32,000 nucleotides of DNA from NCBI RefSeq assembly GCF_000015945.1, contig NC_009033.1, forward strand, positions 600,001 to 632,000, in the 5' to 3' direction. This DNA comes from Staphylothermus marinus F1. GTDB lineage: Archaea > Thermoproteota > Thermoprotei_A > Sulfolobales > Desulfurococcaceae. Shown piece after piece: positions 1 through 32,000 of this stretch (positions are counted from its first letter, which is position 1; each line of letters begins with the position of its first letter). The notes beneath the pieces were generated by a model. The model was not told the origin of the DNA. It saw only the letters and a program-made list of their open reading frames with translations, and ran no database searches. Both the position numbers and the translations under genes were made by a program.

Positions 1-511
1 TAGAAGCTTTTTTCTCTAAGTATTTCTCTAGCCAGTATAGTCTGTGGAGTGTGAGCATTAATGCATTATAGTTTATATCTACACCTATACAGTTTCGGCC
101 TAGAAGCTTAGCTTCAATACATGTTGTTCCACTACCAATCATTGGGTCAAGTACTGTGTCTCCAGGCATAGTATATTTTTGTATGAGTGCACGAGCCATT
201 TGTGGAGGCCAATTACCACGATAATTTCCGCGGTGAGTAGCCCAAGAACCCCTCTTTGGAAAACTCCAAACAGTAGTGCTTATATCAGTTAATTCTTCTG
301 GGAGAGGATATAAATGCTTCACATGTATAGGTTCCAAACTGATCTTGCTTCCCTCAATCTCTATTACTTTATTATTCTTTAAAAACTCGAGGTAATCTTC
401 ATAAGATACTTTCCTCATGCTAACCACATCATTACTTCTCTGCATTCTGCCATGCTTCATTCCAGGCATACACCTAGAAAACCCCTTTATGCTTCCTAAA
501 ATATATTTCAT
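1..511 (-). CDS. DNA N4/N6-methyltransferase, N-terminal part (gene runs off the left edge of the window)
   Basis: The minus-strand frame is open from 511 to the window edge. The translation ...TTVWSFPKRGSWATHRGNYRGNWPPQMARALIQKYTMPGDTVLDPMIGSGTTCIEAKLLGRNCIGVDIN has AdoMet-binding motif I (DPxxGSGTT) preceded by the W-F..R..H..Y.G..PQ block seen in PF01555-type DNA methylases. The start is ambiguous: in-frame ATGs lie at 511, 469, 460, 445 and 418. A TATA-like CTATATAA just upstream of 511 argues for one of the downstream ATGs. Confidence 0.75.
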   Translation of the reverse strand, partial: MKYILGSIKGFSRCMPGMKHGRMQRSNDVVSMRKVSYEDYLEFLKNNKVIEIEGSKISLEPIHVKHLYPLPEELTDISTTVWSFPKRGSWATHRGNYRGNWPPQMARALIQKYTMPGDTVLDPMIGSGTTCIEAKLLGRNCIGVDINYNALMLTLHRLYWLEKYLEKKAS

Positions 512-686
512 ATATATTATTATATAGTAAATCATATTGATCGTTTGATATGGAGAATAGGTGTTTATTGCTTCTTTATTCTTAATTGTTTGATTAGACA
601 TTGTTTATTTTAACGAAATTTTTATAATATGGATACTGTATAAATGGGGTTAACATTATTATTTATAGGGTAGGAGATTGTTTAGA

Positions 687-2603
687 ATGAATAAGATGCT
701 TGCTTTACTCTTCTTATCTATAATGGTTCTCAGTATATTGGTTATATTTTCAAATAATATAGTTGGTTCAGTAGGGGAAGAAATGGGACCTTATTGGTTC
801 AAGGATTATCATGCTAGGATTTTCAATTATCTATATACTTACTACCATACTTCTAGTATAGCTTTTGCACCGAACGGGGACATTGTTATTGTTGGTGATA
901 CTGATGGTTTTGGTGCTGGAGAAATTGATTCATGGGTTATGAGAGTTAACAAGTGTGGTGAGATAATATGGTATAAAAGCTATGGTGGAGCCAGAGATGA
1001 TATTGTATCCTCTGTAGCTATAGCACCTAATGGAGACATCATAGTTGCTGGTTGGACTGGGAGTTTTATGGAGGATGGAGACTGGGATCTATGGGTTCTC
1101 CGCCTAGATGGGGATGGAAACATAGTTTGGGAGAAAGATTATGGAGGAAGCGTTGATGATGGCTATACAAAGGTTTCATTAGCAATTGATTCATCTGGAG
1201 ACATAATTGTAGCAACATCAACTCTTCAAAGCGATAGCTATGGTTATATGTGGAATAATATGTGGCTTCTACGCTTAGATGGGAATGGCAATGTTATGTG
1301 GGAAAAAACATATGGTGTAGAATCAGATGAGGATTATGCTTACGCTGTAGGTATTGCTCCGAATGGAGACATAATTGTGGGTGGAGAAACAAGGGGGTTC
1401 TATAGGGTAGGAGACACATATGTTTCTGGTGCATGGGTGTTAAGACTTGATCCAAACGGAGATGTTATATGGCAGAAAGTCTATCAAGGACCACAAGCAC
1501 TAGAAAAGATCAGTGGGCTCCTAGTAATGCCCAGCGGAGACATATTAGTTAGTGGTTCAAGAGGGAGTTTAAGCGAGGAAATGTATGGTTGGATCGCGTA
1601 CCTAGATGGAGAAGGCAATGTTAAATGGTCGAAAACATATATTCGAAGCATTGAAGAAGGGGGTTCAATCGATGAACTAGTCCTAGCCCCCAATGGTGAC
1701 ATTATTGGTAGAGACATATATGTTATAGATGTATCACAAAACGGAAGCTTGAAATGGGCTAAGTGGATGATAGATGGACCAATGGTTGGACCCGTAATAT
1801 CCCAAAATGGAATAGCTGCAGTAGCTGGGATAGAAGCAAATGGCTTAGCTATTGGGAGATTCAATATAAGCGATGTAACAGAGTATTCTGGTTGGCACAA
1901 CCCAGACGATCCTGGCTGGGATGGATGGGGCAGTATTAAGCTTAATGTTTACGATGCTGAAACAATTATTGCATCCTCAAATATTGTCCCAGACACATTG
2001 TCTAGTTCAGCGCGTAGCATAGATGTTGAGGTCCATGATGCAGAAGACAATATTACATCTAATACAATATGGTATATAACCTTTCTATCAGAACCACAAA
2101 ACCTCAAGGCAACAGCTGGAAATAACAACATTACTTTAACATGGGATCCACCAATAGATGATGGTGGGTGTAGAATAGTAGAGTATAGAATTTATCGTGG
2201 AACAAACAATAACAACCTAGAATACTATGCATCAGTAAACGGGTCAACAACAACTTTCATAGATAAAAACATTGTATACAGCCAAACATACTATTACAAG
2301 GTAAGCGCAGTAAACAATATAGTTGAAGGACCAAAATCAAACACAGCAAGCGCCACACCAACAAGTTCAACAACTAGCAAAACCAAAACCACAACCCCCA
2401 CAACAACCACAAGCACAACCACTACCAGCACAAACCCAAGCTACACACAAACAACTACATTCCAAACCAGTTCAGAAACAAGCAACACACCAAACAAAAA
2501 CACAAGTCAAAACAATGAAGAATCCCCATACGGAATAGCAATGATCATAACAGCAATCATAATAATCCCAATACTAGCATACATACTAACACGCCTCAAA
2601 TAA
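687..2603 (+). CDS. Cell-surface protein: N-terminal signal/anchor, 6-7 beta-propeller-type repeats, FN3 domain, Thr/Ser-rich stalk, C-terminal TM anchor
   Basis: The ORF is 678..2603 and I prefer the ATG at 687 (MNKMLALLFLSIMVLSILVIF, hydrophobic). There are six clear repeats of about 52-58 aa of the form (I/V)APNGDIIV.G...G....D.W(V/L)LRLD.(N/D)G...W.K.YG, spanning nt about 860-1850. An FN3-like segment follows (PQNLKATAGNNNITLTWDPP...YRIYRG...YYYKVSAVN). The T/S/P-rich low-complexity stalk covers nt about 2350-2520. The terminal hydrophobic helix is IAMIITAIIIIPILAYILTRLK. Confidence 0.85.
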   Translation: MNKMLALLFLSIMVLSILVIFSNNIVGSVGEEMGPYWFKDYHARIFNYLYTYYHTSSIAFAPNGDIVIVGDTDGFGAGEIDSWVMRVNKCGEIIWYKSYGGARDDIVSSVAIAPNGDIIVAGWTGSFMEDGDWDLWVLRLDGDGNIVWEKDYGGSVDDGYTKVSLAIDSSGDIIVATSTLQSDSYGYMWNNMWLLRLDGNGNVMWEKTYGVESDEDYAYAVGIAPNGDIIVGGETRGFYRVGDTYVSGAWVLRLDPNGDVIWQKVYQGPQALEKISGLLVMPSGDILVSGSRGSLSEEMYGWIAYLDGEGNVKWSKTYIRSIEEGGSIDELVLAPNGDIIGRDIYVIDVSQNGSLKWAKWMIDGPMVGPVISQNGIAAVAGIEANGLAIGRFNISDVTEYSGWHNPDDPGWDGWGSIKLNVYDAETIIASSNIVPDTLSSSARSIDVEVHDAEDNITSNTIWYITFLSEPQNLKATAGNNNITLTWDPPIDDGGCRIVEYRIYRGTNNNNLEYYASVNGSTTTFIDKNIVYSQTYYYKVSAVNNIVEGPKSNTASATPTSSTTSKTKTTTPTTTTSTTTTSTNPSYTQTTTFQTSSETSNTPNKNTSQNNEESPYGIAMIITAIIIIPILAYILTRLK

Positions 2604-2740
2604 CAAAAACAAAAACCACCGAAAACAAACAAATAAACACCAAGCCTTTTTACAACACACCAACAATTCCCTACACCCGTCCAACCTATCACACAGTTCA
2701 TCTCTCAATTCATTTCATTTAATACATAATTGAAAATAAC

Positions 2741-3023
2741 CTTCCAATTCTTTCTATGTTGTTACTTAGCTGCAAGCTTCTTAGCATTGCTGGGACAGGT
2801 CTGCTTTCAATTCTTTCTGTGTTGTTACATCGCAGGGGCAGTTCTAGGAACCATTGTCCCCGGTATCCTTTCAATTCTTTCTGTGTTGCTACATATGAGA
2901 ATAAGAGCTTCGAGGACATAGATAGAGAAAGAATCTTTCAATTCTTTCTGTGTTGCTACCCCCAAGGAATCGTTAAGTGCTTTCTGGGCAAACACTAGCT
3001 TTCAATTCTTTCTGTGTTGCTAC
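2741..3023 (-). CRISPR. Small CRISPR array: 5 repeats of 25 nt, 4 spacers (38, 39, 42, 39 nt)
   Basis: Repeats lie at 2741-2765, 2804-2828, 2868-2892, 2935-2959 and 2999-3023. The plus-strand consensus is CTTTCAATTCTTTCTGTGTTGCTAC. The three right-hand repeats are identical, 2804-2828 has 1 mismatch and 2741-2765 has 3 mismatches, so degeneration points to the trailer end. The reverse complement GTAGCAACACAGAAAGAATTGAAAG ends in ATTGAAAG, the canonical 8-nt crRNA 5' handle. The array is therefore transcribed on the minus strand with its leader to the right. Confidence 0.93.
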
Positions 3024-3200
3024 ATTGGTTCGAATACGTTGTTACGTTTATATTTTATTTTCGAAATGTTATATATGTTTTTCCATATTTGATCCCTAAT
3101 TTATCGTGTTCGACTAGTTTTCTATTGGTTTAATAGTATCTTTGAGGTATTGACGGGTTTGTATAATGAAAAACATTCGACTAGTTTCCATTGGTTTTGT
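3024..3200 (-). promoter_or_regulatory. Putative CRISPR leader with a TATA-like box and a pair of 22-23 nt direct repeats
   Basis: This AT-rich non-coding stretch abuts the undegenerated repeat. On the minus strand, AATATAAA (3047-3054) sits about 24 nt upstream of the first repeat. Direct repeats TTCGACTAGTTTTCTATTGGTTT (3109-3131) and TTCGACTAGTTTCCATTGGTTTT (3176-3198) are also present. The full intergenic region extends to 3459. Confidence 0.5.
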
Positions 3201-3459
3201 ATGTGTTTTTCTTGGATGTTGCTGTTCTAGATATTATCTAATGATTTTAGTGGCTATGATTTTTTGAGGCGATATGTGTTAAAATTCCAAGATATAAGCA
3301 GTGGTTTAGTTGTTGTGTTTTTATTTTTGTTTTTGGGCTGTTCTTTTTCTTATTTAGTTATTGTTTTAATTATTCTATGATAGATATATTAAGATGTATA
3401 AGTATACATAATTATGAGTCTTGTAAATATGATAAAACTGTTCTTATTGGGGAGTTAGT

Positions 3460-5442
3460 ATGTCTAATTCTGATAATGGACATGGGATTTCTCATAAGCA
3501 CCATGATCATGCTACTATGATTGCTGATTATTGGAGGAGATTCATTATATCAACGGTGTTGACGGTTCCAATTATTTTATTATCTCCTAGTTTGCAGGGA
3601 TTTATAGGGTTTAGCATTGATTTTCCAGGTAGATTGTTTATATTATGGTTTATCTCCTCTATTGTCTACATATATGGTGGCAAACCTTTTCTAATAGGGT
3701 TATTCAATGAGATTAGGAATAGATTACCTGGAATGATGACTCTTATAGGTGTAGCTATAAGTGTAGCTTACGCGTATAGTACATTGGTCACATTTATTAT
3801 TCCGGGTAAAACGTTTTTCTGGGAAATAGCCACTCTTATCGATGTTATGCTTCTCGGACACTGGATTGAAATGAAAAGCATTCTCGGCGCTTCAAAAGCT
3901 GTAGAGAACTTGGTTAAGGCTATGCCAAGCACTGCACATTTAGTAAGACCTGACGGCTCAGTTGTTGAAGTACATGTTTCACATGTTAGAGTTGGAGATA
4001 GAGTACTTGTTAGGCCTGGTGAGAAAATACCTGTTGATGGAGTAGTGGTTGATGGAAGCTCGAGTGTGGATGAATCACTTGTTACTGGTGAATCTAAACC
4101 TGTCTATAAAACTGTGGGTTCGAAGGTAATTGCTGGTACAGTGAATCTTGATGGTTCATTAATTGTTGAGGCTAGAGCTGTTGGGAAGAATACTTATTTA
4201 TCTCAAGTTGTCAAATTGATACAGACTATTCAAGCGAGTAGGTCTAGGCTTCAAGATATAGCTGATCGTGTTGCTAAGTGGTTGACGATAATAGCTTTAT
4301 CAATAGGCTCAGTAACATTTGTTGTTTGGCTCCTATATATTGGTGACTCAGTATTTGCATTGGAGAGAGCAGTCACTGTAATGGTTATAACTTGTCCACA
4401 TGCTTTAGGATTAGCTATTCCACTAGTGATTGCTAGATCAACAGCGTTAACCGCTAGTAAAGGCATACTAGTAAGGAATAGATCGGTTTTTGAGAGAACC
4501 TATAAAGTAAATACTGTTGTAATGGATAAAACAGGTACTTTAACTAAGGGAAAACCTGTTGTTGTAGAAATAGTTCCTATTAAGAAGGGTTATGATGAGA
4601 AAAAAGTTCTTCAATTAGCGGCTAGTTTGGAAAAACACAGCAGTCATCCATTAGCGGAAGCCATAGTTAAGCATGGTGAAAAGCTCGGGGTTCAGCTACT
4701 GCGTGTTGAAAACTTTAAAAATATACCGGGAGTAGGGGTAGAAGGAGTAATTGATAATGAAAGAATAGTTATTGCTTCTCCACGGTATGTTGAGGAGGAG
4801 ATCAAGGAGATACCTGTGGAAGCAGAGAAATATGTGAAAGAAGGCTACACTATAATTTTTGTAATTGTTAACAATGAAATAGTTGGCACAATAATTTTAG
4901 ATGATGAAATAAGGGAGGAATCGAGAGAAGCAGTTAGAGAGTTAAAGAATAGAGGAATCAAAGTAGTTATGTTAACAGGTGATGCAAGAAACGTTGCTGT
5001 AAGAGTTGCTAAGGAACTAGGCATAAACGAATACTATGCAGAGGTCCTGCCTCATCAAAAAGCAGAAATAATTCATAAGCTACGGGAGGAGGGGAGAGTA
5101 GTAGCAATGGTTGGTGACGGAGTAAATGATGCACCTGCACTTATCGAGGCAGATGTGGGAATAGCTATTGGGGCAGGTACGGATATAGCGATAGAATCAG
5201 CAGACATAATCCTAGTCAAAAATGATCCTAGAGACGTTGTTCAAGTAATTGATTTATCTAAGAAAACCTATAAGAAGATCAAGCAGAACCTATTATGGGC
5301 TGTTGGATACAATGTATTCGCAATACCTGCTGCAGCAGGTGTTCTCTACTTTATAGGATTCCTCCTACCACCAGCAATCGGAGCATTACTCATGTCGGCT
5401 AGCACAGTAATTGTAGCCGTAAACGCTTCAACTCTAAAATAA
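3460..5442 (+). CDS. copB: Heavy-metal P1B-type ATPase, CopB-like (P1B-3, CPH motif, His-rich N-terminus)
   Basis: 660 aa. Features are the His-rich start [21 protein letters not shown], the TM motif [10 protein letters not shown], the phosphorylation site DKTGTLT, SSHPLA (HP motif), GDGVNDAP, and [12 protein letters not shown] in the last TM helix. GGGGAG lies upstream of the ATG. Confidence 0.9.
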
Positions 5443-5581
5443 CTTTTTCTAGCAAAGCCTTCACATTGTATAGAGCTCGAAGCATTCCTATATAATCCAG
5501 GGATCATATTTTATTTGGTCTTGGTGTTTTCCAGAAACATTGTTAAGGATTGAAACAACTATAGTTTAGTAGGTGCTGTTA

Positions 5582-6889
5582 ATGTGTGATATACTAGTTG
5601 TAACACCCAGCGCTTCTAAGAATAAGTTAATGTTGTTCGGTAAGAATAGTGATAGAGATCCTAACGAAGCTCAGGTTGTTGAGATAATTCCTCGGACAAG
5701 ACACGAGGAGGAATATGTTAAGCTCACCAATATGGTGTATCCACAAGTTAAAGAAACATATGCTGTTCTCATATCTAAGCCTTGGTGGATCTATGGGGCG
5801 GAAATGGGTGTTAACGAATACGGGGTTGTGATCGGGAATGTTGCTGTTTTTACTAAGGAGCCTTATCGAGAAAAAGGAATGTTGGGAATGGATATGCTTA
5901 GATTAGCATTGGAGAGAACAAGGTCTGCAAGAGAAGCTCTCAAGTTCTTGATCAAGTTGGTTGAGGAGGTTGGGCAGGGAGGAAATTATTCTTATGAGAA
6001 AAAGTTCAGATACCATAATTCATTCATCATAGCTGATCGAAGCGAAGCATGGGTATTGGAAACTGCAGGTATTTACTGGTCTGCTAAGAGAATAAGGGAT
6101 TTCTACACAATCTCTAACGCGTTAACGATACGTAACGATTGGGATATTGCTCACGATGAACTAGTTAAGCACGGTGTATCAAAACATGGGTGTAGTAGGG
6201 ATAATTTCAGCTTTGCAGACTGCTACTCAGATAAAATATATACACGACTAGTACATGGTAGGGAGAGGAGAACAACTACCTTTAAATACTTAGCATCAAA
6301 AACCGGCGAGATCACGGTATGGGATATTATGAGTATTCTTCGAAGCCATAGTCTTGAACCATACAATCCCGCGAAAGGCTCAATGAAAGATATCTGTATG
6401 CATTATGGTGGATTACTTAGACCATCACAGACAGCATCCTCAATGATAACAATGATCAAAGAAAACAGAATACTTAACCTAATAACAGGAACATCTAATC
6501 CATGCTTATCAATATATAAACCAGTAATCTTAGACATTAAATTACCATTTAACCTAGCCAATACAACGAACAAATATGATCCAGAAAATTATTGGTGGAA
6601 ACAAGAAAAACTACACAGAAAACTTCAGCTCTGCTATACGGAGCTCGCGCACAGCTATAGAGAAGAAATAATGAAAATTGAGAAGAAATACTTGGAGGAA
6701 ACAATATATTTATTCTTGAAGAACTCTCTTACCGCTGAGAAAACAACTAGTATCTTAAATGAAATGTACGGAGAAGAAGTAAGAATATATAATAAGTGGA
6801 TATCAATGCTTATGAAAACTAAGTGCAGAGCACCAATAATGTATAGATTCAGAATTAAGAGAATTAATCGAAAAGCTGGGATAAACTAA
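5582..6889 (+). CDS. Peptidase C69 / secernin-like Ntn-hydrolase (dipeptidase family)
   Basis: The ORF is 5573..6889. The ATG at 5582 gives MCDILVV...LFGKNSDRDPNEAQVVEIIP, which matches the secernin/C69 N-terminal signature (nucleophile Cys directly after Met, and FGKNSDR...E.Q). SD-like TAGGTG lies 7 nt upstream of 5582. Confidence 0.8.
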   Translation: MCDILVVTPSASKNKLMLFGKNSDRDPNEAQVVEIIPRTRHEEEYVKLTNMVYPQVKETYAVLISKPWWIYGAEMGVNEYGVVIGNVAVFTKEPYREKGMLGMDMLRLALERTRSAREALKFLIKLVEEVGQGGNYSYEKKFRYHNSFIIADRSEAWVLETAGIYWSAKRIRDFYTISNALTIRNDWDIAHDELVKHGVSKHGCSRDNFSFADCYSDKIYTRLVHGRERRTTTFKYLASKTGEITVWDIMSILRSHSLEPYNPAKGSMKDICMHYGGLLRPSQTASSMITMIKENRILNLITGTSNPCLSIYKPVILDIKLPFNLANTTNKYDPENYWWKQEKLHRKLQLCYTELAHSYREEIMKIEKKYLEETIYLFLKNSLTAEKTTSILNEMYGEEVRIYNKWISMLMKTKCRAPIMYRFRIKRINRKAGIN

Positions 6890-6967
6890 TATAAGCACTA
6901 TAATTATAAATATCTATACAACAAATATTTTCTTAATATCCCACTTCTAAAGCTAGGGTGAATAAAT

Positions 6968-7420
6968 GTGTCAGATAATGATATCTTAGAATTCGCTAAA
7001 AACCTTGTAAAAGTCGAGAAAGAATATGCTAAGAGATTAGAGAAAACAGCTAAGAATGCTGAGAACCTCGCTGTGAAAGCTATTATTGAAGCAATATCTA
7101 TGGATTCTCAGAAACATTCACTACTATATAAAGCTATAGCGGAAGGGTTGGAAAACATAGATTATTTAACGAAGCCTGAAACTGAAGCATTGCTTGGAGA
7201 AATAGAATATCATATTCAGACCGAAGCGGAGTTTATAAGAGAATTAGAGAGCAAGATTAAGACTTGTGAAAATGAGAGTGTTAAGTTCATATTAAATTCT
7301 ATATTAAAGGATGAAATATATCATCACACATTATTGAGGTATATAAAAGAGTTTATTCAACGAAAAGTGAAGGCCTTAGACGAGAATCTATGGAAAATAA
7401 TATGGGAATCTATTAAGTAG
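6968..7420 (+). CDS. Small four-helix ferritin-like/rubrerythrin-like superfamily protein (tentative)
   Basis: 150 aa with a GTG start preceded by AGGGTGA. It is predicted to be all-helical, with paired carboxylate/His motifs (EKEY..., DSQKH, TEAEF, KDEIYHH) resembling diiron ferritin-like folds. The function is not established. Confidence 0.45.
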   Translation: MSDNDILEFAKNLVKVEKEYAKRLEKTAKNAENLAVKAIIEAISMDSQKHSLLYKAIAEGLENIDYLTKPETEALLGEIEYHIQTEAEFIRELESKIKTCENESVKFILNSILKDEIYHHTLLRYIKEFIQRKVKALDENLWKIIWESIK

Positions 7421-7433
7421 GTAATTCATATAG

Positions 7434-7447
7434 TTTTTTTCTTTCTT
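7434..7447. terminator. Oligo-T tract between convergent genes (archaeal-type terminator candidate)
   Basis: TTTTTTTCTTTCTT lies 14 nt after the stop of the 6968..7420 gene and directly before the 3' end of the convergent 7454..7987 gene. Confidence 0.35.
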
Positions 7448-7453
7448 ATTTAT

Positions 7454-7987
7454 TTATACTTCTTTTATCATATCCAATATGTTTGTATAACCTATTTCTT
7501 TAGAGTATTTGGAAATTATTTTCTCCATATTCTCAAGTATATCATTAACATTATAGTTTTGTTCCTTATAGATAACTGCTTGTATATATGTAGCTATTCT
7601 ATCGCTTAATTTAGCAATTCTAGACTCCATTGTTTCTTGTTTCAAGAACTCTTCGAGAAGACTCCTTATTAGTTTAGAGCGAAACATTTTTCCCACTAAT
7701 TTCTTTTCCACAGCGGTCTTACAATTCTCCAGCTCTTTATCAATATTGGATGGTATATCTCCAATATACGCCTCTATGAGGTCATGGGTTAAAGTTATAG
7801 CTACTACTCTATAAGGATCTATATCTATTCCTTTCTCCACTAATTTCTCAGATAACACTAATGAAACGATTGCTGCAACAAATGTATGTTGAGAAACTGT
7901 CTCCGCTAAACATCTCGGCACTCCCCGAATCATCCAACCCGTTCTTACAAGATTATTTAATATAGCTACTAGATTCTTTAGCTCCAC
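7454..7987 (-). CDS. HD-domain phosphohydrolase (YfbR-like 5'-deoxynucleotidase family)
   Basis: 177 aa. LVRTGWMIRGVP...ETVSQHTF and LTHDLIEAYIGDIP correspond to the H...HD...D metal ligands of the HD_3/YfbR family. Confidence 0.75.
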   Translation of the reverse strand: MELKNLVAILNNLVRTGWMIRGVPRCLAETVSQHTFVAAIVSLVLSEKLVEKGIDIDPYRVVAITLTHDLIEAYIGDIPSNIDKELENCKTAVEKKLVGKMFRSKLIRSLLEEFLKQETMESRIAKLSDRIATYIQAVIYKEQNYNVNDILENMEKIISKYSKEIGYTNILDMIKEV

Positions 7988-8171
7988 TCCTTGCCAGCCT
8001 CATTTGCTAATGATGAATTTATGTAATATTGTAATTGTTTCTCATATATTTTTCATCAATATATATTTAAGAGCTTATATGTTATAGCTAAGGTTGAATA
8101 GTTTTGATTATTTCGTGAAGCATTTATCTCCTTTAATAATGAACTAATAATGGATTCTCGGTGAAAGTATT

Positions 8172-9974
8172 GTGGGGTTTGAGAAAGACTATTTCGAGGG
8201 GAAGATGCTTTTCTGGCTTATAATTGGTATTGTTTCTCTAATAATACTAGTTGTTAGTATTATAGGAATACATTACTTAATTATTGATCTCCTATTGCTT
8301 GCATTATCCCTGATCATACTTGGAAGAATGACTTATATATTGATGAAGAAACACAGGATATCCGTTGATTTACTGATGGGTATAGCAGGGCTGGCAACAT
8401 GGTATTTGCATGCTTATATTGAGGGCTTCCTCATTTTCGCGCTCTATTCTATATCAGAGCTTATCGAGGAATTCTCGGAGCTCCATGCTAGGAAGAAACT
8501 ATCTGATATTAAAGAAATCATTCCATTAAGTGTACAAGTTAAGATAGGTAACCGATTTATTGAGAAAAGATTGGACGAGGTGAATGTAGGGGATCTAGTT
8601 CTTGTCAAGCCCGGCAACATAGTTCCAGTTGATGGTATTATAGTTGATGGATATTCGAGTTTTGACACATCATATATAACTGGCGAGGCAGAACCCCTCA
8701 TTATTCATAGAGGCGGAAACGTATATAGTGGATATATTAACAAGGAAAGACTAGTAATCGTAAAAGCTTTGAAGAAACCTAGTGAATCAATGCTTCAACT
8801 ACTCATTAAGGAAGCGGAGAGAGCGTTAGAGAGAAAGGCTTCTATTCAGAAGTTCTTGGAGAAATTTGCTCAACCATATACTTTCATAGTATTATTATTT
8901 TTCGGCGTTGCATCTTTTTATTTAGGCCTCTATAAGGGTTTATCCATATTATTAGCGGGTTGCCCAAGCGCCTTCATCTTGTCAACAAGCGTAGCTACAG
9001 CTCTATCCATCACTATTCTTAGTGGGAAATCAATTATTGTCCGTGGAGGAGTGGTTTTGGAGAAGGCTAGCATACTTAGAACAATAATACTGGACAAGAC
9101 GGGGACGATTACTCTTGGAAGAATGGATATAGTTGGCGTTAAGTCTTATAACGGATTTAGCGAGGATATAGTTTTAAGATATGCTGGTGGAGCAGCTAAG
9201 GCAAGCGACCACCCTATTTCGAGGGTTATAGCTGAGAGAAGCGATTTAATACCTGAGAAAGCAGTTGAGTATCCGGGTAAAGGTGTTGAAGCAATTGTTG
9301 ATGGTGCGAAAGTTATTATTGGATCTAAAAATCTCATATTGGAAAACAATATAGTAGTACCTAATTCTTCAAATTGTGGAGAGGGATCTATTGAAGTACA
9401 CGTAGCCATCGATGATAAATATGCTGGAGTAATATGTTTGGAAGATAAAGTTACAGATGAAGTGTTTAAAACAATAAATGAGCTTCGAAAAATGAATCTT
9501 CGCCTCATAATAGCTAGTGGAGACAGAGTTGAGCGTGTGAGGAAAATTGCTTCTATGCTTGGAATAAAAGAGTACTATGGAGAATTATTACCTGATGAGA
9601 AAAGACAATTAGTGATCAAGATGAAGAGGGAAGCAGGGATGGCTGGATTTGTTGGTGATGGTATAAACGATGTTGAAGCAATTGCTGAAGCTGATGTTGG
9701 CATGGCTATTGGTAGTTTAAGAATTGTATCTAATATAGGTGATGTAGTGTTTATTAAGGGAATTAGTGGATTACCTAAACTACTACGTTTCGCTAGGAAA
9801 TACATACATACAATATATTTAGCAATTATAGCTACTAGTTTTGTAAAGCTTGGAGCCATGATGCTAGGTTTAGCAGGCTTAGTACCTATATGGCTTGTAG
9901 TGGCTTTAGGAGACGATGGATCAACACTTTTATCTATAGGTATGACAACTTACTCTCTTAGTAGGAGAATCTAG
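8172..9974 (+). CDS. P1B-type ATPase of unclear metal specificity (CPS TM motif, no N-terminal metal-binding domain)
   Basis: 600 aa with a GTG start 7 nt after GGTGA. Motifs are TGEAEP, the TM motif GCPSAFIL, DKTGTITLG, SDHPIS (HP motif), GDGINDVEA, and LGDDGSTLL in the last TM helix where HEGST/MSxST would be expected. Confidence 0.85.
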   Translation: MGFEKDYFEGKMLFWLIIGIVSLIILVVSIIGIHYLIIDLLLLALSLIILGRMTYILMKKHRISVDLLMGIAGLATWYLHAYIEGFLIFALYSISELIEEFSELHARKKLSDIKEIIPLSVQVKIGNRFIEKRLDEVNVGDLVLVKPGNIVPVDGIIVDGYSSFDTSYITGEAEPLIIHRGGNVYSGYINKERLVIVKALKKPSESMLQLLIKEAERALERKASIQKFLEKFAQPYTFIVLLFFGVASFYLGLYKGLSILLAGCPSAFILSTSVATALSITILSGKSIIVRGGVVLEKASILRTIILDKTGTITLGRMDIVGVKSYNGFSEDIVLRYAGGAAKASDHPISRVIAERSDLIPEKAVEYPGKGVEAIVDGAKVIIGSKNLILENNIVVPNSSNCGEGSIEVHVAIDDKYAGVICLEDKVTDEVFKTINELRKMNLRLIIASGDRVERVRKIASMLGIKEYYGELLPDEKRQLVIKMKREAGMAGFVGDGINDVEAIAEADVGMAIGSLRIVSNIGDVVFIKGISGLPKLLRFARKYIHTIYLAIIATSFVKLGAMMLGLAGLVPIWLVVALGDDGSTLLSIGMTTYSLSRRI

Positions 9975-10991
9975 GTGGTGTTTTTGAAATATATTTCTTT
10001 GGGATGGACTGGTTTGAAAATAAGTGTTTTAGGCTTAGGTTTCTGGCAAGCTGGTTCACGGCTTTGGGGCTGGAAACATAGAGATGTTACGGGATACGAA
10101 GTTGTCAGGGAAATCGTTGCAACAAGTATTATGGAAGGAATAAATTTTTATGATACAGCAGAAATTTATGGAGGAGGCTTATCAGAGAAGTTTCTCGGCA
10201 AAGCAATTAGGGAGCTAGGTATTAGGGATCAGGTAGTTGTTGTTAGCAAGATTGCTGGTTTCCGATACACGTACCATAATATGTTGAAAGCTGTTAAGGG
10301 GATTAGTGAACGTCTAGGATTTAAACCAGACATAATACTGCATCACTGGCCCCCACCATTCTATGTATCAATATGTAGAGTAATTAATAACTTAGAGAAA
10401 CTCGTTGATAGAGGCTACGTAGAATACTATGGATTATCAAATTATGCAAACAAACTACTCGTTAAAGCCTTGGAATGCACTAGAAAACACGAACCAGTAC
10501 TTGACCAGCTACACTATAATCTCGGATACAGAGTAATCGAGAACAATACAAAGAAAATACTCGAAGAAAACAAAATAGCCCTGATAGCTTGGAGCCCCCT
10601 AGCAAAAGGAGCACTAGCAGGATTAACAAAACCATTAACAACAGCGCAGAAAACAGACAAAATATTCCTCAATGTTGCAAAAGATCAAAAACTACAAGAA
10701 ACACTAGAACAATTATCAAGAAAATACAACACCACAAAATCAGCAATAGCTCTAGCATGGCTTATAAGCAAGAATGCAATACCCATACCAGGAACACGTA
10801 AACCAAAAAGAATACATGAATACACACAAGCAACAAAGATCAAACTAGAAAAACAAGACATAAACAAATTAGATAATATCTCATCAAAATACACATCAAT
10901 ATATGGAACAAAATACAGCTCCCTAAAACTAATAAGACTCGTACCCGGAACACTCCAACACCTATCAATAAAAATAACCAAAGGAATATAA
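9975..10991 (+). CDS. Aldo/keto reductase
   Basis: 338 aa. GLGFWQAG...INFYDTAEIYGGGLSEKFLGKAI and later blocks are typical of the AKR family. The GTG start immediately follows the stop of the upstream ATPase (TAG at 9972-9974), which suggests co-transcription. Confidence 0.85.
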   Translation: MVFLKYISLGWTGLKISVLGLGFWQAGSRLWGWKHRDVTGYEVVREIVATSIMEGINFYDTAEIYGGGLSEKFLGKAIRELGIRDQVVVVSKIAGFRYTYHNMLKAVKGISERLGFKPDIILHHWPPPFYVSICRVINNLEKLVDRGYVEYYGLSNYANKLLVKALECTRKHEPVLDQLHYNLGYRVIENNTKKILEENKIALIAWSPLAKGALAGLTKPLTTAQKTDKIFLNVAKDQKLQETLEQLSRKYNTTKSAIALAWLISKNAIPIPGTRKPKRIHEYTQATKIKLEKQDINKLDNISSKYTSIYGTKYSSLKLIRLVPGTLQHLSIKITKGI

Positions 10992-11218
10992 ATCATCTTT
11001 ATCTATATTGATCAAGAAGGGACTAGTTGAAAAAATAGTGCCTTTAAGAGATACAAGACGTAGAATATACAGGCTGAAACGTAAGTAAGATTTTGCTTAT
11101 GTGATTTTATGAGTTTTGTTCATGTTCAAGATCGCTTTTATTTATCTCATATCTGCCTTTATATTGGATGGGCATAGTTATTAGTTGTAGATCGGTATGG
11201 GTGAGGTGAAAGATAAAG

Positions 11219-12892
11219 TTGGAGATCATAGGCGTAGATGAATTAAGTACTTTCCTTAAAATGTTCTCGAATAAAAGATATGGTTACTATAAGACTTTAA
11301 AGAGTATAGTAATAAACTATGATAATGTACGAGCTAGTTTTACCCGCATACAGTCTGATCCCTATGCACCTCCGTCTATTCTGGAGTTCATTGTTCCGAG
11401 GAATATACATGGGTTAAAACTCAAAAGATTTAGGGTAAGAGATTATCAAGTACTTTCGGATTATCTCTATAGGAGGCTCTATAGTGAATCTATAAGATAT
11501 AGGTGGAAGTGTGGTAGTGGGTATAGTTGTTTCTTAGGGGTTCCTAAGCCTTCTCCGATAATGATTTATCGTAGTGGGGCAGAAATAGTTGGAGGAGATA
11601 TTGTTTTGAGAATTTTTATTGGTTTACCAGCGTCTGGTAGGAGAATACTGGTTAAACCACTTATTCATATATTATCAATAATTATACCCCGAATAATCGA
11701 TAAGTTCAGGAACTTGTATAAGTGTGAAAAAGAAATATGGGAGAGAGTTCTTTATTTTAGGGACTACTTGTATATTCAGGAATTACTCGCTGATGAAAAC
11801 GCTGTTGCGTTCATAGCTAATAATAGTATTTTACCTAGAGAATCAAGTATATCGCAGAAACCCTTATCAAACGCTGTTCCTTTTAGTATAGAGGATAAGT
11901 ATTCTCGAGAGATAAGGCTTCCAAGCGGTAAAACAATATATGGATTAATTATTCCTCAGGGACTCACAGTTATAACTGGTGGAGGATATCATGGTAAAAC
12001 AACATTGTTGGAAGCATTACAGGAGGGAGTATATCCCCACATACCCGGTGATGGTAGAGAATACGTTGTATCTAGGCCTAGAACAGTTCTTGTAAAAGCT
12101 GAGGACGGCAGATTTATTCATAGAGTAGATATTTCCAGCTTCATCAAGAAAACACCTGTTATTGGGGATACAAAGGATTTTATAAGTAGAGATGCAAGCG
12201 GGTCTACAAGTATGGCTGCATCAATAAATGAACTTGTCGAAGCCGGTGTTGATAATATTTTGTTAGATGAGGATACTAGTGCTACAAATCTATTATACAA
12301 GGATGAATATATGGCTAGACTGCTCAGCGACGACCCGATAACAACTATTACACAACTAGCTAGAAGCTTTACTAGGAAGACAGGGATTAACTTGGTAGTA
12401 GTTTCTAGTGCTTCATCAATTCTTCTAAGCAAAGCAGATTTTATTATTCTTATGAGAAACTATAAGCCCTCAATACTGTCCAGAGAAGAAATAGGTCTAG
12501 TAGAAAAGCTTCCAGATAAACAATATCGTCCACCTAGGGAAAGAGTGTTTAAGGGGATAAGAGGTGTTGAAAAAATTAGAGCTAAGGGATCAAAGCTTAC
12601 GATAAAATATAGGGATGGAACAGTTTTCGAGCTCGACTTAAAGAATAATCCGAGAATAATTGAGAACGGGCAAGTTAAAATGATCGCTACTATTCTTAAA
12701 TGGGTTATTAGAGAAAAAATCACTGGTTCAACAAGAAAACTAGTTGAAACAATAAATAATGTGTTCCAAGAGAAAGGGTTCTCAGGATTTACCAAAGTAG
12801 TTCCTCCTGATCTCAGCTGGGTTGATGGATTAGATGTTGTATGGGCTATTAATAGATTATACAATGTAGTATTCGAGAAAAGACCCTCATAG
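11219..12892 (+). CDS. Predicted ATPase of the ABC class (COG3044 / PF09818-like), function unknown
   Basis: 557 aa with a TTG start after GGTGAGGTGA. The central block VITGGGYHGKTTLLEALQEGVYPHIPGDGREYVV and the later LLDEDTSATNLL match the conserved Walker A/B-like core of this family. Confidence 0.75.
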   Translation: MEIIGVDELSTFLKMFSNKRYGYYKTLKSIVINYDNVRASFTRIQSDPYAPPSILEFIVPRNIHGLKLKRFRVRDYQVLSDYLYRRLYSESIRYRWKCGSGYSCFLGVPKPSPIMIYRSGAEIVGGDIVLRIFIGLPASGRRILVKPLIHILSIIIPRIIDKFRNLYKCEKEIWERVLYFRDYLYIQELLADENAVAFIANNSILPRESSISQKPLSNAVPFSIEDKYSREIRLPSGKTIYGLIIPQGLTVITGGGYHGKTTLLEALQEGVYPHIPGDGREYVVSRPRTVLVKAEDGRFIHRVDISSFIKKTPVIGDTKDFISRDASGSTSMAASINELVEAGVDNILLDEDTSATNLLYKDEYMARLLSDDPITTITQLARSFTRKTGINLVVVSSASSILLSKADFIILMRNYKPSILSREEIGLVEKLPDKQYRPPRERVFKGIRGVEKIRAKGSKLTIKYRDGTVFELDLKNNPRIIENGQVKMIATILKWVIREKITGSTRKLVETINNVFQEKGFSGFTKVVPPDLSWVDGLDVVWAINRLYNVVFEKRPS

Positions 12893-12987
12893 CCGAGGGA
12901 TTCGTCACCTATTCAGACGATGCGGGCGACACCCGACGGGCTGTCATCGGGTCATATATACTTATATGGTTAATTAGGATTTATTGT

Positions 12988-13893
12988 TTATTTTCTATGC
13001 GCATATCCTATGATATCGGATATTCTCGTAAATCCTTTCTCTTCCATATACTTCTTGATACCATCAAGTATATTGTTTACTATATTGTATCCAACCATGT
13101 AGAATCCTGTACCTATTTGAATAGCTTTTGCACCAGCAAGTAGTAGTTCAACACTTGTTTTCCAATCAATTACTCCGCCAACACCTATTATTTCAGCTCC
13201 AAGCTCTTCATATACCTTATAAACACTATACACTGCTACAGGATGTATTGCTGGACCCGATAATCCTCCGAATCCATGTGTTAGAACAGGTTTACCAACA
13301 TATACATCAATAAACATACCGGGCAAAGTATTTATTAAAACAACTGCGTCAACCCCATTATTCAATAGTATTTCTGATTCCCTAATAATTCTCCTACTAA
13401 AACCCAGCTTACCCCATACAGGAATATTTGAAACACTAGATACATTTAAAGCAACATGTTTTAAAACTTCATCCGTAGCAACTGTGTCAACACCGAAACC
13501 TGGAGTGTGTGGACAACTAAGATTAAGCTCTAAAGCCTCTGGTCTAGCATCCAGTGCTTTCTCAGCTAATATTTGGAACTCTCTTGGATCCCGTCCACCA
13601 ATACTCACAATTGCAGGTAATCCGTATTTATGAATTTCTTCAACGAGAACATTTACTGCATCAATACCTGGATTAGCAAGTCCAACAGCATTCAGTAATC
13701 CATAATCTAGTGGAATAGTTATTGGGGGTAAGTATCCTTCTCTAGGCTTAAGTGTAAGAGTTTTTGTCACAATACCTGCTACACCAGTTTTTGCAAGAAT
13801 CCCTACACCATTAATACTTGATGCTAAAATACCACTAGCATTCATTATTGGATGTTTGAAAACTATACCTGTAACCTTAGTTGTTAAATCCAT
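12988..13893 (-). CDS. pyrD: Dihydroorotate dehydrogenase catalytic subunit (class 1B)
   Basis: 301 aa. Motifs are NASGIL, LELNLSCPHTPG (catalytic Cys) and GGV.DW. It lies next to pyrK in the pyr cluster. Confidence 0.9.
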   Translation of the reverse strand: MDLTTKVTGIVFKHPIMNASGILASSINGVGILAKTGVAGIVTKTLTLKPREGYLPPITIPLDYGLLNAVGLANPGIDAVNVLVEEIHKYGLPAIVSIGGRDPREFQILAEKALDARPEALELNLSCPHTPGFGVDTVATDEVLKHVALNVSSVSNIPVWGKLGFSRRIIRESEILLNNGVDAVVLINTLPGMFIDVYVGKPVLTHGFGGLSGPAIHPVAVYSVYKVYEELGAEIIGVGGVIDWKTSVELLLAGAKAIQIGTGFYMVGYNIVNNILDGIKKYMEEKGFTRISDIIGYAHRK

Positions 13894-13896
13894 GAA

Positions 13897-15189
13897 TCAC
13901 CCCTCCAAAACACCGACTGCTCGTCCATGAATCTTTTGAGAAAAACCTTTTCCACGTTGAAAACCTAGTTTCCCACCAATAACTGTAGCTTCAACGCATG
14001 AGTGGAATTCCCAAGAATCATATACGCTGTACTTCGCTTTAGAAACAATGTATCCAGGCTCTATTCTTGTCTTACAGTTAAACCTAATAATTGATAAATT
14101 ACCTCTACAGCCCCTGCATAATATACCATATTTTCTTAAACCAAGAATCCTGGATGGATTATAGCTTAGTAAACGATACATTTGGTCTAAGCTAATGATT
14201 CCTTTAGAAACAAGATCGCCTGCAAAAACACTTATTACTTCAACACCGTTAATACCTGGAGGACATGTTTTTGGACAACACATTTTCTCAACTACACTAT
14301 GTGGTGCATGATCGCTTGCTAAGGCATCAATATGTCCTGATACGAATAAATCATATAATAGGATCCGGTTTTGGTGATCCCTTATTGGGGGAAGGACTTT
14401 TACATAACAGTTCTTAGCATTAAATCTTTCATAGTCGAACAATAAGTAGTGGGGACAAGTATCAGCTGTGTATCCAAACCTCTTAGCTTCTAGTAGTGAT
14501 AAGTAATTGGTTATATGTGTTATATGAGTTTTAACGTTGAACTTATTGCTTAGAATAGATACATGCCTAATAGATTCTATTTCAACTCTAACATCTCTAA
14601 ACCAATAATACTCGTCTAGACTAGTCTTATACTTGTCTATCATGTATTGTTCTTCGGGATGAACAATTAATATCTTATTTATCCTTCCTAGTTTTTCAAG
14701 CATATAATCTAGTGTTGGATAACCTATTTTTTCAGGATAAAGCTTAACACCCATTACAACAGAGTTTCTAATCATTTGTTCAACATCTGATTTATTCTCC
14801 GGAACATCTATGTATACATAGTAATCTGTATATGAGTTGTTCTCTAAAATCTTCATTCTCTTCTCGAGAATTGAGAAATTATCTATTCTGGGAAGAGTAT
14901 TAGGCATTTCTCCAACAACAGTAATGCCTCCATGTAGTGCTGCTTTGGTGCCAGTCTCTATTGTTTCCTTATATGATTGCTTAAAATCTCTGAGATGTAC
15001 ATGCATATCAATGAATCCCGGGAAAGCTATGACTTCTTTATCTCTTCTATAATCGAGAACTATTTCTCCTGATACGTTTTCCCATGGATCAAGTATTTCC
15101 TTTATAAAACCGTTTTCAATGACTAATGTTGCTTTTCTTAATCCATGCAAATCATATATTAATCCGCGATAAATTATTTGGGGGATCAA
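13897..15189 (-). CDS. pyrC: Dihydroorotase
   Basis: 430 aa. It has the amidohydrolase metal ligands DMHVHLRD and ASDHAPH. The TTG start overlaps the pyrK stop (TTGA). Confidence 0.85.
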   Translation of the reverse strand: MIPQIIYRGLIYDLHGLRKATLVIENGFIKEILDPWENVSGEIVLDYRRDKEVIAFPGFIDMHVHLRDFKQSYKETIETGTKAALHGGITVVGEMPNTLPRIDNFSILEKRMKILENNSYTDYYVYIDVPENKSDVEQMIRNSVVMGVKLYPEKIGYPTLDYMLEKLGRINKILIVHPEEQYMIDKYKTSLDEYYWFRDVRVEIESIRHVSILSNKFNVKTHITHITNYLSLLEAKRFGYTADTCPHYLLFDYERFNAKNCYVKVLPPIRDHQNRILLYDLFVSGHIDALASDHAPHSVVEKMCCPKTCPPGINGVEVISVFAGDLVSKGIISLDQMYRLLSYNPSRILGLRKYGILCRGCRGNLSIIRFNCKTRIEPGYIVSKAKYSVYDSWEFHSCVEATVIGGKLGFQRGKGFSQKIHGRAVGVLEG

Positions 15190-15971
15190 CTATAAACCCT
15201 CAGGGTATCCTCATAGTTGAATAGAGGACCGTCAATACAGAGAAGTCTGCCGAGGTTTCTTAATGTGCATTTACCACATAAACCTAAGCCACACTTAATT
15301 GTTTCTTCAAGTATAAAGTAATGATTAACATTATTATTCACTTTGTTAAGCATATTACCGATCATTTCTGGCGGCCCTGATACTATGATTGCATCGTATT
15401 CTCCTAAATTAATCTTTGTATATGCATCTAAGATTGTTCCTTGATAATCGCATTCTCCGAAACATGCAGTATATGGTTTTCCACCTAGTTTACTTATGAG
15501 TCTCGGTGCATCTCCGATTTCTTCTCTTCTCCAACACCCAAATAATACATGGCATTTGTCAGGGGTGCAACCTAGATATTTTAAATAGTATAGTATAGGG
15601 GCTAAACCGCTTCCTCCAGCTACGAATAAGAACTTGTTGCCATGTGGAATATGTTCTCTGCCTAAGAAACCATACATACCTAGATAGCTTCCACAACTCA
15701 TAGATACTAGGCGCCTAGTAGTTGGTCCCACTGGTTTGACAAGTATTGATAAAGTATTGTCTTCACTATTAAAACCTGCCACACTCATTGGGATAGCTTC
15801 ATATCCTGGAACCCATAACATAATGAACTGTGGTGGTTTTGGCTCAGTAATTATGTTATCCAGTATTTTAAAATCTAAAAGGTATAGGTTTAATGATAAC
15901 TTGTTATTATTTATTAATTTTATACTGTAGTATTTAATGCTAGGACTCAATATAGTCTTCAATCTCGTCAC
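15186..15971 (-). CDS. pyrK: Dihydroorotate dehydrogenase electron-transfer subunit (FAD / 2Fe-2S)
   Basis: 261 aa with a ferredoxin-reductase-like fold (GGSGLAP) and the C-terminal cluster motif CGLGLCGKC....C.DGP. The GTG start at 15971 overlaps the pyrI 3' end by 32 nt; an alternative TTG lies at 15949. Confidence 0.85.
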   Translation of the reverse strand: MTRLKTILSPSIKYYSIKLINNNKLSLNLYLLDFKILDNIITEPKPPQFIMLWVPGYEAIPMSVAGFNSEDNTLSILVKPVGPTTRRLVSMSCGSYLGMYGFLGREHIPHGNKFLFVAGGSGLAPILYYLKYLGCTPDKCHVLFGCWRREEIGDAPRLISKLGGKPYTACFGECDYQGTILDAYTKINLGEYDAIIVSGPPEMIGNMLNKVNNNVNHYFILEETIKCGLGLCGKCTLRNLGRLLCIDGPLFNYEDTLRVYS

Positions 15972-16434
15972 CTTTCAAAACATATCCACAATACTGGCAC
16001 TCCAACATAATTGGATTAGTTGATTTTAGCTTAAACAATGACTTAATAGGCTCGTTTTTCTTCCTAGATATACATGTTGGGTTCGGGCACTTGATTAAGC
16101 CCTTAACTATGCTTGGAGGTTCAACTCTTTGCTTCTCCACAACCTTGTATTCTTTGATAACATTTATTGTAGCAGTTGGCGCTATTAATGCTATGAGACT
16201 TAATTCTTTCATTGATAAGAATTTTTCTTCGATTTTAACAATGTCTTTTCTACCAAGCTTTCTGCTTTCAACATTCATTACTAAAGCTACACGTAATCCT
16301 TCACTACCAGTTATTCCAAGCACTCTTAAAACCTTCAATGCTTTACCAGCAGGTATATGATCTATAACTATTCCATTCCTAATTTTCGAGACTATTAGCT
16401 TATTTGGATATTTTGATAGATTAGTGGGGTTCAC
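15940..16434 (-). CDS. pyrI: Aspartate carbamoyltransferase regulatory chain
   Basis: 164 aa. It has IRNGIVIDHIPAG and the C-terminal zinc motif CPNPTC...C.YC. The GTG start is preceded by GGTGAGGTG. Confidence 0.9.
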   Translation of the reverse strand: MNPTNLSKYPNKLIVSKIRNGIVIDHIPAGKALKVLRVLGITGSEGLRVALVMNVESRKLGRKDIVKIEEKFLSMKELSLIALIAPTATINVIKEYKVVEKQRVEPPSIVKGLIKCPNPTCISRKKNEPIKSLFKLKSTNPIMLECQYCGYVLKGDEIEDYIES

Positions 16435-16613
16435 TCCATAAACACCTCACCAATGTAATGATTAATAGGATGTGGATGAAGAGCTCTGCGTGGTAGGTGC
16501 GGAGCCCCGATAACCCCCTCAATGAAGAAATGAAAACCCGACCCAAGAGGGGGAAGCCCCTGCAAATACTCATAACATCCAAAATAACCAAAAAATAAAG
16601 CACGAGTAACCAC
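16427..16613 (-). repeat. GC-rich repeated element, copy A, filling the pyrB-pyrI spacer (sense to the operon)
   Basis: The reverse complement of 16490-16563 matches 27410-27483 at 64/74 positions by hand alignment. Flanking similarity continues with indels out to 16427 and 16613. The core is about 60% GC against about 35% background. It contains the helix CCCCCUC/GAGGGGG (plus-strand coordinates 16547-16553 and 16514-16520). Confidence 0.8.
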
Positions 16614-16633
16614 AACAAGTTTCTTCTCCATAC

Positions 16634-17569
16634 TTAACCCCTCCAAACACCAAGTACTAGGGATAATAGAGCCATTCTCAACGGAACACCTAGCTTGGCT
16701 TGGTAGAAATATGCTGCATAAGGAGTTTCATCAACTCTATAATCAATTTCATCTATTTTTGGTAGGGGATGAAGTATTCTAAACTCTTTCTTAACATTTC
16801 TCAATGTATCAATGCTTATCCTGTATAGGTTCTTAACTCGCTCATACTCTATTGGATCAGGGTATCTCTCCTTCTGGATTCTCGTAACATATAGTACATC
16901 TAGTTCATCGATAACATCTTGTAGACTCGTTGTTTCTTCAAACGATAATCCTAGCTCAGCTATTTTATTTCTAACTTCTTCTCTCAATCTAAGTATTCCA
17001 GGAGATATCAAGTATACTTTTCTAGGTTTAAACCTTGTTAAGCCATATAAGAAGCTTGTTATTGTTCTAGCATATTTTAGATCTCCTAGAATACCTATTG
17101 TTAACCCATCTATTCCTCCAAATATTTTATACATGGTATATAAATCGATCATTGCTTGAGTCGGGTGTTCATGTCTTCCATCTCCTCCATTGATTACGGG
17201 GTTTTCCGCTAACTCTGCAGCATACCTTGCTGTTCCTTCATATTTTGACCTAATAACTATTAGATCGCTGTATGAATCAAGCATTCTAATAGTGTCTGCG
17301 AAGTTCTCGCCTTTTGCTAGACTAGTAGCTGTTTCACTAGTGAATACAAGTGTTTTCCCGCCCAATCTATATGTTGCTGATTGAAAACTATACATTGTCC
17401 TAGTGCTTGGTTCGAGGAATGCTAATGCAACAATATATCCGTCTAGCAGGTGTAGCTTCTTTTTCTCAGACAAATATTTTTCCATCTGATCAGCTACTAA
17501 GAAGAGATATTCTAGGTTTTCACGGCTATAATCCAGTATGCTTAGTACGTCTCCTCTGGGAAAACCCAT
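16634..17569 (-). CDS. pyrB: Aspartate carbamoyltransferase catalytic chain
   Basis: 311 aa with the STRT, HPTQ and HPLP motifs. AT-rich TATA-like sequences lie in the 39-bp gap upstream (17570-17608). Confidence 0.92.
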   Translation of the reverse strand: MGFPRGDVLSILDYSRENLEYLFLVADQMEKYLSEKKKLHLLDGYIVALAFLEPSTRTMYSFQSATYRLGGKTLVFTSETATSLAKGENFADTIRMLDSYSDLIVIRSKYEGTARYAAELAENPVINGGDGRHEHPTQAMIDLYTMYKIFGGIDGLTIGILGDLKYARTITSFLYGLTRFKPRKVYLISPGILRLREEVRNKIAELGLSFEETTSLQDVIDELDVLYVTRIQKERYPDPIEYERVKNLYRISIDTLRNVKKEFRILHPLPKIDEIDYRVDETPYAAYFYQAKLGVPLRMALLSLVLGVWRG

Positions 17570-17608
17570 GTGCCCGGCACAATTTATAGTAATAACAAAA
17601 ATATAAGT

Positions 17609-18220
17609 TTAACTATGTTTTTCTCTGTTCAAGTAATTCTTGATCAAATAATATGTTTGTTCATCAATTAGTCTATGCTTCACTAATACATTAATTATAA
17701 ACCATATATTCATGAGAGAAATTAATTCAACACCTAGCCGTTTAAGCCTCTCCCTCGCTCCCTCCTCTCTATCTACAAAAACAAATGCTTTCTCAACAAT
17801 ACCTCCCATACTTCTTACTGCATTAACTGCATGTTCCAAACTACCACCAGTTGTTGCTACATCATCAACTACCAGAACATTTCTATCAGCAACTATTCCC
17901 TCGACAAGTCTCTTAGTACCGTGTTGCTTAGGTTTCTTCCTCACATATCCAACGGGCTTATGTGTTTTGCACGCTATGAATGATGCATGAATTATTCCAG
18001 CAGACTCTATTCCTACCACTATATCAAAGTTTAATTTTTCCAGCTTAGATAAGGAAATATCAATTATTTTAGAATATATATCGTAGTAGCTTGGCAGAAT
18101 TCTTAAATCAATATAGTAAGGGCTTATTTTTCCACTCGTCAACCTGTATTCGCCGATCTTAAAAAGTTTATTTCTATAGAGTTCTAAAACTATTTCCTCT
18201 AGAACAGATTCACTGTTCAT
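17609..18220 (-). CDS. pyrE: Orotate phosphoribosyltransferase
   Basis: 203 aa with the PRPP-binding motif VLVVDDVATTGGS. It overlaps the pyrF stop by 4 nt. Confidence 0.88.
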   Translation of the reverse strand: MNSESVLEEIVLELYRNKLFKIGEYRLTSGKISPYYIDLRILPSYYDIYSKIIDISLSKLEKLNFDIVVGIESAGIIHASFIACKTHKPVGYVRKKPKQHGTKRLVEGIVADRNVLVVDDVATTGGSLEHAVNAVRSMGGIVEKAFVFVDREEGARERLKRLGVELISLMNIWFIINVLVKHRLIDEQTYYLIKNYLNREKHS

Positions 18221-18924
18221 TTATGATCAACCCCTATAATTTCTCTATGGATCTTGTTAATTTCCTCAATAATCTTGATAGGATTACTTGATAATGTAAT
18301 CATTCTACCAATTATTTCATAATCAGCTCCAACACGAATAGCTGTGCCTGGCGCGGCTCCTTGAACACCTATTCCTGGAGAAAATATTTTGGCTTGAATA
18401 TTATTTTCGAATAGAAACTTTTTAATCTCAATAATTCTATCCGGCCTTGTAGCTGGTGCGACAAGACCCCATGGTTTAAGTTTTTTAATAATTTCTAGTA
18501 TGTTAAGTAAACACTTATCTATGATATCTAGTGATCCCTTATGGCTCATAGATGCTACAAGTACTAATTTAGAATTTTGTTTTGATAGAAAATCTTTTAA
18601 CTCAAATAATCCTCCCTCTAATCCTATGAATGCATGTGCAATATATGTATTGTATCCCATCTCGACTAGTTGATTCACTGTATTAATCATTATTGGTGCT
18701 ATATCAGCTAGCTTGAAATCTATGATCCAGTAATGCTTGTTATCGATTAGTTTGGATATTTCCATAAAACCTTCCAAACCATATCTTATAAGGAATGGTA
18801 GGCCAAACTTGTATCCAGCAACTATGTTTTTAGTTGCATCTATGAAATCAATGAACCAGTTTAGAGGCTTATTTGTCACGTCTAGAGCTACTATTATCCT
18901 ACTATTCAATGAGTTAATCCCCAA
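18217..18924 (-). CDS. pyrF: Orotidine-5'-phosphate decarboxylase
   Basis: 235 aa with the IVALDV and DFKLADI motifs. The TTG start overlaps the pyrG 3' end. Confidence 0.85.
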   Translation of the reverse strand: MGINSLNSRIIVALDVTNKPLNWFIDFIDATKNIVAGYKFGLPFLIRYGLEGFMEISKLIDNKHYWIIDFKLADIAPIMINTVNQLVEMGYNTYIAHAFIGLEGGLFELKDFLSKQNSKLVLVASMSHKGSLDIIDKCLLNILEIIKKLKPWGLVAPATRPDRIIEIKKFLFENNIQAKIFSPGIGVQGAAPGTAIRVGADYEIIGRMITLSSNPIKIIEEINKIHREIIGVDHK

Positions 18925-20509
18925 CTATTTTCTTTATGAAGTAATAATATATGGGAGCTGGTGTTAGTGGTCTGCTTTTGAATTCTGGATGTGGTTGGGA
19001 CCCGAAGTATAATGTTCTATATTTTGGTAATTCGATGAATTCAGGGTATTTCTCGGGGCTCCAACCACTTATTTTTAAACCGGCGTTTTCAAGCTTATCA
19101 ATGTATTTTGGGTTAACCTCGTATCTATGCCTATGTCTTTCATAAACTATTTCTCTACGATAAATTTGCCATGCAATAGTGTTTTTCTTGATATGTATAG
19201 GGTGTGCTCCAAGCCTCATTGTTCCTCCTAGATGTTTGACATTGTACTGACTTGGCAATAAATCGATTACTGGGTATGGAGTGTTCGGGTCTATTTCTGT
19301 GCTATGCGCTCTCTCTAATCCTACAACGTTTCTAGCGTATTCGACAACCATTAATTGCATTCCAAAACATATTCCCAGCAATGGTTTATTGTTTTCTCGC
19401 AGGAAACGTATAGCTTTGATTTTGCCTTCTGCCCCTCTCTTACCGAATCCTGGCAAGATAACTGCTCCATCATACTCTAATAGTTTTTCTAGAGATAACT
19501 TTCCGTTCTCAATATCTGTTGCTTCAAACCATCCTAGTTCTATGCCTGTATTATTCCATGCTCCCGCATGTTTTAATGCTTCAATTATGCTTAGATAGCT
19601 GTCGTGGAGCTTAGTGTATTTACCGATCATAGCGATCCTTGTTTTCCTTTTAGGATTAGTTAGCTTTTCTAAGAAATCATACCATTTAGACAGGTCTGGT
19701 TCACGATACTCTAGCCTCAGCTTCTCGGCGAGGTATTTAGTGTATCCTTGTCTATGTAGAATTATTGGGACACGATAAATAATGTCTACATCTGGATCAC
19801 TATACACTGCTTCTTTCGATAAATTAGAATACAATGCTATTTTAGCTCTATTCTCCTCTTCTAATTCTCTAGGTGAGCGAACAACTACTATGTCCGGCTG
19901 AATACCTATTCTTCTAAGCTCTTGAATACTGTGCTGTACAGGTTTTGTTTTTTGTTCACCAGTAGATATTATTGGTGCTAAAGCTACATGTATTGCTACA
20001 GTATTCCCATAACCCTCCTCTATACGCATCTGCCTAATTGCTTCTAGGAAAGGTAATCCTTCAATATCACCAACAGTTCCACCAATCTCTACGAGAACTA
20101 TGTCTGCATGAGTTTCTTTTGCAACACTCCTTATTCTCTCCTTGATCTCATCCGTTACATGCGGAATTATCTGTACACATTTTCCTAAATATTCTCCTCT
20201 ACGCTCCTTCATGATAACACTATAGTAGATCTGTCCTGTAGTGATATTATGTTTCTTGGTCAGGTTCTGGTTCAGGAACCTCTCATAATGGCCAATATCA
20301 AGATCTGTTTCTCCACCATCTTCTGTAACAAATACTTCTCCATGCATATATGGATTCATTGTTCCAGCATCAACGTTAACATATGGATCAATCTTTATTG
20401 CTGTAACACTATACCCTATTGATTTCAGTAATAAACCTGTAGAAGCTGTTATAACTCCCTTTCCTAAACCAGATAATACTCCACCAGTTATAAATACATA
20501 TTTAGCCAT
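18914..20509 (-). CDS. pyrG: CTP synthase
   Basis: 531 aa. It has the N-terminal [18 protein letters not shown] and a C-terminal glutamine amidotransferase domain with LGICFGMQ and HRHRYE. Confidence 0.95.
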
Positions 20510-20522
20510 GTGCCCACCACAT

Positions 20523-20540
20523 AGTAAGTTTATATAAGCT
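20523..20540. promoter_or_regulatory. Near-palindromic TATA element in the divergent pyrG / phosphoribosyltransferase intergenic region
   Basis: AGTAAGTTTATATAAGCT. On the minus strand, TTATATAAA ends about 22 nt before the pyrG ATG (20509), consistent with a leaderless or short-leader transcript. A second AT box, AATAAATATTTATTA (about 20571-20586), precedes the plus-strand gene. Confidence 0.35.
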
Positions 20541-20606
20541 TAAAAAACCTACTCCAACATTCTCTAGGCAATAAATATTTATTATGACATTGTTATACTT
20601 GTAACC

Positions 20607-21164
20607 ATGACAGGGGAGAAGATTAAGCTAGAATATATTTCTTGGAAACAACTCCATATAGCCTTGATTAATCTAGCTAAGACTATGATTAGTGAAGGTT
20701 ATCGTCCTGACATAATATATGCTGTTATTAAGGGTGGACTTATTCCTGCAAGGATATTGTCGGACTTATTAGAAGTGGATCAAATTGGTTTTATAGGTGT
20801 AAAATTCTATAAAGGCATTGGAACTCGGGAGGCTAAACCAGAACTAACACTACCACCAACTCATCCTGTGAGAAATAAAAATGTCTTAGTAGTTGATGAC
20901 GTTGTTGATAGTGGTAGAACACTACAATTAGTATTAGAAGAACTAAATAGATATGGTGCTAGAAACATTAAATCACTGGTAATCTATGTAAAGCCTTGGA
21001 GCCCCATATATCCAGACTACTACTATAAAGAGACTCGTAACTGGGTAGTTTTCCCATGGGAAATAATTGAGACAAGTAGAGAAACAAGCATTAACCCCGA
21101 AGATCTAGGCGAGGATAAAACCATTTTTCAAAGCATACTCAGAAGCCTAATCGGGAAATCCTAG
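20607..21164 (+). CDS. Purine phosphoribosyltransferase (Gpt/Hpt1-like, COG2236)
   Basis: 185 aa. ISWKQLH...AVIKGGLIPARILSD and the PRPP motif VLVVDDVVDSGRTL resemble xanthine/hypoxanthine-guanine PRTases. Confidence 0.8.
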   Translation: MTGEKIKLEYISWKQLHIALINLAKTMISEGYRPDIIYAVIKGGLIPARILSDLLEVDQIGFIGVKFYKGIGTREAKPELTLPPTHPVRNKNVLVVDDVVDSGRTLQLVLEELNRYGARNIKSLVIYVKPWSPIYPDYYYKETRNWVVFPWEIIETSRETSINPEDLGEDKTIFQSILRSLIGKS

Positions 21165-21174
21165 AAAAACAATA

Positions 21175-22557
21175 TTATAGAAGCTTCTTTATTGTCTTAG
21201 CAATTTTTTCAGCAACAACTCTATAATGTATTCTTGACAACCCTAAACCTATTACTTCTAATACTAATACATAGCCGGTAAATGTTAGGACTAATGAGTA
21301 TAATAAATAGGTTTCCTCATCGAAAACCATGAGGGAGAAATGGTCTAGAAGCCTCCAAATATCTATATTAGGCTCCCTTATATGTACGTGTGTCCAAAAA
21401 CTTGTCGGGAACATTATCGGCCATAAACCTATAAGTAAAACATATAGGATGGCTAAGAATCTACAACGATAACATTCTCTGAGTTTTGCAAACAATATTA
21501 TTGAGAAAGCAATTGCTGGAACAAGATATTGATGATTAACTCTCCAATATGTTGTTGTGAAAACTATGTATGCTAGACTAGAATAAACAACTGGATCACG
21601 AAAACCAAGATAAGCCATTAGGATCATGGTTAACAATGTGAGAGCCGGTAACCACCAATACTCCACGAGGAACATCATATTCTTACCTGTGTGTTCATGA
21701 ATATATGTTGCAAGACTAGATAATCCATTAAAACTATAACATATTGGAGGAGTATAACCAGGCTTACTAACAGATAAAGCATTGTTTATGAACATTTCTA
21801 TGCTGCCAGGACAAGCTATTTCAAAAGGTATAAACAACACTAATACTCCAATAATCAAGCTTGAAACGAGCAGGATTTTCCTAAACCATTTATCTCTCTT
21901 CATAATTAGATCATAGATAATAAGTGTTAGAGGGAATAGGAATGTATGTTTAAACGCAACACTCAGCCCCGAAGAAAATGATCCCCAGACTTTTCTCCTT
22001 AATTCATTATTGTTGCGAACATATACTAAATATATGCCTATGAGGAAGAAGAATAAAGGTATTTGATCAAACATTCCATAAATACTTGAAATATATATTG
22101 TCATCGGGTTGAAAGCGTAGAGTGAAGCTAGGATTGCTGAGGATTTCCTATTATAGCCTAAACCCTTAATAATCACATAAATCATTATCGTTGATAAAAT
22201 ATCGAACAATATAAATAATGTTTTAGAAGCAATTATCCAATCCATTGATACATATACGTGGTAACCATCCCGATCCCAGTAATGAATCACAGGCGAGGAA
22301 GCAAGTAGTCTCAAGGGGGCTAGGAACAATACTAGTCCCGGCCCATAAACATATGGCCATGGATAAGGCCAGTTCTCAGTAGATGAATGCTTTGTATCAG
22401 CATATTTATAGAAGCATAAACCATGTCTTAGAAAAGTATCTGCAAAACCTGCAAACTGAGGTATGTCGCTACCAGAAGTATAAGGAGCAACTATTAAGCG
22501 TGGTATAAGCATTAAAACAACTATGATCGATATAATAATTATATCTAGTTTATCCAT
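21175..22557 (-). CDS. Polytopic membrane protein, GT-C-type glycosyltransferase-like (tentative)
   Basis: 460 aa with at least 10 predicted hydrophobic helices. The first loop has an acidic SGSDIPQF motif and the aromatic-rich PYPWPYVYGPG, reminiscent of PMT/ArnT/DUF2029-type enzymes. The functional call is weak. Confidence 0.5.
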   Translation of the reverse strand: MDKLDIIIISIIVVLMLIPRLIVAPYTSGSDIPQFAGFADTFLRHGLCFYKYADTKHSSTENWPYPWPYVYGPGLVLFLAPLRLLASSPVIHYWDRDGYHVYVSMDWIIASKTLFILFDILSTIMIYVIIKGLGYNRKSSAILASLYAFNPMTIYISSIYGMFDQIPLFFFLIGIYLVYVRNNNELRRKVWGSFSSGLSVAFKHTFLFPLTLIIYDLIMKRDKWFRKILLVSSLIIGVLVLFIPFEIACPGSIEMFINNALSVSKPGYTPPICYSFNGLSSLATYIHEHTGKNMMFLVEYWWLPALTLLTMILMAYLGFRDPVVYSSLAYIVFTTTYWRVNHQYLVPAIAFSIILFAKLRECYRCRFLAILYVLLIGLWPIMFPTSFWTHVHIREPNIDIWRLLDHFSLMVFDEETYLLYSLVLTFTGYVLVLEVIGLGLSRIHYRVVAEKIAKTIKKLL

Positions 22558-22647
22558 ATCACCAATACACCGTCATTATTAATTCAAAACAATAATTACA
22601 CTATGTCGAATATTTAACAATGCTTTACATATGTAGAGTAGAAAAAG

Positions 22648-22722
22648 TGCCGCCGCCGGGATTTGAACCCGGGTCACGGGCTCGAAAGGCCCGCATACTT
22701 GGCCGGGCTATACTACGGCGGC
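22648..22722 (-). tRNA. tRNA-Glu (UUC), no intron
   Basis: The reverse complement folds as GCCGCCG-UA-GUAU-AGCCCGGCCAA-GUAU-G-CGGGC-CUUUCGA-GCCCG-UGAC-CCGGG-UUCAAAU-CCCGG-CGGCGGC-A, 75 nt in total. It is followed by CTTTTTC. Confidence 0.93.
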
Positions 22723-22921
22723 TTCTCTGTATCCATACCCGCGCTTTTCTCGGTATATTTTTCTCCATAGTTAGAGGCTTATATTTCTTGCCGCCCTATA
22801 TTCTTAGAAATATAAATATGGAAATATTATATAAATTGATTACCAAGTATTAATTAATCCATACTGATAAAAAAGTATCTGGACACGTTTATTTCGTAAA
22901 CAAATCTAAGAGGTGATATGT

Positions 22922-24793
22922 ATGAGAATTTGGGAGATTACTAGAAAACCTAAGCTTGTGGTTAGAGATTTATCGCTACCCTTAAGCGTTGTTAGAAGTA
23001 AGGCTAGGAGGGCTGGTGAAACAGTTATTCCTGTATTAAAGGATCTAGTTGAAGATAAAGTATTAGGTTATCTAACACCCATAGAGCTTATTATGCCTAC
23101 CAGTCACCATACAACAATTAGAGTTAGGGATGCTTTAAGAGAGCATCCTGTTCTTGTTCAAGACATGACTATTGGGGAGGTCTTCGAGAAGCTTCGAGAA
23201 TTTAAAACTATTGGTGCCCCAGTTGTTAATAGTATTGATGAAATGAAGCTTTACGGAGTTGTTACTTATAATGATATATTGAATTATTTGATCAAGGCTG
23301 GGTATAGGCCTATCGCTGAAAGTATAGCAGAGATTATGACTGTTAAAGAACTAGATAGATACATTGTTGTAGCAGATGATCGTGTTAACAAGGTTTGGAG
23401 CAGAATAGTTTATCGTGGACAACCAGGCGTTGTTGTTGTTAGAAGCCTTGACGAACCTATTCCACAGGGTATCCTAACATATCACGAGTTCATAAGGAGT
23501 GGTAGATGGTTCTTCCACCGTGAAAGCGAACAACATATAACTACGCCTGCAAAGGTTAAGAGAATAATGCTTAGAGGAGTGCTTGTAGCAACCCAGGATA
23601 TGCCTGTTGAAGCTGTTGCTGAAGTAATGGCTAAACACGATATACCATTAGTGCCGGTAATTGATGATGATGGAAAAGTTATTGGTGTAATAACTTATGA
23701 AGACATTATAAGAGCATATCTAGAAGGAGCAAAGCCTGGACGTATACGTGTACCCGTTAAGATACCGTTACCAATACCTGTTAGAGCAGAGGAGCGTATA
23801 CAATATGTTTCTCGTGAACAAACATTAACACAAGTACTCGTTGAGAAAGCTGTACCTGTTGAGAGAGCAGGTATTTTAGCCGATGACATAATGATTGAAG
23901 AACTACCTGCGATCACTATAAATGATACCGTGGAACATGCACGCAAAGAAATGCTTAGGAGAAAAACAGATTATCTACTAGTACTAGATGAGGAAGAAAA
24001 CATTGTAGGTGTAGTTACTAAGTGGAACATGCTGTTTGCTCTAGGTCTTAAAGGGCCCCTGTGGAGGAGGAGAACTAAGGATAGATACTTCATCGACTAT
24101 ATTATGACAAAGAATATTCCAAGAGTAAATCCTGATACCCCTATAGAAGATGTTGCTCTAGAAATGGTTAACTCGGAATCAGAAGTGGTATTCGTAGTTA
24201 ATGAATCAGGCGAGATAATAGGTTTCATAACAAAGGATCAAATAATAGATGCTGCTAGGAAACTATTAGTAGACTTATTAGTAGAAAACGTTATCTTGCC
24301 AGGTAAAACAGGCAGCGTACACCCATTCCATAGCTTATACCATGTAGTTAACAAGATGAAAGCACTATATCTAGACGCGTTAACAGTTTATGATGGTTCA
24401 AGAGTTCTAGGAGTAGTATCAGCTAATAGATTACCATTTGTAGCATTCGAAGATGCTGTAACAGGTATTAAGAGTAGGAGGCTTATATGGGTTAGGAAAC
24501 TAGTTCGCGGAGCAGCTAGGAGAGGCAGATATGTAAAGATAACTCCACTAGTAGCACTAGATGTTATGGTGCCGTATAGGAAATACGTATCTCCTAACAC
24601 ATTACTAACTAGAGCAATAGATCTAATGAAAGAAGCTAATCTAAACGGTATACCTGTTCTAAGCGATGATAGGCAAGTGGTAAGCATAGTCAGTAAAAAC
24701 GATATACTAAGAGAACTAGCTCGCAGAGCGAAGAAACTAGTTAAAGTCGAGAAGAAAATTGTTGAGAAAAGAGAAGAAAAAGCTGAGGCATAA
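22922..24793 (+). CDS. Protein made of eight tandem CBS domains (four Bateman modules) with a Lys/Glu-rich tail
   Basis: The ORF is 22913..24793. The ATG at 22922 lies 5 nt after GAGGTGAT. Eight recognisable CBS units each end in a hydrophobic-G-(V/I/F)(V/I)(T/S)...(D/N)(I/L) motif: VLGYLTPIELI, LYGVVTYNDIL, PQGILTYHEFI, VIGVITYEDII, IVGVVTKWNML, IIGFITKDQII, VLGVVSANRLP, VVSIVSKNDIL. No other domain is visible. Confidence 0.85.
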   Translation: MRIWEITRKPKLVVRDLSLPLSVVRSKARRAGETVIPVLKDLVEDKVLGYLTPIELIMPTSHHTTIRVRDALREHPVLVQDMTIGEVFEKLREFKTIGAPVVNSIDEMKLYGVVTYNDILNYLIKAGYRPIAESIAEIMTVKELDRYIVVADDRVNKVWSRIVYRGQPGVVVVRSLDEPIPQGILTYHEFIRSGRWFFHRESEQHITTPAKVKRIMLRGVLVATQDMPVEAVAEVMAKHDIPLVPVIDDDGKVIGVITYEDIIRAYLEGAKPGRIRVPVKIPLPIPVRAEERIQYVSREQTLTQVLVEKAVPVERAGILADDIMIEELPAITINDTVEHARKEMLRRKTDYLLVLDEEENIVGVVTKWNMLFALGLKGPLWRRRTKDRYFIDYIMTKNIPRVNPDTPIEDVALEMVNSESEVVFVVNESGEIIGFITKDQIIDAARKLLVDLLVENVILPGKTGSVHPFHSLYHVVNKMKALYLDALTVYDGSRVLGVVSANRLPFVAFEDAVTGIKSRRLIWVRKLVRGAARRGRYVKITPLVALDVMVPYRKYVSPNTLLTRAIDLMKEANLNGIPVLSDDRQVVSIVSKNDILRELARRAKKLVKVEKKIVEKREEKAEA

Positions 24794-24850
24794 CATGTTT
24801 TTATTGAGTAATAATTTAAACCCCTAACAACTTAATACATGTATTGATAT

Positions 24851-24954
24851 GCGGCGGTCGTCTAGCCTGGACTAGGACGCCGGCCTGCCATACGGGTTCG
24901 TATAACCGTGTAGAACGCCGGAGATCCCGGGTTCAAATCCCGGCCGCCGCACCA
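24851..24954 (+). tRNA. tRNA-Gly (GCC) with a 25-nt intron at 37/38 and encoded CCA
   Basis: The cloverleaf is GCGGCGG-UC-GUCU-AGCCUGGACUA-GGAC-G-CCGGC-CUGCCA[intron 24891-24915]C-GCCGG-AGAUC-CCGGG-UUCAAAU-CCCGG-CCGCCGC-A-CCA. The anticodon lies at 24887-24889. Confidence 0.9.
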
Positions 24955-24957
24955 ATT

Positions 24958-25614
24958 CTAATCTTTAGTTTTCAATGCTTCATCGATCTTTCTGGAAACC
25001 ATGTATGCGTTACGGGTATTTATGAGTAAAACCTTTGTATCATCAACCAGTCTCCTAGCTACATCAACCTTATGTCTCAGTCCAGGCGTTAGGGGGTCTG
25101 GGTAATTTAGTTTTCTCAGCCATAAATATATTGTTTCCATAACCTCTAAATACTCCATAGCTTCTTCTATCTCGCCATTGCCGAGAAGAGATAATACATG
25201 TCTTCTAAGTTCTCCGACAACATCTCCTAAACCTTGTAGATAAGGAATATGTGGAATACCTACTTCTTTATATGATGGCATCTCTCTATCTACTATGAGT
25301 TTATACGTTATATATGATTCAGCATACTCGCTTAAACTATTATATATTAAACCACTATAATAGAGATCAGGATGATCGGCTAGGAGTTCTCGAAGATCAA
25401 CAATAAGCTCCCTCGCCATAGAAATATTTTTCCAAGCCTCCTCATACTTCCCCAAATGAATAAGTCTAACAGCCTCCGTACTATACCTTAAAATATCACG
25501 TGTAATTCTAATAGCCTCCTCACGAACCTCATCCTTCTTCTTCAAAACATTATCAATAAACAATATATCATTAGCCAAAACCTTCTCAACAACATCCTCC
25601 AAAACCATAAACAC
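24958..25614 (-). CDS. Translin-family protein (COG2178-like, predicted nucleic-acid binding)
   Basis: 218 aa and all-helical. The C-terminal PGLRHKVDVARRLVDDT resembles the LR.K.D...... signature of translin/TRAX. The stop codon lies 3 nt from the 3' end of the convergent tRNA-Gly. Confidence 0.55.
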   Translation of the reverse strand: MFMVLEDVVEKVLANDILFIDNVLKKKDEVREEAIRITRDILRYSTEAVRLIHLGKYEEAWKNISMARELIVDLRELLADHPDLYYSGLIYNSLSEYAESYITYKLIVDREMPSYKEVGIPHIPYLQGLGDVVGELRRHVLSLLGNGEIEEAMEYLEVMETIYLWLRKLNYPDPLTPGLRHKVDVARRLVDDTKVLLINTRNAYMVSRKIDEALKTKD

Positions 25615-25682
25615 ACACCCACATAAAACAAAATATAAATTATAAAAATAAAAACCCCTTATAAAACAAATATATTATAGGT

Positions 25683-25850
25683 CCCGCGGTAGCTCAGCGG
25701 CAGAGCGCCCGGCTGTAGTGGGGAAAATCTGAGCCCCCCACCCGCCAGACATCCCCGGAAACCTGGGGAAATAGAATGATGGCGGGGCGGCGAATAGAGG
25801 GCTCAGCAGATACCGGGTGGTCGGGGGTTCAAGTCCCCCCCGCGGGACCA
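25683..25850 (+). tRNA. tRNA-Tyr (GUA) with a 93-nt intron at 37/38 and encoded CCA
   Basis: The exons are CCCGCGG-UA-GCUC-AGCGGCA-GAGC-G-CCCGG-CUGUAG[intron 25719-25811]A-CCGGG-UGGUC-GGGGG-UUCAAGU-CCCCC-CCGCGGG-A-CCA. The anticodon lies at 25715-25717. The C1-G72 pair is the archaeal/eukaryal tRNA-Tyr identity pair. Confidence 0.9.
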
Positions 25851-25865
25851 TTTAATTTATTATAA

Positions 25866-26891
25866 TCACCTAGTTAGTTTCTCCATTATATCAGCTAATT
25901 CTTTTGTAAAAAGATATGTTTCATATCTCCTTATATAATTGGGAAGGATTTCTGGGACGACATAGAATATATTATTTTCTCTAGCAACTGAAACTATTAT
26001 TTCCTGATAGAACTTTACTGCTTCTTTCATATCCTCTTTTGTGGGAGGAGTATGTTGTATCCCCTTATTATTAACCCAGTGAGCATGTATGCTGTGAATA
26101 TTTCTAGCAATATTTCTTATTCTTACATAATTATATGTTTCAATAATCAAAGTTTTGAGCGCTCTCTTAGTGTTTTTTAATCTTTTCTTTAGCGGACTTA
26201 GCCTCTGCATTGGATCTATTGTAAGACCAATATCTATGTTAAATCCGGCCTCAATTATTTTCTCCGAAAGGATTTTCATGAAGGATAAGAGTTCATTATA
26301 GTTCGAAGCTGCCTGAGGCTTGCGGAGAGAGCCTGAACCTCTATTCTCAATTGTTATTCTTAGACTAAGTCCTGCATTAGCTAAAGAAGGGTATATTCTA
26401 GACATATATTCGGTTATTCCTTCAATAATGGAGCTGATAGGCTTTCTAGATCCCCTATGATCAGAATAGCCTGGATGCATCTCTATTTCAACAACTTTAA
26501 GCTTAGGGCAGAGATTTACAGCTAGATCGATTAATTGTTTAGTATATTTAACATAGTTATCTATGAACTCTGTGTCAAACCATATGGGAGCCATATATTC
26601 AGTGTGTAGGGTAGCAACAACTATTTGTTCTCCATATGATTTGAAAAAATCCATATTAGTAATTATTTGTTTAGCTAGATTAGAATAATCACATATAATT
26701 GATTTCCTCCGAGGTATGGGTACGCATCGTGTTGCAAAGGGTAGGAAAGCATGCCCGTATATTGTAAGTAGATGCTCAGATAATGATCTCAATTCTTCTA
26801 AGGACTTTATTCTAGCTCCTATAAGGAACCATCGAGGAATAGAAATAGAGGCTTTCTTCAAATACTTCTTTACCTCAACTAAGTTTTCCAT
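25866..26891 (-). CDS. Hypothetical protein, possibly a xylose-isomerase-like TIM barrel (endonuclease IV/UvdE-like metal sites)
   Basis: The ORF is 25866..26930 (TTG); I prefer the ATG at 26891 (MENLVEVKKY). The spaced motifs EMHPGYS, ITIENRG, LTIDP and SIHAHW resemble the H/E/D/H metal ligands of AP_endonuc_2-type barrels. This rests on pattern recognition only. Confidence 0.35.
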   Translation of the reverse strand: MENLVEVKKYLKKASISIPRWFLIGARIKSLEELRSLSEHLLTIYGHAFLPFATRCVPIPRRKSIICDYSNLAKQIITNMDFFKSYGEQIVVATLHTEYMAPIWFDTEFIDNYVKYTKQLIDLAVNLCPKLKVVEIEMHPGYSDHRGSRKPISSIIEGITEYMSRIYPSLANAGLSLRITIENRGSGSLRKPQAASNYNELLSFMKILSEKIIEAGFNIDIGLTIDPMQRLSPLKKRLKNTKRALKTLIIETYNYVRIRNIARNIHSIHAHWVNNKGIQHTPPTKEDMKEAVKFYQEIIVSVARENNIFYVVPEILPNYIRRYETYLFTKELADIMEKLTR

Positions 26892-27000
26892 TAATAAATA
26901 ATAAAGAGTTGTAGTTATATGTTTTAACAATTTTTAATTCGTGTATGAATGTGATCTATGATTAAAGATAATTGTATGAATATCTTTTATTGTATCCTGA

Positions 27001-27213
27001 TCAGATCCTATTTCTTTCAAGCACTTTTATAATGCTTAAAGCTACTCTTCTACTCTTAGTCCTTATAATTATTTCATCGCCTATTTCGATCAATTCTATT
27101 TGTTTCCGATATCTTTTTACAATAATACTAGCTAGGCTCTGTGGAGCTTTAACTATATAGTATCCCTCAGGGTCTCTTGGGCCTAGAAGATTTTTAGTCA
27201 TCTCCGCCCACAA
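27001..27213 (-). CDS. Small hypothetical protein (70 aa)
   Basis: An open frame with a basic, beta-rich sequence (YYIVKAPQSLASIIVKRYRKQIELIEIGDEIIIRTK). I do not recognise a family. The coding status is uncertain. Confidence 0.35.
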   Translation of the reverse strand: MWAEMTKNLLGPRDPEGYYIVKAPQSLASIIVKRYRKQIELIEIGDEIIIRTKSRRVALSIIKVLERNRI

Positions 27214-27371
27214 TATGTTTGAATCAGTTGATTAGCTAATATAAAATATGTTAACTTAACTTGTTAAATTGGGGAAAATTTTCGAGGCTTCTAAGATACT
27301 TAGCTAATTTAACATCCACTTCGTACAAGTATTTATCGAAGTAAGTATTAAAGATCATTAGTAAGTTTCCC

Positions 27372-27385
27372 AGTAAGTTTATATA
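27372..27385 (+). promoter_or_regulatory. BRE/TATA-like promoter upstream of repeated element copy B
   Basis: The sequence is AGTAAGTTTATATA. An 8-bp TATA at 27378-27385 predicts a TSS near G27410, which is where the conserved core of the element begins. Confidence 0.4.
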
Positions 27386-27553
27386 GTGGTTGCCCATGCT
27401 TTATTGTTTGCACGGGCTTCCCCCTCTTGGGTTGGGGCTTCATCCCTTCATTGAGGGGGCTATCGGGGCTCCACACAGACCACTTTTGAGCCCTTCATCC
27501 GCATTTCCCAAATCATTAACCATTATATTAGTGAGGGTTTATAAAGCGAACCC
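27386..27553 (+). ncRNA. GC-rich repeated element, copy B: candidate stand-alone structured small RNA (family not recognised)
   Basis: It is homologous to the pyrB-pyrI spacer. The core 27410-27483 is about 64% GC and 64/74 identical to copy A. Potential helices are 27420-27426/27453-27459 and 27466-27471/27488-27493. Short T-tracts lie downstream at 27574-27577 and 27583-27586. The repeat itself is certain; RNA status is inferred. Confidence 0.45.
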
Positions 27554-27920
27554 AATAATTAAAACAATCATGGTTTTCACAATTTTCCAAAACAACCATG
27601 GTATAGTATCCAAATAAGCAAATAGTCTCTAATGCCGTATAGAAATATATCATTGCCTCTTTTCTTAACATCGTTATACAAGTTTTCAACACAATTGTTT
27701 GATTTATATTCATCGACGATTTCTTGTTCTAATAGTAGCTTCTATTTTTCTAGGTCAATATTACGTATTATATCAACTATATTATCAACCACAAGATCAT
27801 ATAGAGACATTTTCATCAACCACATAGATTAGATATTTTCATTTAATCAAAAAGTTTTCTTTAAATCTAAACTAGTATTAATTAAGCTCGATAAGATTAG
27901 ATATAGTTGAGGGGAAATCA

Positions 27921-28292
27921 ATGGATATTAGACGAGTTCTCGAGTCAGAAAATGATCCGGATAAGCTTCTGGGAGATATTCTGAGAGTACTGGCTATGTA
28001 TAGGAAGCTATGGGTTTCAGAAATAATTAGTGAGATAGCTTCTCTCAGGAAAACTCTTGGCGAAGAAGAGGTTGGCGAGGAGCAGGTTCGCGAAGCATTG
28101 TATAAGCTTATGAATGAAAACATAGTGGTGGGAGATAGGAGAACGAGGACAACTTTTAGAGGTAGTGTTGAAGAATATCTTGTAGAGCTTAATATAACAT
28201 CGGATCTAGCTAATTTAATTAATAGAGATGAGAGGCTTAGAAAATATCTCACCGAGAAATATGAAGCTCTTAAACAATTAAGTGAGAAATAA
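27921..28292 (+). CDS. Small hypothetical protein, possible winged-helix DNA-binding fold
   Basis: 123 aa with an ATG preceded by GAGGGG. A helical N-terminal half (LRVLAMYRKLWVSEIISEIASL) is followed by a beta-hairpin-like segment (IVVGDRRTRTTFRG). This is a pattern-level guess only. Confidence 0.4.
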   Translation: MDIRRVLESENDPDKLLGDILRVLAMYRKLWVSEIISEIASLRKTLGEEEVGEEQVREALYKLMNENIVVGDRRTRTTFRGSVEEYLVELNITSDLANLINRDERLRKYLTEKYEALKQLSEK

Positions 28293-28385
28293 ATAGTTCT
28301 AGTTTAAACCGCTAAACGCTATATTTACCTATCACAATTAATGAATGATTGATAAATAAAAGAATATGTTTGACAATTAAATGTT

Positions 28386-29120
28386 TTGGTGTGCTCGAGT
28401 TTGAGTAGTAGGAAAAAACTGCCTGACTACGTTATTGATGCTGTTTCTAAGAGGATTGCCGGCGATATCCTTCTAAGCGATGAACCGGGGAAATATATTA
28501 GGAAATGGCGCGAAATCTATGGGCTTGGACAAATAGATGTTGCGAGATTAATGGGTGTATCTTATAGTGTCTTAAGTGATTATGAGAGGGGTAAAAGAGC
28601 GGCTGGCAGATCATTTATACGTAAATTTATATTAGCACTTATGAAGTATGATTCGGAGAGAGGATGGATTGTTACTCGGAGAATTGCTAGATTACTAAGT
28701 ATTTATATTGAGGGAATACTTGATATAGGCGAGTTCAGAGAACCCTTGAGACTCGATGATTTAGTAACTATGGTTAAAGGTATTCTTTTAACTTCAAATA
28801 TCGAGCATAGACCAATACTTGGATACACCGTTCTAGATAGCGTTGCAACTATACAATCAATAACAGCGAACGAGTTTGTGCGAATACTTGGTGCTACAAG
28901 TGATCGAGTAGTTGTATTCACAAATATTACGAGAGGAAGATCTGTAATGGTTGCAACAAGAGTTTCACCTGTTAAACCAAGCGTCATAGTTCTACACGGG
29001 ATCAAGAAGGTTGATCCACTAGCTATTAGAATAGGGGATATAGAGAACATTCCACTGATACAGTCAACAATTGATATTGAAGAAGTAATTAAAAGTTTTA
29101 GACAAAGATCCTTAATCTAG
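28386..29120 (+). CDS. Archaeal HTH (XRE/cro-C1 type) transcriptional regulator with a C-terminal uncharacterised domain (COG1395-like)
   Basis: 244 aa. IRKWREIYGLGQIDVARLMGVSYSVLSDYERGKR is a clear HTH_3 motif, followed by a conserved domain of about 150 aa. The start is uncertain (TTG 28386, GTG 28389). Confidence 0.65.
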   Translation: MVCSSLSSRKKLPDYVIDAVSKRIAGDILLSDEPGKYIRKWREIYGLGQIDVARLMGVSYSVLSDYERGKRAAGRSFIRKFILALMKYDSERGWIVTRRIARLLSIYIEGILDIGEFREPLRLDDLVTMVKGILLTSNIEHRPILGYTVLDSVATIQSITANEFVRILGATSDRVVVFTNITRGRSVMVATRVSPVKPSVIVLHGIKKVDPLAIRIGDIENIPLIQSTIDIEEVIKSFRQRSLI

Positions 29121-29123
29121 TGA

Positions 29124-31214
29124 TCATATATTACAAGGTTTAGAACCTAGTATTAAAAAACCATATCCTCTAAGTAATACATTATTCTCCACGTGTTGAT
29201 CTATGTTTTTCTCATTATAAATATCAAAACTATATTTTCCAAGTTTTTTCAGATCAACACTAATATCTTTACTGGAAACATTTAGGAGAAAAATTATTTC
29301 CTCATTATTAATCCACCTCTTTATAAATAATAGATTACTTCCTAGATTCTCCACCAAGAAATAACCGTGCCTCATTGATCTACATGATTTATATATTCTT
29401 ATTAGTTTCTTAATATGCTCATATAATTCTAAATCCCAATTTCCACGATCCCAGATCATAGGTCTACGATTATCTGGATCCCTTCCTCCCTCCAACCCTA
29501 TTTCATCACCATAATAGATAACGGGAGAGCCGGGTAATGCGAAAATTAATACATACATTAGCTTTAACAATTTATTGTTCTGAACCATTGATTTTATACG
29601 TGGAACATCATGTGATCCAAGCATGTTATATAGTGATAATGCTTTATAGTGGGGTATATATGCATATACATTGTTTATTCTGGAAATAAATTCGTTCAAA
29701 TCTATCCTCTTATAAATAAGTAGTTCTAGAATGGCTTTCCTCAAATAATAATTCATTGCTGAGTCGAAATAATCCATGTATATGCGTGGATTCTCAGCTA
29801 GCTCGCCCAGAACTAGAAAGTCTGGATAAGTATTCTTTATATATTCATAGTATTGCTTCATCCATGAATAATGAATACCCATTGCAACATCTATTCTGAA
29901 ACCATCTATTCCCTTATCAATCCAGAACTTGGTGATATCGATGAAGTAATCTACTGTTCTGGGATTATCATGATTGAACTTTGCCATTAACCAGATATTA
30001 AAGAATGCTTCATAAAATGGCTTATTATTCCTGAAATAGTCTAGCTTATATAGTTCTCTTGAACGGCATTCTTCTCCATCAATATATTTTAGCATTAGCT
30101 CAACTATTTCTTTGGGTGGAGGCGAGAGGAAGCTGAACATTTCCCAGTATGGAGAATTCTCTCCTTCTCTTAGTGCTTTAACAAATAATTCATTGCATGG
30201 ATTAGTATGATGCATGGTAATGTCTAGTACGATCTTTATTTTTCTACTATGTAATACTTGAACAAGCTTTTCGAAATCCTCCATTGTGCCTAAATACTTG
30301 TCTATCGATTTATAGTCGATCGTATCATATCTATGATAGCTTGTGGAGGAAAATATTGGTGTTAAATAAATTGTTTCAACACCTAGATCCTCTAAGTGAT
30401 CAATATGTTTCATGATGCCTGCTAAGTCTCCTCCATAATATCCATACTCTCTCGGCACAGTTTTCTTTATCCTATTTGGAGGATCATTATTGGGGTCTCC
30501 ATTATCAAAGCTATCAATAAATATTTGATAATACACTGTGCCCATATACCATCTAGGCTTATCTACTCCGGGAATATACTTGGAATTTACGACAATATAG
30601 GAAGAATTCTCTGAAACTCCTTCATCGCCATAAAATAATTTCTTATCATTATAGTTGAAGATGAAGCGGTAGCGTAGAATGCTTCTACTAGGTATAATGT
30701 ATTGATAAACTATATTGTCTCCAACAACATGTTTTGTTAGGGGTTCTCTTATTTCGTTTCCTAAATCTATTAATGGCTCATTTATTTCTGTTGGAGCTAT
30801 GAGTCTAATTATGATTTCGCCATTGAATTTATGAATGAATCCAGATTCTTCTATGTGTATGATTTTATCAAGAGGGTTATCTGGTTCTTTAATAACTAGT
30901 TTTGACAAGCATTTTTTATATTCTGGGAAGAACGAGGTGTGTACGCATTTTTTCTCTTCATTATCTGGATCAAGGACGTTTTCAAAATCATTATCTATTT
31001 GAAATCCGTAACCATATTCTCCAGGCCATAGTTTCAAATATACAATACCTTGTTCTTCGATCTTTCTAAGTTTTACGAAGCCTGGATAGAGGCTTGTGAA
31101 TTCTCCTATTAAATAAATATTTTTCGCGTATTGAGGCCAGTGCCTTGTAAACTTGACTATATATCTTCCCTTCCTCCCCTTACCATATATTTCTCTTCCA
31201 ATAATTTTGTACAT
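29124..31214 (-). CDS. GH13 alpha-amylase family enzyme, cyclomaltodextrinase / maltogenic amylase / neopullulanase type, with a long N-terminal extension
   Basis: 696 aa. The four GH13 conserved regions are present: VLDITMHHTN (I), GFRIDVAMG (II, nucleophile Asp), VLGELAE (III, acid/base Glu) and LGSHDVPR (IV). About 220 aa of N-terminal beta-rich domains precede the barrel. Confidence 0.9.
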   Translation of the reverse strand: MYKIIGREIYGKGRKGRYIVKFTRHWPQYAKNIYLIGEFTSLYPGFVKLRKIEEQGIVYLKLWPGEYGYGFQIDNDFENVLDPDNEEKKCVHTSFFPEYKKCLSKLVIKEPDNPLDKIIHIEESGFIHKFNGEIIIRLIAPTEINEPLIDLGNEIREPLTKHVVGDNIVYQYIIPSRSILRYRFIFNYNDKKLFYGDEGVSENSSYIVVNSKYIPGVDKPRWYMGTVYYQIFIDSFDNGDPNNDPPNRIKKTVPREYGYYGGDLAGIMKHIDHLEDLGVETIYLTPIFSSTSYHRYDTIDYKSIDKYLGTMEDFEKLVQVLHSRKIKIVLDITMHHTNPCNELFVKALREGENSPYWEMFSFLSPPPKEIVELMLKYIDGEECRSRELYKLDYFRNNKPFYEAFFNIWLMAKFNHDNPRTVDYFIDITKFWIDKGIDGFRIDVAMGIHYSWMKQYYEYIKNTYPDFLVLGELAENPRIYMDYFDSAMNYYLRKAILELLIYKRIDLNEFISRINNVYAYIPHYKALSLYNMLGSHDVPRIKSMVQNNKLLKLMYVLIFALPGSPVIYYGDEIGLEGGRDPDNRRPMIWDRGNWDLELYEHIKKLIRIYKSCRSMRHGYFLVENLGSNLLFIKRWINNEEIIFLLNVSSKDISVDLKKLGKYSFDIYNEKNIDQHVENNVLLRGYGFLILGSKPCNI

Positions 31215-31247
31215 CTTCTATACAGCCATTCTAGAATTGTTTCTTTT

Positions 31248-32000
31248 TCATCTTGTTTTCCACCAGATTTTAGATAATATGTATTTTTCTAAATCCTCCA
31301 CAGTAATTATTCCTGCATATTTGCCTTTCTCATATTTTAAGATTAGTGCTTCAACATTATATCTTGATAATAATCTGATTGTTTCTTTAATCGTAATATT
31401 TTTATCGATTACGGGAATAGGATTTACTATATTAGGTGTTATCACTAATTCTTTTGTTTTTATTAGCTTTTTAACATCAATGGCACCTATTGGTGTATGG
31501 TTTTCATCTACGACCGGTATATGGGTATAGTTCGAGTTTATATAGATATGATATGCTTTATCCAATGGTTCCCCGAGTAGTAATGGTATTGGAACACTAT
31601 GTATTGCGTTGTGGATTTTTGCACTTAATATTTTGGGGTCTATTGAGTTAGCTATGTAAGCTACTGTAATTATTCGCTCTATTGATGCTCTTAACCTAGT
31701 TGTTCTCTGTGTTTTATATAGTACAGTGTTCCCTATGAGTTCGCGGACTATGAATGATGATAGAATTGCTGGAAAGATCAATGAATAGCTACCAGAGATC
31801 TCTGTTACTAATATACTTATTCCTAATGGTGCTGTTGAGGCTGCACCATAAAAGGCTGCAATTCCAGCATATACGTATACGAGTGGAGGTAATGATGATA
31901 GGTACCTACCTATAAATGAGTAAAATATTAGACCAGATAATCCTCCAATAAATAGGCTGGGTCCAAAATATCCAGCACTAGCACCTGATCTTATTGTTGC
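31248..32000 (-). CDS. ClC-type chloride channel, C-terminal part with a CBS pair (gene runs off the right edge)
   Basis: The minus frame stays open upstream of the tracked ORF (31248..31781) to the window end. It reads ...SGASAGYFGPSLFIGGLSGLIFYSFIGRY...AAFYGAASTAPLGISILVTEISGSY (ClC GxFxP and helix-R region). Two CBS motifs follow (PIGAIDVKKLI, YAGIITVEDLEKYI). Confidence 0.8.
   Translation of the reverse strand, partial: ATIRSGASAGYFGPSLFIGGLSGLIFYSFIGRYLSSLPPLVYVYAGIAAFYGAASTAPLGISILVTEISGSYSLIFPAILSSFIVRELIGNTVLYKTQRTTRLRASIERIITVAYIANSIDPKILSAKIHNAIHSVPIPLLLGEPLDKAYHIYINSNYTHIPVVDENHTPIGAIDVKKLIKTKELVITPNIVNPIPVIDKNITIKETIRLLSRYNVEALILKYEKGKYAGIITVEDLEKYILSKIWWKTR

Follow-up and report, generated by a model that had tools for sequence, protein, structure and literature searches.

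In Staphylothermus marinus F1, a "MITE" of ~260 nt with 14 copies has been described and tied to orfB/tnpB insertion sequences (Anderson et al. 2009, BMC Genomics 10:145, PMC2678158). This MITE is similar to DNA that precedes four one-ORF transposase genes, and the parent insertion sequence (IS) family was named IS607 in 2009; similarity to the transposase genes was reported for the upstream DNA only, with no mention of their 3' ends (PMC2678158). The ORFs listed as disrupted by the MITE are Smar_0733 and Smar_0327/0328, and pyrI is absent from that list (PMC2678158). In TnpB elements, the guide RNAs correspond to the 3' end of tnpB together with the right end of the element, and their guide comes from the flank (PMC8612924). 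Gene-less elements called PATEs "often encode" such guide RNAs (Meers et al. 2023, PMC10055086).

We have analysed a stretch of 32,000 nt of the S. marinus F1 genome, referred to as the window, which contains a cluster of pyr genes with a GC-rich sequence at the pyrB-pyrI junction. This sequence is very probably a gene-less, MITE/PATE-like copy which derives from a tnpB-carrying IS of the IS200/IS605/IS607 group and was inserted in pyrI. Coordinates of all the features discussed are presented in Table 1.

Table 1. Features of the pyrB-pyrI element (copy A), of its second copy in the window (copy B) and of the surrounding genes
Feature	Coordinates	Strand	Description and basis
Element copy A	16393..16613	+ (tnpB/guide-RNA orientation)	221 nt; gene-less, very probably derived from a tnpB-type IS
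Element copy B	27386..27624	-	239 nt; intergenic, better preserved than copy A
GAGAC next to copy A	16388..16392	+	Candidate TAM, target-derived, directly 5' of the left end; also adjoins copy B
GAGAC next to copy B	27625..27629	-	Beside the left end; identical 5 nt to the copy A flank
Left-part segment of copy B	27560..27606	-	47 nt; imperfect hairpin (CATGGTTGTTTT...AAAACCATG), pairing read from sequence
TTTATAAA in copy B	27538..27545	-	TATA-box-like, precedes the tnpB relic by ~45 nt; putative promoter
Insertion specific to copy A	16571..16596	+	26 nt in the terminal loop; alignment of copy A, copy B and contig L009
tnpB relic	16467..16580	+	Last ~35 codons (...SPDNPLNEEMKTRPKRGKPLQILITS), with an internal stop; tblastn with L009 TnpB, E 9e-5
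Putative omega/reRNA scaffold region	16467..16613	+	tnpB 3' end to right end, degenerate in copy A; position, L009 homology, PMC8612924
pyrB	16634..17569	-	Intact, unaffected by the insertion; Pfam OTCace_N and OTCace
Present-day pyrI	15940..16434	-	Pfam PyrI and PyrI_C
Original pyrI start	16614..16633	-	2-nt gap after the pyrB TAA, then ATG GAG AAG AAA CTT GTT
Chimeric 66-codon ORF	16431..16631	-	Six old pyrI codons and antisense of the element; annotated by NCBI
New pyrI start	16432..16451	-	Start codon GTG (16434-16432) preceded by GGTGAGGTG, with GAGGTG at a distance of 8 nt; all of element origin

Two copies with common boundaries

The distance from pyrB to the annotated pyrI, both on the minus strand, is 199 nt. 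The initial annotation had proposed that this gap holds a GC-rich copy of 27386-27553, and the repeat is fully borne out by our comparison. Copies A and B are mutually inverted, with a 77-nt core that is 87% identical, and BLASTN aligns them at 79% identity over 155 nt (E 5e-30). One 19-mer and one 26-mer are common to the two copies, where 0 matches are expected by chance. The GC content of the element core is ~45-55% and that of the flanks ~30-35%. Copy A had also been described as lying in sense orientation, which is correct only relative to the plus strand of copy B; read in the direction of its own coding and guide-RNA strand, it runs antisense to the pyr operon.

The limits of copy A were placed at the points where the similarity to copy B ends, namely TATTAGCTTATTTGGATA on the left and AACCAC on the right. 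Both of the copies read GAGAC directly followed by TATTWGCTTATTTGGATA at their start and AACCAC at their end, and their flanks are unrelated. The extent proposed earlier, with 16435-16633 taken entirely as element, had to be revised at both of its ends. Positions 16614-16633 consist of a 2-nt gap and six original pyrI codons. The suspected overlap with the first pyrI codons is real and extends 42 nt into the annotated ORF, down to 16393, and the first 14 codons of pyrI (16393-16434) are element sequence. On the minus strand, the GAGAC at copy A makes up the pyrI codons V15 and S16, and the translation of another copy, annotated as Smar_0580 (...V-E-T-I...), agrees with GAGAC-TATT. GAGAC would have to be target sequence, because excising it together with the element would break the pyrI frame, and the element boundary can shift by 2 nt because AC is present at both junctions. 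Sharp common boundaries and a conserved target motif are seen together with the absence of a target duplication and a reconstructable empty site. The single end-to-end inverted repeat spans 13 nt at 77%.

The boundaries also bear on the origin of copy B, which might be regarded as a segmental duplicate of the pyrB-pyrI junction, with 26 nt matching pyrI codons 9-17, and not as an independent transposition. The stretches 16385-16410 and 27607-27632 are indeed 92% identical and the former lies within the pyrI ORF. However, the stretch in common is composed of GAGAC and the left end of the element (18 nt), the similarity goes no further than this point and AACCAC on the other side, and no pyrB or deeper pyrI sequence is common to the two sites. 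In addition, the copies annotated as Smar_0453 and Smar_0580 have this left-end sequence at their start, in surroundings that are unrelated. The probability of such a duplication is almost negligible, and an independent insertion of the element at each site is preferred.

Further copies of the element are represented in the S. marinus F1 annotation by their translations, Smar_0453 and Smar_0580, so that multiple copies are dispersed in one genome, two of them within the 32-kb window. All of the short-read contigs with an identical pyrI, pyrB or amylase gene end inside an element copy, the ends being located at 16558/16559, 16574 and 27599 (the last in a Logan contig, in copy B). Exact look-ups of Smar_0453, Smar_0580 and two neighbour genes of copy B returned no contigs, and a scan of viral contigs for the element gave chance matches only, in high-GC bacteria. 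Judged from the organism, the size class and the behaviour of the copies, and not from figure coordinates, copies A and B very likely belong to the published S. marinus MITE family.

The two copies differ mainly in their left part, which is ~75 nt long in copy A and ~130 nt long in copy B. Copy B has an imperfect hairpin in this part and an 8-bp stem at its terminus (both read from sequence), and for the 47-nt segment of copy B only 9 nt are kept in copy A. The counterpart of TTTATAAA in copy A is TCCATAAA (16435-16442); the translations of further copies (LYKP or RFINP) are compatible with TTTATAAA DNA. The 26-nt insertion of copy A brings in the sole T6 run of the entire pyr cluster, on the pyr-sense strand (T-run count). 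For the 83-codon frame that can be restored where copy B lies, Pfam gave no match. The earlier suggestion that copy A is the decaying copy is supported by the loss of 38 nt and by the damage to its terminal stem and TATA-like box, but not by its MKTRP variant, which is common to other copies. Devoid of the left-part hairpin, the TATA-like box and part of the terminal stem, copy A is probably immobile and a poor template for guide RNA.

Homology to the 3' end of tnpB

A contig from a hot-spring metagenome (L009) contains the identical 19-mer where an ORF of 412 aa, encoded on the opposite strand, has its 3' end. This ORF encodes TnpB, as identified with Pfam Cas12f1-like_TNB (1.6e-15) and with the NCBIfam model guided_TnpB (119 bits; cutoff 100). 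Two of the four metagenome matches (L007 and L008) were discarded as chance matches within an unrelated gene. Nucleotide identity to L009 is 81% over 86 nt of the tnpB 3' end for copy A (E 3e-16) and 89% over 71 nt for copy B (E 2e-18). With the L009 TnpB as query, tblastn also detects copy B at 27494-27402 (E 7e-8). Since the same core forms the 3' end of the L009 tnpB, the right half of the element corresponds to the last ~35 tnpB codons and the right end. The GGGCAACCAC terminus is likewise present in L009 downstream of tnpB, which makes the right ends of our element and of a full-length tnpB element homologous. With their lengths of 221 and 239 nt, the two copies are too short for a transposase or TnpB.

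By positional homology, the element has a putative template for omega/reRNA which overlaps the tnpB 3' end and runs through the right end on the tnpB strand, where TnpB elements encode the scaffold of their guide (omega) RNA. In case a guide RNA is produced from copy A, the plus strand of 16614-16633 would be the flank that supplies its guide part.

No significant similarity was found for an extension of the tnpB relic past ~35 codons, and the comparison of the left part of copy B with the upstream region of L009 gave a score of 37 against 32 +/- 5.7 for shuffles, which is not significant. A search of the 36-aa relic against 1.84 billion representative proteins gave no full-length TnpB at E < 0.001, its matches being limited to ORFs that belong to other MITE copies. 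The insertion sequence from which the element derives may be gone from the S. marinus genome.

Probable insertion of the element in pyrI

In silico deletion of 16393-16613 generates an in-frame pyrI, MEKKLVVSKIRNG..., which starts 2 nt past the pyrB stop. The joined sequence reads TAA-GT-ATG GAG AAG AAA CTT GTT/GTC TCG AAA... (the slash marks the junction) and encodes the protein MEKKLVVSKIRNGIVIDH. The restored N-terminus of PyrI aligns with PyrI of S. acidocaldarius (1PG5_B) from residue 3 onwards, and the TIGR00240 score is 174.0 bits for the restored and 173.4 bits for the present PyrI. Since the deletion rebuilds an in-frame pyrI, the insertion lay between pyrI codons 6 and 7. The restored 2-nt gap between pyrB and pyrI resembles the tight junctions found elsewhere in the operon. 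Tightness is not a property of all the other pyr junctions, as had been assumed: the pyrE-pyrB gap is 39 nt and contains a TATA-like box. Among the three readings that the initial annotation had offered for the pyrB-pyrI gap, the inserted repeat or mobile relic is the best supported, by the repeat itself, by the tnpB homology and by the restoration of pyrI upon excision.

The TGA of the 66-codon ORF overlaps the GTG of pyrI, and the Shine-Dalgarno-like GGTGAGGTG is present upstream of this GTG, both as noted earlier. The start of the ORF was previously placed at an ATG 10 nt upstream of the pyrB stop; the codon at 16646 is TTG, and the ATG is located at 16631, 2 nt after the stop. The old ATG is preceded by GGAGGGG and the new GTG by GAGGTG, and similar motifs occur before pyrD, pyrC and pyrE. 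Since the Shine-Dalgarno motif and the ATG of the original pyrI are retained, the 66-codon ORF is probably translated. Because of an in-frame TGA at 16449-16447, no start codon other than the GTG is available ahead of the PyrI domain.

A genuine and conserved gene for a small protein of 66-71 aa between pyrB and pyrI would account for the native Shine-Dalgarno motif and ATG, the GTGA overlap with pyrI and the NCBI annotation, and a frame of this length is open in only 3.4% of composition-preserving shuffles. The composition of the ORF argues otherwise, as it opens with the six codons of the old pyrI start and continues as antisense of a mobile element. Moreover, its 90% cluster has one member, it has no Pfam match, and the matching frame in copy B is broken by indels after ...GAPH; homologues of the small protein with a preserved frame were thus seen neither in the 90% cluster, nor in Pfam, nor in copy B. 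The chance that it is such a gene is very remote. What stands of the "real 71-codon ORF" is an open and probably translated frame, which has 66 codons from its ATG and is a chimera rather than a conserved gene.

RNA folding and Rfam searches

On the tnpB strand, 19 of the 25 proposed base pairs can form in copy A, and 24 of 25 in both copy B and L009, in agreement with the weaker pairing of copy A noticed earlier. On the pyr-sense strand, copy A forms 22 of the 25 pairs. For copy B and L009 the count is 24 of 25 on both strands, and a comparison of wobble pairs also ended in a tie between the strands. One compensatory change is seen in stem 1, in a comparison of three sequences only (A, B and L009). 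The shuffle z-score is -0.13 for copy A, which is no better than shuffled sequence, and about -2 for copy B.

Oligo-T tracts are termination signals in archaea. An RNA structure by which the operon mRNA would uncouple or regulate pyrI-K-C-D was one of the readings of the initial annotation. Such a cis-acting structure, whether an attenuator, a riboswitch or a processing site, could draw on the GC-rich stems that also form on the pyr-sense strand of copy A and on the T6 run which its specific insertion has placed on that strand. However, we regard it as highly improbable. Rfam 15 at gathering score gave no matches in the window, L006 or L009, permissive Rfam scans of copy A, copy B and L009 gave chance-level matches only (E at least 2), and the folding of copy A is not better than that of its shuffles. 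The same sequence is located at a non-pyr intergenic site and inside tnpB, on the other strand, and its removal gives back a normal pyrI. If the mRNA is affected at all, this would be a side effect of the insertion and would not explain why the sequence exists. A C/D-box or H/ACA guide RNA was also considered and dropped, the match to sR36 being weak (E 2.4), and a relation to the nearby 96-nt tRNA intron was rejected by sequence reading.

Discussion

Overlapping stop and start codons (GTGA/ATGA) are associated with translational coupling in prokaryotic operons. In the insertion scenario that we favour, pyrI would originally have begun 2 nt after the pyrB stop, and the element would have inserted 3' of GAGAC, splitting pyrI codons 6 and 7. 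The pyr operon would still be functional through transcriptional read-through of the element. Ribosomes would start at the old Shine-Dalgarno motif and ATG of pyrI, cross the element in the 66-codon chimeric ORF and end translation at the TGA which overlaps the GTG. Restart at this GTG, aided by the GAGGTG upstream, would then give a PyrI whose first 14 residues are encoded by the element.

It is conceivable, though unlikely, that the scar was subsequently co-opted, copy A having been remodelled under selection and now setting the PyrI:PyrB ratio via leader-ORF coupling or partial termination. The changes concerned would be the new GTG, the loss of a stop together with the hairpin, the loss of the antisense TATA-like box and the 26-nt insertion that restores the frame. 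A copy resembling B at the pyrI site would end the leader ORF after ~29 codons, and the pyrI frame would contain a TAG and lack a start codon; copy A differs at precisely those points in a DNA comparison with one other copy, B. Copy B and the translations of three other copies also fit TTTATAAA, which is TCCATAAA in copy A. On the other hand, PyrI could be simply dispensable. A wider proposal, in our opinion quite unlikely, is that intact copies such as B would be stand-alone guide-RNA genes, transcribed from the TATA-like box and used in trans by a resident TnpB, and that copy A would be a host-rebuilt pyrI start at which the leader ORF (possibly with the T6 tract) sets PyrI relative to PyrB.

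The kind of element is already known, and the new detail is tidy but modest. In annotation terms, what looks like a "spacer" is an insertion that interrupts pyrI, with the annotated hypothetical protein of 66 aa as its chimeric by-product, and PyrI owes its first 14 residues to the transposon. The MITE family of 2009 can now be read as a tnpB-less element which retains the guide-RNA-encoding end. The locus also provides a clean natural case of a gene outliving an intragenic transposon insertion, apparently through a restart within the element. The understanding of TnpB elements and of pyrimidine regulation is unchanged.

Comparison with known systems

Like the Geobacillus PATEs (PMC10055086), the S. 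marinus element has no protein gene, keeps the transposon ends and has a right part which corresponds to the tnpB 3' end/scaffold, and as in PATEs it would need a transposase and TnpB in trans. It differs in its host, as PATEs were described in Geobacillus and the present element comes from a hyperthermophilic crenarchaeon. With ISDra2 and SisTnpB1 of Sulfolobus islandicus (PMC8612924; bioRxiv 10.1101/2023.03.06.531077) it has in common a 5-nt motif 5' of the left end and a putative RNA template that stretches from the 3' end of tnpB as far as the right end, the guide being supplied by the flank. The candidate motif is GAGAC here and TTGAT in ISDra2; the element has no sequence similarity to the ISDra2 and SisTnpB1 RNAs, and copy A is degenerate.

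As in GTGA/ATGA-type coupling, the TGA of an upstream ORF shares bases with the pyrI start codon GTG, which is preceded at 8 nt by a Shine-Dalgarno-like motif. In contrast to usual coupling, the upstream ORF is here an accidental chimera of the insertion, and the two ORFs would be coupled through it. The report of the S. marinus MITE family does not mention pyrI or similarity to the tnpB 3' end, and it predates the knowledge of TnpB guide RNAs. In other respects the present copies resemble that family closely: they come from the same organism, fall in the same size class, are multi-copy with some copies truncated, are tied to orfB/tnpB-type insertion sequences and can interrupt genes.

Two copies of a GC-rich element in the window

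The 199-nt spacer reported between pyrB and pyrI was recovered when measured between the called genes, and repeat and BLASTN comparisons agree that its GC-rich sequence recurs, inverted, at 27386–27553. The limits first set for this shared sequence were too narrow, since the similarity runs past them: an additional 26-nt block (16385–16410 against 27607–27632, 92%) falls within the pyrI ORF, and a 20-nt block in the BLASTN comparison extends to 16613. The two copies of the element, a short gene-less mobile sequence, are named copy A and copy B and are listed in the table in tnpB orientation. They are 87% identical across a 77-nt core, have a 19-mer and a 26-mer in common (chance expectation 0) and align over 155 nt at 79% in BLASTN (E 5e-30). 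The GC content of the core is 45–55% against a background of 30–35%.

Coordinates of the features in the window, with the basis of assignment where available
Feature	Position	Strand	Basis or remark
pyrG	18914–20509	minus	Pfam
pyrF	18217–18924	minus	Pfam
pyrE	17609–18220	minus	Pfam
pyrB	16634–17569	minus	Pfam
pyrI	15940–16434	minus	Pfam; GTG start
pyrK	15186–15971	minus	Pfam
pyrC	13897–15189	minus	Pfam
pyrD	12988–13893	minus	Pfam
Copy A	16393–16613	plus	
Copy B	27386–27624	minus	
Leader ORF	16431–16631	minus	66 codons
CRISPR array	2741–3023		Rfam CRISPR-DR27
tRNA gene, 27-nt intron	24851–24951		Rfam
tRNA gene, 96-nt intron	25683–25847		Rfam
tRNA-Glu gene	22647–22722		ARAGORN

In tnpB orientation both copies share the left boundary GAGAC|TATTWGCTTATTTGGATA and the right boundary ...AACCAC|, and their flanks are unrelated. 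Searching the 36-aa relic of copy B against 1.84 billion representative proteins found three short ORFs, two of which, Smar_0453 (MLIWIL..) and Smar_0580 (..VETIRLSRYY..) of S. marinus F1, are translations of further copies compatible with the same left end. Every short-read contig with the identical pyrI, pyrB or amylase gene terminates within copy A or copy B (16558/16559, 16574 and 27599), as a multi-copy repeat breaks assemblies. About 75 nt past the right end of copy B, 27277–27310 is 71% identical to GAGAC plus the left end of copy A in opposite orientation, which may reflect either chance similarity or the decayed remains of a third copy. In silico removal of copy B (joining 27254–27385 and 27625–27741, minus strand) leaves a frame of 83 codons open across the joined flanks, with neither a Pfam match nor a clear start codon; copy B may therefore have split a small ORF.

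Relation to tnpB and its guide RNA

Scanning metagenomes for the 19-mer turned up the hot-spring contigs L006 and L009, which are identical; in both, the core lies in the 3' end of an opposite-strand ORF of 412 aa. The ORF of L009 is a TnpB, matching Pfam Cas12f1-like_TNB (1.6e-15), OrfB_IS605 and RuvC_1, and scoring 119 bits with NCBIfam guided_TnpB (cutoff 100). Both contigs carry a full-length tnpB-only element, at 211–1586 of L009 with a tentative left boundary. Used as a tblastn query on the window, the L009 TnpB matched only copies A and B, and only by its final ~35 residues (copy B, 27494–27402, E 7e-8; copy A, 16467–16580, E 9e-5, with an internal stop). At the nucleotide level, copy B matches the L009 tnpB 3' end at 89% identity over 71 nt, and copy A does so at 81% over 86 nt. 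All three sequences terminate in (G)YAACCAC, beyond which the similarity ceases.

In TnpB elements the guide RNA corresponds to the tnpB 3' end plus the right end, the final ~16 nt being flank-derived (PMC8612924). By this layout and the tnpB homology, the element's right half is the predicted template of a guide-RNA scaffold, whose orientation in copy A is the window plus strand, antisense to pyr. While nucleotide identity between L009 and the S. marinus element is 81–89% at the tnpB 3' end, the proteins are only ~50% identical there, which fits an RNA-level constraint on the guide scaffold.

No Rfam family matched within the element at gathering or permissive thresholds, and folding each copy singly gave nothing remarkable (z = -0.13 in A, about -2 in B). 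Three stems plus an inner hairpin are supported when A, B and L009 are aligned. Copy B and L009 each form 24 of the 25 pairs and copy A 19, consistent with the weaker pairing first suspected in copy A, and one compensatory change (C-G to G-C) was seen. The proposed pairs are equally good on either strand, so the strand was assigned from the tnpB homology and not from covariation.

Insertion into pyrI and its probable present start

Deletion of copy A (221 nt) joins TAA GT ATG GAG AAG AAA CTT GTT to GTC TCG AAA ATT AGG AAT GGA, and the product, MEKKLVVSKIRNGIVIDH..., is in frame with the remaining pyrI. Restored PyrI aligns with S. acidocaldarius PyrI (1PG5_B) from residue 3 (E 5.7e-51) and reaches 174.0 bits with TIGR00240, where today's protein has 173.4. 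Excision also shrinks the pyrB-pyrI gap to 2 nt, with GGAGGGG upstream, resembling the other internal junctions. Restoration of the frame places the insertion point between pyrI codons 6 and 7. GAGAC encodes V-S of the conserved ...VSKI and is thus target sequence; it is a candidate transposon-adjacent motif. The junction is ambiguous by 2 nt, because AC is present at both junctions and the boundary can slide without effect.

The old Shine-Dalgarno motif and ATG would now open a 66-codon frame of six pyrI codons followed by element antisense. Its ATG lies at 16631, 2 nt past the pyrB TAA, and not 10 nt upstream of the pyrB stop (16646), where the codon is TTG; the overlap of its TGA (16433–16431) with the pyrI GTG (16434–16432) is as first described. 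A frame of this length is open in only 3.4% of composition-preserving shuffles, and the 66-aa ORF has an entry in NCBI. An in-frame TGA at 16449–16447 leaves this GTG, with GAGGTG 8 nt upstream, as the sole usable pyrI start, and we infer that pyrI is presently expressed by restarting there after the leader frame. PyrI residues 1–14 (VNPTNLSKYPNKLI) are today encoded by the element, ...NKLI standing in for ...KKLV by chance.

Compared with copy B DNA, and with the other copies through translations only, copy A has a new start codon (GTG for GCG) and TCCATAAA instead of TTTATAAA at the TATA-like box. A 38-nt deletion has removed the left-part hairpin and in-frame TAG, and in the otherwise short terminal loop a 26-nt insertion brings the leader into the open frame and contributes a T6 run. 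With one other DNA copy for comparison, these changes could be either adaptive repairs or accidents. Across the 7.3-kb pyr cluster the sense strand has four T5 runs but no T6 run other than this one (16590–16595, minus), at which transcription could partly terminate between pyrB and pyrI.

Organization of the pyr cluster and other features

The other pyr junctions are not all tight as initially described: pyrE and pyrB are separated by 39 nt (17570–17608) containing a T5 run and a TATA-like CTATAAATT box, suggesting that pyrB probably opens its own transcription unit. GGGCAC-ATGG is a start context common to pyrB and pyrG. The cluster thus probably forms two units, pyrGFE and pyrB-I-K-C-D, both of them starting with little or no leader. 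Directly downstream of pyrD, in AT-rich intergenic surroundings, a ~55-nt GC-rich patch (GACCCGATGACAGCCCGTCGGGTGTCGCCCGCATCGTCTGAATAGG, ~12900–12960, minus) without an Rfam match could be a small RNA or terminator structure.

Elsewhere, the short CRISPR array has five 25-nt repeats (CTTTCAATTCTTTCTGTGTTGYTAC). ARAGORN reported tRNA-Glu alone and missed both intron-bearing tRNA genes; the 96-nt intron, considered as a relative of the element, is GC-rich but unrelated. Minus-strand ORFs 21175–22557 (460 aa) and 25866–26930 (354 aa) gave no Pfam match.

Comparison with known elements

Among the three readings initially proposed for the spacer (regulatory RNA, mobile relic or 71-codon ORF), an inserted mobile relic is borne out by the tnpB homology, the shared boundaries and the restoration of pyrI on excision. 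The pyrB-pyrI finding is real, but as a mobile-element scar it is ordinary, and very likely of a family that earlier work had described in this genome. Five "IS607-family" elements, four of them single-ORF, and a ~260-nt MITE in 14 copies, resembling DNA upstream of those single ORFs, have been described in S. marinus; the MITE disrupts two genes, and pyrI is unmentioned (PMC2678158). New here are the location of copy A inside pyrI, with the gene probably restarting from within the element, and a right half readable as tnpB 3' end plus guide-RNA template. In Geobacillus, gene-less PATE-like derivatives "often encode" omega RNAs (PMC10055086).

Follow-up and report, generated by a model that had tools for sequence, protein, structure and literature searches.

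TnpB is an RNA-guided nuclease, and the RNA that guides it, the omega-RNA or reRNA, was reportedly described by Karvelis and by Altae-Tran in 2021 for ISDra2 and its relatives. Insertion sequences of the IS605 and IS607 type need no inverted repeats. Another kind of GC-rich RNA, the non-coding Hgc RNAs of AT-rich hyperthermophiles, is said to go back to Klein, Misulovin and Eddy in 2002 and to represent single-copy cellular RNA genes. In the TnpB elements analysed by Meers 2023 (PMC10055086), the omega-RNA is encoded across the tnpB 3' end and onwards as far as the right end of the element, and the guide is taken from the adjacent flank. The same study described palindrome-associated transposable elements (PATEs) in Geobacillus stearothermophilus, gene-less relatives of insertion sequences that "often encode omega-RNAs" used in trans. 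Elements of the IS607 family insert without target duplication and use a core dinucleotide, GG (Zedaveinyte 2023; PMC10690162). Also close to the DNA studied here is a repeat of Staphylothermus marinus F1 itself: in its passages on repeats, the genome paper (Anderson 2009, BMC Genomics 10:145; PMC2678158) reported 14 copies of a ~260-nt sequence and read them as MITEs. As described there, these MITEs are flanked by inverted repeats, are truncated in some cases, are known to disrupt ORFs, and resemble the region upstream of four one-ORF IS607-family (TnpB-only) genes, Smar_0083/0767/1150/1546.

The DNA analysed here is a 32-kb stretch of S. marinus F1, called the window in what follows. The first-pass annotation had recognised two diverged copies of a GC-rich segment in it, copy A near 27.4 kb and copy B in the pyrB-pyrI spacer, and both are there. 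A repeat search of the window pairs the arms 16490-16566 and 27407-27483 (77 nt, 87% complementary), and blastn aligns the two copies at 79% identity over 148 nt (E = 1.5e-29), the longest exact stretch being 19 bases. A conserved 19-mer and a conserved 26-mer each occur twice in the window, with zero occurrences expected from shuffles. The GC content of the core is 62% in copy A and 60% in copy B against 36% for the window, in keeping with the earlier description, and the extra stretch of about 27 nt described for the pyr copy is found at 16567-16593 and in copy B only. The segment had been thought to end at 27553, which is 73 nt short: past this point there is a 37-nt hairpin in copy A only, after which ATCCAAATAAGCWAATAGTCTC resumes the match (27608-27629 / 16409-16388). 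The full repeat units are thus 27388-27626 (239 nt) for copy A and 16391-16611 (221 nt) for copy B. Copy A lacks the 27 nt and copy B lacks ~44 nt, so that a composite of the two would measure ~265 nt. Both are short, and neither holds an intact gene. A covariance model matches copy A at 27411-27498 on the minus strand (104.9 bits) and copy B at 16476-16562 on the plus strand (103.4 bits), and finds no third copy in the window or in the retrieved loci.

The features of the two loci are listed below, where L060 is a metagenomic TnpB element and L045, L046, L052 and L055 are loci of strains without copy A.

27388..27626, minus strand (the ancestral tnpB sense): copy A, probably a complete MITE of 239 nt, delimited by alignment with the empty-site strains (L045, L046, L055) and with ends homologous to those of the L060 element
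27388..27548, minus strand: what remains of tnpB in copy A (its last ~55 codons) plus the right end, a putative omega-RNA scaffold region (blastn and blastx against L060, covariance model, folds)
27549..27626, minus strand: the left end of copy A, 78 nt, beginning ACTATTTGCTTATTTGGATA, with a terminus that matches copy B and the start of the L060 left end
27569-27600, minus strand: hairpin in the left end of copy A, from its predicted fold
16391..16611, plus strand: copy B, probably a MITE of 221 nt, interrupting the old pyrI in its codon 7 (site unoccupied in S. hellenicus and two other relatives)
27251..27387, minus strand: C-terminal fragment of an interrupted 263-aa gene, including the TATA-like box 27372-27385 (intact gene in L045 and L052)
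27627..27825, minus strand: N-terminal fragment of the same 263-aa gene (comparison with intact alleles)
16629..16631, minus strand: the original pyrI ATG, 2 nt past the pyrB stop, now heading a 66-codon ORF that runs through copy B (alignment with S. hellenicus)
16432..16451, minus strand: the present pyrI start, GTG at 16434-16432, with the Shine-Dalgarno-like GGTGAGGTG at 16451-16443 (translation; PyrI annotation)

Copy A is a recent, strain-polymorphic insertion. It is present in F1, SRR4046664 and SRR5453780 and absent from SRR5453782 and ERR15087768, in which the site is occupied by an intact minus-strand gene of 263 aa, weakly hemerythrin-like (loci L045, L046, L052 and L055; allele AAGAC/TATATAAACTTACTGGG, where here and below a slash marks the boundary). 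In F1, 456 bp of this gene (residues ~67-219) are replaced by the 239 nt of copy A. Such a replacement is unlike the product of a simple insertion. Both ends of the lost 456 bp lie at GAC sites, and the loss hints, as a matter of speculation, at a transposase-mediated adjacent deletion. The TATA-like sequence AGTAAGTTTATATA (27372-27385), which had been read as the promoter of the GC-rich segment, does exist, but it lies outside copy A as coding sequence of the interrupted gene and has no counterpart at copy B, where this place is pyrI coding sequence; strains that lack the element have the box unchanged, so it is not a promoter belonging to the element.

A scan of metagenomes with a gapped helix-1 pattern led to two JGI contigs of one locus from another organism (L060 and L061), and the same TnpB element is found on two more contigs from other sources (L064 and L065). 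On L060/L061 the core falls in the 3'-terminal ~100 nt of an ORF for 412 aa, on its sense strand; in L060 the core occupies 1500-1583, the tnpB stop codon 1614-1616, and the right end falls at 1645/1647. The L060 ORF scores 119 bits with the NCBIfam model guided_TnpB (cut-off 100) and contains the Pfam domain Cas12f1-like_TNB (1.6e-15) along with OrfB_IS605 and RuvC_1, and the protein stays far below the cut-off of both NCBIfam IS607_TnpB and IS200_TnpB. Its relatives by tblastn are annotated TnpB genes of Sulfolobus plasmids and of the Acidianus two-tailed virus (ATV), at 24-32% identity too distant for aligning right ends. Copy A matches L060 (1520-1590) at 88.7% over 71 nt (blastn E = 1e-21) and copy B matches it at 81.4% over 86 nt (E = 2e-17), while a remnant peptide ...WSPDSPLNEGMKPQPKRGKPV aligns with TnpB residues 372-405 (blastx E = 2e-11). 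The L060 contigs have 39-43% GC; the last 150 nt of the insertion sequence reach 57%, with tnpB as a whole at 39%. The remainder of the L060 insertion sequence does not align with the F1 copies. That the core keeps 88.7% identity across base compositions while the rest is unalignable argues for strong constraint on it. Judged by its matches to L060, the GC-rich core is made of the 3' end of tnpB together with the right end. The 27-nt stretch of copy B matches the part of the gene for the C-terminal tail of TnpB and the stop, so it is ancestral and was lost from copy A. No tnpB gene was found in the window, and the analysis turned up no transposase that could mobilise the element.

A small protein gene, be it the 75-aa plus-strand ORF over copy A (27390..27617) with its 66-aa counterpart at pyr or the minus-strand frame of the tnpB tail, is scarcely credible. 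Open frames do lie over both copies and have GLPPLG...IGAPH in common, but GC-rich sequence stays open by chance, the common frame is broken by indels, and in the tnpB sense stop codons interrupt the frame of either copy. Neither the 75-aa ORF nor the minus-strand tnpB-tail peptides have a homologue among 5.8 billion proteins; for the latter, the word index missed the JGI TnpB tail, which shares several 5-mers with them and is thus a false negative. The first-pass view that constraint acts on the nucleic acid and not on a protein agrees with the lack of an ORF homologue on either strand in this search. At the nucleotide level, blastn against plasmid and phage collections returned nothing related, scans of viral contigs gave chance matches only, and the 26-mer of block 2 had no match in metagenomes. 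A 17-mer scan of 185,579 species genomes gave 42 matches, none of them similar past ~30 nt to either copy by blastn and with F1's own copies not among them.

The ends of the two F1 copies are homologous to those of L060. The right end common to all three reads GCAYGRGYAACC/AC, and each F1 copy ends ...GGGCAACC/AC in the tnpB sense. The left end begins ACTATT in all three (AC/TATTTT at 106-108 in L060), and TAGATTAGTGGGGTT agrees at 14/15 positions with the sequence that immediately precedes the tnpB ATG in L060. Read in the tnpB sense, every junction has the form NGAC / element ... CAACC / AC; at copy A the dinucleotide appears as GT at 27386-27387 and 27625-27626. Insertion was precise, beside NGAC, and without duplication beyond the shared AC/GT dinucleotide, which is present at either end of the element and a single time in each empty site. 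On the 5' side the flanking sequences are GAGAC, GAGAC and CGGAC, and the empty sites read GTGAC, AAGAC and GAGAC, all consistent with NGAC, although these are six sites only. In SRR7051159 the contig with the TnpB element consists of exactly the element plus 30 nt per side, which confirms the boundaries since this is the span expected of a presence/absence polymorphism in a k = 31 graph. As for inverted repeats, the only one is an imperfect subterminal match seen by eye, GCTT(T)ATT(G/T)TT(G) against CCAAATAAGC.

These junctions fit IS607-type core-dinucleotide recombination and an IS605-type target motif equally. As in IS607 (PMC10690162), one dinucleotide marks the two junctions and occurs a single time in the unoccupied site, AC in F1 and GG there, and the MITE passages of the genome paper place the F1 TnpB genes in the IS607 family (PMC2678158). 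Unlike in IS607, no serine recombinase was seen for the F1 element, and the F1 element appears to have weak inverted repeats where IS607 is said to have none. An insertion of IS200/IS605 type in the orientation of the first-pass annotation (target TWGT, end TAGT) was also considered and has been superseded by the tnpB sense strand.

More copies than these two are to be expected in S. marinus. The k = 31 Logan contigs of four S. marinus samples break inside both copies, even in samples without copy A, and other loci sharing exact 30-mers must therefore exist, which is a deduction from the assembly graph and not a count. The MITEs of Anderson 2009 (PMC2678158) resemble the present copies in many ways: they come from the same genome, measure ~260 nt against ~265 nt for the composite, are truncated in some copies, carry imperfect inverted repeats near their ends, to which the subterminal match seen here may correspond, are similar to sequence upstream of TnpB-only genes, and disrupt ORFs. 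On the side of difference, the passages concerned name two disrupted ORFs, neither of which is the hemerythrin-like gene or pyrI, and, predating the omega-RNA, they are silent on the tnpB 3' end or any RNA. Copies A and B most likely belong to this 14-copy family, where the link to the F1 tnpB genes and to the published copies runs through the homologue from the other organism and the MITE passages of that paper.

The copy number also bears on whether a plain segmental duplication between the pyrB-pyrI spacer and the 27.4-kb locus, with no mobile element involved, would do. It is true that the window has only two copies and that the right-hand block they have in common reaches into the 5' end of pyrI. 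Against this, the pyr spacer is itself an insertion, absent in S. hellenicus and two relatives, a homologous module ends a tnpB gene in an unrelated metagenome, and both the contig breaks and the 14 copies given in the genome paper's account of MITEs (PMC2678158) speak for further copies. We consider such a duplication exceedingly improbable.

Rather, the homology of core and ends makes it highly probable that the two copies are MITEs: elements with no gene of their own that arose by internal deletion from a TnpB-only insertion sequence (IS200/IS605-IS607 group), with the core as a putative omega-RNA scaffold. In the tnpB sense, each copy is made up of the left end as far as the bases that directly precede the tnpB start, then the last ~55 codons of the gene, then the right end. 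Transcription of the MITE would produce an omega-RNA with a guide that corresponds to the vacated site; TnpB supplied from elsewhere in the genome, for which the MITE passages of PMC2678158 offer four TnpB-only genes, could then re-cut empty sites, and the MITE would be retained. The PATEs of G. stearothermophilus (PMC10055086) are a close parallel. They too consist of a left end and a right end without a protein gene, with a guide-RNA scaffold region in the right end, and for them too TnpB and transposase are presumed to act in trans, no target duplication is made, and a short motif flanks the left end. The F1 element differs from them in being archaeal and hyperthermophilic, with a core far GC-richer than its genome; its end sequences and NGAC are unrelated to those of the ISGst elements, and its omega-RNA is putative. 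The F1 element belongs to a known class and is not a new RNA family.

By homology with L060, the position of the F1 core is that of an omega-RNA, over the tnpB 3' end and up to the right-end boundary, and we infer from position and homology that the core is an omega-RNA scaffold region. The resemblance to omega-RNAs of the ISDra2 type extends to the presence of several stems and to a guide that would be the flanking DNA; it does not extend to sequence or Rfam similarity, and the F1 structure, with its one compensatory pair, is detached from tnpB. In copy A the helices are CCCCCTC/GAGGGGG (27420-27426/27453-27459), GGGCTC/GAGCCC (27466-27471/27488-27493) and a terminal stem (27392-27417). The first two had been predicted by the first-pass annotation and fold as described there; both are kept in the distant homologue L060. 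The CCCCCUC/GAGGGGG helix (helix 2) is invariant across L060, copy A and copy B, and helix 1 shows one compensatory change from C-G to G-C and one U-G. Counting pairs on the sense strand across these three sequences, four helices are 89.9% paired. The covariation analysis that had been proposed thus yields a compensatory pair, but a single one among three sequences, and 175 of 500 shuffles equal it. The fold z-score is -2.87 for the L060 right end, and the F1 copies give weak values (-0.71 and -1.37 for the sense strand, -1.85 and -1.65 for the other). No Rfam family reaches its gathering threshold: with E <= 10 searched, both copies gave chance-level matches of E > 2, and the L060 right end gave none. 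A split-tRNA half or tRNA intron was likewise considered and dropped, there being no tRNA-like match.

In the original proposal, 27386-27553 is an independent gene for a novel plus-strand RNA with its own BRE/TATA at 27372-27385 and a second copy in the pyrB-pyrI spacer. The helices are real, Rfam has no match, the TATA-like sequence is in place, and the changes in copy B produce G-U pairs on the strand proposed. Against it, the empty sites are precise, the two termini of the element are homologous to those of a TnpB insertion sequence, the repeat unit extends well past the proposed gene, and the supposed promoter is flanking coding sequence that strains without the element also have. The strand also speaks against it: with a core homologous to the tnpB sense strand, a functional RNA is expected from the minus strand at copy A, opposite to the strand proposed, and from the plus strand at copy B. 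The G-U argument for the other strand rests on copy B, where substitutions give G-U pairs on the antisense strand and mismatches on the sense strand; all of these changes are C-to-T on the pyr coding strand, so that mutation bias explains the pattern too. In copy A, the terminal stem has G-U pairs that become A-C if read on the other strand. We therefore regard a stand-alone gene of a new RNA family as very improbable, and the mobile, gene-less TnpB derivative with its empty sites and homologous ends takes its place.

An alternative that accepts the MITE is that the hairpins matter only as DNA, forming a right-end structure recognised by the transposase, or do not matter at all, and that MITE copies make no omega-RNA; in another form of it, the core is a dual-coded tnpB tail that has not yet decayed. 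The ends of IS200/IS605 elements do act as folded single-stranded DNA (PMC10055086), the fold z-scores are unremarkable on both strands, covariation is not significant, and copy B persists despite mismatches in three stems on the sense strand. What argues for an RNA is the identity of the core across base compositions next to an otherwise unalignable insertion sequence, its correspondence in position to the omega-RNA scaffolds of characterised TnpB elements, and the GC content of the last 150 nt of L060 against that of its tnpB. On balance we judge a role as DNA only, or none, to be unlikely. If the core is indeed an omega-RNA scaffold, its GC richness and the three stems at 27466-93, 27420-59 and 27392-417 would be explained by an RNA that needs to fold at ~90 C.

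One may go further and suppose that the MITE copies are free-standing genes for TnpB guide RNAs in a hyperthermophilic archaeon, an extension that we consider unlikely as a whole. Copy A, which lies in the sense orientation within the disrupted gene, would then be transcribed from the promoter of that gene, and its omega-RNA would be aimed at the intact allele of the sister strains. The 456-bp replacement, with ends placed exactly between two NGAC sites, might be a rearrangement driven by the transposase or by TnpB. Copy B would be domesticated, its antisense strand giving the start and 12 N-terminal residues of PyrI (the regulatory subunit of aspartate carbamoyltransferase), and transcription of its sense strand would produce an antisense RNA against the pyrB-pyrI junction.

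The history of copy B itself can be followed by comparison with S. hellenicus, in which 2 nt separate the pyrB stop from pyrI and pyrI begins MEEKLVVTKIRNG (MEEKLVV). Relative to it, F1 has the 221 nt of 16391-16611 inserted in old pyrI codon 7, after ...AAACTTGTTGT and before CTCGAAAATT; the F1 sequence directly preceding the insertion is ...CTTGTTGT. The junction has no insert in S. hellenicus or in two other relatives, and copy B is present in 4/4 S. marinus Logan samples. Copy B is old and fixed, its left-end hairpin is lost and its stems have decayed, and as a transposon it looks immobile and decaying. The ORF that starts at the old ATG ends in a TGA at 16433-16431 that overlaps the pyrI GTG. 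The F1 PyrI annotation (ABN69707.1) is 164 aa long, begins at GTG 16434 and equals the product of the window, and gene callers predict this 164-aa protein in four samples as well. With its antisense strand, copy B appears to provide pyrI with the ribosome-binding site, the GTG start and the first 12 codons, a case of exaptation, and the dependence of pyrI on copy B may be why this copy has been kept. An archaeal mRNA intron in pyrI was considered as well: excising copy B restores the in-frame MEKKLVVSKIRNG, but so would the excision of any precise insertion, the context of copy A is not comparable, and the homology to TnpB accounts for the element.

These copies leave the established picture of TnpB elements unchanged, and they add an archaeal example, from growth at ~90 C, of a gene-less element that keeps its putative omega-RNA region. 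Copy A comes with natural presence/absence alleles and NGAC as a candidate target motif, and the fixed copy B appears to have rebuilt the start of an essential pyrimidine-pathway gene. They also bear on how structured RNAs are sought. As with the Hgc RNAs, a GC island in the genome of an AT-rich hyperthermophile was the signal here; unlike those, the F1 element is mobile and repeated, has empty sites and descends from an insertion sequence. GC islands in such genomes, a classic structured-RNA signal, would thus also pick up transposon-borne guide-RNA modules, and comparison of empty sites combined with one search for a parent element resolves such cases quickly. Elsewhere in the window, 29124-31214 encodes an amylase whose 696 aligned residues all match PDB 4AEE (100% identity), the maltogenic amylase of Staphylothermus marinus.

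The start of pyrI is rebuilt by copy B of the MITE, a gene-less derivative of a TnpB insertion sequence; this copy sits in the pyrB-pyrI junction. Two sites on the minus strand mark the old and the new arrangement:
16629-16631, minus strand: original pyrI ATG, 2 nt past pyrB
16431-16451, minus strand: present pyrI start region (Shine-Dalgarno-like GGTGAGGTG and GTG 16434)

From the old ATG, a 66-codon ORF reads through copy B to a TGA that overlaps GTG 16434, itself preceded by the Shine-Dalgarno-like GGTGAGGTG, and the N-terminal 12 residues of the annotated PyrI (164 aa) are encoded by the antisense strand of the MITE left end. This arrangement is shared by the four S. marinus samples compared and is absent from S. 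hellenicus.

At copy A, we found the remains of a gene for a 263-aa protein that matches hemerythrin weakly (Pfam, E 6e-6):
27251-27387 and 27627-27825, minus strand: fragments of the gene in F1
L045 (a locus from the S. marinus samples) 690-1481: intact counterpart

Residues ~67-219 are lost in F1, where the gene is a pseudogene; samples SRR5453782 and ERR15087768 carry the whole gene. AGTC/GAC sites lie at both end points of the deletion.

A variant of copy A was recovered from SRR5453780 in two pieces:
L054 1-30: window 27408-27437
L047 1-60: window 27566-27626

The junctions of copy A are identical in this strain and in F1. In the variant, the inner hairpin carries the copy B-like GGGTCGGGTT where F1 has GGGTTGGGGC, and the left-end hairpin has 5 nt fewer than in F1. 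Gene conversion among the MITE copies may account for these differences. The tnpB-remnant part of copy A also holds a TATA-like sequence:
27538-27545: palindromic TATA-like octamer TTTATAAA

Copy B reads TCCATAAA at the same position on the tnpB-sense strand, and L060, a metagenome contig with the related parent element, lacks such a box. If active toward the minus strand, the octamer would place an RNA start ~125 nt ahead of the right end.

In the community sampled by SRR7051159, the parent TnpB element seems to be polymorphic and thus mobile, because contig L064 from this sample (equivalent to L060 80-1675) consists of the element plus exactly 30 nt per side, which is what a k = 31 assembly graph yields where empty and element-containing alleles coexist. 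Another gene lies ~1.2 kb from the element:
L061 2654-3745, plus strand; L062 310-1401, minus strand: 363-aa gene

Its sole match on record is PF27229 (SSO2105_N), and hmmscan of the protein against Pfam gave no match. Judging from its motifs GGVDVNADRINLAIVD, the protein looks like a second, divergent TnpB-like protein.

Rfam searches identified three further features in the window:
2741-3023, plus strand: small CRISPR array (CRISPR-DR27), five repeats, spacing 63-67 nt
24851-24951, plus strand: tRNA, 101 nt, 51 bits
25683-25847, plus strand: tRNA, 165 nt, 51 bits

Among the large ORFs of the window, we saw no cas gene. Both tRNAs, which ARAGORN misses, presumably contain introns; a 58-aa ORF (25675..25851, minus strand) merely overlies the second.
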